Shown here: piece after piece, positions 1 through 64,000 of the stretch
Layout of the letters: every line of letters begins with the position of its first letter
Position numbering within the stretch: position 1 is the first letter of the stretch
DNA from: Octopus vulgaris
Taxonomy: Eukaryota
Assembly (NCBI GenBank): GCA_951406725.2
Contig: OX597823.1
Coordinates: 68,944,001-69,008,000, forward strand
Direction of reading: 5' to 3'
Length of the DNA: 64,000 bases
Position numbers and translations under genes: made by a program
The notes under the pieces: generated by a model
Database searches by the model: none
Seen by the model: the letters and a program-made list of their open reading frames with translations, nothing else
What the model was told of the DNA's origin: nothing

Positions 1-163
1 TAAAACTCACTTAATGAAACGAATATAAAAATACTTATCCTGTCCGATTAAAGGTAAAAAAAAGTAAAAAGAATTTTAAACACACTTTTGTGCTGTTTCC
101 ACTTTTACTTTTTACCTATAACCTTTGATTTGTCTGGATTCTTAACCCCTTTTCAACTATGTA

Positions 164-215
<52 letters not shown>

Positions 216-240
216 ATTTATACACATGTTTGTGCACACT

Positions 241-274
<34 letters not shown>

Positions 275-689
275 CCATATACCGCAGAATCTTCCAAAAC
301 TAGACACCAATATCTAAGCGTTATCTAAGCATAATAAGATTATCTCTGAAGGAAAACAACCAATATAAATGTAGCTAATCTCCACAAACCACGAATCCAC
401 AAATGCTTTCCACTTTACTTGAATGAAGGACAACTCAGAATAACCAGACTAAGATCTGAAAATCCACAAACAAGCATAACAAATATGTATTTTTATCATC
501 AGTCGCCACACACACACATATCATTCTTCGCAACACATTGGTATATATATATGTGTGTGTGTGTATAAATATATATATGTGTGTGTGTACATGTGTGTAT
601 ATATATATATATGTATGTATATATATGTGTGTGTGCATGTGTGTGTATATATATGTGTGTGTGTGTGTATGTGTGTGTGTGTGTTTGTA

Positions 690-1450
690 TGATTTTTCTT
701 TGAGTTTAAGCTTTTCTAGAGAGAGTTCAAGTGGTTGCTAACAAAGCGACAAGACTTCTTGAGTTAAGACAGTTCCCAGTGTTTGTAAACATGTGGTTGA
801 GTTGGTGTATTGGTTAAACTTTTGATGTATACACCCAAGTGTGTGCATCAATTCACATAAGGATCTCGCATGGAGAATTTTTGGAATGTCTTACAAATCT
901 CCTCTGAGCCACTAATAGATTGTATTTTGAGAATCCATGTCAGTTTTCTTTTGTTCTTTTTCCATGAATCCAAGTATTTGTAGGTTTTTGTACAAATTTG
1001 TTGGTACATAACTTAATGCACCTATGATGAGGTTTCATAGTCAGGGTACAAGAGCTGTAAGTTCTGCATTAATTCACCATAAATCTCTTTACCTGAACTT
1101 TTGGTTGTACATTCACATTCTTTGGGTAGCTGACCTCTAAAACAGTGCACGACATTTGTTCCCTATCCTACAGAATAATATCAGATCTGTTATGCTTACA
1201 CAGAATTGATGTTTTTATTGAGGTGTTCCACTAATATTTCCTGTTTTTAAAGTTGTGAATACCTAATGATTCTGATATGCTTTTGATGTATGCATCAGGG
1301 CAGACCTTCCTATGGATAGCATTGTGAACAGTCTTTGCAACTACATCGTGCTTCAGGGACAGTCAATATCTCATAGACATTTTGAGGCAGCTGCTAATGT
1401 GGTGAGTGATATCGTCTACTCTGGAATAGCAGAGCTAACAGCTTTTATCA
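690..1450 (-). mobile_element. 5'-truncated, decayed RLE non-LTR retrotransposon (R4/Dong-like), 3' end
   Basis: Minus strand reads DKSC*LCYSRVDDITHHISSCLKMSMRY*LSLKHDVVAK (CCHC knuckle plus RHD-like motif). Downstream sequence is homologous to the RLE copy at 8745-9470. Both ends abut microsatellites. Confidence 0.75.
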
Positions 1451-1609
1451 CAACATATATACATATGTATGTATATATGTATGTGTATATATATATGTGT
1501 GTGTGTGTGTGTGTATGTATATATACATGTATATATATTGTATGGAGGTATGATGATATATATGTGTAGTAAGCAAAGAAATAAAGTTGATGGTATTACA
1601 TTTATTAAT

Positions 1610-1737
1610 CTGGTTACGATTGTTTCAATAATTAGTGAAATTGTTTCATTAATTAACATGCTGAATTATAAAAATATAAAAAGGATCAATCCCTACAATA
1701 CTAAATGCAAGTTCCACTAATTGTCTCTTCAGACTGG
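1610..1737 (-). ncRNA. Type-I hammerhead ribozyme motif with long helix-II insertion (decayed)
   Basis: Minus strand: CCAGT-CTGAAGA-GACAATTAGTGGAA-(~70 nt)-TTTCACTAATTATT-GAAA-CAATCG-TA-ACCAG. Helix II pairs at 13 of 14 positions; helix I mismatches fit CpG decay. Confidence 0.6.
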
Positions 1738-1916
1738 CTATAAGAGTCATACTAGAGTACACAGCTGAATTTTATTAAATAAATATGAGACAGGGAAAGA
1801 TTTAGAAGATAGTTATAAATTAAATAGCAAGTTATCACACTATCAGAGAAACACTCAAGTAGTTTAGGGACTATGAAGACATACTGCCCTATTAGTTCTC
1901 ATTCATTCGATCGATT

Positions 1917-2527
1917 TGTAGTGGACGCGTGGATGTATTAATAAATACATATGTAAGAATTAGCACTTCCTTCTCTAAGCTTGGATTCAAAATCAAATCC
2001 AAGAATCATTGGTCGGCAAATACCAATGCACAAAAAGGCACCAAATCAGAATCTCTTTGTTCTGACGAAAAATGATGGATCGTCTCCCTTCGACCTCTGA
2101 CCTGAGCAGGTCAGGTGAAGTTTAACGGAACGACCAGCGACCTACTTTAACGATAACTCTCTTGCGATATATCTATTTTTCTGGCTATTTGAGATTTTAT
2201 AAATAGAACGGAGAAATAGGTATCTGCAGAGAACCAGAACCAACGCTTAAGAGAACGCCACAGATTTATGGAGACGACGAGAGAATATTCATAAAGGTGA
2301 TTGTCCTGCATGATTTACTCACACACACACACCATCAAACATATTCTTCTTTAATATGTACCATGTATTATGCATTCTTTAATATGTATTATTTGCAACC
2401 ACTATTTAATATGCATTTTGTACAAGCGGTGTGTAGCATTGCTTACAAATTGATGTAGTGAAAATAAATCTTTAATTTATTACAAAACAACTTATGTATT
2501 TATTAATACATCCACGCATCCACTACA
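1917..2527 (+). mobile_element. LTR of a Ty3/Gypsy retrotransposon
   Basis: TG...CA ends (TGTAGTG...CACTACA), TATAAATAG near 2198, AATAAA near 2463, followed directly by a PBS and gag. CpG-rich relative to the flanks. Confidence 0.75.
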
Positions 2528-2529
2528 TT

Positions 2530-2540
2530 TGGTGACCCCG
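2530..2540 (+). promoter_or_regulatory. Primer-binding site, tRNA-Trp type
   Basis: TGGTGACCCCG lies 2 nt after the LTR end and is complementary to the 3' end of tRNA-Trp (..CGGGGUCACCA). Confidence 0.75.
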
Positions 2541-2636
2541 TAAAACGAATCGCGCCTTCCCCGGAACCAGCTTCATCAACCGCGTCGAAGAATTACAGTT
2601 TGCACATCACCAGCAACGAAGCAACTGAAAATTCCG

Positions 2637-3197
2637 ATGAAAACAATGAATCTCCCGGAACAAAATCCAGCGGCCAACATCGACATGGCATTCCAAGCGG
2701 CGATCTCGTTAAAAATTCCACCATTCTGGACCCACGACCCGACATTGTGGTTTCACCATATAGAGGCACAGTTTGCCTCTCACAGAATATTGAGCGATGC
2801 GGCTCGACTTTCTCACGTTATCGGTTCTCTGTCACCAGAAATAACGAACGTAATACGTGACCTTATCATGGCACCACCCGGTTCTGTTTCATATGAAGTT
2901 TTTAAAACCACGTTAATAAACAGAACCTCAGAATCCCAACAAAAAAGACTTCACCAGCTTCTGATATCGGAAGAATTGGGTGACAAAACGCCGTCCCAGC
3001 TTCTTCGGAGAATGAAACAGCTTCTCGGAGATGAGACGCTCCCAGAAAAAATTTTCAAGCAACTTTTTCTCCAGTGTCTGCCCTCCAATACCCAGGTTGT
3101 TCTCGCGTCTACCAGAGAAAACACATCCCTTGAAGAACTGGTGGAGCTAGCTGACAAAATAGCCGAAGTACCGCACAGATATCCAACTATATATTAG
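2637..3197 (+). CDS. gag: Gypsy gag N-terminal part; element truncated, no pol
   Basis: 186-aa ORF with IPPFWTHDPTLWFHHIEAQF, LGDKTPSQLLRRM and LEELVELADKI, typical of metazoan Gypsy gag. Lies downstream of the LTR and PBS. Confidence 0.85.
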   Translation: MKTMNLPEQNPAANIDMAFQAAISLKIPPFWTHDPTLWFHHIEAQFASHRILSDAARLSHVIGSLSPEITNVIRDLIMAPPGSVSYEVFKTTLINRTSESQQKRLHQLLISEELGDKTPSQLLRRMKQLLGDETLPEKIFKQLFLQCLPSNTQVVLASTRENTSLEELVELADKIAEVPHRYPTIY

Positions 3198-3539
3198 TGG
3201 AGAGATTCAAAGATTATGGAATAAAATGCGTTTGTTCAAAGAGATGACAGTTTATGACTGTTTTCTTAGAAATAAGACAAATAAGCAGAAAAGAAATCAT
3301 CATCAATTAAGGTCCACTTAACCCCATTTGTATGGGTCAGGCAAAAAGTATTGAGACAGATTTTCTATGACTGGATACCCTTCTTGTCACGAATCCTCTT
3401 CTGTTTCCAATCAAGGTTTATATTTCTTCATCACCACAACCAGACATATCTCAGAAGATCAGAAATGAAAGACACTGCATATGCATGATGGTGACACTCT
3501 CTTAAGACGATGAAGGAATGTGAAGGCAAAGAGCCAATA

Positions 3540-3740
3540 ACATACACTCACAAACACACATGTACATGTACACACACACACACACACACACACACATTCG
3601 TATACAAAGAGCTTCTAACAGTTTTCATCTTCCAAATCCACTCACGAGGTTTTGGTCACACTGGAGCTGTAATAGAAGACACTTGACCATATGACACACA
3701 GTGGGATGGAACCCCAAACAATGTATTATAACTGGGAAGC
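3540..3740 (-). mobile_element. Family-1 (CORE-like) SINE, partial
   Basis: Reverse-complement similarity to the head of the 29354-29769 copy. Confidence 0.65.
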
Positions 3741-5327
3741 ATATAAAAAAGAAAATCAAGAGAAAGAGATTTGAACAGATAAGAAGGAACTAGAATTCAG
3801 GTACAGAATAAAGCTATAAGACTGGCACAAGAATTATGGCTGGTTATTAGGTGAATAAGGCACTGGTTCAGCCTTTTTTTATAATTCAATCCTCAGCTTT
3901 GAAAACCAAGTATACAGACCCATAAGTCGTACCTCGACTGATGGAAGAAATATTACTCTATACATCAATCAGAGCTATCTGAAGTTGGGCTTTGAGGAGA
4001 CTAAGGAAAACATTCATATTTTTGAAGATCCAGATATGTGACCTTCTTAGCTTACTCTAGTGTATGGACCTCATGTAGAGAGGCATCTTCCATGGTCAGA
4101 TAGTACTGCCATGTAGTTTTCTCTCCACTAGATTATAAATATTTAACACTTTAAGGCTTACAACTCTAATATAAAAAAAGTTGCTATTCCCATCTATGTT
4201 GCTAAAAATAACAAATTTTCCCATTAAATTTGATATTTGATTTGTTTTTTTTTGTAGGACAAAAAGTGAATGTGTGTGAGTGTGTTGTTATTACCTCCAC
4301 CTTAGCAAAGAATTCTGGATTATTTTTCCTGCTTTTTACTTAATTTTAAGAGTGGTTGGGTTCATTTTTTTGGTATTCTTGTTTGTGAGAGCAGTCGTGT
4401 TTATCTAAGATATTCTCATTTTAAAAATCATTTCTGGCTAATCATTGAGAGGACGTTGGTATTGCCTTGATGGAGGTTTTTCACTCTCTGAGTGCTCTTG
4501 TTGTTATTAACTTTAATGCTCAAATTTATAAACCAGTATTTTTTTAAAACATTAAAATGTAATTGTTTTTTTTTCTTTTCAGGTACAATGCATGCATCTT
4601 ACTATGGTAATGTTTTTTCATGCACTTCATGTTCACATGTTTTTAAGAAAGCATTCCTCAACCAAGAATCCATCTTGATTTAGATGTAAGCAAAAATAGA
4701 AAAATGTAATTATGCACAGAAACGACAAAACTTTCGTATCCTTCAGTTTGTGAAAAATCTCAGAAGTTTCTTATTGAATATTATTGGAAAACAAAAATGA
4801 AATATTTTATTTGACAAAAATTTCAAAAACTTCAGAGAGTTGTATAACAAGGCTATACATAGCAAACACCATCATTATCATCATTATCATTCCTGAGGCA
4901 CCAGTCACTGGGTGAAAGTAATGGCAACCATAGCAATAGCAACAATTATAATGGTGCTGACGATGTTGGCGACACTGATTGTGATAATAGTGAGGGTGAT
5001 GAAAACGATGACAAGAACATTGTTCCATACATTATCACCATCGATGTTGATGAAGACAATGAAGGAAAGAAAAAAGAGTAGGTTGCAACTTGAACAGTTG
5101 TATCAAAGGACAGAAATAGAGATATTTAGTCACAGATTGGATGCTACTACTGGTTCTAGAGCATGAACACATCACTCAGTACCATTCAGTAGCAAAAAAT
5201 ATAGAAACTATGCCACTGAACTCTATATAAATTTTGACATAAGTGAGCAATGGGAAAAACTTCCATCATGCTAGCTGAAACATCAAATTGCTCGCAAAAC
5301 TGTAAGGCAAAAAACACTTAAAAGACT

Positions 5328-5633
5328 AATAGATTTTGCCTGAAGCATTGTCGTAAATATATAAATATTTTTAAAATTAAAGCCAAAACAATGCATGTTT
5401 TAAGAAATACTTTTACTTTGTATTTCAATATTTTGAGGTTAGGACCCCTTCTTCAGGAAACCTTTAGAGAAATGATGTGAGCTGGCTTCTCTGTTTTCAT
5501 CTTGTATAACTTTTCCAAAGATTTCCTGAGCAAGGGATCTTGACCCCAAAATTTGAAATACAAGGAAAATGTACAAAAGATCAACATGTATTATTTCTTG
5601 TAACTTGCATAATTTTGGCTTTAAAATAAGTTT
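5328..5633. mobile_element. Inverted-repeat insertion (PLE pLTR-like) with two decayed hammerhead motifs and an ~18-bp TSD
   Basis: Arms ~5375-5460 and ~5522-5625 are reverse complements. The left arm (minus) reads TTTC-CTGAAGA-AGGGG..CCTC-AAAATATT-GAAA. Flanks AAAAACACTTAAAAGACT (5310-5327) and AAAAACAATTAAAAGACT (5634-5651). Confidence 0.6.
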
Positions 5634-5652
5634 AAAAACAATTAAAAGACTG

Positions 5653-6076
5653 AGCAGTTGTATACTGTCAACTTAAGGTGACAGTCCCATTGAGGGAATT
5701 TACACCACCGATGTTTAGCGCTAGGAAGCATCAACGCTTCCTGTCGGCCTTGACACTGAAAATATATATGTTTACGAAGGCTAGACAGGTATCTTCAGCT
5801 AGCAGGCCATGCTACTCCAGACTGATGACGAGCAAGACTTAGAAACATGTCTCTGGATGCAGGACGAACTGTTGGGGGTGCTTGTCTCCCCTTTGTAAAC
5901 ATAAGGACACAGGAAATGTGTCAAGGCTGACAGGAAGCGTTGATGCTTCCTATGGCTAAACAGCGGTGGTGTAATTCCCTCTATAGGACTGTCATGTTAA
6001 GTTGACAGTATACAACTGCTCTATCGTTCCATCACCGCTCATATCTCTCTGAGATATTTAGAAATTTCATATTTCT
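5653..6076 (+). mobile_element. Non-coding fold-back element with apical hammerhead ribozyme (retrozyme-like or PLE-derived), 13-bp TSD
   Basis: TSD AATTAAAAGACTG at 5640-5652 and 6077-6089. ~105-bp inverted arms 5652-5756 and 5918-6021, inner G-U-rich helices, hammerhead at 5816-5857. Confidence 0.8.
5816..5857 (+). ncRNA. Minimal type-I hammerhead ribozyme, intact core
   Basis: TCCAGA-CTGATGA-CGAGCAAGACTTA-GAAA-CATG-TC-TCTGGA: perfect 6-bp helix I, CUGAUGA and GAAA cores, palindromic ACATGT in place of helix III, GUC cleavage triplet ending at 5851. Confidence 0.85.
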
Positions 6077-7005
6077 AATTAAAAGACTGGTGAGGAGAAA
6101 AGCCTCTTCATGGACAGTATGTATTCTGAAACAAAAATGACGATGTAAACTCATCAGTGGCTGAAGACTTCAGGAGTAAATTCAGTAACAGAAGAATTTA
6201 TACTCGCAGGAATCACCCCAACACATCATCTCCCTATTACTCATCTATCAACAGGTTTTATTATTCTAAAGCTCTCCAACCTTTCTGGAACTTCCACTTA
6301 TCACTTCCTCCAGCTTGAGCCACTTTAATGCCTAATCCCCATATTTGTCATTGAACAATCTTCCTTGAATAGTGGACATCCTTGTCCACCATTCACTATA
6401 TTCACTTTTTCCTTGATCTCTAACAATCTATTACTCTTTCACACACTCTTGTGAAACAACCACTCTTCATGGCCTTCTGCCCCCTCTTCTTTCTCCTATT
6501 CACCTGTTTGACATTTTGTCACCGTCTTTATCTCTCTATCCAGCTTCTCCCATTTACCAAATCCACTATAGTAGAAGACACTTGCCCAAGGTGCCACACA
6601 GTGGGACTGAACCCAGAACCATGTGATTCGTAAGCAAGCTGCTTACCACACAGTCATAAATAATGCAGGGTAACCATATATAACCTCTGCAGCAAAGCAT
6701 CATTTCCTGTCCCTCTATCATCTTTCAGAGTTTCAAACTCGACACAAAGCCATCTCCTTCAATACAGCATACGCTCTCAGTTGAGGATTTCTTCTTGAGT
6801 TGGCAACCTTACAAATGCCAGTGCCAGAAGAAAGCACCCTGTACACTCTATAAAGTGAGTGGTATTTGGAAAGGTATCCAGCTGTGGAAAGCTTTCAAAA
6901 GCAGTAATTTGAGCTAGATGTTGTCATCACACTTGTCACATCTTGTCAAACCATTCAACCAACCAGTATGGAATGTGTATGTTAAATGATGATGTAATGA
7001 CGATA

Positions 7006-7050
<45 letters not shown>

Positions 7051-7356
7051 TAGGGTTAAGTAACTAGTTGCTTAGCCACATACAGAAAATTTAGAAATAG
7101 CAGTCAAAGACTGCTTATTTCTATTTTCTACAACTATAGCTCCACATATAACATTTACTTGTAACTCACATATGCAAAAGGAACTTTTATATATATATAA
7201 AGAACTTATTGTAAAAGTTCCTACTGATAATGGTTATATTTCCATATCGAAACTACTCAGTAATAATTATTAATTTTTAAAATTAATAATTATTTACCCT
7301 TATGTTATTAATAATAGAATTATATATATATATATATATACACACACACATATATA

Positions 7357-7597
7357 AAAGCACCATTTGAGTGTGGCTAATGCCAGTACCACCTCACTGG
7401 CCCTCAAGCTGGTGGCATGTAAAAGCACTCACTACACTCTTGGAGTGGTTGGTGTTAAGAAGGGCATCCAGCTGTAGAAACTTTGCCAGATCAGATTGGG
7501 GCCGGGTGCATCCTTCTGGCTCACCAGCCCGCAGTCAAAACGTCCAACCCACGCCAGCATTGAAAGTGGACATTAAACGATGATGATGATGATGATA
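7357..7597 (+). mobile_element. RTE LINE 3' UTR fragment with (GAT)n tail
   Basis: GGAGTGGTTGGTGTTAAGAAGGGCATCCAGCTGTAGAAA...TAAACGATGATG matches the 3' UTR of the RTE at 39511-40681. Confidence 0.75.
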
Positions 7598-7607
7598 CAC
7601 ACATATA

Positions 7608-7647
<40 letters not shown>

Positions 7648-7662
7648 CTTATCTTTCACTTA

Positions 7663-7729
<67 letters not shown>

Positions 7730-7810
7730 CACACATACACACACACACACACAGATAATAAAAGAAGGAAAAAGCACAAAATTTATATATTTTTGATATA
7801 TTTTAAAGGA

Positions 7811-8175
7811 TAAAAGCACCATCCGAACGTGGCCGTTGCCAGCGCCGCACCGACTGGCTTCTGTGCCAGTGGCACATAAAAAGCACCATCTGAACGTGGC
7901 CAATGCCAGCACCGCCTTGGCTGGCTTCCATGCCGATCACATGTTAAAAGCACCAACCGATGGTGGCCGATGCCAGACTCCCCTGGCACCTGTGCAGGTG
8001 GCGCACAAAAAGCACCCACTACACTCACGGAGTGGTTGGCGTTAGGAAGGGCATCCAGCTGTAGAAACACTGCCAGATCAGACTGGAGCCTGGTGCAGCC
8101 CCTGGCTTCCCAGACCCCGGTCGAACCGTCCAACCCATGCTAGCGCGGAAAACGGACGCTAAACGATGATGATGA
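7811..8175 (+). mobile_element. RTE LINE 3' UTR fragment with three ~60-bp units
   Basis: AAAAGCACC-headed tandem units followed by the conserved tail and (GAT)n. CpGs are retained, suggesting a young copy. Confidence 0.8.
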
Positions 8176-8715
8176 TATTTTAAAGGATAAAATATTATGA
8201 GAGTTGACCTGTTTTTGTGTTTCACTAATTGTCACATTGAAATTGGGGAAAATATTGCAATTTCATACTTTCATAAGAAACCAATGTCATGATTAACAAA
8301 ACATAAAACCAGCTGACTATCATAATATTCTATCCTTTAGAATATATCAAATCTATATAAATTGTGTCAATTTTCTTTCTTTTATTATATACTAGCAGAA
8401 GTACCTGGTGTTGCTCGGGATTCAAATACTCCAATGTTTTTGATACTTACTCTTTTACTCTTGACTTTGGCCATGCTTGAGCACCACGGTTAGTCGACTA
8501 AATTGACCTCAGGACTTATTCTTTGTAAGCCTAGTACTTATTCTATCGTTCTCTTTTGCCAACCTGCTATGTATGCATGCATGCATACATACATACATGC
8601 ATACATACATGCATGCATGCATGCATCCATCCATACACACACACACACGCATGCACACACGCACACACACACATACACATGCATGCATACATACATACAT
8701 ACATACATACATACA

Positions 8716-8744
<29 letters not shown>

Positions 8745-8746
<2 letters not shown>

Positions 8747-9470
8747 CATAGCAGTTGCCTGAAAATGTCATCACGGTATTAACTACTGATGAGACATGAT
8801 GTTGTCGCTTGAACACTATAATGAAATCCATTGGGAAGATAACCCAGAGGACAAAGAAATAAGAACCACTCATAATAAAAAGAAATATTGATGGAATGTA
8901 CCAATGAAGACCTCAATAAAATGTAAGCACAACAGAACTGATATAAAGATTTGGGATAGAGAAGAGAAACTGTGCACAGTTGTGGAAATTAGCTGCCCAG
9001 TGGATGTTAACATAATACTGATGATCAGTGAATAATAGAATACCTATGCTGAACTATTGAGAAATATGGAGTTACTCTATCCAGATTACAAGTTCAGGTT
9101 TATACCTGTAATTATTGGGGCCCTGGGATATGTAACACACTGCCTAAATACCAATCTTGAGAAATTAGGCTTCTCAAAACCAGAATGGAGAAAGATAATT
9201 CGAAGACTACAGATCCAATCCATCACTGGAGCTGTAAAGATCTGTAAAACTTTCCAGAAGTTTATCATTTAAATATATATGAGCATGTCTAGATATACAA
9301 GTATATGCATGAGACTGCACATATACATACATACATACATACATACATACATGCATACAAAAATAGCTTGTTGTTGATATTGAAATTCCAGTGAAGGAGC
9401 CTTGAATCTAGGTTAGAAACCAGCTCTTTCTCTATTGGCAAGAAATCTTGATATAAAACTGAACAACAAC
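8745..9470 (+). mobile_element. 5'-truncated RLE non-LTR retrotransposon (R4/Dong-like) in a (TACA)n array
   Basis: Reads ..SSCLKMSSRY..RHDVVA..WNVPMKTSIKCKHNR..IWDREEKLCTVVEISCP..FIPVIIGALG..KICKTFQKF. Starts directly after (TACA)n. Confidence 0.8.
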
Positions 9471-9645
9471 AAACAAATAAACATACAGAGTTCTATGTTC
9501 ATTGTTTTTACCTAACATTTATTCAATTCTGTATTTATCACAAATTCAATGGTTAATGGTATATACTTCTAACAATTGAAAAACTTCTTGCTCAAAGCTT
9601 TGCTTACAGGTCTGTCAGTCAGTCTATCTATCCGCCCACATGTAT

Positions 9646-9745
<100 letters not shown>

Positions 9746-9795
9746 ATGTTTCTATCTATATATGTATAAATAGCACGATGAAATAATAGTTTCAG

Positions 9796-9884
9796 AACTG
9801 AGGCACATCTGCAATATTTGTGGAAAGTCTTTTAAGAGGGTCTTCAGGCTGAAAAGCCACATCTGTTCTCACTTGAAGAGCTAA
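9796..9884 (+). other. Isolated C2H2 zinc-finger coding segment (LRHICNICGKSFKRVFRLKSHICSHLKS*)
   Basis: Exact C-x2-C-x3-F-x5-L-x2-H-x3-H spacing, preceded by TTTCAG and ending in TAA. Could be a ZNF exon remnant or a LINE C-terminus. Confidence 0.5.
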
Positions 9885-9977
9885 TGCTATGTTTCTGCTT
9901 GAAATAGTCAAGTTTTGTTTCAAAACAAACTACCTTTTGATATATGAATACATACATACATACATACATACATACAT

Positions 9978-10044
<67 letters not shown>

Positions 10045-10159
10045 TGTGTGTATGTATATATATGAAAAGCACAATTATGAATTACTGATACTCTTATGCA
10101 CAGCAATTCAAATAAATGGAATTGTTAATCAGTTGGACACAATATAATTTTACTCAAAT

Positions 10160-11620
10160 ACTCTAATAGAGCAAGAAGATGGAAAGAGTCCATGTTGCCA
10201 CTAATGTAGCTAAGAATATACTACACTTCCAAGAACTGTATGGAGTTTGTTGGGGTCATAGCTTGTAAGGGATTGTGGTTCATTTCTAATTTATTAGTCT
10301 TTTTATCAACAACAAAATCTAAGACTAGAGGACTGTGTCTGTTTAGAATGGAAGGCAAGAGTGTGTTGACAGCACCTAGCTGTGTATGGTCATAAATATT
10401 GTCAAGATATGTTTTAGGAGTAGTATAAAGTAACTGTCTATATAGGAGGCTGGATAGGGGAAGACCCCAAATCAAGATGTTAATTACCAGTTAAAGGGAC
10501 AAGATGCTAATAAAACCAATGATGTTAATACAGAGGAAATTATCATGGGGTACTATGGGTAATTGTTTATAAAACAATATTGTTTTGTTGTATAAAGATA
10601 AAAATTTAAGATTATTAATAATGATATTATAACCAAAATAGATAAAATGTGTATATATACCAATTTTCAACATTAGAAAGGGAAGGTTACATAGAATTAG
10701 TTTAATATTCATTCATGTACTTAATTATTTACTTATTAGGTGGTTTCTATAAAGACTGCTCTTGGTATTTACTTATGGAATAATGGGACGATAAATCATG
10801 CTATCTACAGTTGAAGGGAATGTTATACCAGATGGAGTCCTTATTTTCAGAATTATGGCATATGTAAGGGTGGAATCTACCTGCTCTCTCAACGCCTCTC
10901 AAAATCGTGACTTGATTATTAGGTATGTCTCTATTACCAGTATTTTTCTTATCCTTATAGTGTGGAGTAACCTGCCCATTCTCCTCACTACCTTTATTAT
11001 CTAAACTAAAATTCCTACTTGTTATAGCATTTAATTTCCTGTTGTTGCTTATTTTTTTATTTAAACTGATGGGTTTGTTGAATGCTTTTCTAATTGGTAT
11101 GTTTTCCCAGCCAAGCAATCTTGTAATCCTCCTATCCCTTAAAATCTCATTATTTCCACTATTATCAGGTGTTATACTTTCAGGATTAATAAAAGTAATT
11201 TCATGGTCATATCCTGCCTTAGATAAAGCGAAGTTGTAGTGGTGGGAATGAGTATTATAAATGTCTTTATTAGCTGATAATTTTGTAATTCTCTTAGAAA
11301 TAATTTTGACCACTGGTTTGAACACATTAGTGGGGTGATTTGATAATTTGTTCGCATAGCTCATAACTTAAACTGGTTTCCTATACGGGTGGTATAATCC
11401 TGAGTTAATCTCTAATGTAGTATCAAAAAATTTTCCACCTTTGTGCCATATTCAAACGTTGAAGCTTTTAAAAAATTTTCTAACTCTTTTCCTCATTCTT
11501 TCTATGACTGATTTATTGTCGCTAGGGATTATAAATAGAGTATCATCTCTATATAATCCTCCCTGCAATTCAGGGATTTAATTATTGAGGCACATCTTTT
11601 ATACATATAGTTTGAATTTA
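10160..11620 (-). mobile_element. Penelope-like element remnant (RT C-terminal half, linker, decayed GIY-YIG)
   Basis: YRDD at ~11535-11550, then YHPYRKP, YANKLSNHP..ISKRITKLS..YNFALSKAGY and IWYNIPF, motifs characteristic of PLE RTs. Frameshifted. Confidence 0.85.
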
Positions 11621-11889
11621 CAAAAAACACAAAAGACAAAGACAGGTGTATAAATAACAAACATATATGTATATAAATATACACACACACACACCCAATA
11701 GAAACATTGCTTGGAAGAAGGTAGTAGTATTCCTTCAAATAACAACAACGATAGCAATAATAATAATGATAATAATAATAAAAATGATAGAAGCATTTCT
11801 CACATTGTAAACACCATTTTACAGCTTTGATGTGATGTATGCAATACTTAGCTGTTTTGTCAGGATGAAAGTGGATCTAACCAGTTTAC

Positions 11890-11935
11890 CTCAGGCGATT
11901 AAAAGTTTCCTGACACAAGCAGGAAAATGAAATAT
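11890..11935 (-). CDS. Candidate exon of the minus-strand gene
   Basis: Acceptor TTTTTTGATCTTTATTCAG and donor GAG|GTAAAC. Open only as (D)ISFSCLCQETFNRL(R); the other phases give a stop, so it could be a terminal coding exon. Confidence 0.35.
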
Positions 11936-12134
11936 CTGAATAAAGATCAAAAAATATAAAGGTATAAATCCTTGATCGTTATTTTATTGTAATTTCTTAT
12001 CAAACTATTTAAAAATAGATATTCTTTGCATTTTCTACCTTTTATTTCATATTTGTATATGAGCAAAAACTGTTTTCACTATCTATCTGTCTATCTACTG
12101 TCAATCTGTTTGTCTGTCTGTCTACCTGTCAGTT

Positions 12135-12362
12135 TAAAGCCTAGCTAGGCTCATAGGCTCGGTTTCCCAGTTTCAATGGCGCATGTGTTCCCCAGCTGGA
12201 CAGGATTCCAGTCTATCACAGCGTTACTCATTTTTGTGGGCTGAGTGGGCTGGAGCAATGTGAAATGAAGTGTTTTGCTCAAGAACACAATGGTCCAGGA
12301 ATCGAAACCACAATCTTACGATCATGATGCTAACACCCTAACCACTAAGCGATGTGCCTCCA
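12135..12362 (-). mobile_element. Family-3 tRNA-derived SINE
   Basis: Minus-strand head GGAGGCACATCGCTTAGTGGTTAGGGTG..GGTTTCGATTCC (A and B boxes), then GTGTTCTTGAGCAAAACACTT. Related copies at ~27940-28258, ~28690-28995 and ~62920-63140. Confidence 0.75.
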
Positions 12363-12994
12363 CACATATATATATATAGAGAGAGCGGGAGAGAGTGAGA
12401 GATATGTATGTATATACATATATATATAAAATTTCTTTACTTCTCAGTCTGCAATGGAGAGGGGAGGCTGGTATGCATGGGTGACTGCTGGTCTTCCATA
12501 AGAACAACCCGAGGTTGCCTGTTCGCAGGCAAGGCAAATTTCCGCCCAGACTTGTACCTCGGAGGGGAACCTCTTAGGTGCACCAATGGTCATTCATGAC
12601 CGACAGAGTCAAGTCTTATATATATGTGTGTGTGTGTATAAATATATATATATAAAAGAAAATAGATGAAGAAATGCTAGCTTGAAGTATCAGGAAATAA
12701 TATTTATTTGTTTAATGTATTGCTAAATTATCAAAGATTGGTTTATTCATCTTCATATGATATATTTGATCAGCCTATAGCAATTCTACTTCACAAGGAA
12801 CTTACAAATTTTATTATTTCTTACATTTTTTTTTGTTTCAAAGCTATTTGTTGCTTTGATTTGCTCAAGTATTTATACTTCAATTTATTTCCTGTACAAG
12901 ACTCAGCAAGTGATACATTTGTAGTCTGCACAAGTGTGACATTTTATGTGTCAGTATGGTAAACTGTTGAGTAAATCTTTGATCTTTGACTAAC

Positions 12995-13068
12995 TTTGAT
13001 TTCCAGCTTGCTGCTAAAGTCTTTGATGATGACATAACAGCTCTTAAAATATTCACAGCTGCTCTCAT
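12995..13068 (-). CDS. Candidate exon (MRAAVNILRAVMSSSKTLAASWKS; alternative acceptor at 13107 gives DFRHVLSIVLRVSDESSCEYFKSCYVIIKDFSSKLEIK)
   Basis: Donor AAA|GTTAGT, non-repetitive sequence with two open frames. Both acceptors are weak. Confidence 0.3.
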
Positions 13069-13159
13069 CTGAGACTCTTAGCACTATTGACAGAACATGT
13101 CGAAAATCTGTTGTTCAATACAGGTAGCATCACATCACTACCCTTGACATCATCGTTGT

Positions 13160-13436
13160 ACGACGATGACGATGACGATGACAACGACGATGATGACAAT
13201 GGCGATGACGATGACAACGACGATGATGACAATGATGGCGATGACAACGACGGTGATGACAACGACGACGATGACGACGACGGCGATGACAACGACGACG
13301 ATGACGATGACAACAACGCCCACCACCACCACCACAACCATCACCTCCACCACTACCACCATCAGCATTATCATTATCATCGTCGTCGTTGTCGTCATCA
13401 TCATCATCATCATCATCATCACCATCATCATCAGTA
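13160..13436. repeat. Compound trinucleotide array (GAC/GAT, then CAC, then CAT)
   Basis: Read directly from sequence. Confidence 0.9.
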
Positions 13437-13467
13437 GCAGCATTGCTCATGTTAATATCTGTTGATC

Positions 13468-13657
13468 CTTAAGGCGTCAAGCTGGTAGAACTGTTAACAG
13501 CATTTCATTCATCTTTACACTCTGAGTTCAAATTCTGCAGGGATCGACTTTACCTTTAATCCTTTCAGAATCAACAAAATAAGTCCCAGTTGAGCACAGG
13601 GTTTGATGTAATTGACTTAACCCTTCCCCCAAAACTTTCTGGCCTTGTGCTAACATT
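13468..13657 (+). mobile_element. Family-2 tRNA-derived SINE (central domain resembles the MetaSINE domain)
   Basis: GAGTTCAAATTC B box followed by GACTTT.CCTTT.ATCCTTTC...AAAATAAGT.CCAG. Other copies at ~15630-15830(+), 21646-21868(+), 23968-24180(-), 31012-31225(-), 48061-48270(-), 57337-57555(-) and 57572-57786(-). Confidence 0.75.
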
Positions 13658-14199
13658 TGATACCAATCTCTGTTGATCTTATGTCATTACTCCCGAATGA
13701 AGCATCTAGTTCTTCATTGTGCTATTTCAACATCCCAAATCATCATCTAAGGTCATGTGACCAGCCACCAGCCACCACCATGTCAGAAAGGAAACTGGCA
13801 TTGTTTCATTCTTCAGCAGAGAGACATCTACAGCTCTAAAAGACAATCTTCTGGAAACCATTATTGATCATGTAATTCTTAAGACAGTTTTATGATGTAG
13901 CTTGATGAATAGCATCCAGTAATGTAATTTCCTTGGTAAAATCATATACTTTTATATCTAGATGACTTTATATAGTAAGAATAAATTTTTTTGTGGGTTT
14001 TTTTTCTGTCCAAGGTAACTATATAAAAGGATTTCAGATATTTTATGATGATTTCATGTTGCTGCTGCTTTTGCTGTTGTTGTTGTCGTCATCATCATCA
14101 TTCTTGCTGTTGTTGTTGTTAGCCTCATGTTAACCTAGATCAAGTACATCTGTGATCAAATACTGGGAATGACTATCCAATCTTTTGAGAGATCCGTAA

Positions 14200-15250
14200 T
14201 TCTTTTTCTTAAACAATCTGGAGAGATAAAATGATGATAATCAAAGCCAGGAATGATTTAATCACCCTAGAAGGTTCTTACACATATCAGGGAGCTTCCC
14301 TAGTTCAGATCTTCCTGGGTTACAGTGAAAGCAAGGCCAGTATGTCTAAGTGACACAAATGGGTACAGGAGTTACTGAGCAAGTCAGCAGTCTTAGACTG
14401 AAAAGCTTTCATGGAGCTCTTCAGACATTCATAAGTTTGATGGATGGTAATAGATTCCTTTTTGAATTCATCATGCCAACTACACAATTTCATTATAACC
14501 ATGAAACATATAAAAACATTCCTGATAATTTTTGGCCAAACAAATTGAGTTGACAATTACATCTGATGCTCTGAAGCTGGCAACTCACATTTCAGTATAA
14601 ACCATAAACAGGCTAACTGTAGACTGTATGATTGTATAGAGAGCAGCATCCTCTCTGCATCTTGTTAGCCTCTCCTCAGTAACATTGTTAAGCAACTAAT
14701 TTTGTATACTATCTTCAGTGCTTTCTTATTGGTACCCAGAACACATCCACTGCCGGGTTATTTGATTTTAAACTTCTCGTAATGAACAGAACCCTCTGTT
14801 GGCTTAATAGAGCCGTTGTAATGTCTATTGGTACACTTTCAAGTAAACAAAAGCTGTTGCTAATTTTCTGATGTTCCAGAAACCAAACAGTGCAGGAGAG
14901 ATGGGTGTTACCTTTTAACAATAAAATATTCATAGCAATGATGCAAAGGAATGCTTATGCCAGCATACAATATTAACAATAACAGCAATTAATATTGAAG
15001 ATTTATTGGAGAGAGTATCCTGTTGCAGGATGCTTAGATGACAATAAATCAGATACAAGAGTTGAACTGAAAGTAATTCAGAAGTAGACATAACTTTTTA
15101 GCATATTCACCAATAATTATTATAATCTGTCCCCAGAGAAATTATATATATAGTCAATACAAGTGAGGATCTCACTAAATCAAAAACTTTGATTTGCATA
15201 ACTGATGCCTTTCACTAGCAACTAGATCAATTAGCTTTATCTTTCAACTC
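14200..15250 (-). mobile_element. Very old LINE remnant (I/R1-group-like RT C-terminus)
   Basis: ..THLSCTVW..LLSQQRVLFITRSLKS..VFWVPI loosely resembles the conserved Y..VW / QR..LR.ITGA.K / PPI region. Many stops. Confidence 0.3.
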
Positions 15251-17044
15251 TCCGAAGTTGATAAAATTAGCATTACATTACATAATGTAAGAAAATATTT
15301 TATTTTGCTCTGTTTAGCTGTATATGACTGAAATGCCTATACAATGAAATGCATTTGCATTATAAAGTGATCGATTATGAGATTTCAATATTTGTCTGGA
15401 GTAAGGTATTATGGCAATGTTACACATAGTGGATTATATCAAGTAACATGAATTACATGTTTTTCTCATGTAGCTCTTTTGTGTTCACCTAATTTGCATA
15501 TGTTCCACTAAGTGCAAGCTAATTCTAAATTATTATGTATTAGCACAGTCATGGCTGCATGGTTAAGAAACTCACTTTGCAACCATGTGGTTTCAGGTTC
15601 AGTCTCATTGCATGGCGCCTTGAGTGAATGGTTAGCATGCTGGGCGAAATGCTTAGCGATATTTTGTCTGAGTTCAAATGCCGCCGAGGTCAACTTTGCC
15701 TTTCATCCTTTCAGGGTCGATTAAATAAGTACTAGTTAGGCACTGGGGTCGATATATTTGATTTAATCTGTTTGTCTGTCCTTGTTCGTCCTCTCTGCAT
15801 TTAGCTCCTTGTGGGTAGTAAAGAAATAGGTTTCTATCATACTATAATAATCTTGGGCTAAGCGAATTTCTTGAGAGTAAATCTGGTTGATGCAAACTGT
15901 GTAGAAGCCTTTCATATATGGTTCTATACAAATATATGTGTGTCTTTGTGCTTGCATTTGTGTCCTGACTTCACAGCTTGACAACCGATGTTGGTTTGTT
16001 TATATCTCCATAGCTTAGTGGTTTGGCAAAACAGACCAGTTGAAGAAATACCAGACTTTAAAAAATAAAAACTGGAGTCAATTTGTTTGATTAAAACCTT
16101 CAAGGCAATGCCCTAGTGTGGTTGCAGACCAATAAGAAAAGCATGTAAGAAATAAAAGATGATGATGATGATAATGATGATAATCATCATCGTTTAATGT
16201 CCGTTTTCCGTGCTAGCCCAGGTTGGACAGTTCGGCCAGGGTCTAGGAAGCCAGGAGGCTGCACCAGGCTCCAGTCTGATCTGGCAGTGTTTCTACAGCT
16301 GGATGCCCTTCCTAACACCAACCACTCCATGAGTGTAGTGGGTGCTTTTTATGTGCCACTGGCACAGGTGCCAGGGGAGGCTGGCAGCAGCCATGATCGG
16401 TTGGACCTTTTTACATGCCACTGGCACAAACCAGTCAAGGTGGCACTGGATTATATCAATTAACATCAATATCTTGTTTTACTCTTAGAGTACATTTTAT
16501 GTACACCTAATTTACATATGTTACACTAAGTCCAAGCTAATTTTCAACTATTATATAATATTATGTATTGGCATGACAGTTGTTTAATTTATCCCTTATG
16601 TAGGTTTTTCCACTTCCTTTTTATTGTTTTCCATTTATCCAAACTTAACCAGATTCATAAATTCTGCCAACAGCTTTCTCACTTTGTATTACTCAATGAT
16701 CACTAAGGTCAGAAAGGTTAAGAAAAGTCTAATTGTGTCAGTCACAGACTAATATGTTCAACAATAAAAATTACAAATTGGTGTCTATTCATCACTTAAT
16801 TCAAAACTATCTTTTCACAAATTTTTATCTACAATAAAAATTTATTTATTGAAGAATTTTATTATGCAATAAACATTAAGATAAAAATACACTAGTATCT
16901 GAACTTTGATAGTCTTTAATTCATTGTAACAATAAGAAAATCTGAATACATTTTATTCGTTTGACATTGATTGCTTGTAAACTTAAAGTATTGATTGTTG
17001 CTATTTAAACATAATAAAAACCAAAAGCTTCTGTGATTATTTTA

Positions 17045-17432
17045 TGAGGCTGTGTGGTAAGAAACTTGCTTCGCAACCACATGGTTCCAGGTTCAGTCCC
17101 ACTGTGTGGTACTTTGGGAAATTGTCTTCTGCTATAACCTCAGGTCAACCAAAGCCTTGTGAGTGGATTTGATAGAAGGAAACTGAAAGAAGCCCATATA
17201 TATAAATCAATGAGTGTGTGTCTTTGTGTCAGTGCTTGTCCACCCACACCACTGCTTGACAACTGGTGCTGGTGTCTTTACATCCCTGTAACTTAGTGGT
17301 TCATCAAAAGTGACCAATAGAATAAGTACCAGGCTTAAAAAGTAAATAAGTACAGGGGTCGATACATTTGGCTAAAAGTTCTTCAAGGTAGTGCCCCAGC
17401 ATGGCCACAGTCTAATGACTGAAACAAGTTTT
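17045..17432 (+). mobile_element. Family-1 CORE-like SINE, full length
   Basis: Collinear with the 29354-29769 copy. Confidence 0.8.
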
Positions 17433-17651
17433 AAAAAAAACGATGAAAAATCATAGGTGCAAGTACGGCTGTGTGGTTTAGAAGTTCACTTTCTAATCAT
17501 GTACTTTCAGGTTCAATTCAACTGCATAGCGTCTTGGACAAATTAAGGCTATGTAGCTCTGGGTTGAGCAAAGATTTGTGAAGGGATTTGGTAGATAGAA
17601 ATGGAAAGAAGCCTGTTTATGCATATCAGTGTGTGTATGTCTATGCTTATA

Positions 17652-17690
<39 letters not shown>

Positions 17691-17722
17691 TAAAATAATA
17701 ATAATAATAATATTAATAATAA

Positions 17723-18162
17723 ATGTATCTAAACGTATCTGTCAAGACCTACCAAAAACTGAGCAAATATAAAGATATTGAAATAGAAATCAGCAAAATG
17801 TGGAACCCGAAGACTAAAACAATACCTGTTGTCATAGGTGCCCTGGGAATGATAGCAAAAGGGGCTGATTGCTACCTAACTCAGATACCAGGAAACCCTA
17901 AAATGGCTGAAAATCAAAAGATAGTGCTCATGGGAACTGCTCATATCCTACACAAAATACTTTCTATGTAATCTCAAGTTTTAAAACAAACATAATTTTC
18001 GTAAGGTTTTTTAGACATTCACTAATACAGCACTAAATACAAAATCAAATATATGGCACACTAGGCATAACAACAACATGAACCTCCAACCTGTTGTCTC
18101 TTGAGGTCTCTGGGTGAGACTTGGAGCCAACTTGTACAAATGTAAAGCAAAAGTCAAACATA

Positions 18163-18165
<3 letters not shown>
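17723..18165 (+). mobile_element. R4/Dong-like family A, 3' fragment within (TAA)n
   Basis: KLSKYKDIEIEISKMWN..IPVVIGALG..LMGTAHIL plus a distinct 3' UTR. (TAA)n on both sides. Confidence 0.8.
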
Positions 18166-18220
<55 letters not shown>

Positions 18221-18222
<2 letters not shown>

Positions 18223-19588
18223 CAAACAGCTGGAAACACTATTAAAGACAGTTCATGGATTTACCAAAGAAATAGAGATGAAATTTGGATTAGAAAAATG
18301 CGCCAAAGTAACCATGAAAAGAGGAAAACTAGTTAAGAGTAGCAACATCACACTAGATAAAACCAATGAAATAAAAGAATTAGACCAAAGCCAAACTTAC
18401 AAATACTTAGGAATTCCATGAACTAGATAAGACACAACACACACAAATGAAAGAGAAAATAAAAAAAGAATATTATAGACAAGTTAGATCAGTACTAAAA
18501 ACAGAGCTCAATGCTAAAAACAAGATAATAGGCATTAAACTTTAGCTGTCCCAGTCATAAGTTACAGCTACAATATCCTTAACTGACAAATACAAACAAG
18601 AAATCATAACACCTAATAAATATGAAGAAGAAGAAGAAGAAGAAGATGAAGAAACAACAAAAGCTATAAAACAAATGAAATCCAAACTAAAAATAGAACA
18701 GCAACGAACCATGATAAAACGATGGCAAGAAAAGCCCCTTCATGGTAAATACTGGACTAAACTAAACGCAAAAGAAATAGACAAAGAAAAATCCCAGCAA
18801 TGGTTGAGAAGCTCAGGACTCAAAGCAGAAACAGAGGGATTTTTAATTGCAGCACAAGACCAAAGCCTCCCCACCAGACATTACCAAAAACATGTAATGA
18901 AAAGAAATATAACAAGTAACTGCAGAATATGTGGAGATGGACAAGAAACAATAAATCATATTATCTCTAGCTGCCCAGTCCTGGCTAAGAAGGAATATAT
19001 TCACAGACATGACAGAATTGGAACCTACATACATTGGAAGCTATGCCAACATTATGGAATAACAACAGAAAAAAGATGGTATAGGCACACACCAGAAAAG
19101 GTCACAGAAAACGAGAAAGAAACCATACTCTGGGATATGCCGATACACACAGATAAAGAAATTAAGGCCAACAGACCAGATATAGTTGTTAGAGATCATG
19201 AAGAAAAAAATGCTTTCTAATTGATGTATCAATACCGGCAGATGACAACATGTCTCTAAAAGAAATGGAGAAACTCTCAAAATACAAAGACCTGGAAATA
19301 GAGGTAACCAGAATGTGGAATCTAAAAACAGAAACAATTCCTATCATAGTAGGTGCATTAGGCATGATAAAAAAATATTCAGACAAATACATAACAAAAA
19401 CACCAGGACTTACAAACACATATAACATACAGAAAATTGCACTACTAGGCACTGCACACATCCTACGCAGAACACTTTCCATATAATAACCATCAGAGCA
19501 TCACAACAAATCACAGCACATACCCAAGTCACACAGAGCTGCGCTCGGTAGTGAAGTGAAAGCACGCTATAAAAATGAAACTACTGAA
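18221..19588 (+). mobile_element. R4/Dong-like family B, 5'-truncated, internally deleted
   Basis: MKFGLEKCAK and YKYLG (RT end), CRICGDGQETINHIISSC (CCHC), RHD, NRPDI and KYKDLE (RLE). Flanked by (TAA)n and (CAA/TAA)n. Confidence 0.9.
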
Positions 19589-20268
19589 CAACAACAACAA
19601 CAACAATAATAATGATAATGAAATTATTGTGTATAGTGCTCAGGTGCACTACAATTCATCAAAGGTGCATGTACAGTACATAGAATTATGTACAAAAGTC
19701 ATGTCACTTGGTTTCAGTCGTCTGTGAGAAAATGTCCTTAGAAATCCTGCCCCAATATAGTCTCATCTGGCCCATGTGAGCAACAAAAAGTAGACATGAA
19801 ATGACAGTGATGACAATAACGACAACAACAACACCAACAACAATAACAAAGACATAGACATATATCTTGTTGATATCATAAAAAATTTTAAACACTTGTG
19901 AGAATGTGAAATAATTTTTTTTTGAAATAGTATAATATCTCAAACCACACACACTTAAGGCTATAAATAATAATATATAAATTACTGGGTTGACAAAAAA
20001 AAACTTTTTAGATAGAAAAACTCAATATTGATTTCTCACTTAATTATAAAGCTTTAGTCAACCTAATATTTATTTGTTATTATTTATAGCTTTATGTCTG
20101 TGCTTCCAAGTATGCTACTCCAAAAAGGAAATATATACATATATAAATATATTTATACATGCATACATACATATATGTATATATATACATATATCTCTAC
20201 ATATATGTATATATTTCGTTTTTGGATTTTGTTTGCAAGATTCTTTATATGAGTTCGTGTGTTGAAGC

Positions 20269-20639
20269 ATATTCTGTTGTGTCTGGGGAGAGTCATTTTC
20301 TTTTTGTGCCTTATAAATTAATGCACTGACCGATAAAATTTTCACTTATTTCTTATTTTTATTTTCCTAAAATTTTCGCTGCATCTTGCAACCTTGATAT
20401 TAATTTGCTTAATATCAATTTAAAACCAGTGGTCTAGCATATAGAAAAATCTGAAAATCCAGAAAAATTGTCTTACATACATATAAGAGGGATGACCATT
20501 ACAACTATTGAAAAGGTTGCAAGGCGCAATGAAAATTTTAGGAAAATAAAAATAAGAAATAAGTGGAAATTTTACCGGTGAGTGTGTTAAATTATAAAGC
20601 ACAAAAAGAAAAATGACCCTCCCCAGACACAATAGAATA
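20269..20639. repeat. ~125-bp inverted repeat (PLE pLTR-like) with decayed hammerhead
   Basis: Arms 20269-20395 and 20513-20639. At 20505-20541: CTA-TTGAAAA-G-GTTGC-AAGGC-GCAAT-GAAA-ATTT-TAG; the left arm retains GCAGCGAAA. Confidence 0.6.
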
Positions 20640-20647
20640 TACATATA

Positions 20648-20691
<44 letters not shown>

Positions 20692-20797
20692 CACATATAC
20701 ATATATATATATATACATATATATATACACACACACACATGTGTGTGTATGTATATATATATTCAAATATGAATTAGAAGTAGCTTGAGGTATATAA

Positions 20798-20987
20798 ACA
20801 AAATTGAACACACATACACAAAATATGTGTGTTGTTAGTTTGTGGATTGGCTGTGACTTTTAGGTGTAAGAGAAAATATTCTCTATACTCCAGGTACATA
20901 AAGAATATATTCTCTTATACTTAAAAACTGCAGTCAACCCATGAACTAACAACACACAGACCTTGTGTATGTATGTTTGATTTTGTT
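20798..20987. repeat. ~190-bp fold-back (MITE-like) palindrome
   Basis: AACAAAATTGAACACACATACACAA..GTGTGTTGTTAGTT..TAAGAGAA pairs with TTCTCTTA..AACTAACAACACAC..TTGTGTATGTATGTTTGATTTTGTT. Confidence 0.7.
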
Positions 20988-21137
20988 CATATATATGTAT
21001 ATATATTGTCAGTAAATCATAAATCTAAAAGAGAAGCATACTCTAAGTTATAGAGCAGTAATTAGATAAAAATAGTTATGGCTGGTCTATGGGGTTGCCC
21101 TAGGTTTCATATCCATAAAACGCTTTATGGTGTTTCT

Positions 21138-21171
<34 letters not shown>

Positions 21172-21189
21172 TTCTTTCTCTCTCTCTCT

Positions 21190-21455
21190 ACACTATGAGT
21201 GTAGTGGGTGCTTTTTACGTGCCACCCGCACAGGCGCCAGATGGTGCTGGCAAACGGCCACGAATGGATGGTGCTTTTATGTGCCACCAGCACGGAGGCC
21301 AGTCGAGGCGGCGCTGGCAACGGCCACAAACGGATGGTGCTTTTTACGTGCCACCAGCACGGGGGCCAGGCGAGGCTGGCAACGGCCACAAATGGATGGT
21401 GCTTTTATGTGCCACCGGCACGGGGGCCAGGCGAGGCTGGCAACGGACACGAACG
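21190..21455 (-). mobile_element. RTE 3' UTR tandem ~60-bp units (about four)
   Basis: Repeated GGATGGTGCTTTT..GTGCCACC..GCTGGCAACGGCCAC. Confidence 0.75.
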
Positions 21456-21907
21456 GATAAGAAAATTTTGCCAAAATGTTATGGTAACAACAAACAAGGT
21501 GAGGACACCTATCCACCCATTGTAAATAATGTACATGATTCCTCATCTCAAAAATATAGAATAGTATATTAGGAAACAGTGTATAAAACATTTACTGATG
21601 TTGCAAATAGCTGCTCAGTTGTTTACCAGATAGAGTATCATGCTCCTTAAAGGTGGCAAGCTGGCAGAATCATTAGCATGCCAAACAATCTGTCTGCTCA
21701 GCAACAATCTGTCCGTCTTTACATTGTGAGTTCAAATTCCACTGAGGTCGACTTTGTCTTTCATCCTTCCTGAGATCAATAAAATAAGCACAAGTTGAGC
21801 ACTGGGGCCAATGTAACAGACTTACTCTCTTACCCAAAAGTTCTGGCCTTGTGCTAAAATTAGAAAACAGTTGAAACCAATATTATGCTCTTTAGCTAGT
21901 CCAGGTA

Positions 21908-22290
21908 TTCTTTTACTGGTTTCAGTCATTTGGCTGCAGCCATGCTGGAGCACCACCTTTAGTCAAACGAATCGACCCCGGTACTTATTCTTTGTAAACC
22001 TAGTACTTATTCTATTAGTCTCTTTTGCTGAACAGCTAAGTTATGGAGACATAAACACACCAACATCAGTGTCAAGCAATGGTGGGGAGAAAAACACAGA
22101 CACACAAACACATACATATATATATATATATATAAATATATATGGCAAGCTTCTTTCAGGTTCTGTCTACTAAATCCACTCAAAAGGCTTTGGTTGGCCC
22201 GAGGCTATAGTAGAAGACACTTGCCCAAGATGCCACACAGTGGGACTGAACCCAGAACAATGTGGTTGGGAAGCAAGCTTCTTACCACAT
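21908..22290 (-). mobile_element. Family-1 CORE-like SINE
   Basis: Reverse complement of the 29354-29769 type. Further minus copies at ~25535-25947, 34143-34503 and 63425-63833. Confidence 0.8.
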
Positions 22291-22672
22291 TTGCACCAGT
22301 ATAATTATATATCTGCCCCAGTATAATTATATATCTACTTTAATGCATATACTCCAAGCAATTGTCTATACATTTATTCTACATGATGTTTTGATAATTC
22401 ATATCATTCTAAACTTTTGTGAATTGAGCCCTTAAGGTAGATTCTATGCGAAAAAACATTCTTGCTGTATTTTGAGAACTATTTATGCTTATAGTTCTAT
22501 GCAGGAATTAAATCTGTATATGCTGAAGAATTTTGTTGAGAAAAAAATTCAGAATTTGAAATAACTTCAACTTGATATTTACACTTAGTGGTTTTATGCA
22601 CTCAATGTCATGGTTATTTATAACCTAGTTGTAAAATTTGAATATCTTTTATTTGCTTCCCAGATACAATCT

Positions 22673-23380
<708 letters not shown>

Positions 23381-24287
23381 CTAAGCATATGTGGGGATCA
23401 GCCAGGTGTGTGTGTGTTTATTTCCCATCAATTCAGCAGTTTGTTCTGAAAATGTTGTAATGAGTATGTCTTTCATATGATTTAGACAGAAATAATTCCC
23501 ATTGGCTGTTGAATTTGAAAAGTTAGTTTTATGAAAACTTACCAAATCATTTATAAGCATATTTCCACTAAAATATATATCTTTATTTTATTTATTATAG
23601 TTATGAAATATTATTTTTATTCTATCAAATCATTTTATAGAAGTCATTCAATTTATTTTTTTTTAATATTCTGTTTCCTCCATTTTATGAATTTTGATTG
23701 ATATTGATTTCTGACTTAAATACAAATAAAACTTTAGTCAACTGAATCAACTAAATATTATTATTACTGCATAACTGGTATTAATTTTATTGAGTTCTGA
23801 TGACAGGAGGGAGAAAGAAAAGTTGACTCTAGTGAAATATGAACTCACAATGTCAGATAAAATTAAGTACTTCATCACATCCACATAATACAGAGTAGTA
23901 TTGTATTTTTTGCTTATTTTTACATTTGATACATATTTCATTTTTTTTTTTTTACATATGTATATACTTTTCTATTCAAAGCACAAGGCCTGAAATTTTT
24001 GGGGAGGGCGCCAGTCGATTAAATCGACCCCAGTATGTAACTGGTACTCAATTTATTGACCCTGAAAGGATGAAACGCAAAGTCGAACTCAGCGGAATTT
24101 GAACTCAGAATATAAAGACAGATGAAATACTACTAAGCATTTCGCCTGACGTGCTAACATTTCTGCCAGCTCATCACCTTTTTACATATATATAGGTGCA
24201 GGTGTGGCTATGTGATAAGATGTTTGCTTCCTAACCACATGGTTTCAGGTTCAGTCTCAAAGCATGCACTTTGGGTGTCTTCTACTA

Positions 24288-25130
24288 CTCCTGATGCCAA
24301 CAAGCCTGCACAGATGGGGTTTGAGTGAAGACCAGCTGTGTAGACTTTGTGGAGAAAGGGGCACTCTGACATACATCTTGGCAGGGTGCAGAGTAGCACT
24401 TTCTGGAGGCAGATATAAATGGCAACACCTGCTCACACCCTGAATCAGCAAAGGTGCAAGAAGCATCATCACCAAGGGAAGGTAACAGCAACAATTAAGT
24501 TCAGGAAAAAGGGAGAAAGACCAGTAAAGTACATAGCTTGCTGCAAGGATCTCAAGCATGGGATATGAAAGTGTACTTAGGGAAGAGATTGTAGTTTCTC
24601 CAGGTTGTACATACATCCCTGAGACCAGATGTGATCCTGTAGTCTGAAAAGGGCAAGAAAATTATTGTAATTGAACTAACAGTCTCGTGGGAAAAAGGGG
24701 TATGATGAGGTCCATGAATCTGAAGCATGCCAGATATGAGAACCTTCTACAAGATTGCGGGGGGGGGGGGGGCATTTCCCAGTCGAGGTTGGCTGTAGGG
24801 GATTCCCTGTTCAGTCAGCATGGAAGATGCTCACAGTAACTGGAATGAGAGGTAAGGAGTGAAGGGAGGCTGTAGGCAGGATGAGAGAGGCAGCTGAAAG
24901 AGCCTCTTGTTAGCTTTGGAGAATGAGAGAAGAGTTCAGCTGGAAGCCAAGAGGAGATGAAGAGTAGTGACTTGGCCACCTCTGCTGACCCATCAATGGG
25001 AGAGTGTTATGGTTCAGGGTCGACATACCTGATGAATGTTAGATACCATCTGACAACATTAGTTCCTCATGGCAAAGGCTCCATTCACTTTGCTGAATGG
25101 ATAAAGCACCTCCTTATAGGTGTTACTTAC
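24288..25130 (+). mobile_element. HERO-like RLE non-LTR retrotransposon, 3' part, inserted in a SINE
   Basis: PTSLHRWGLSEDQLCRLCGERGTLTYILAGCRVALSGGRYKWQH, LRPDVIL, IELTVSWE, FPVEVGCRGF and AAERASC*LW. The SINE head is at 24195-24287 and the SINE resumes at ~25135. Confidence 0.85.
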
Positions 25131-26415
25131 AAACATAGTACCAAGCCAAGTAAAGATTTGTGAGTAGATCTAGTGGATAGAAACTGAAAGAATCCCATCA
25201 TATAAGTGTAAGTGTATGCATGTGTGTATTTGTATGTATGTGTATATGTGTGCTTGTGCATGTGTGTTACTGTCTCCTTGTCTTGGTTTCCCATGATAGT
25301 TGTAAATGAATATCACTATAAGGCAGGTGGTAGCCTTTGTTTCCAGTCTTCATGAAAACAAGTCTGGTTGTGAAGAAATATTACTTGGAAACAGGTGAGG
25401 GATGGTGACAGTAAGGACATCCAGCTATAGAAAAATCTGACTCAACAAATTCCGTTCAACCCTTGTAAGAATGGAAAAGCGGGCATTAACAGTGAGACTA
25501 ATTATGACGCACAAATTCAAGCATATTTGTATGCTTTTGCTTGTTACAGTCATTTTTTACTGTGGCCACGCTGGAGCACTGCCTTAAAGGCTTTTTTGAG
25601 TTGAAGAAGTCAACCTCAGGACTTATTCTTTGTAAGCTTAGTAATTATTCTATTGACCTCTTTTGCTGAACTGCTAGGTTACACGGATGTAAACACACCA
25701 ACATCGGTTGTCTATTGATGGCCGGGGGAAAAACACAGACACAAAAACACATACATAAATATATATACATATGTATGTATATACATACATACAATGGGCT
25801 TCTTTCAGTTTCTGTCTACCAATTCCACTCACAAGGCTTTGGTCAGCCTGAAGCTATAGTAGAAGACACTTACCAAAGGTGTCAAATGGTGGGACTGAAC
25901 CCAGAACCAGGTGGGCGTGAAGCAAGCTTCTTTCCACATAGCCATGCTAGCGTATGTATATGGTTTATTTGCATTGGTGCTTCAGCATGGCCACAGTCAA
26001 ATGACTAAAACAAATAAAAGTATATATTAATTTTTTTTTAATCAGCTAAAGTCATGCAAGCTAAATTTGAACTTAGGATCTAGAGTAAAGGAACCAATGT
26101 TGGGATAAGCCTTATGGGTCTAGGGATCCAATTCTGATCTATGTATGGTATGGCTTGCTGTCAATAAATAAATTCATACCATAAGGCCCAACACAGTGAT
26201 TTGCTTGGGGCTCTATAGTGCTCTGTCTACGACCAAAGTGATTACCTTGATAATACTATGTCACTTTATATGTGATGTCAACCATTCTCAGAACTGACCA
26301 CATCCCACATCATATTTCTTTCTTTGACTCCAAGAACCAGAAGTATATCCTTTCAGTGCACAGTTTTTTGCCATGTGAAAGTGTGCCATTCAGATACATA
26401 CACACCCACTATATT

Positions 26416-26682
26416 CATCATCATCATCATCATCATCATCATCGTTTAACATCCGTTCTCCATGCTAGCATGGGTTCGACGGTTCGACCAGGGATCTGGG
26501 AATCCAGAAGGCTGCACCAGGCTCCAGTCTGATTTGGCAGTGTTTCTACGGCTGGATGCCCTTCCTAACGCCAACCACTCTGTGAGTGTAGGGGGTGCTT
26601 TTTACGCGCCACCAGCACAGGTGCCAGGGGAGGCTGGCAACGGCCACGATCGGATTGGTGCATTTTACATGCCACCGGCACG
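26416..26682 (-). mobile_element. RTE 3' UTR fragment
   Basis: (CAT)n-CGTTTAAC..GCTGGATGCCCTTCCTAACGCCAACCACT. Similar fragments at 16185-16450, 42228-42575 and 49720-49870 (-), and 49196-49345 (+). Confidence 0.8.
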
Positions 26683-26719
26683 GAATAATTGTAGTAATTG
26701 GCCAAAAGATAGTTTCTAA

Positions 26720-26900
26720 TTAGTCACTTACCCAGCAAGAAATAACAGTAAAATTTTCTTCATATCACACCATACTGTCTTTAAAATATGGTACCACATA
26801 TTAGATAAAGTATCTATAATATAAGATGTGGTGGTCAACATCTGGAATGCCTTTCATCTTAGGTCTACTTGATCAGAGCTGAGCTATTGTTAAACGACCA
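26720..26900 (+). mobile_element. Old interspersed repeat family with (CAA)n-type tail
   Basis: Shared motif CTGGAATGCCTTT.ATC..AGGTCT.CT.GATCAG.GCTGACCTGGGGCTAAACAAC, also at ~30780-30935, 33400-33660, 47800-47990 and 55420-55520 (+), and 14110-14200, 32385-32560 and 51780-51980 (-). Confidence 0.55.
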
Positions 26901-27230
26901 CCTACATTAATGTAAACATCAATCTTGCATGAAATGGTGAATGGCTTTCGTGTCCAGCTGTATTCTCATCTCACTTCTGCTTTCTCTTTCTGTCATGTAA
27001 GATTAATGTTGAATATTACTTTCAATAGATTACACTTAAATCATTTCTTTCTCTGGAACCTGCGAATTTTGTGCCCAGCCTTAATTCCATGTGATCTCCT
27101 GTTCTTTATACATACCTCATATAAACCGTCTTTTGTATGGAGTCAAAAAATATAAATTTTTTTGCTCATTTACTACTTGCATTCTTATGTAATTTCTCTT
27201 CTGAAGAAGTCTGTTAACTTACACACTCAC

Positions 27231-27353
27231 CAAAAGTATGTTCGGTATCAATTTTCCTTTTGCACATTTACTATTTACATTTAGCCATGATAACACTGAT
27301 TCAGCATATTTTCTTCTGGTGGGGTAGGAGTACATTGCTTGCTGTAAGAGATT
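27231..27353 (-). CDS. Internal exon, unknown protein (NLLQQAMYSYPTRRKYAESVLSWLNVNSKCAKGKLIPNILL)
   Basis: Acceptor TAATTTTCAG, donor TTG|GTGAGT, 123 nt, open in phase 0 to 0, in frame with the 29038-29066 exon. Confidence 0.75.
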
Positions 27354-28309
27354 CTGAAAATTATATCTGTTAAATTTACCAGGAAATTTTCAACAATATA
27401 TTATGAAAAAAAATCAATAAATGGAAAGATAGCGTGGACCAACAAAGAAAATAAATTTGTTGTAATAGCCATATAAATATGACAGTGGTAGGAATTGATG
27501 CATATGTATTGGTATGAAGCCAGGTAGACTTGTATGATGAATGTACTTAGTAGATAAGGTGACAACCTACTAGCTGAAGTGCTGATGGTGTGTATTCTAC
27601 CACAAGCAACTGTTGTATGGTAGCCTTGTGGTCAATACTCTCATCACACATTACAACAATTTGTCTAGCTATGAACTGGATAGTAGAATTTGAATAGGAT
27701 TGTATCAAGAACAGAAGTTATAAATACAATCAGAATACAATACAGAAGTGAAAATTTCTTATAGGTACAGGCATGACTGTGTAGGAAGACATTTGATTGT
27801 TTGACTCCCAGTCACATGGTTCTGGGTTCAGTTCCACTGTGTGGAATCTTGGGGGAGTGTCTTTTAGCCCTTGACCATCCAAAGTGTTGTGAGTGTACTA
27901 GGCTGGCAGAAACTGAAGGAAGCCCGTGTGTATATATAGGGTAAAGACTTCCTTCAGTCACGACTGACCATGAGATTGCACCTAGAAAGTTCCCTTCCAA
28001 AGCACAAGTCTGAGCAAGGTTGTTTATGGCTGACCAGCGGTCACCCATGCATACCAGCTTCCCCACTCCATGCAATCAAAGTTATCCAAGGGAAAGGCAA
28101 AGGCCAATACAGCTTGACACCAGTGACATTGCAACTCATTTCTACAAATGAAACAACGTGAAATTAAGTGTCTTGTTCATGAACACAACACAGTATGGGA
28201 CAGGAATTGAATTCACTACCTCATGATTGTGATCCTGACACTTTAACCACTGAACCATATATATATATATATATATATATATATTCTTTCCTTGTTTCTT
28301 TCTGTGTTC

Positions 28310-28345
28310 CTTTCTGTGAAAGAGTGTAGGCTTGAAACGTTAAAG
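28310..28345 (+). ncRNA. Minimal hammerhead-like motif (variant or decayed core)
   Basis: CTTT-CTGTGAA-AGAG-TGTAGG-CTT-GAAA-CG-TT-AAAG with palindromic AACGTT. A related decayed copy lies at 53655-53690 (-). Confidence 0.5.
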
Positions 28346-29037
28346 ACTATGAGAAGGATAGTAAAGGGTCATCAAACTGGCATAAAGTAACTCACAGACA
28401 TGTCCCACCCTCTGACCCATAGGAGTACTAGCTCCTTGCTCTGCTTTTCTACTATACTATAACTTTCTCTTCTTGGAGCTTACTAGGCTCATGCTAACTC
28501 CATTCAGATATTCCCAATGCACTAACTTTCCTCCTCCTCTCATAATGCTTCTTATGTCTAACCCCACCCCAGGTCCAGTACTAACTGCTGTTCCCAGTCC
28601 TTCCTTCTCAGATCATTGGCCCCCTCCAGAACTTCTTTCTTACTCATGTCATAGACTGCCTAGGATGTCTATGTATGCAAATGCAGCAATAGGCACTCCA
28701 TTGGTTATGACAATGAAGGTTCCAGTTGATCCAATCAATGGAACAGCCTGCTCATGAAGTTAGCATTCAAGTGGCTGAATACTCCACAGACACATGCCCC
28801 CATTAATGTAGTTCTTGGGGAGATCCAGCATAACACAGGCTGGCCCTTTGATATATATGTACTACTCATTTTTGCCATCTTAGTGGACTGGAGCAATTTG
28901 AAATAAAGTGTCTCCTCAGTGACACAATGTGTCACCAGGAATTGAACCCACAACCTTATGATTGCAAGCCATGTACTCTAAGCACTAAGCCACACAGCAA
29001 TAGGAGTCACAACAAAATTAATGTTTATGTAACTCAC

Positions 29038-29066
29038 CTGGAATATTGGATTCAGCTTCTTATGGT
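29038..29066 (-). CDS. 29-nt micro-exon (xHKKLNPIFQ)
   Basis: Strong acceptor TCTTTCTTTCTGCAG and consensus donor CAG|GTGAGT, phase 1 to 0. Confidence 0.75.
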
Positions 29067-29353
29067 CTGCAGAAAGAAAGATTTGTAGGTTTTCCTGTAA
29101 TAGTGGCTATCACAAATCTAATCATTATAGATGTGTGTATATATGTACTTATATTCAGACAAATGAAAGAAAATGAAATTAACGATATTCTTTACTCAAA
29201 ACCACTACAATTGTTTCAATGCATTTTCACACCTGTAGTACTGTGGCTGAGGTTTGCACAGCATTCTACAAAGTTTTACCTGGATCTTAACTATGTATGT
29301 TGGTCAGTGGTATATATACTGTAGAAAACATTTTAATAAAAATAAACGAATAC

Positions 29354-29525
29354 AGGTGTAGGAGTGGCTGTGTAGTAAGTAGCTTGTTTACGAACCACAT
29401 GATTCCGGGTTCAGTCCCACTGTGTGTCACATTGGGCAAGTGTCTTCTACTATAGCCTCAGGCCAACCAAAGCCTTGTGAGTGGATTTGGTAGACAGAAA
29501 CTGAAAGAAGCCCATCGTATATATG

Positions 29526-29564
<39 letters not shown>

Positions 29565-29769
29565 TTGTGTGTCTGTGTTTGTCCCCCTAACATCGCTTGA
29601 CAACTGATGCTGGTGTGTTTACGTCCCTGTAACTTAGCAGTTTGGAAAAAGAGACCGATAGAATAAGTATTAGACTTACAAAGAATAAGTCCTGGGGTCG
29701 ATTTGCTCAACTAAAAGCAGTGCTCCAGCATGGCCACAGTCAAATCACTGAAACAAGTAAAAGAGTAAA
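29354..29769 (+). mobile_element. Family-1 tRNA-derived CORE-like SINE, full length, with internal (TA)(TG)n tract
   Basis: Head GGAGTGGCTGTGTAGTAAG..GGTTCAGTCCC, CORE-like TTGGGCAAGTGTCTT, tail CTGAAACAAGTAAAAGAG. Closely similar to 59513-59927. Confidence 0.85.
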
Positions 29770-30320
29770 TCTCCGCTCTCCTCGTTATCAATTGTGGGTG
29801 TGTGTATGTTTGTGTTTGTTTGTGTGTGTGCATGTGTGTGTGTATGAATGTGTGCATGCATGTGTGTGTGTGTGTGGTGGGGTATTTATTAATATATGCA
29901 TGCAGGAACAGTGGGAATCCCTTATAGCTGATTAAGGTATTTAATTTTTGTTTGCTACATAATTTTGATGTTGAACAGACACATAGATAACAGACTGGTC
30001 AAATACCGTTGCCTAAGTTATTTTGACAACAAAACAAACTGAAGCAATACAAGACATTCTGCTCTCAAACACAAAACACTAACAACAGACATATGCAATT
30101 ATTTTGCTAAATAAATTTGATCACATATATTTTTCAGATGCAGAACATAACTAGTTTTGCTGGATTCCAACTTTCTTTTCTTTTTTAGATATTCGTTAAT
30201 GCCCCTGTTTGCTGTGAATAATCAGATTCTTTTGAACTGTCAATTTAGAGAAAAACTACTGAATTTGTCTGCACAGTTATTTACTAATCAGCTTCTTATC
30301 TATAAGTATCAACCACGTAC

Positions 30321-30355
30321 AAAGTGCTTCTTTGTTTCTTTTCTGTTTTTTTCCT
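30321..30355 (-). CDS. Candidate 35-nt exon (GKKQKRNKEAL)
   Basis: Acceptor TTTGTATTGCTTAG, donor TTT|GTACGT. Phase 2 to 1 would bridge the 32582-32720 and 29038-29066 exons. Confidence 0.3.
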
Positions 30356-32581
30356 CTAAGCAATACAAACTATACATTACCAAAGTAAAAGACCATTCAA
30401 ATGTGTAAAAAATAGTTTGCCATTGCAGTAAGATCCAGCCCTTATATTTTCTACCAACCCTTTTATTACCATATTTCTGTTGAAACATTGTTTTATTTCA
30501 GTTAAATTTGAAAATAATGAAGAGTCTAGAAAAATAAATTTTGTCTGCATTTTGTCTGAAATTGTGATGAGATGAAAAGATTTAACTTAAATCATTTTTG
30601 AACTGGAACTTTGCATCATACAAAACCAGGGTTAATCTCAGGTGTTTTGATATCAAAGGGTTAAATAACATTCCATCATTCACATATATGTCACACCCAA
30701 AAACTTTACTACATAACGAGCCAATAAGAAGGCTTCTATGGATGGTTGCTTGGCAAAAAGTAAGAGTTGTTTCTCTCAAAACTCCTTTCTATTGTCTTAG
30801 AAAAATAAGAACACAATAGCTAATGTAATATAAGATTTATAATATGTGAAAGAAATATGAAAGTGAAAAACAGAATTGAACATCTTTTAACAAAGGTCTG
30901 TTTAATCAAAACTGACCCGGGGCTAAAATAATACTAATACTTACAAAACCATTGTGACCACACGATTCTTTAAATACAATCCTAGTAAACACAAACAAGC
31001 ACACCAAGGTTCTTTTCTACTCTCGACACAAGGCTCAAAATTTTGGGGGAGGGGGTCAGTCGATTAGATCGACTTCAGTATGCAAATGGTACTTAATTTA
31101 TCGAGCCCGAAAGGATGAAAGGCAAAGACGACTTTGGTGGAATTCAAACTCAGAACATAAAGACAGATGAAATACCACTAAGTATGTCACCTGGCATGCT
31201 AACATTTCTGCCAGCTCATGACCTTATCAAGCACATTAAGGTTACGGACCTAAATACTATGCTGTTGACCTCATCATGTAAAATACATTGCTGATGAATA
31301 CACTCTGATCAAGAATATCTTGCCACCTTCTGTTGTAGCCACTAACAAAACCTATTGATATTTTAGAACAGGCAGGATAAGGGGAACACAACATCCTCAG
31401 ACATCAGGATCACAAAATGACCTGAGGGTGTACATATTTCACATGATAAGCCCACGTATACAAGTCAACAAGAAAGCTGTGATGTGGTTGCTCAAAGTGG
31501 TAAAAGAAGCAGAAAATTCTCCCTCAGATCATAGTCTATCATCTTCACAAAGAGAAAAGTCATGTTAAAGTAATCCTTGATATGCAATGTCTGTCTTCAG
31601 ATATGGCTGGAATATCATTGACTCAGAGCCAACTTTATCTGTCTTTTTATCTATTTCTCTATCTGTCTGTCTGTCCTAGTGTTGATTTGTCTATCTCTCT
31701 CTATCTGTCTATTTATCTGTCTATTTATGAATCTATCTATCTATTTGTCTGTCTGTCAGTCTATCTATCTACTTGACTATCTGTCAATTCATCTACATAT
31801 CTATCCACCCATATCCACCCACCTAATGTGATTCAGAGGATCCCATTGGGTAAAGTAGTCCTAGATGCACAATGTCTGGTGAGGATCAGAGTCAGAATAT
31901 CTTTTGTTCTGACCAAATTCATCAATTGAACTGTTTGACTCTGTCTCCCAGTCTGCCTAGCTGTCTACCTCTGTGTATGTCTTATGTGTGCATGTATGTT
32001 TTAGTACAACTCACTCTATGAAAGCTGCATGTTTGAGTGGTGTTGCTGTTGTCAGTTTGATAGTCAATAAATCATCCACTTGCTTCACACCATCAAAGAA
32101 GCAACACGGAATGAGATTTCTGTTATGTTGTACAGGAAAGGCATCTTGCTGTAAAGCAATGCCTTAATAACATATTGGTCTAAATCATGGAAGCATGGGA
32201 AACATATAAAACTAGTAAACAAATAAATTAATACCACACGCACACGCATGCACACGTACATGCGCACACACACACATACACACACACACACATACACTCT
32301 TACTCACTCAAAAGGCTGACAAAGGTTAAACAACTACACCATATACTTATTCACAGAAGGTCTATATCCATGGTTATTGCTATTGTTTAGAGCCTGTTCA
32401 AACCTGATTGAGCAGATATTTGATCAAAAGCATTCCAGTCAAGACCAATGCATTTATTTAGTTTTTTCCCCAAAGTCAATAGGATATTATATGATGGCAA
32501 TTTGACTGCTATTTGAAACAGATTGGGTGACCACATAGATGTTCCTCCTCGTTGGTTAATCTTGCATGTAGCTTCATAAAC

Positions 32582-32720
32582 CTGCTTCTCCACATTAGCT
32601 TCAATATTGATATTAATGTATTTAATATATATTCTTTTATACAAAGCATGGAAAGAATGGAGAGATGACAGTCTGTTTTTGTTATCCATTTACTGGACAA
32701 TACACTTTTCGATATTTTCA
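32582..32720 (-). CDS. Candidate exon (KISKSVLSSKWITKTDCHLSILSMLCIKEYILNTLISILKLMWRS)
   Basis: Acceptor ATTATATTATAG, donor CAG|GTTTAT, 139 nt open, phase 1 to 2. Confidence 0.35.
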
Positions 32721-32957
32721 CTATAATATAATATAATGTAATATTCTTTTCAAAGCCATTCATATTTATTTAACATCAGATAAATCTTTCATATTCCACT
32801 AGTGTATCATTAATTACAAATTATTATTACTCTGTAGCTAATGTGGTCACTTACTGACCAATCTTTACATTTCCGTTATGAAAGTCACGATTGATAACTC
32901 AGCTTTACTTTTGACCTTCTTGTTTTGACAATACTTTAACTGGAACCAATAATGATG

Positions 32958-32991
<34 letters not shown>

Positions 32992-33718
32992 TAATAATAA
33001 TAACAACAACAGGAACAATGATAATGATAATAATAATGATGATGATAACAACAATAATAGTATAAATAAAAATGATAATAATAAACAAATGAGACAAAAC
33101 AAAACAAGCAAAAACAGCAAAGAATGCTTTAGCAGTAAATTTTAAACACAAAATCGAATTCGTACAGCTTCTAACATCTAATACAGTTTGCATAATCACA
33201 AACGAGCAACTTAATATAATCTTTATTGGCCACAATGTTACCGCTTCTTTACTATTGATCATGAAGAAACATCAATAATGGTAATCAAATTATAGAAAAA
33301 ATATAAGGAAACAAAAGCAAAACTTCTTTGGCACAGGGACGCAAATTGTTTTGCGGCAGAAGATGGTAAGTCAATGAAATTGCTCACAATATGTAAATAC
33401 TTTCCTCCAATGAGAGAACCTCTATGGGGTTAATTGGTTGCCCTGCCAGAAAGGGCAGTCAAATGTCTCTCAGACAATTGTTATACCATTCTAAAAAAAA
33501 AATAGAAATGCATTGGAAGATTGTGTAGTCCAAATTACATTATACTTGAGAAAAGAAATAAATGAATAAAAATTAGTATGATCATGGGTGGATTAATTTT
33601 GACCACAGGTTTGGTTGATCAAGGTTGACCTAGGGTTAGAAAAACCAATAACAAGCAATAGCAACTTCTCTATTTTATCAATCAAGAATGAAATATAAAG
33701 TTAAAACTGGTCAACCTT

Positions 33719-33940
33719 TTAACATTTAAATTGGCCATATCCAGCCAAAATACTGAGCCCTGTTTTTTTACTTCAAACTAGCTTGACCCAACCTCTCACC
33801 TTTCGCCTACAATATTATTCTGAAAATAAACAATCATGTTATTGAAATCTCAAAGCTACATAGTAATGCATGACAAATTCAAAGCAATGTGAAAAAATAA
33901 ATATTTCATTCAACAGAGAAAACTGAATACTAAAGGGTTA
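33719..33940. mobile_element. Possible TTAA-targeting (piggyBac-like) non-autonomous element
   Basis: TTAACATTTA...TAAAGGGTTAA termini. A similar AAAGGGTTAA end occurs at ~30655-30664. Confidence 0.35.
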
Positions 33941-35406
33941 AATATGAGATTAGACCATAAAGCTGGAACTAAACACCACCTGGCATTCAGTGTTTGTGTT
34001 CCACTGCTTCTGTTACAGTGTTGTTCCTTATCCTTATTAGTCTTTTATGGCCTGGCTATGTTAGGGCACAATCCAGAGATATATAGCAAGAGGGGGCAAG
34101 GTGAGAAGTTCCCCCTCAGGTACAGGTTGTACTTTCTATATCTTTTATTTGTCTCACTCACTGGACTGCTACCATGCTACAGCATCGCCTTGAAGGATTT
34201 TAGTCAAGCAAATCGACCCCAGGACTTATTTATTTTTAAGGCTGATGCTTATTCTATTAGTCTCTTTTGTCAAACCACTAAGTTATGAAGACATAAACAA
34301 GACAATATCTGTTGCCAAGCAGTGATGGGAAAGCACAAACTCAAACATACATGAAGGGCTTCTAGTTTCTATCTGCCAAATCCACTCATAAGGTTTTGGT
34401 CAGCCTGGGGCTATAGTAGAAGACATTTGCTCAAGGTGCTACACAGTGAGACTGAACCTAGCACCATGTGGTTAGGAAGCAAACTTATTACCACACAGTC
34501 ATGCAATATTAATTCTAGCTGCCCATACTTATTGATTGTTAATTAAGGTAGCTGTACCAAAAGTATCTTTTATTCTTAGCATAGAGAACTTTTTCTATGC
34601 CACTGGCACCATTTATTGAATCCATTACTATGTCTAGCAATTAATTTATAAATTTTTTACAAAGTGTAAAATTTGTTTAAATATTTCAATAATTTTTCCT
34701 AAACTAAAATCACTGCAGTTTTATTTTCAATAGAATATTCTGGATTAAGAATTTGGCTGAAAGAAATTCCTAACTAAAAATGAAAATTAAAAATGAAAAG
34801 GAAGGAAAATGTTTTCATTTTACTGCAAGGAATGCAGACAGTGTAATTGTGAAACTGTGTATTTATCAATGGCTTGTTTATGTATGTATAGGTGGAGGGA
34901 TGGAGGGATGGCAGGTAAGTATGCATAATTGTAAATATGCGTGTTTGTATGTTTGCTTCTGTGTGTGTGTGTGTGTGCGTGTGTGTATAGAAATAAGGGT
35001 GAAAAGTACTGAATACAAGTAATAAAGTCTATTCATATTTCGAGCATACCATGCTATTCACAACACACGTTTTCATACTCATATACATTTTATATATATT
35101 TATATTTATATGGCATGTATGTAAGGGCACGAGTAAATAAATACTCCTATAATTATATATATAAATACATATATACACACGCACACAAAAGCAGTGTTCC
35201 GGCATGGCCACAATCAAATGAATGAAACAAGTAAAAGAATACACGCATAATACTCATAGACATATATCTATATACATATATATATATGTATGTATACATA
35301 TATGTGTGTGTATACACACACACACACACACATAACTCATGCCAGCATGAAAAGTAAACATTGATGATGATCGTGGTTATAATGTTGTTGATGATACATA
35401 TATATG

Positions 35407-35442
<36 letters not shown>

Positions 35443-35645
35443 CATATATACAATCAGCAGTCTTGCTGTAGAATCTCTTTGCTTCTCATTAGTTTACTTA
35501 GAAAGGAATAGATATACCCACATGTATAAGTTAGTTTAATATAGCATGAACTATGGCATGTAAAGCAGTCATCATCTATAACCTTTAAGCAGTACAAAGA
35601 CTTGTGTCCAATGGCAAAGTAGACCACAAACTGATTCCTAGTTAC

Positions 35646-35690
35646 CTTCTTCAGACCTGTATGAGTATCTGAAATCTGTACAGCTGGTTG
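35646..35690 (-). CDS. Candidate 45-nt symmetric exon (TSCTDFRYSYRSEE in phase 1)
   Basis: Acceptor AAATTCTTCAG, donor AAG|GTAACT, frame-preserving. Confidence 0.45.
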
Positions 35691-35820
35691 CTGAAGAATT
35701 TCTTTATTATAACAATATTCTTATTTATAGTGATGTGCTGCTTTTATGTTTTTCTATATATTTTACTTTATATTATGTATTGTTTGTGAACAATAGTAAC
35801 ATTGCCATATAATAATAAAA

Positions 35821-36174
35821 CTATGCTGGATCATAGATAGCATGCCCAGCTGACAAAGTATGCCATAAGGAAGAAAGAAAAGTCAATAGATATGATAGGT
35901 TAGCTTGGGCGGTTAAGTAGTTGTGGTCGATGAAAAAGGTGGTAGTAGTACCAATAATTGTTGGAGCCCCGAGTACAGTGAGTAAAAATCTTGAGAAGTA
36001 CATGGAACAAATAAGGGCTGCAATAAGGGTGGAGCACATGCAGAAAACAGCACTGCTTGGAACCACTCAAATAATCCGGAAGGTGCTCAAAAAATAAGGG
36101 GTGTTACCTTAGTTCACTGGTAATGAACAACTGACATCATAGTACATCTCCAGCGTTAGAAGCTGTGCAAAGGC

Positions 36175-36175
<1 letters not shown>
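35821..36175 (+). mobile_element. R4/Dong-like family C, 3' fragment ending in (TAA)n
   Basis: IDIACPAD..KEERKVNRYDRL..VVVPIIVGA..MQKTALLGT, followed by (TAA)n. Confidence 0.75.
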
Positions 36176-36261
<86 letters not shown>

Positions 36262-36264
<3 letters not shown>

Positions 36265-38412
36265 CAAACCTAGCACCAGAACAACTCTGGATCCCAATAA
36301 CATAAACAACAAACTCAGCACTAGAACAACTCAGGACACCTATAACAACTGAAAAGGTCACCCAGGCACTGCAAAATCTAAGCAACTGGAAGGCACCCTG
36401 GTACGATAAGATCAACTTCTGGTTAAAATATCTGACAGGAACACAAAAAGCTGGCTGAGAAATTTAATGACACACTAGCAGACCCAGAGACAATGCCTGA
36501 ATGGCTCATGGAAGGGAAAACTATCCTAATTCCCAAATCCACTGAAACAATAGACCCACAAAATTACAGACCAATAACTTATCTCCCTACAATTTACAAA
36601 GTCTTTACTGCAATAATATCATAGAGAATGAGCAAGTATCTGGTAGAAAACAACCTATTTCCAGTAGAGTAGAAGAGATGCTGTAAAGATCAACTAATGA
36701 TCAATAAAGCCATAGCTGAAGACAGCTGCAGGAAGAAGAAGGATTTAAGTATGGCCTGGATTGATTACCGAAAGGCTTTTGATAGTATTCCCCACACATG
36801 GATCCTAGAAACACTAGCCATGAACAAGGTTGCACCAATACTCATAAAATATATAACACATTCCATGAATAAATGGCAGACAGTGCTACAGCTCCAGACA
36901 AGAGAGGGGTTCATAAGAATCAAAGCCATCCCCATTAGAAGAGGAATATTCCAGGGAGACATGCTCCCTCCACTCCTTTTCTGTTTGGCACTGACACGTT
37001 TATCTGACATGCTATACAGAACTGGATGTGGATACAACTATTATGGCAAAACAATCAGCCAACTCTTATATATGGATGACTTGAAACTGTATGCTACAAA
37101 TGATAAACACTTGGAAACATTACTATAGACAGTACATGGATTTACCAAGGAAATAAACATGAAATTTGGCTTAGAAAAATATGCCAAAGCAATCTTGAAA
37201 AGAGAAAAACTAGTTAAGAGTAGCAACATCACACTAGATAAAGCAAATGAAATAAGAGAATTAAACCAAAGCTAGACATACAAATACTTAGGAATCAATG
37301 AACTAGATACGATAAGCCACACACAAATGAAAGAGAAAATAGAAAGAAAAGAATACTATAGATGAGTTAGATTAATACCAAAAACAGCACTCAATACATA
37401 AAACAAGATAATACATATCAACAGTTATCAAGATAGGTATCAACAAGTACAAACAAACAATCATACTACCTAACAAATATGAAGAAGAAACAACAAAAGC
37501 TATAAAATAATTGAAAACCTAACTAAAACTAGAACAGAAATGGTCCATGATAAGACGATGGCAAATACTGGGCTAAACTAAATGCAAAAGAAATAGAGAA
37601 AATCCCAGCAATGGTTGAGAAGCTCAGGACTCTAAGCAGAGACTGAAAGATTTTTAATTGCAGCACAAGACCAAAGTCTCCCCACCAGAAATTACCAAAA
37701 ATATATAATGAAAAGAAACATAACAAGTAACTGCAGAATATGTAAAGATGGACAAGAAACAATAAATCATATTATCTCTGGCTGCCCAGTCCTGGCTAAG
37801 AAGGAATATATTCACGGACACGACAGAGTTGGGGCCTACATACACTGGGAGCTATGCCAACACTATGGAATAACAAAGAAAAAAGATGGTATTGGCACAG
37901 GCCAGAAAAGGTCACAGAAAATGAGAAAGCAACCATACTCTGGGATATGCTAATACACACAGATAAAGAAATTAAGGCCAATAGGCCAGATATAGTTGTC
38001 AGAGATCATGAAGAAAAATAATGTTTTCTGATGGATGTATCAATACCAGCAGATGACAACGTTTCTCTAAAAGAAATGGAAAAACTTTCAAAATACAAAG
38101 ACTTGGAAATAGTGGTAACTCGAATGTGGAATCTAAAAACAGAAACAATTCCTATCATAGTAGGTGCATTAGGTATGATAAAAAAATATTCAGACAAATA
38201 CATAACAAAAACACCAGGACTTACAAATATATATAACATACAGAAAATGGCACTACTGGGCACTGCACACATCCTACGCAAAACACTTTCAATACAGTAA
38301 CCATAAGAGCATCACAGCAAACCACGGCACATACCCACGGCACATACCCAAGGCACACAGAGCTGCACTCGGTAATGAAGTGAAAGCACGCTATAAAAAT
38401 AAAACTACTGAA
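36262..38412 (+). mobile_element. R4/Dong-like family B with RT domain, decayed, in (TAA)n
   Basis: NYRPITYLP, WIDYRKAFDSIPH, RRGIFQGD, LLYMDDLKLYA, CCHC knuckle and RLE. The 3' UTR matches the 18221-19588 copy. Confidence 0.92.
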
Positions 38413-38420
38413 TAATAATG

Positions 38421-38512
<92 letters not shown>

Positions 38513-38730
38513 GCCCTGATGCAGTACCAGGCAGTGGCTCTCATGGCTTCTGATCTTAACTGATTGGAAGTGTTATCATGTACATTGTTTTGTCTTGGTA
38601 TAATTGATGGGCTACAGAAAATATTCTGCTCAATACTACAGATTTGCTTGTCAGTTGTTTGACCTTAACCAGTTGAGCATGTCCCATAGTGGCTGACGAT
38701 ATGTGCATCTCTGATCACGAGCAGAAGTAA
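38513..38730 (-). mobile_element. Repeat 3' end with (TAA)n tail, tail-to-tail with the Dong-like copy
   Basis: (TAA)n switches to (TTA)n at ~38467, followed by a higher-GC segment. No coding motif seen. Confidence 0.45.
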
Positions 38731-38734
38731 CTCT

Positions 38735-39505
38735 CAGGCATCAGTCTGCTGACCGGCAGTGTCTTTGTTTTGCAGTGATTCTCCCTTCTTAAATATAGAA
38801 CTACTTCTCCCCTGTTCATCAATTTTTTGCGATAGCTGAAACATGGAACAACATGCTTCCATGAAATTCTGTTTTCTGCTGGGGAAAACAGTGGCTGAAA
38901 CAGTTGTCATGCTTCAAACAGTTTACAAAGATGTTTCCATGATCAAAACATAAGTTTACAGGTGGTTTCCAGACTTTATGAATGGTCACATCATTTAGGA
39001 TGCCCGTCAACCTACCAAACAAATGAAAACATCATGAAAATTCATGAAGTGATCTTGGATGACAGTCGCTGAACAATTAACAACCTTGTTGACATGACTG
39101 GTGTGTCCTGGGGCTCTTGCCAAGGAATTTTATGCAAGGAATTGTGAATTAAAAGAGTTGAGGTAAAATTTGTGCCTCGCTTGTTCACGGAAGATCAAAA
39201 GTAGTCATGACTGAATGCAAGTTGTGAACTGAAAGAACAGTTGGAAGTGATCTGGACCCTTTTTCAAAGGTCATCACTGGTGACAAGTGCTGGTACTATG
39301 GAATTTGCAGATGTGGAAAAGGTGAAGGAAAAATGACAGAGATGTTAAAAGACATCATTCCACAAGAGTTCCGGCACTGCTTTGAATAGTAGAAAATGTG
39401 CCTGGACCGATGCATTGTTTCAAATGGAGAATACTTTGAAGGCACCAAAAATGTAAACATGCAAAACTAAGTGAATAAAAATAATATTGTAAAATTCCAG
39501 TTTAT
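38735..39505 (+). mobile_element. Mariner transposase pseudogene, internally deleted
   Basis: MKFCFLLGKTVAETVVML..VYRWF, KFVPRL, VITGDKCWYYG joined directly to FADVE..CIVSNGEYFEG; the middle of the DD34D domain is missing. Confidence 0.88.
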
Positions 39506-39510
39506 ATATA

Positions 39511-40681
39511 TCATCATCATCATCATCATCATCATCGTTTAACGTCCGCTTTCCATGCTAGCATGGGTTGGACGGTTCAACTGGGGTCTGGGGAGCCTGA
39601 AGGCTGCACCAGGCCAGTTAGATCTGGCAGTGTTTCTACAGCTGGATGCCCTTCCTAACGCCAACCACTCCGAGAGTGTAGTGGGTGATTTTATGTGCCA
39701 CCAACACAGGTGCCAGACGTGGCTATCGAACGGCCACGCTCGGATGGTGTTTTTTATGTGCCACCGACACAGGTGCCAGACAAGGCTGGCGAATGGCCAC
39801 GCTTGGATGGTGTTTTTTATGTGTCACCAACACAGGTGCCAGACGAGGCTGGCGAACGGCCACGATCGGATGGTGTTTGTTACGTGCCCACAGCACGGAG
39901 GCCAGTCGATGCGGTACTGGCTACGGCCACGTTTGGATGGTTTTCTTATGTGCCACCGGCACTGGTACCACAAAGATACAAATTCCATTGATGTTCATCT
40001 ATTTTGATTTGGTTTGATTTTCACTTGCCTCAACAGGTCTTCACAAGTGTCCCAAGAAGGAAGGTATGCACAGGTGGACTGACTATGTCCCAGGTAGGGG
40101 CCACGGGTTATGGCCTCACTAGTCTTGCCAGGTCTTCTCACGCACAGCATACTTCCATAGGTCTCGGTCTCTAGTCATTTCCTTGGTGAGACCTAAAGTT
40201 CGAATGTCGTGCTTCACCACCTCGTCCCAGGTTTTCCTGGGTCTACCTCTTCCACAGGTTCCCTCAACTGCTAGGGTGTAGCACTTTTGCACACAACTAT
40301 CTTCAGCCATTCTTGTCACATGACCATACCAGCGCAGACGTCTCTCTTGCACACCACAACTGATGCTTCTTATGTTCAACTTTTCTCTCAAGGTACTTAC
40401 ACTCTGCCGATTATGAACTCTGACATTACACATCCATTGGAGCATACTGGCTTCATTTCTTGCGAGCTTACGCATATCCTCAGCAGTCACGGCCCATGTT
40501 TCACTACCATGTAGCATGGCTGTACATACACATGCATCATACAGTCTGTCTTTTACTCTGAGTGAGAGGCCTTTTGTCACCAGCAGGGGTAAGAGCTCTC
40601 TAAACTTTGCCCAGGCTATTCTTACTCTAGCAGTTACACTTTCAGCACACCCACCCCCACTACTGACTTGGTCACCTAGAT
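39511..40681 (-). mobile_element. RTE-clade LINE, 5'-truncated (RT C-terminus, 3' UTR, (GAT)n)
   Basis: YLGD..RVRIAWAKFRELLP..MLHGSETW..RRLRWYGHV..RGRPRKTW. The 3' UTR holds 60-bp tandem units. Confidence 0.92.
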
Positions 40682-40769
40682 ATATATATATATATATATA
40701 CATACACATACATATATACACACACACATATATATATACGTATGTATATGGACACACAAACACACATGC

Positions 40770-40804
<35 letters not shown>

Positions 40805-42703
40805 TATATATATAGAGAGAGAGGAAGGGTGTCTAGTCATAAAACTGGATGGAAAAGCGAATGTAAAATGATGATGATGATGATAGTGGTGATGATGATG
40901 GTGGTGGTGATGGTGGTGATGATGATGGTGGTGGTGATGGTGGTGGTGATGATGGTGGTGGTGATGGTGGTGGTGGTGGTGGAAGTAGTTGCAGCTGCAA
41001 TAGTGGTGACGGAGGTTGGTGAAGGTAATGGTGATTTCTCATGCAAGCACAAAGCCACACTTTTCTATGGAATATACATACAATCAAATTGATTCCAGTA
41101 CATGAATGGCGTTTGCTTTTCCTTACCTAGAGGCAAAGTTGACTCCGGTAGAATTTAAACTCAAAATATGGATTATCATTTATTATCCTCCATCTGTTTT
41201 ATTTTTACTTAAAAGTGGGATATACACAATTCCAATAATGCATTTATTTACCAATCTATCTTCGGAATATATTACAGAATATTTGCAAACCGAACACTTT
41301 AATAAGTTTTCCACCATAACTTTATGTGAGCATACAGAGAAGATGCAAAAATATATTGATATTTGCTGAATATATTTTTGCCTTATAATTTATATTTGTT
41401 AAGTTAGGTTAGGTTTCATTTGATAGCTACATCAGTAATGTAAATAACCTATTTCTCATAGTACCCAGTTCAGTAGTGTTCATATATATTACTGGAAGCA
41501 AATAATCAATTTTTGTTATTTTTCCTCTTCACTGACTCTTTCTAGTTTTCAATTACTATGAAATGCACAATTCAATCTCTCTTTCTCACCCAAGATACTT
41601 GCGTTTCTATTACAAAATGCTTTTATATTTGTGTTCATTATTAAGGGCAGTAAGAGTGCAGTTCTTGAAGAAACAGTAGAATACCAAACCAAATGTTTTG
41701 CAGTATCTACTTACAACTTTCTGCATTCTGATTTCAAACCGTTTTAGGGCCAATTTTGAGTTTTCTCCTTCCAGAAATGATTAATTAAAACCATTGAAAT
41801 CAGTTCAATTAACTAAATTTCATTTGTTTGCTTTGTGACAGTTTTTCCATGCTAGTATGGGTTAGATGAATACATATTACTTATTTATTTTTTTTACTAA
41901 CTTTTGCCTGTTTTTCAGAGTAAGGAAGATTCCATTTCACTTGCCTTCAAAATCAAAGAAACCCTAAATGATTTGTGGACAGGAAAATAATGATGGATAG
42001 CATAGTCTTTGGCATGCGTACACATAAACACACAGAACATACATACGCTCATACATATAAATGTATAGCAGAAAAAAGGTACAGATGGGCAAACATCTGG
42101 TATCAAGTCAGATTATGACAAATATTTATGCACTGATAGATCTTAAGGGTAGAAATAAAGGTTACAGGACTTTAGATCACAAGAGATCAAGACAAGATTG
42201 GCTGAGGAATGTTGATAATGGTTGTGATCATCATCATCATCATCGTTTAACGTCCGCTTTCCATGCTAGCATGGGTTAGACGATTTGAGTGAGGACTGGC
42301 AAACCAGATGGCTGCACCAGGCTCCAATCTTGATGTGGCAGAGTTCCTACAGCTGGATACCCTTCCTAATGCCAACCACTCTGAGAGTGTAGTGGGTGCT
42401 TTTACATGCCACTGGCATGAGGGCCAGTCAGGTGGTACTGGCAAAAGTCACGAAAAATCGTGTTTTTTACGTGCCACCTGCACACCGGTACAGTAAGGCG
42501 ACACTAGTAACGATCATGCTTGAATGGTGCTTATTACGTGCCACCAGCATGAACACCAGTTAACCACTCTGGCATATGCTGGTATTCTCCCGGAACAGGT
42601 ATAAAGTGAGTTCATTTTATAGATATTAGGTAGTAGGGTAAGGCAGGTTATCATAGATAGAATCTAAATCTGGATGAGAAGAAGAAAGGTGAGCAGATAT
42701 TAC

Positions 42704-42764
42704 CTTGCAGCTGTTTCAAAAGTAGCTGTGCAGTTGAGGCAATTCTCTGTGAGTAGTCAGTGAC
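42704..42764 (-). CDS. Internal exon (VTDYSQRIASTAQLLLKQLQ)
   Basis: Acceptor TTTGTCATGTACAG, donor AAG|GTAATA. Only phase 0 to 1 is open, compatible with the downstream phase-1 exons. Confidence 0.6.
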
Positions 42765-43493
42765 CTGTACATGACAAATTTCATGCAGTTTATATTTGCC
42801 AAATTCACTCACCAGGTCAGCCCAGGCTATAATAGAATGTATTTGCCTAAGAGGCTTCACAATGAGACTGAATTCAAAACTAGAGAGTTGTGAAGTGAAA
42901 TTCTGAAGCACATGGCTATACCTACCCCATTAATCATGCTTGTGCCTATATGCATCCTCAAAATTTGTGATCTATTAAAAAGAAAATCCTTATTATCAAA
43001 ATTACTGCTCTACACATATTCTTTTTTGCTTCTCTATTTTCTGCACATTTTCTGCATTCAAATATATTCTTAGAATTAACTTTAAATTTAAGCCTTCCGG
43101 AATTAATAGAATAAGAATGGGGTTATATACATGGTGTATATTAAACTAATTGTACTCCCTCTTCTATAAATACCTAGCCTTATGCCAGTCATTTGAAATC
43201 ATTATTAGCTCTTTTAAATGCAATTGAACCTACTATGGTAAAACCAGAATTTTTTGTCCCTCCCTTTTCTCTCTTAGAACATAGAGTATTTAGTTTCAAT
43301 GAGATAACAACCACCTCTGTCAACTATTATACTATTATTTAGCTCATTTTATTGCCCTATAAGGCATGCAGCATACATTTTCTACCTTGCAACTAAAATT
43401 AAGCATAATCTAAAATATACTGTTCAAAATATGTATGAGTGTGTGTACGTTGGAATAGATATATGTGCATGTGTATGTGTGTGAGTATATATG

Positions 43494-43588
<95 letters not shown>

Positions 43589-44406
43589 GTGTGTGTGTAT
43601 ATATATATACATACATAAGACATATATATATGTATATATATACATACATAAGACATATATATATGTATATATATATATATATACTCATATATGTATACAC
43701 ACACAATCACACATATGGATAATATATATAATATACTTGATACAAGTATGCATAAATGTATACACACACACACATATATTTATGTATATATATATGTGTG
43801 TGTGTTTGTATATATATATATATATATATACACACACAGATATATATATTTAAATAAAAATTGCAAAACACTTGAGAAATGAAAGATAAAAAACACTACT
43901 ATAGGAATCAAAGTATGTTCTTTTATTATTTAACTTAAATCTAATTTTTTTTTAATTCTTTTTTACTCTTTTAAAAGATTCTTCTTATAGAATATGATCA
44001 AATATTATTAAATGTAATAGATTTTTCCTTATGTTATTCTTTGAAGCATTTGAAATCGTCATGCTTGGAAAAATAATTTTTCAAGCATAGATTTCAGAGA
44101 AACTAAAACATTATTATTATTCTTTATTGTTATCATTATCATCATCATCATCTTCATCATCATCATCATTGCCTTTTGAATTCTTCCAAAATTCTTAGGA
44201 AGTTTTGAAAATATATAAATATATGAATAAAAAAAATTGCGTTTTGCATTTTTGATTGCTGGAAATTCAAAATAGCTGATAAAAGTGTGATTTCAAACAT
44301 TTCATTTTAGTTGGTCATGAATCCTGAATTAAATGAAGATTTATTTTCTCTGTTCCTTATCACAGAAACAAAACAGAAAAAAAAGTACATAAGAATTAAT
44401 GCTGTC

Positions 44407-44438
<32 letters not shown>

Positions 44439-44492
44439 ATATATACATATATATACATATGTACATATATACATACATAGACGCAAACATGC

Positions 44493-44581
<89 letters not shown>

Positions 44582-45145
44582 TAGATAGATAGATATTGAT
44601 ATAGGTATATAGGTATTGTTTTTGGTGGCAGGCATGACATGATATTCTTTATAATCTTCCCTGATAATATTGATTTATCTACTTCTATGGGTATTTCAAA
44701 AATCACTGTGCATCAAGCTAAACACTATATAACTTATTTTGAAAATCAACTCAATGTTGTTGTTGCTATCATTGCCTTCCTCATTTCATCATCATCATTA
44801 CCATTGCTGCTGGAGTGGTCAGCACTGTCAGCACCGTCACCGCCGCCGCCGCCTCATGATTGTGAGCCTGACATTCTAACCACTGACTCATTACACCTTC
44901 ATATGTATACTCACACACATGCAAGCACACACACACACACACACACACATATATTGTGGACATCATAAGAAAATTATAAATTTTTCAGAGAATGTGAAAT
45001 AATTCTTTATTAGAATAGTATATCATGAAGTACATATGTAAAACTATAGCATGTACATATTGGATTAAAAACCTATTTTGGATAGATACAGTTAGTCCAG
45101 TATTTACATATTCAGATAGATATAGTCAATATAAATATATACATA

Positions 45146-45182
<37 letters not shown>

Positions 45183-45618
45183 TTGTATTATTTTTATTTT
45201 TATTATTATTTTGCATATTGATGTATATTGTTTTGTTCGATTTGCATGTTCCCATTTGTATAATTTATAAATAATGTGAAATTGTAATATCCATAAGTTG
45301 ATGATCGAAATGAATTTGTTCCATTTTCTTATTTGTATTATGAATTTACAGTAAAATATTTTTTTACCTTCACCCATTCAATACAATAAATAAATTAATT
45401 GCATTGCAATTAAAAGCATTTATGTATTTAGTATTTGGGTACTTTACCAGCAGTATATTGGATAACTGATAGTGGGTTACTTTCATAACCCCTACCTTAC
45501 TTTGTACTATATATATATATATATGTATGTATGTATATGTATATATATAAATAAATATATATATATATGTATATATAGGTATATATATATATATCTTGAT
45601 ATATGTGTGTGTGTGTGT

Positions 45619-46470
45619 GCTGGTGACAAAGGGCCTCTCGCTCAGAGTAAAAGGTAGCCTGTACGACGCATGTGTGAGAACAGTCATGCTATATGGCAGT
45701 GAAACATGAGCTGTGACTGCTGAGGAGATGCATGATGCATAAGCTTGCAAGGACTGGAGCTAGTACGCACTGGATATGTAATGTCAGTGTGCATACACCA
45801 CAGAGTGTAAGTGCCCTGAGAGAAAAGTTGGACATAAGAAGCACCAGATGGAGTGTGCAAGAGAGACGACTGCATTAGTATGGTCATATATTGTGTATGG
45901 ATGAGGACAGCTATGTGCAAAAGTGTCTCACCCTAGCAGTAGAGGGAACCTGTGAAAGAGGTAGACCTAGGAAGACCTGGGATGAAGTGGTGAAGCATGG
46001 CCTTCAAACGTTGGGCCTCACAGAGGCAATGACAAGTGACTGAGAACTTTGGAGATATGCTGTGCTTGAGAAGACCTGGCAAACCAAGTGAGATTGTAAT
46101 TGTGGCCTATGCCAGTGCAGCATAGCTGGCCCATCTAAGAGTACTCTTCAATCATTGGGCAATAAACTGCATTTGTGAAGACCTGTTGAATCAAGTGAAG
46201 TCATTGTCGTGGCCAATGACAGTACTGCCTGATTGGCACCCATGCTGGTGGCACATATAAAGCACCATTCAAGCGTGATCATTGCCAGTGCTGCCTGACT
46301 AGTTTCCATGCTGGTGGTATGTAAAAAGCACCATTCGAGCTTTGTCATTGCCAGTGCTGCCTGACTAGCCCTCATGGCAGTGGCACACAAAAAGCACCCA
46401 CTACATTCTCAGAGTGGTTGGCATTAGGAATGACATCCAGCTGTAGAAACTCTGCTAGATCAGATTGGAC
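45619..46470 (+). mobile_element. RTE-clade LINE, second copy
   Basis: LVTKGLSLRVKGSLYDACVRTVMLYGSET*AVTAEE..GRPRKTWDEVVKH plus a repeat-containing 3' UTR. Confidence 0.88.
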
Positions 46471-46899
46471 GAAGATGTGTGTGTGTATGTGTCATTATCA
46501 TCATCATCATCGTTTAATGTCTGACTTCCATGCTATATATATATATATATATTACTGTATGTATATATGTGTGTGTTTGAGTGATTTCATGTTTTCCTTG
46601 TCTACATGTATGTTCACATTCTATTTAATTGTAAACAAAAAGCTCTTTCATACAGTGTCATATGGTTCTAGCTCTCTAAGATGTAATCATGCCTAGGATA
46701 TTTATTGGTTGATACACTGGGAGATTATTACTTCACTGAGTGACAAGAATCAGTTGTTGATTGGAAGGATGTCTAGCTATGGAAACGTCTGCTCCATCAT
46801 ATTCATGTTTGACCTATGGAAGCATGGAAAAATAGATGTTTAAGATCTACTTCTTTCTCATAATGGTTTAGTGCAGGGTACTTTTATTTCTGTCATCCC

Positions 46900-47300
46900 A
46901 AGATATTGGGTTTGCAGAATCATTAATTCAGGAATGAGAATGTTTAAAAGAAATAAACTAAAGAGATCTCTGAAAATGAAAGTACAGCCATATTCTCGAA
47001 CAAGCTGGTTCTTACAGGCATATCAATAAAGGCAAAGCACCCAGATATTATAACTGTCAAAGCATAATGCAAAAAATGTTTTCTGATAGACATATCAATC
47101 CTAGCAGACAACATGATATCTCTAAAGCCATTGAAGAATTTTGGGATCGTAAAACGATAGATATATCTTAAATTGAATAAAAGATAACAGAAACTATATA
47201 AAAACAGATACTTGAGAAATGATAAAATGTCACATACAAATATATAACATCTCAGGATGACTTATATGTTTAATATATAAACAATAACACTTCTATGTGA
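46900..47300 (+). mobile_element. Old R4/Dong-like RLE remnant
   Basis: IKAKHPDII..KKCFLIDISILADNMISLK. A similar remnant (ECFIIDVAI) lies at ~48540-48680. Confidence 0.55.
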
Positions 47301-47349
47301 CTCATATTATGAGGTGTATTATCAATGAAATTATTTATATCAGTAATAT

Positions 47350-47600
47350 CCAACATTTTCTTTTCAATGGACACATGACTAGAATGCTACAGGGAAGAAT
47401 CATATGATGGATTCTTGAAGCTGAGACAGTTGGAAGGGAACTTAAGAGTAGACCGATAACAAGATGGTTGGATAATATGTGTAATTCCAAATGGTCACAC
47501 ATGAGATTCCAGCTGGGCAATCTAATGATGAATGCTTCTGATAGGACACTACAAAAAAGGTACCTACATGGCACTCCTAAGAATAGCGAACAAAAAAGAT
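47350..47600 (+). mobile_element. Old RTE-like C-terminal remnant
   Basis: FNGHMTRM..GRELKSRPITRWLD. Confidence 0.45.
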
Positions 47601-47743
47601 GGATAAAATCTTATGCCCACATGTGTTCACACACACACACACACACACACATGCACACACATGCATATATATAAAGGAAAGAATAGAGTCAAAAGGAAGA
47701 GGGAGTATGGGCTCTATATATGTTCTTAATGGAATACACCTCA

Positions 47744-47792
<49 letters not shown>

Positions 47793-49344
47793 GTAAAAGC
47801 AATAGCAGACAAATCTCCCTCAAATTACAAACACCTTTACAATTTTAAAACATCTCATTAAATAAAGCTGTTATACACGTTTGAAAAAAATATATGGGAT
47901 AGTCATGGCAGGAATACTTTTCATAAAATATTCTGAATTGTTTGTAATTTAATCTCAGTGGGAACTAAACTAGAGACAAAGCAATAACAACTCAATGTGC
48001 ATACAATTGCACTTGGATGTGCAATAAAGGTGTAGATTAAATAAGCTGACTATTATAATCCTTTCTATTTTAAGCACAAGGCTTGAAATTTGGTGGGAGG
48101 AGACCAGTCGATTACATCAACCCCAGGGTGCAACTGGTATTTATTTCACTGACCCCAGCATGAAAGACAAAGTCACTATGACAGAATTTGTACTCAGAGC
48201 CTAAAGACAAATGAAATACCACTTAGCATTTTGCCCAGCATGCTAACAGTTCTGCCAGCTCACCACATTAAAAGGGAAAATGACTATTATAATTCAGAAA
48301 TAATACTTGTTTAATATAGATGCATGAATGCTTTTATTTTCCTTTTTTCTCTGTTCAAGTTACAAAATATGAGAGGTTGTCAATGAGAAAGATATCAAAT
48401 TGTTACAAATATCTTAGATCATAACTGAACACTTCAAAGTATTTAGTTCAGCATTCAGCAAAAAAAAAAAAAGGAACTAAATGGATTTAACAAACTAGAG
48501 ATTCCATAGAATCTTAACATCTAGACACATAAAATAACCAAATACTATATGCCATTAGAACATCATAGATCATTAAACACGACAATGTAAAAAAGAATGC
48601 TTCATAATAGATGTTGCAATTCTTTCGAAGAAAAAATATTGCAAACAAAGAAGAACAGATTTACAAGTATTTTGAAATGTTTTAAATTTAAGTACAAAGC
48701 CAGGATTTTGAGGTGGGGAGTTAGTTAAATCAACCCCAATACCTGACTGGTATTTTATTTTGTTGATCCCAGTGGGATGGGATGAAGAGTAAAGTCAAAC
48801 TCGGTGGGACTTGAAATCAGAACATAAAAATACTACAAGGTATAACAGATAACAATAATGATAATGATGGTGGTGGTAGAAATATAAGAACAACCAAGAA
48901 ACATTCAGAGAGATGAGGCAAAGAGCTAATTTTCAAAGTGATCAGCAAAATGGTATTTTTTAAACATAAAACAGTTTCACAAAGAACAGTCAGATCTATT
49001 TGAATAAAAAACAATTATATAACCTTCAACGGGCCAATATTTCAAAAATGCTTCCAAATGTTTGTAAGAATATATAATCACAAGTACAAAGAAAATTAAT
49101 ATAGTATAAAAATAAAACACTGGATAGAGAAAGACTATCCAAAGAAACTATTTGAGTACAAACAGGAAGAGGATCAATAACATCAATTATCATCCTTGTT
49201 GGTGCTAGGAAGGGCATCCAGCCATAGAAACGATGCCAAATCAGACAGGAGTTTGGCACAGACTTTCAGCTTACAAGCCCTGGTCAAACTGTCCAACTTG
49301 TGCCAGCATGGACAATGGATGTTAAATGATGACAATGATGATGT

Positions 49345-49570
49345 TACATCCAGGTCCCTCACTAAGAACCATGCCCGTTTCTTCCTTCTTAGAATATTGG
49401 TCTTCTGGAATCTTCTTCCTACTCATAAATATTCTGCAGGTAATGACTTTCAGCAGTTTAAATGAAGCATTAACAGCATCAGGCTCATTGGTCGCTGTAA
49501 AGGTCACTGGTACAACCTCTTCTTTCGAGTTCAGTAAGTAAAAATAAATATACGAACAACGAAAAAAACC
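49345..49570 (+). mobile_element. CR1/L2-group LINE 3' end remnant
   Basis: FFLLRILVFWNLLP..NDFQQFK*SIN resembles FF.R...WN.LP...FK; A-rich end. Confidence 0.5.
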
Positions 49571-50496
49571 ATCATCATTGTCATCATCATTATCAACATC
49601 ACCATCTTTATCATCCTCATCCTCCTCATCATCATCACCACCATCATCACTACCACCACCATCACCACCACTACCACCACCACCACCACCACCACCACCA
49701 CCACCACCACCACCACCATCATCATCTTTTTATGCTTGCATGGGTTGAATGGTTTAACAGGAGCTGGCAAACCAGGAGACTGCACCATACTGTCTGCTTT
49801 GGCATGGTTTCTATGGCTGGATGCCTTTCTGAATACTAACCACTTTGCAGAGTGTACTAGGTGCTCTTTACATAGCTCTTTATACATAGCTGCAGTGATG
49901 GCACCAGCCAAGTAACGTGCTTCCATGAATAGGTTTCTAATCTGAACTCACATAAAATTGCTTTTTATAAGTTGTTATAAGTGAGATAGTCGTATGTACT
50001 ACACAAAATAAGGACTAATTGAAGAGCAAATTATTGAAACGTTTAATAAATAGGAGAGTTTACAAAGTTTATTTTCAGTGAATATTCCTACAAACTCTTC
50101 TATTAATTACGTTTTGCTGAATCAGATAACCATCAATTTATGTAGATTTCAGATTTTAGAGTACACATTCGATCACATCACATATTTGATCCCCAACATC
50201 TTGACTGAATGAACTCTTTGAATAATGCTGAACTATGCCAACAACTACTTTAATAAAGAATAATAGAAAGCAAAGAGAAATTATTGGGAATCATGAATGT
50301 ACCTCTAAGGTGGATATTGCTAGTAAACAGAACGAAAAAAATAGCAGGCAAAAAGTCATACTACAAAATATCGTTTATTGATTAATAAATCTGTTGAGAG
50401 AAGTTGTATGTACACAACAACTAACAGCAAGAGCATGGCATGAATTCAATTAAAGGAAGTATTATGTGTGGTACAATATTCCAGGATCATGAAAAC

Positions 50497-50597
50497 CTCA
50501 CAAATATTCAGTATTGCCAACAAACTTGTTGAACTGAGTTCATCACGTATGCAGAGGTGCTGAACAAATTTGTATGCAAGAGGCATATATTTTAAAT
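50497..50597 (-). CDS. Internal exon (LKYMPLAYKFVQHLCIRDELSSTSLLAILNICE)
   Basis: Strong acceptor TTTTTCTTACTTCTGCAG. Donor GAG|GTTTTC (phase 0, joins the 42704-42764 exon) or T|GTGAGG ending at 50502. Confidence 0.6.
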
Positions 50598-51490
50598 CTG
50601 CAGAAGTAAGAAAAACATATTACAGGTGAAATGTTTTCCAACTATTTCCTTTTTATTATCATCTGAATTCCATTATCAATAACCTTACAGGAATTATATA
50701 AAAAAAAATGTTTTAAAAAGGAAAAATATATGTATAAGATATTAATAGAGTATGGATATAAGAATTCAAGAGCTTTCAAACATAGAATCTCTTGAATACT
50801 AAGCATGGTATATGTTGTATATAATTCTATTTTGTTTATAGATGCCTTTCTATAACAGATTATAGCAATTTTCCTGTATACATACAGTAGCAGTCAAAAT
50901 GTTTACACGTTTTCGTTGTGATATTTCTGAAAATTAATATAATATATTCCTATATGCCATTAAAATGAAGAGCTTTGAGAATACCTTTTGCATTTTTGCA
51001 TTGTTTAATGTGAAATATGAAAGCATTCAATATTAATTGAATAGAGTATTTGTTTGACATTTTTAAAAGCATCTCATTGATATGGAACAAGCTATACTAA
51101 AGTACCAACCAGCAATAAATTTCTTTTGCTTTTGAAAAATGAATTGCATTATGTAGTAGACAATCCTGACATTGTTAGCATAGATTAATTAAATATTTAT
51201 TTGGAATCTCTATTCAAAATTTAGAATTGAACTCTGTGGATTTGGAGGAAGCATTATTACCATTTTTATTGATTTATATCTTTCATTTTAGATCATATAA
51301 ATCCATCAATACTTTGATTAATTATTTATCAATATTCCACAAAATTTATACTACTATAAAAGTGACTTTTCTCCATAAGTCTGTAGAAGAGGAGGAGAGA
51401 TGGGAGGAACCCTTATCAATGATTATATATAAGCATATATACATATGCATATATACATATGCATATATACATATGCATATATACATATGC

Positions 51491-51537
<47 letters not shown>

Positions 51538-52489
51538 TATATATATATTTGTGGTTAATTTTTAATATGAATTGTTGCCAGGTTAATGCTTTCTGTTTAG
51601 CTACGTGTCTGTCATAACCAAATTGACCTATGATTAAACGTGTTTCAATTGTAGCAAGCCCCACCCTTTATTCAAACATAATGCATCTTAGATTACATTA
51701 TTCTATATGATACCAGGAAGATTTAGCTGTTTTTTCTTGCAGGTTGAACAATGCAGAAGCACAAAGTTGGTTTAACAAGTTAAAGGATCCTAGTTGACTC
51801 TGGTCAAAAAGACTTATTATCAAAGACATTCCAACTGTGATAATCTTGATTAATTTTGCAAATTGTGTGTTCTGGTTTACATTATCCGATGCATCCTTTT
51901 CTAAGGTAATAGGGTATGGCCAGACGGAGACTTGGCTGCCATTTCTAGCAGATCAAGTAACTAAATGAAGGTTTTCTCTTTGGTGCAAATTAATAGCTAA
52001 ATTATTGGGTGAAAATCAAAAGTTTCAACGCTACCATAACTGCTATACTGCTTAAAATACTTAATTATTGCTGGTTTATTCCACCTAGTTTTAAACAGGT
52101 ACCACGAATTGATAATGCTGCTGCTGTAAAGAGCAGCAATATTGTGTATAAACAGGGCTTTGTTACTATTTACTTTTGAGTCCAAGACCTTTCAGGGTTT
52201 TTGAAAGAGTGGCAGAAAAATCCTCTCTCCTACCTCTCTGTAAAGATTGATTTCATCAAAATAATTTGAATCATGAGTGATAGCCTTCTATTCTGGTACT
52301 TATTCCATCAGTCCCTTTTAATGGAACAGCTGAGTTTCTTTTTAAGGGATTTACCAATTTAACTAGCAAACACCATGAGAAATTTATATAAGTTTACACA
52401 AAACATACATAATATACATATATGCATGACGCATATATGAATACATACATATATGCATACATGCATACATACATAAATACATACATACA

Positions 52490-52862
52490 TAACCCTGTTG
52501 TTGATGTTGAAATTCCAATAAAGGAAGTTTCGATCTAGGTTAGAAAGCAGCTTGTTCTCTATGGGCAAGAAATCTTGAAATAAAATTGAACAATGACATA
52601 CATACATACAATGTGTTTATACACATTGCCTAAATACCAATCTTGAGAAATTAGGCTTTCAAAAACCAGAATGGAGAAATCTAATTTGAAGACAACAGAT
52701 CCAATCCATCACTGGAACAGTAAAATCTGTAAAACTCTCCAGAAGTTTATCATTTAAATATATATGAGCATTTCTAGATATGCAGCTATAAGCATGAGAA
52801 TACATAAAACATACAAATCTGCACATACATACATGCATGCATGCATACATACATACATACAT

Positions 52863-52893
<31 letters not shown>

Positions 52894-53040
52894 TATGTAC
52901 ATACAAAATGCCCTGTTATTGATGTTGAAATTCCAATGAGGGAGCCTTGGATCTCGATTAGAAACTAACTCTTTCCCTATTGGCAAGAAATCTTGAAATA
53001 AAACTGAATAATAACATATATATATAAATGCATACATACA
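52490..53040 (+). mobile_element. Two tandem 3' ends of the (TACA)n-associated RLE family
   Basis: 52490-52598 is a short tail; 52620-53015 matches 9136-9465. Both are followed by (CATA)n-rich sequence. Confidence 0.8.
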
Positions 53041-53736
53041 TACATACATACATACATACATACGTATAGATGCAGATGTGGCTGTGTGGTAAAATATCTT
53101 CTTCCAAACAATATGGTTTTGGGTTCAGCTCCACTGAATGGCACTTTAGGCAAGTGTCTTCTACTCTAGCCCTGGGCTGACCAAAGCCATGTGAGTGGAT
53201 TTCAGAAACTGAGAAAAGCTTGTTGCACATGTATATGCGTGTGAGTGTGTGCATTTGCCTGTGTGTGTATGCACATTTGTGTTTCCTTGCCTTGATGTTA
53301 GCTGATCATTGTAAATGATTGCCATTTCCACGTAAGCAGTTTTATTCATTTCCAATATTTTCCCAAAACACATTTAGCCCTGAAGAAATATCACCTTGCT
53401 TGGAAACAGACTAGGGTCAGTGACAGGATGGGTATCTAGTCATAGAAAATTTGCCTCAAATGAACTCCATCTAATTCTTGCAAGAATGGAAAAGTGGACT
53501 TCAAACGATAAAAATTACAACATATATATATATATATACATACACACACTTGTGTTTCAAAATTATACAACAAACAAAAATCAAAAGACAGACACAGGTT
53601 AAGGAACAGCAAACAAGGTGTATTAGTTTTGACGCTCAGGAAAAATAGACGAGTCATTGATGTTTTGAGCCTAGGATCTTTTGCAGAAAGGACTGAGGAG
53701 AGAAAACAGAGTGAGAGGGAAAAAATGTGTCTATGT

Positions 53737-53815
<79 letters not shown>

Positions 53816-53949
53816 TAAGTCACACTATATGGATTTAAGTAATCAGGTAGTTCTCATAAATAAAGAGCCTTAATGAATCATTCTACAAAACAAAATATAT
53901 AGTATGATATAAGAGAAAACTACAAGGAGTGTATGAAGTTATAATGAGA

Positions 53950-54328
53950 GAAATAGTATGATAAAATTTATTTAACCTTTGGAAATTCTTATATCACAAC
54001 AATTGTTTCACAACTTAAAACATGCATGGATAATTTATTTTATTATATTTTATAATAAGTAAATCATATAATTTATAATAAGTAAATAATAATCTCCCGA
54101 CGTAACATTATGTCATGAGATTATTATGCAACACAGATTATTTTCTCTCATCCGATGAACTTACTTAATATCCATATCGATTTGAAAGATTATCTGTATT
54201 AATACAGACATGTAAGTAATTCACTTATAAAATAAACAAAACAGAATATCTTTGCATGTTTTAAGTTCTGAAACAATTGTTGTGATATAAGAATTTCTAA
54301 TGGTAAATAAATTTTATCATACTATTTC
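53950..54328. repeat. ~77-bp inverted repeat enclosing a long-helix-II hammerhead motif (54148-54285, +)
   Basis: Arms 53950-54026 and 54253-54328. TCAT-CCGATGA-ACTTA-(~98 nt)-TAAGT-TCT-GAAA-CAATTG-TT-GTGA. Confidence 0.6.
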
Positions 54329-54394
54329 TTTCATCATATATAACTTTGTATATATATATATATCAAAATAAGCAACAAGGATATCCAAAGGTAG

Positions 54395-54483
54395 TGCAGT
54401 ATAATCGTTTCATGCGACTTCATTTAATTAAACAATGTAAGAAATTACATCAGTTTTAAAATGTAGAGCAATCTTCAGCTGCA
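54395..54483 (-). ncRNA. Type-I hammerhead motif with ~60-nt helix II
   Basis: TGCAG-CTGAAGA-TTGC..GCAT-GAAA-CGATTA-TA-CTGCA, with a perfect 5-bp helix I. Confidence 0.6.
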
Positions 54484-54515
54484 TATGGAATTTTTTAGTT
54501 AGATTGAAAAGATTC

Positions 54516-54666
<151 letters not shown>

Positions 54667-54698
54667 CATATATACATATATGTATTATATTTCCTATA

Positions 54699-54761
<63 letters not shown>

Positions 54762-54925
54762 GTGTGTGTGATTGTGTGTATAGAAGAATATATTAATAAA
54801 AGGAATTCCAACCTTGTCTGATTTTCACGTTTTATTTACAATCTTATAATGATATATTATAAGATAATATATTATAATTGAATAAAATAAAATGAAATAG
54901 TAGAATGTTAAATGTTCATTCTGAT

Positions 54926-54970
54926 TGAACTAGTACTTTCATGCATTGAATTCTGCAATCTTCGGGTTCA
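54926..54970 (-). ncRNA. Minimal type-I hammerhead in a PLE pLTR-like segment (54790-55260)
   Basis: TGAAC-CCGAAGA-TTGCA-GAATTCAA-TGCAT-GAAA-GTAC-TA-GTTCA with palindromic AGTACT. The core has U4C. CCAAT boxes lie upstream at 55088-55150. Confidence 0.7.
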
Positions 54971-55741
54971 TGTAGTAGTGGTGACAGTCATGCTTCACAA
55001 TTTTTGACTGTAGCAAGATGATTGATTCTGTGCTATAAATACAGCTGGGTAGGCTCCAGAGTGCTAGGTTTTGCAAACTGTATTCTGACCAATCAGTGTG
55101 TAGTATCACTCAATTACTTAAGCTGATTGGTTGGTTGAGCTGATTGGTTTAGGCATCAGGCTTTGTTGGACATGTCAAGAGTCCTGTATCTTGACCCTGG
55201 CCGAAGCAGCAATTGCTGGGTTATTTTTAGAAATGTCGTAAATATCCTTTGTCAGAGATTTTTATATTTTTATATTTCAATTGTCATCATCATCATTGTC
55301 AGCACCTATATATATACACACATACACGCGCACACATATATATAGACATACACACACACATATAGATATAAATATATATGTATCTATGAATGTATGTGTG
55401 TGTATGTTCTGTGTACATAGGGAAACCTGAGATTGTCATTGTTGGAATGCATTTGCTTATATGCCTGCTCAATGGGGTCTGACCTGGAGCTAGACAACAA
55501 CAGCTGCAACAGCAACAACAAACTAATTGCAGTACATGTATTCAGCAAAATAATTGCAGAAATATAGAAAAAGAAGATTGATGTCCCTGAAGGGAATATA
55601 AAATATTCAACCTTAACTAGAAAATTGAAATAGCAATCTTAACAAAGGCAAGAGATAACCTTAAAAAAAAAAAAGCAACATGTCAACAACACAATTAATG
55701 GAAATACAACTCAATATCAGGAAACTAATTAATGAAAATAA

Positions 55742-55742
55742 C

Positions 55743-55773
<31 letters not shown>

Positions 55774-55860
55774 AGAACAACAACAACAGCAACAGCAGTA
55801 GCAGCAACTGCAACAACAACAACAACTGCAACAACAACAACTGCAACAACAACAACAACT

Positions 55861-55909
<49 letters not shown>

Positions 55910-55950
55910 CAACAACAACAACAACAATATTAATAATAATAATAATAATA
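55742..55950. repeat. Compound trinucleotide array AAG-AAC-AGC-AAC-AAT
   Basis: Read directly from sequence. Confidence 0.9.
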
Positions 55951-56237
55951 GACCAAAAAGAAAGCATAAAAAAAATCTATCAGGCATTTGTAATCAGCAG
56001 AAAACTCCAAACCAAGCTGTAAATCACTATACAGGACTAATTAGCAACTTTAACAACTCTAAACAACAGATGTAACAGATCACTCATCACCATCAGTTCA
56101 TGGAACATAGCCACACTTCAACACAAAGCAAATTCTCTTACAAATCATGTTTTTTTCAAATTAGTTATCAAAACAAACAGGAACACACACACACACAAAG
56201 ATATCTTCTTCCACTTAGACTAGTGTTTCATAACCTT

Positions 56238-56290
<53 letters not shown>

Positions 56291-56399
56291 GTATATATAT
56301 ATATGTATGTATATATATATGTATATATATATAATTATATATACATACATATAGATATATGTATATATACATATATATATATACATACATACATATATA

Positions 56400-56434
<35 letters not shown>

Positions 56435-56510
56435 ACATATATATAAATATATATATATATGTATACCCCAGAACTCCACTTTGTTATATATGTATATATA
56501 TATTTATATG

Positions 56511-56611
<101 letters not shown>

Positions 56612-58017
56612 TCCCTTCCCTAGTAGTTCACTTTCTCATTCTCTTCCTATGTATGTGAAAAATAAAGGAGCCTTGTATAGAACACAATTTATTGTATAAC
56701 ATTTGCAACCTTTCATTAATGTAACATTAACATCTTTAAAATCAGCATTAAAGATAGTAATTTAGACAAACTGTTACTTTCAAAAGCAAATAATACCATC
56801 TTATGATGAGAGAGAATTTACATTGCACTTTGATCGGCCAGAAATAGATAAATTCTCTCAAATCACACCACATTAGCAAAGAAGCAGTAAATGTGACAAT
56901 ATAGTTAAGAATTTTTCTGCCAAACCATGTGGTTTGGAGTTCAGTCCCGCTGTGCAGCACCTTTATTAAGTGCCTTCTACTGAGGCCTCAGATTTATCAA
57001 AACCTTGTGAGTGGATTTGGTAGACAAAAACCAAAAGAAGCTCGCCATTTCAGTTTGACTCAATGCAAGCATTGGGAAGTGGACATTAAAACAAGTATGA
57101 TGGATCCTAGGGAGTAGATGAAAAGAAAATAATAACAATAAAGCAAAGAAGATGACCATCTCCAAATATTAAAATATGTTTCAACACACATGTTCACAAC
57201 AAGAATCTTACAAAACAAATTGATAAATATAAGTCCTAGAAATACTATGCATTAAAAAACAAAATATAGGCATGATAGTCACAGGTGGAACAAATTTGCT
57301 CACAGATTTTCAAAAAGTAAACTAAGATTAAATAATGGTTTCAAATTTTGGCACAGGGTAACCAGTTTTGAGATGGGAGGGGAAAGTCAATTACATTGAC
57401 CCCCCAGTACTTAATTGGTACTTATTTTATCGGCCCAAAAGGGTGAAAGGCAAAGTTGACCTTGTCAGAACTTGAGCTCAAAATGGAAAGACAAGTGAAA
57501 AGCTTCTATTGCATTTTGTCCAGCATGTTAATGTTTCTACCAGCTTGTCACCTTTGCCAAGGTTAAAGAATCCTTTCTATTAAAAGCACAAGGCCTGGAA
57601 TTTAGGAGGAGGAGACTAGTCGAGTGCATAAGTCCCAGTGTCTCTCTGGTACTTAATTCATCATCCCTGAAAGGATGAAAGGTAAAGTCAACCTTGGTAG
57701 AATTTGAACTCAGAATGGTAAAGACGGACGAAATTCCTCAAAGCATTTTACCCAGTATGCAAATGATTCAGCCAGCTCACTGCCTTCCTGGGGTTAAATA
57801 ACAACAACTTATACAGAGCTAAATAAACATAGCTGATAAGAGAATAGCAAAGTAGGCTACTATCACATTTGAAGTAAAGATACAAAATACTTTAAATGTT
57901 GACAGGAAAAAAAAAAAAAATTAATGATTAATTAAAACTGCACAGTTAATTACTTAAAAATACAATACAGTAGGAAGTGTGTCTGGAGTTTGGCAGCTAT
58001 AGTGACAACTATGGCCA

Positions 58018-58330
58018 TCATACGGTCTTACTAGGCTTCATCAGTGAATCATAATCTAAGTGGTATTGTTTGCTCTTAAAATGACTACAGTGGATATAGA
58101 ATTTTCATGAATGAATAGCAACTGGCATAACAACTTGAAAGAATTACTGGAAAGAGTTAAGTTTCTTGTTTGTGAACACTGGTTAGTGACAGTGCCAATT
58201 GAAGGATATGAACTGTTGACCTTTCATTTCATTGTCTGTTTCTTTGTCAATCAGCTATGCTTTGCTCCTATTACAATATATCCTGATATCCTACACAACA
58301 ATGTGTTTCATGATAGAATTTTTCATTGCT
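58018..58330 (-). mobile_element. Old PLE 3' remnant with decayed hammerhead at 58018-58047
   Basis: TCA-CTGATGA-AGCC-TAGTAA-GACC-G..TA-TGA (GAAA deleted), downstream of a weak GIY-YIG-like trace. Confidence 0.35.
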
Positions 58331-58726
58331 TTCTTTATCATTTGGTTTATGAAGAAACCTTCTCCTTACACACACACACACACACACATACTTACAAACA
58401 CTTATTCATACACACACACAAACACACACACACACAATATCTCTATATATCTATACAACATAATGACATGCAATCTTCTCTCCCTAACAACATCTATTGT
58501 GTTATCATTATCATCTTGTTATAGCTCAGCCTTTGTAGCTAAGAATTCACTTCTACATCCTTCTTTCCATTTCTGTTTCCTTTCGTTCTTATCCATCTCT
58601 CCATTCTGATTGATATACTTATTTCTATGTAATATTTTTCACAATTTACTGCCATTGTTGGGAATTTTTTTTTTCCCATGTATCATCAAGTGATCTAAAG
58701 AAAGTTCGTTTTTTGGGGTTTGTTAT

Positions 58727-58784
<58 letters not shown>

Positions 58785-58981
58785 CATCATCATCACATAT
58801 TTCTAATAACCCACAAATGCTGTAGTATTCAATGGATCACACTTGATATATTGTCAAATCTCCTTTTGTCAGCAACAATTGTTAGAGTTATTAGAGATAA
58901 GGCATGCTGAAGAGATCATGGTCTAAGTAAGATTTAAAAAAAGTGAGCTGTAGTTATAAAGGAAATAATAAATTAATTGAC

Positions 58982-59123
58982 CGGCAAAGGATGTAAAATT
59001 TCTGCAGGAGTTGAAAACCCTGATAAATAATTTATTTCACATAAAAATGGAATGAAATAAAGCAATAGATATCTGCCCATAATTTCAGTAAGTAATTGCT
59101 CGTTGTGAGTTTGGCATAAGATT
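58982..59123 (-). CDS. Candidate exon (ILCQTHNEQLLTEIMGRYLLLYFIPFLCEINYLSGFSTPAEILHPLP)
   Basis: Good acceptor TATTCTAATATTTTGCAG and 142 nt open, but the donor CCG|GTCAAT is weak. Confidence 0.35.
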
Positions 59124-59213
59124 CTGCAAAATATTAGAATATCTGATATAGGCTTCAAACCCAATTTATATATGTATGTATCTCTATCTATTAATGGACA
59201 GATAGATAGATAG

Positions 59214-59278
<65 letters not shown>

Positions 59279-59512
59279 TAGATAGATAGATATATTGTTG
59301 AGTGAAAAATATATAAAATGATAGATTCCATCAGTGAAAAGATATAACTGCTTCTAGTTTCATACTTATGCTAAGCGATCATCAAATGATAAGCTCAACC
59401 ATTTTCTAAAATATCTATGAATTGTTTAGGTTATTACTCTGTGGAGTTATCAGTTTTGCATTTTGAGCTGAGAGTTTGTAAGTAGTATAACTTGTCATAT
59501 AGAAATGTTATG

Positions 59513-59681
59513 GGTGCAGGAGCGGCTGTGTGGCAAGTAGCTTGCTTACCAACCACATGGTTCTGGGTTCAGTCCCACTGCATGGCATCTTGGGCAAGTG
59601 TCTTCCTCTATTGACTCAGGCTGACCAAAGCCTTGTGAGTGGATTTGGTCGACAGAAACTGAAAGAAACCCATCGTATATA

Positions 59682-59723
<42 letters not shown>

Positions 59724-59927
59724 TGCGTCTGTGTTTGTCCCCCTAACATCGCTTGTCAATCGATGCTGGTGTGTTTACGTCCCCATAACTTAGAGGTTCA
59801 GCAAAAGAGACCGATAGAATAAGTACTAGGCTTACAAAGAATAAGCCCTGGGGTTGATTTGCTCGACTAAAGGCTGTGCTCCAGCATGGCCACAGACAAA
59901 TGACTGAAACAAATAAAAGAGTAAAGA
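59513..59927 (+). mobile_element. Family-1 CORE-like SINE, full length
   Basis: Collinear with 29354-29769. Another copy lies at 60211-60667. Confidence 0.85.
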
Positions 59928-60699
59928 GACTAGCTTGGCTAGTTAGAAATAACAGGATTTATGGAACTTAAGAAATATATAAAATAAAGGGCTTCAAAAT
60001 AGTATGAAAGCAGGAAGAGCAGAGGAAAGTACAGTATAATTCTATAAGCAAATGACTTCAAAAAATTAGAGTTGAAAATGTGAGCTATCAAAGAATATCC
60101 TAGTTCAAAGAGTAGGAAATATTAAGTATGAGTGCCTATTAATAGGTTAAGTTGAAGAAGGGAAAGAGAAAGAGTATCAATGTTCCTAGTAAATAGTTAA
60201 CTACTAAGCAGGCATAAGAGTGGCTGTGGTAAGGAGCTTGCTTATGAACCACATGGTTCTGGGTTCAGTCCCACTGCGTGGCACCTTGGACAAGTATCTT
60301 CTACTATAGCATCAGGCTGACCAAAGCCTTGTGAGTGGATTTGGTAGATGGAAACTGAAAGAAGCCCATATGTATCATCATCGTCATCATTGTTTAACAT
60401 ACACACACATATACACACACACACATATGTGTGTGTGTGTGTGTGTATGTGTGTGTATATGTTTGTGTGTCTTTGTCTCTCACCCCACCAACATTGCTTG
60501 ACAACCGATGCTGGTGTGTTTAGGTACTCGTAACTTGGCAGTTCAGCAAAAGAGACAGATAGAATAAGTACAAGGCTTACAAAGAATAAGTCCTGGGGGT
60601 GATTTGCTTGATTAAAGGCAGTACTCCAGCATGGCCACAGTCAAATGACTGAAACAAGTAAAAGAGTACTGATTCCTTCTGTTCTACAGAAATGAGCAT

Positions 60700-62060
60700 A
60701 GAAAGATAAAGATATAAAAACATTAAATTGTGTATTTTTTAAAGTATAGTGAAATTAGGAATGTCTGTTAGTGAGTTAAGATTAAAGATGGAAATATAGA
60801 GAGTGTGTACATATTCTTGGTTTGTGATGATATGATTTTATGGTGCTCTGTTTTGGTACGTGTTGAAGTGGTGACATTTAGTAAAGATCTCTGATCTGAT
60901 ATGTAGACAGTTTGTAGATTCATCAAAGCTTTTGAAAATAAGACTAAGCATAACTTTTGATCCAATACTAAACAGGATTCCTTTCTCACAAATCTTTCAT
61001 TTTAATGTTGAAATTGGTAGCATACTCTTTCAAATTTTAGACATAATTTGACAAAAATTTGTTCCACTTTTCTATATTTCTGAAGTTCATTAAGTGCTTT
61101 CTGGAACATCACCTTATTGATGAAGGAATCTTAACTGTTATTTCAGGAACAAACACACACCTTCTGTATTTTCTTCAATAGCCTTAACCAATTAATAGAT
61201 AATTCTGACTTAATTTTACAAACATGCTTTGATATTGTCAAATCTATTTCACCATGCTCATTACAATAAAGCAGAATAAATCATATTTACCAGAAGCAAT
61301 CACATTCTTCCTGCTTCCCTCTCTTTATTTACCAGGGGCAATCACATTCTCTTTACTTCTTCTCTTCAATTTTAACCCATTAGTCGATGCTCGTATACTT
61401 GCTACACTTTATAATATTACAATCTTTGATATCTTATATTCTTAACTCTTTAACTTTCCACACTCATTTGTGTACAACATATTTTTCTATTTTCTTCCAT
61501 TCACAGTCATAATTTTTATATCGTTTAAGCTTGCTTTTGTATACCTATCCATGGAAAATAACTTGCCCTTTTCTACCCTATCAAATGATCTGCCTGGTTA
61601 AAGTGAACCGAAGCAAAGAAGTATAATTGATAGAGACATGCCCATAGTTACCTTCCCTTGACAGCAAACAATTATCTGCCTGTTTTGTATTTGCCTAAGC
61701 ATGTAAATTAACCTGAGATATTAAGTTATAATTTCTTTAAATTATTTCTCCCTTCTCTTTAAGAGTTGCTCACAATTACCACCATGATTTTCTTTCCTCT
61801 CTCCAAAATGGAAATTTCAATTAATTACGAATTCCTTTTGCATATAGCATTCAGCACATCATTCTTTAACTTAATTACCCAAAATAATGCCATTGGCTCT
61901 GTTGAGTTATTTCCCTTAGCTCATTTTATTTTGAAATTATTCGCACTTTGTGATCTGTTTGTATTTACATTTGCTAATACAGAATACCACTAATTTTCTG
62001 TAATTCTACTGTTTCACCCAGATATGAAACAGTTTCAGAGTGTACATTTCTAAAACTTAT
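60700..62060 (-). mobile_element. Very old CR1/L2-like LINE remnant
   Basis: A-rich minus strand with traces such as FINKVMFQKALNELQ and IFKSFDESTN, resembling the RT N-terminal region. Many stops. Confidence 0.3.
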
Positions 62061-62722
62061 TGAACATATTAATTACTTCTCATATGATCACATCAGATAA
62101 CTTGTTGCACTTTCATATATCTCACAGCTCTTTGTCTTTTAATCAGTGTAAATTCCCTTGCTTCCAACACAGTATAAGAGTGACACACTCACACATACAT
62201 GCAAAGACACAGATGCATAGATATTCACAAACACATATATCTGCACACACTTGCATTATACATCCTTATCTTTCCATGTCAATGAGCACATTTGCATACA
62301 TAAGCATAACACATATTCAGGCATATGAACATACATGAGCAACATAAGAATTTCCAGATTTACAACACACATGCACATACACAGATATACCAAAAGATGC
62401 ATGCATATATTGATATATATGTAATGTATGTAAGTATGTATTTATGAATGTATGTATGTGTGCATGTATGTATGTTTTTTTGGATGTATGTATGAATACA
62501 TGTATGTATGCTTGTATGTACATATTTACACACACACATAAACAATATTTCCAGTGACATACAATTACTGGCTCAATATATTGTTACTGAAATACATGTG
62601 CATTTATGTACATATACTCATATATTTACAAGTATATATATATTTTACATATACACATGTAGAGGCATGAAGAGAAAGTGTGAGGACATTTAGAAAACTT
62701 GCAAGTTCTTAATGCTCCACAC

Positions 62723-62827
62723 CAATGGATGTGCATTCCTTTGCAGTAAGTGCAAATTGTTTTTTTAAATATTTAGACAGGATAGAAGAATGCCAACTAC
62801 TATGATTTTTTTTAATTTTCAGGGCCT
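62723..62827 (-). CDS. Candidate exon (ALKIKKNHSSWHSSILSKYLKKQFALTAKECTSI)
   Basis: Branch point ACTAAC plus pyrimidine tract ..CACTTGTCTCAG; 105 nt open in phase 1 to 1; weak donor G|GTGTGG. Confidence 0.3.
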
Positions 62828-64000
62828 CTGAGACAAGTGGGAGGAGAGAATGTTAGTCACAAACCAAAGGCATGACTCAAATGCATAAAATAAGGAAAAT
62901 TCTTCCCGAGTCATAAAAACTCATGAGGCAGATTTCCCAGTTTCCATGGGATATAGATTCCCCACCTGAATGGGATGTTGTTCTATCACAGGGTTGCTCC
63001 TTTTCGCCAGATGAGTGGACTGGGGCAATGTGAAATGAAGTGTTTTGCTCAACAACACAACTTGTTGCCCGATCCAGGAATTGAAACCACAACCTACAAT
63101 CATGAGTCCAACACCTTAACCACTAAGCTACACACCTCCACATGCATGAAATATGGTGAACTTTACAAAAAGCATCTAAGGAACACCTGACCAGCAGGTG
63201 TGAAATCAGGTGACACATTGCATCTACCATCTATAAACTCAGAAGGCAAAACATAGAACACTGCAAAGCCTTCCATTCGATGCTTTTCCAATTTCATAAA
63301 TCCACAGTTCTGGACTGGCAATTTGTTTTATTAACCCTAGAAGGATGATAGACTGATCTCATTTAGATCTGTGCACCCAACTTTGTTTTGAAACAATTTC
63401 AATAATTTTCCTTTTTATTTTCTTTTATTTCTTTTACTGTTTTACATGTTTCAGTCTTTTGACTGCTGCCATGCTGGAGCACCACATAAAAGGGATTTTG
63501 TCAACAAAATTGACCCCAGGATTTATTTCTTGTAAGCCTAGTACTTATTCTATCAGTCTCTTTAGGCAAACTGCTAAGTTACAGAGACATAAACACATGA
63601 CCATTGATTGTCAAGTGATGGTGAGAAGAGAAACGCAGACACAAAGACACACACAAACACACATATATACAATGGGCTTCTTTCAGTTTCTATCTTCCAA
63701 ATCCACTCACAAGGCTTTGATTGGCCTGGGGTTATAGTAGAAGACAATTGCCCAAGATGCCATGCAGTAGGACTGAACCAAGAACCATGTGGTTATGAAG
63801 CAAGTTTCTTACAACACAGCTACACCTGTGCCTATGTTTAATAAAATTTTAAAAAGAATAGTCTTCCATTACACTTTCTGGCATCTTATTTAGTGTGCTG
63901 TGGAATAAGAATATGCAAACACAACTGATATAAAGGTATCTAAAAGTACATTATCCAAAGTGTTCTTCCACTTTCTATCATTGTCAAGTGTAATTTGAAG

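Follow-up and report, generated by a model that had tools for sequence, protein, structure and literature searches.

A likely novel non-LTR retrozyme family of Octopus vulgaris, with a hammerhead-capped long helix and insertions of Penelope-like type

Introduction

Metazoan non-LTR retrozymes are described as elements devoid of open reading frames (ORFs), in which a type I hammerhead is carried by each 150- to 450-bp unit and units range from monomers to multimers, with a GC content under 50% and target-site duplications (TSDs) of more than 4 bp; the units of mussel and axolotl are about 350 nt (PMC7229834; bioRxiv 10.64898/2026.07.22.740005). Work on retrozymes involves tandem transcripts, cleavage by dimeric hammerheads and closure of the resulting monomers by tRNA ligase (PMC7229834; PMC4209133), and in Xenopus only one of nine predicted retrozymes that were assayed was found to cleave (bioRxiv 2026.07.22.740005). 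A 2020 review recognized no motif by which the retrozyme partner could be identified (PMC7761336), and the identity of the mover has so far been argued from hammerheads held in common, from co-occurrence and from the phylogeny of pLTRs (PMC7761336; bioRxiv 2026.07.22.740005), the latter two being those from which a 2026 preprint argues for Penelope-like elements (PLEs) as the partner (bioRxiv 2026.07.22.740005).

Insertions of PLEs are characterized by partial tandems, an adjoining inverted 5'-truncated copy and a tail of 30 to 40 bp on one end (PMC8557442; PMC3846280). For a PLE enzyme assayed in vitro, cleavage of both strands occurs at ATT and reverse transcription is initiated from two internal positions which bound the tail, the enzyme PAc using mainly uncut RNA (PMC11167929). 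Among cephalopods, a squid genome paper reports 235 hammerhead-1 matches and gives no description of families (PMC6962438).

Results and Discussion

Organization of the insertion

The window analysed here, a stretch of 64,000 nucleotides from contig OX597823.1 of O. vulgaris, harbors a 424-nt insertion which a sequence-only reading had described as a mobile, rod-shaped RNA element. We propose, with a probability of roughly 0.8, that it is instead a 5'-truncated copy of a retrozyme unit of approximately 354 nt (unit 28 to 354) lying behind an inverted segment taken from the unit's own 3' portion (unit 197 to 300), likely formed in one event by PLE reverse transcriptase (RT) and endonuclease acting in trans. 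Its features are as follows.

5640-5652, plus strand: left TSD, 13 bp
5653-5756, minus strand: inverted, 5'-truncated piece of the unit's 3' part (unit 197-300), specific to this copy, starting at the inner terminus and without tail
5754-6076, plus strand: 5'-truncated monomer of the ~354-nt putative retrozyme unit (unit 28 to the 3' end)
5767-5821, plus strand: long helix, 5' side (an extended hammerhead stem I of about 48 pairs, five to six of them G-U)
5816-5857, plus strand: type I hammerhead motif, with a cut predicted after C5851
5816-5821 and 5852-5857, plus strand: hammerhead stem I
5822-5828, plus strand: hammerhead core
5830-5832 and 5838-5840, plus strand: hammerhead stem II
5842-5845, plus strand: GAAA of the hammerhead
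5845-5850, plus strand: palindrome of the hammerhead
5852-5903, plus strand: long helix, 3' side
5906-6021, plus strand: 3' domain of the unit, predicted to form short hairpins in the free monomer and paired with the inverted arm in the window copy
6022-6076, plus strand: PLE-type tail, delimited by the two 3' termini of the family and containing two short hairpins (6041-6057 and 6060-6076)
6077-6089, plus strand: right TSD, the initial bases of which are also the unit's own next bases

The two copies of the TSD, AATTAAAAGACTG, at 5640 to 5652 and 6077 to 6089 are identical at 13 of 13 positions, as had been reported from the sequence, and the long outer arms do pair as claimed, with eight mismatches over 104 aligned positions (5695-5756 with 5918-5979, 90% complementary; 5645-5700 with 5973-6028, 88%). 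Folding of 5640 to 6090 yields a minimum free energy (MFE) of -248 kcal/mol (z -23.8) for the plus strand and -225.9 (z -17.9) for the minus strand; for the inner hairpin alone (5767-5903), the values are -56.7 (z -5.0) and -37.1 (z -1.2), respectively. Both inner pairings described by the sequence-only reading are present in the plus-strand MFE structure, the 17-bp one with its six G-U pairs, five of which are family-wide; the final three pairs of the 17 stand in a register peculiar to the window copy, in which 5864, 5866 and 5868 bear private changes. Overall, the stretch from 5754 to 6076 deviates from the young-subfamily majority at 20 of 322 positions. The list of ORFs in the window contains none of 150 amino acids (aa) or more across the element, and base counts give a GC content of about 43%, i.e., below 50%.

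Contigs from two of the four sequencing runs compared span both junctions of the insertion, which is therefore common to at least one differently labelled organism; no empty site was seen among the run contigs compared with it, and none of the data sets listed as containing it is an RNA record. Just upstream, at 5377 to 5624, nested inverted repeats (5377-5409/5592-5624 and 5430-5476/5506-5552), with contig depth raised at 5418 to 5459, probably represent another small repeat. Retroelement fragments with DUF7041, zf-RVT and RVT_1 lie elsewhere in the window, at 2544 to 3197, 18561 to 19220 and 36673 to 37128.

The repeating unit and its relatives

Searching the 2.8-Gb genome (227 contigs) with the element returned 3,061 first-look candidates, and most of the 40 that were scored match positions 102 to 424 of the query only, the arm being absent. 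The 110 loci with matches, each with about 1.5 kb of flank, were reduced to 87 by dropping repeats of the same place; these were picked by similarity to the window copy and thus are not a random sample. What recurs is a unit of about 354 nt without an ORF, arranged head to tail and present as monomers, partial tandems and a trimer (L013/L026, 354-nt period). Across 123 loci, 57 segments reach the unit head, 45 of which follow directly on a tail, while several of the remaining 12 bear the last few bases of the tail; no unique sequence common to these loci was found upstream of the head. On account of this fixed tail-head junction and the lack of unique upstream sequence, the unit is closed head to tail.

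The last direct segment in the 87 loci ends at unit position 354 in 52, at 349 to 353 in eight and at 299 to 305 in 16, thereby defining two fixed 3' termini separated by about 52 nt. In 52 of 65 cases, TAAT or TATT follows the 3' end. TSDs of 9 to 14 bp, other than microsatellite ones, were identified at 21 of the 87 loci, and a clear TSD is missing at 58.

The same closed unit is kept in an older subfamily (68 to 77% identical), and a profile search uncovered two sister families, B and C (3,434 and 2,614 first-look candidates), with units of about 350 nt that are 64 to 69% identical over aligned bases and share the fold, tails and inversions of the window family. Family B (L142:2560-2960, minus strand; L231-L250) is young, its copies being 95 to 97% identical. 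Family C (L101:2500-2860, minus strand; L251-L270; G000:C25:8521057-8522820) is likewise young, and about five of its 352-nt units form an array. At L133:5804-5927 (minus strand) lies a tandem sequence related even more distantly to the 3' part of the unit, possibly representing a fourth family.

The window family thus has, at the sequence level, the features of non-LTR retrozymes: one type I hammerhead per unit, a unit of 150 to 450 bp, monomers to multimers, no protein coding, a GC content below 50% and TSDs longer than 4 bp. It likely constitutes a new non-LTR retrozyme family mobilized by a PLE. No description of it was found in the literature, Dfam, Repbase and article supplements lying outside the scope of that search and a prior listing there being possible.

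PLE-type insertion and the search for a partner enzyme

The insertions display the signs of PLE-type integration, namely a pair of 3' termini on either side of an optional tail, a neighboring 5'-truncated copy in inverted orientation, and partial tandems. As every insertion signature is PLE-like, the copies might be regarded as pLTR stumps, 3' ends broken off from an autonomous PLE, rather than as an independent retrozyme lineage, a reading that also draws on the choice of loci by similarity to the unit with only about 1.5 kb of flank, and on the screening of just 81 PLE loci in a 2.8-Gb genome. We consider it unlikely: the tail-head junction is fixed in 45 of 57 segments without unique sequence upstream, and the closed unit persists in the older subfamily and in both sister families, one of which holds the five-unit array.

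The 81 PLE-protein loci (40 from an RT-like query, 30 from GIY-YIG and 11 further stretches) contain no pLTR homologous to the unit, and the profile matches at these loci are separate insertions of window-family or sister repeats. The pLTR of a young Neptune-like family aligns to the unit no better than shuffled sequence does (score of 58.5, against a shuffle mean of 69). The unit itself lacks the ORF for RT plus GIY-YIG between pLTRs which an autonomous PLE would carry, while intact ORFs of this type, of 781 to 980 aa, are present in the genome.

Two young families of this kind were encountered. The first (L131-L137), with ORFs of up to 980 aa and an asparagine-rich insert between RT and GIY-YIG, harbors a hammerhead with a long stem II some 290 nt ahead of the start codon, has two termini about 120 nt apart and is inserted in (TA)n; a decayed PLE reverse transcriptase fragment related to it occurs in the window at 10801 to 11600 (minus strand). 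The second, of PLE type (L157, L162, L211 and L212), has an ORF of 781 aa, possibly with another ORF upstream, and a 3' region containing tandem repeats, and no hammerhead pattern was found near it. Pfam recognized neither the RT-like ORF of the window nor the long ORF of L132, both of which we take, by their motifs, to encode Neptune-like PLE proteins.

The hammerhead motif

The letters at 5816 to 5857 comprise CUGAUGA, GAAA, the palindrome ACAUGU and UC ahead of the predicted cut. Stem II consists of three pairs closed by a C-A mismatch, the canonical pair at its base being absent, and T5840 gives stem II of the window copy a G-U pair in place of the G-C formed by the C present at this position in 69 of 71 family segments. 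Rfam returned no hammerhead match at the gathering score or at E values up to 10, the relaxed search of the element giving only two chance matches (E of 3 to 7). The earlier description of the hammerhead as intact is right as to the presence of the motif and generous as to its state, in view of the C-A-closed three-pair stem II and T5840.

Within the 71 segments the core is nearly invariant, and the exact pattern has 626 matches genome-wide, against none for a reversed control; the minus strand of the element carries no hammerhead pattern. Helix III is palindromic across the families, as ACAUGU, ACUAGU or ACUCGAGU, the center of the palindrome in the 71 segments being CATG in 59, CTAG in 11 and another sequence in one. 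A ten-locus subfamily (L006, L017, L021, L059, L067, L112, L116, L120, L121 and L128) has a helix III that is 4 to 5 nt longer (ACAUGCAUGU or a CAUGU repeat), which might permit cleavage as a monomer.

The sister families depart from the common core. U3-A8 is a naturally occurring form of the hammerhead core, and family B carries it in 13 of 15 copies (UUGAUAA, replacing C3-G8); family C has CCGAUGA (U4C) together with the palindrome ACUCGAGU. Published work identifies C3-G8 as a swappable pair (PMC11167929) and records natural core variants such as U4C (PMC3088659).

Conservation of the inner long helix

A 48-pair structure, defined from the window copy and the alignment, was scored in the 71 segments, where 94.4% of 3,353 cells are paired. 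Two-sided changes occur at 12 pairs, against 6.3 in shuffles (0 of 500 reaching the observed value) and 7 to 10 in slid controls, such counts being inflated by relatedness. Four helix pairs covary by way of G-U intermediates (5770:5900, 5776:5894, 5778:5892 and 5805:5865) and, together with the palindrome pair, are among the 23 highest-ranking of 351 column pairs. The sixth testable pair, 5816:5857, does not covary, and subfamily structure produces covariation of equal strength between unpaired columns. Resolution of the copy tree is poor (two of 68 branches starred), and independent compensatory events are uncountable on it; RNAalifold at default settings recovers only 18 pairs from the gappy alignment, stem I not being among them.

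Comparison at greater distance is more telling. The older subfamily retains the helix while exchanging A-U for U-A at 5774:5896 and C-G for U-A at 5786:5884, the sister families fold into about 50 pairs, and the plus strand is the more stable in 66 of 68, 12 of 12, 12 of 15 and 20 of 20 copies of the four groups (110 of 115 overall). Because the helix is kept in the older subfamily and in two sister families and because of this strand preference, the selection on plus-strand RNA structure inferred by the sequence-only reading holds for the inner helix; it does not extend to the outer arms. The hammerhead-capped inner helix is, on sequence grounds, a candidate for a conserved functional structure.

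Improbable, in our estimation, is that the inner helix is instead the fossil of an old inversion, the match between its sides being maintained by template switching of the fold-back type as the RNA is reverse-transcribed and not by RNA selection. Such events do occur, L014, and in part L074, having exchanged the left side for a perfect complement of the right, and two changes from G-U to Watson-Crick pairs often travel together. Tract copying would, however, erase the G-U pairs which persist beside single swapped pairs; G-U intermediates outnumber A-C ones at three of the four covarying pairs, the helix measures about 50 pairs in all three families, and the exchange of CATG for CTAG is impossible by inversion.

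The inverted arm

Inverted segments, 51 in number, are present at 42 of the 87 loci; 29 of them start at unit 290 to 306, about 52 nt before the 3' end, and their lengths range from 32 to 303 nt. Arm pairs within one copy share 65 non-majority bases (41 comparisons) and differ at 254 of 3,377 positions, one copy's arms differing at only 1 of 111; in sister family B this comparison is less clear-cut, arms within a locus differing by 3.8%, against 2.3% between loci. Arm mismatches comprise 92 G-U and 73 A-C (P = 0.16) and so exhibit no G-U bias. An imprint of ADAR was also considered for the arms and rejected, A-to-G changes not being enriched in the genomic arms (G-U 92, A-C 73).

That the 424-nt rod is itself a mobile, viroid-shaped RNA selected for self-complementarity from end to end is highly improbable: its fold is very stable, near-full matches with similar arms occur at a few other loci (L002, L009, L011, L014 and L120) and the inversion junction of L009 lies within 2 to 3 nt of that of the window, but most of the 40 scored matches are without the arm, this combination of arm and junction recurs at no other locus among the 87, the tail of L009 sits on the opposite side, arm lengths vary in the manner that the sequence-only reading had itself named as contrary evidence, the minus strand of the element carries no hammerhead pattern, and the rod, as folded in the MFE structure, loses 41 of 41 pairs native to the 3' hairpins of the unit while keeping 50 of 50 in the long helix. 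The L009 inversion is taken as an independent event because its tail sits on the other arm. The repeating monomer is predicted by folding to be branched and not an unbranched rod; of the earlier proposal, the retrozyme-like, non-autonomous nature and PLE-type mobility are supported, and the viroid-shaped rod as mobile unit is not.

The rod is a by-product of the individual insertion, not the mobile unit, and its outer arm was likely added at this single insertion by a Penelope-type copying enzyme. The window copy is probably inert. Inverted copies of this kind could give long double-stranded RNA if transcribed.

Proposed amplification and template

By analogy with retrozyme work, tandem transcripts would fold the long helix, and two hammerheads would pair via the palindromic helix III and cut the transcript to monomers, after which the long helix (stem I) would keep both cut ends close to each other, allowing closure of the circle by a host ligase. 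A PLE enzyme would nick both strands of AT-rich DNA, and reverse transcription would begin internally at two sites, corresponding to the two termini; one product would become the direct copy with its tail and the other the inverted arm, the two being joined by microhomology.

Insert ends fall elsewhere than at the cut site, where one of 39 copies starts and which 18 of 39 read through, so that a linear hammerhead-cut monomer is disfavored as the main template and an uncut linear RNA or a circle is indicated; internal initiation would permit either. Stalling of the RT at the long helix was examined separately: 5' ends per 54-nt bin number 9 of 39, 12 of 30, 7 of 18 and 7 of 11 at risk, with no special peak, and stalling was rejected. 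The circle model is tempered by the observation that PAc used mainly uncut RNA in vitro (PMC11167929).

A broader scheme is offered tentatively, and we would sooner expect it to fail than to hold. At least three circular retrozyme families would form a long-lived clan, the circles of which would be copied directly by PLE RT with internal initiation at two sites; the stem I of about 50 pairs, laced with G-U, would clamp the cut ends for ligation and prop up hammerheads in which stem II is weak and the core is unusual (U3-A8 in B, C4 in C). If true, internal PLE priming would be tied to circular templates and a partner mechanism for retrozymes would be named. The clan in any case supplies natural structure variants for cleavage tests.

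Comparison with known systems

Viroids and HDV-like rod-shaped circular RNAs are small, strongly self-pairing and hammerhead-bearing, and the window family resembles them in all three respects; it differs in that its unit is predicted to be branched, its ribozyme is found on one strand only and it spreads via insertions of genomic DNA.

The window motif shares with the minimal PLE hammerheads a small palindromic helix III and predicted action as a dimer (PMC4209133). Those ribozymes have a helix II of 7 to 8 bp and a helix I of 4 to 5 bp (PMC4209133), proportions which the window family reverses, its helix II being short (three to four pairs) and its helix I long, and, unlike them, it has no G10.1-C11.1 pair immediately before GAAA (PMC4209133).

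With the endonuclease-bearing PLEs, the family has in common partial tandems, an inverted 5'-truncated neighbor, an optional tail on one end, AT-rich targets and TSDs of about 9 to 13 bp (PMC3846280; PMC8557442; PMC11167929). It differs in having no RT or GIY-YIG ORF, a tail of about 52 nt rather than 30 to 40, and a unit closed head to tail.

In relation to metazoan non-LTR retrozymes, for which cleavage and circles have been demonstrated (PMC7229834; bioRxiv 10.64898/2026.07.22.740005), the window family represents a new sequence family with an unusually long stem I (about 48 pairs). Its PLE tail and 5' inversions are features which the cited portions of these sources do not describe for retrozymes (PMC7229834; bioRxiv 10.64898/2026.07.22.740005). 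PLE-diagnostic ends on an ORF-less retrozyme amount to direct genomic evidence for a PLE-retrozyme partnership, the tail and head-to-head inversion across an ORF-less clan being a more direct footprint than the arguments put forward earlier.
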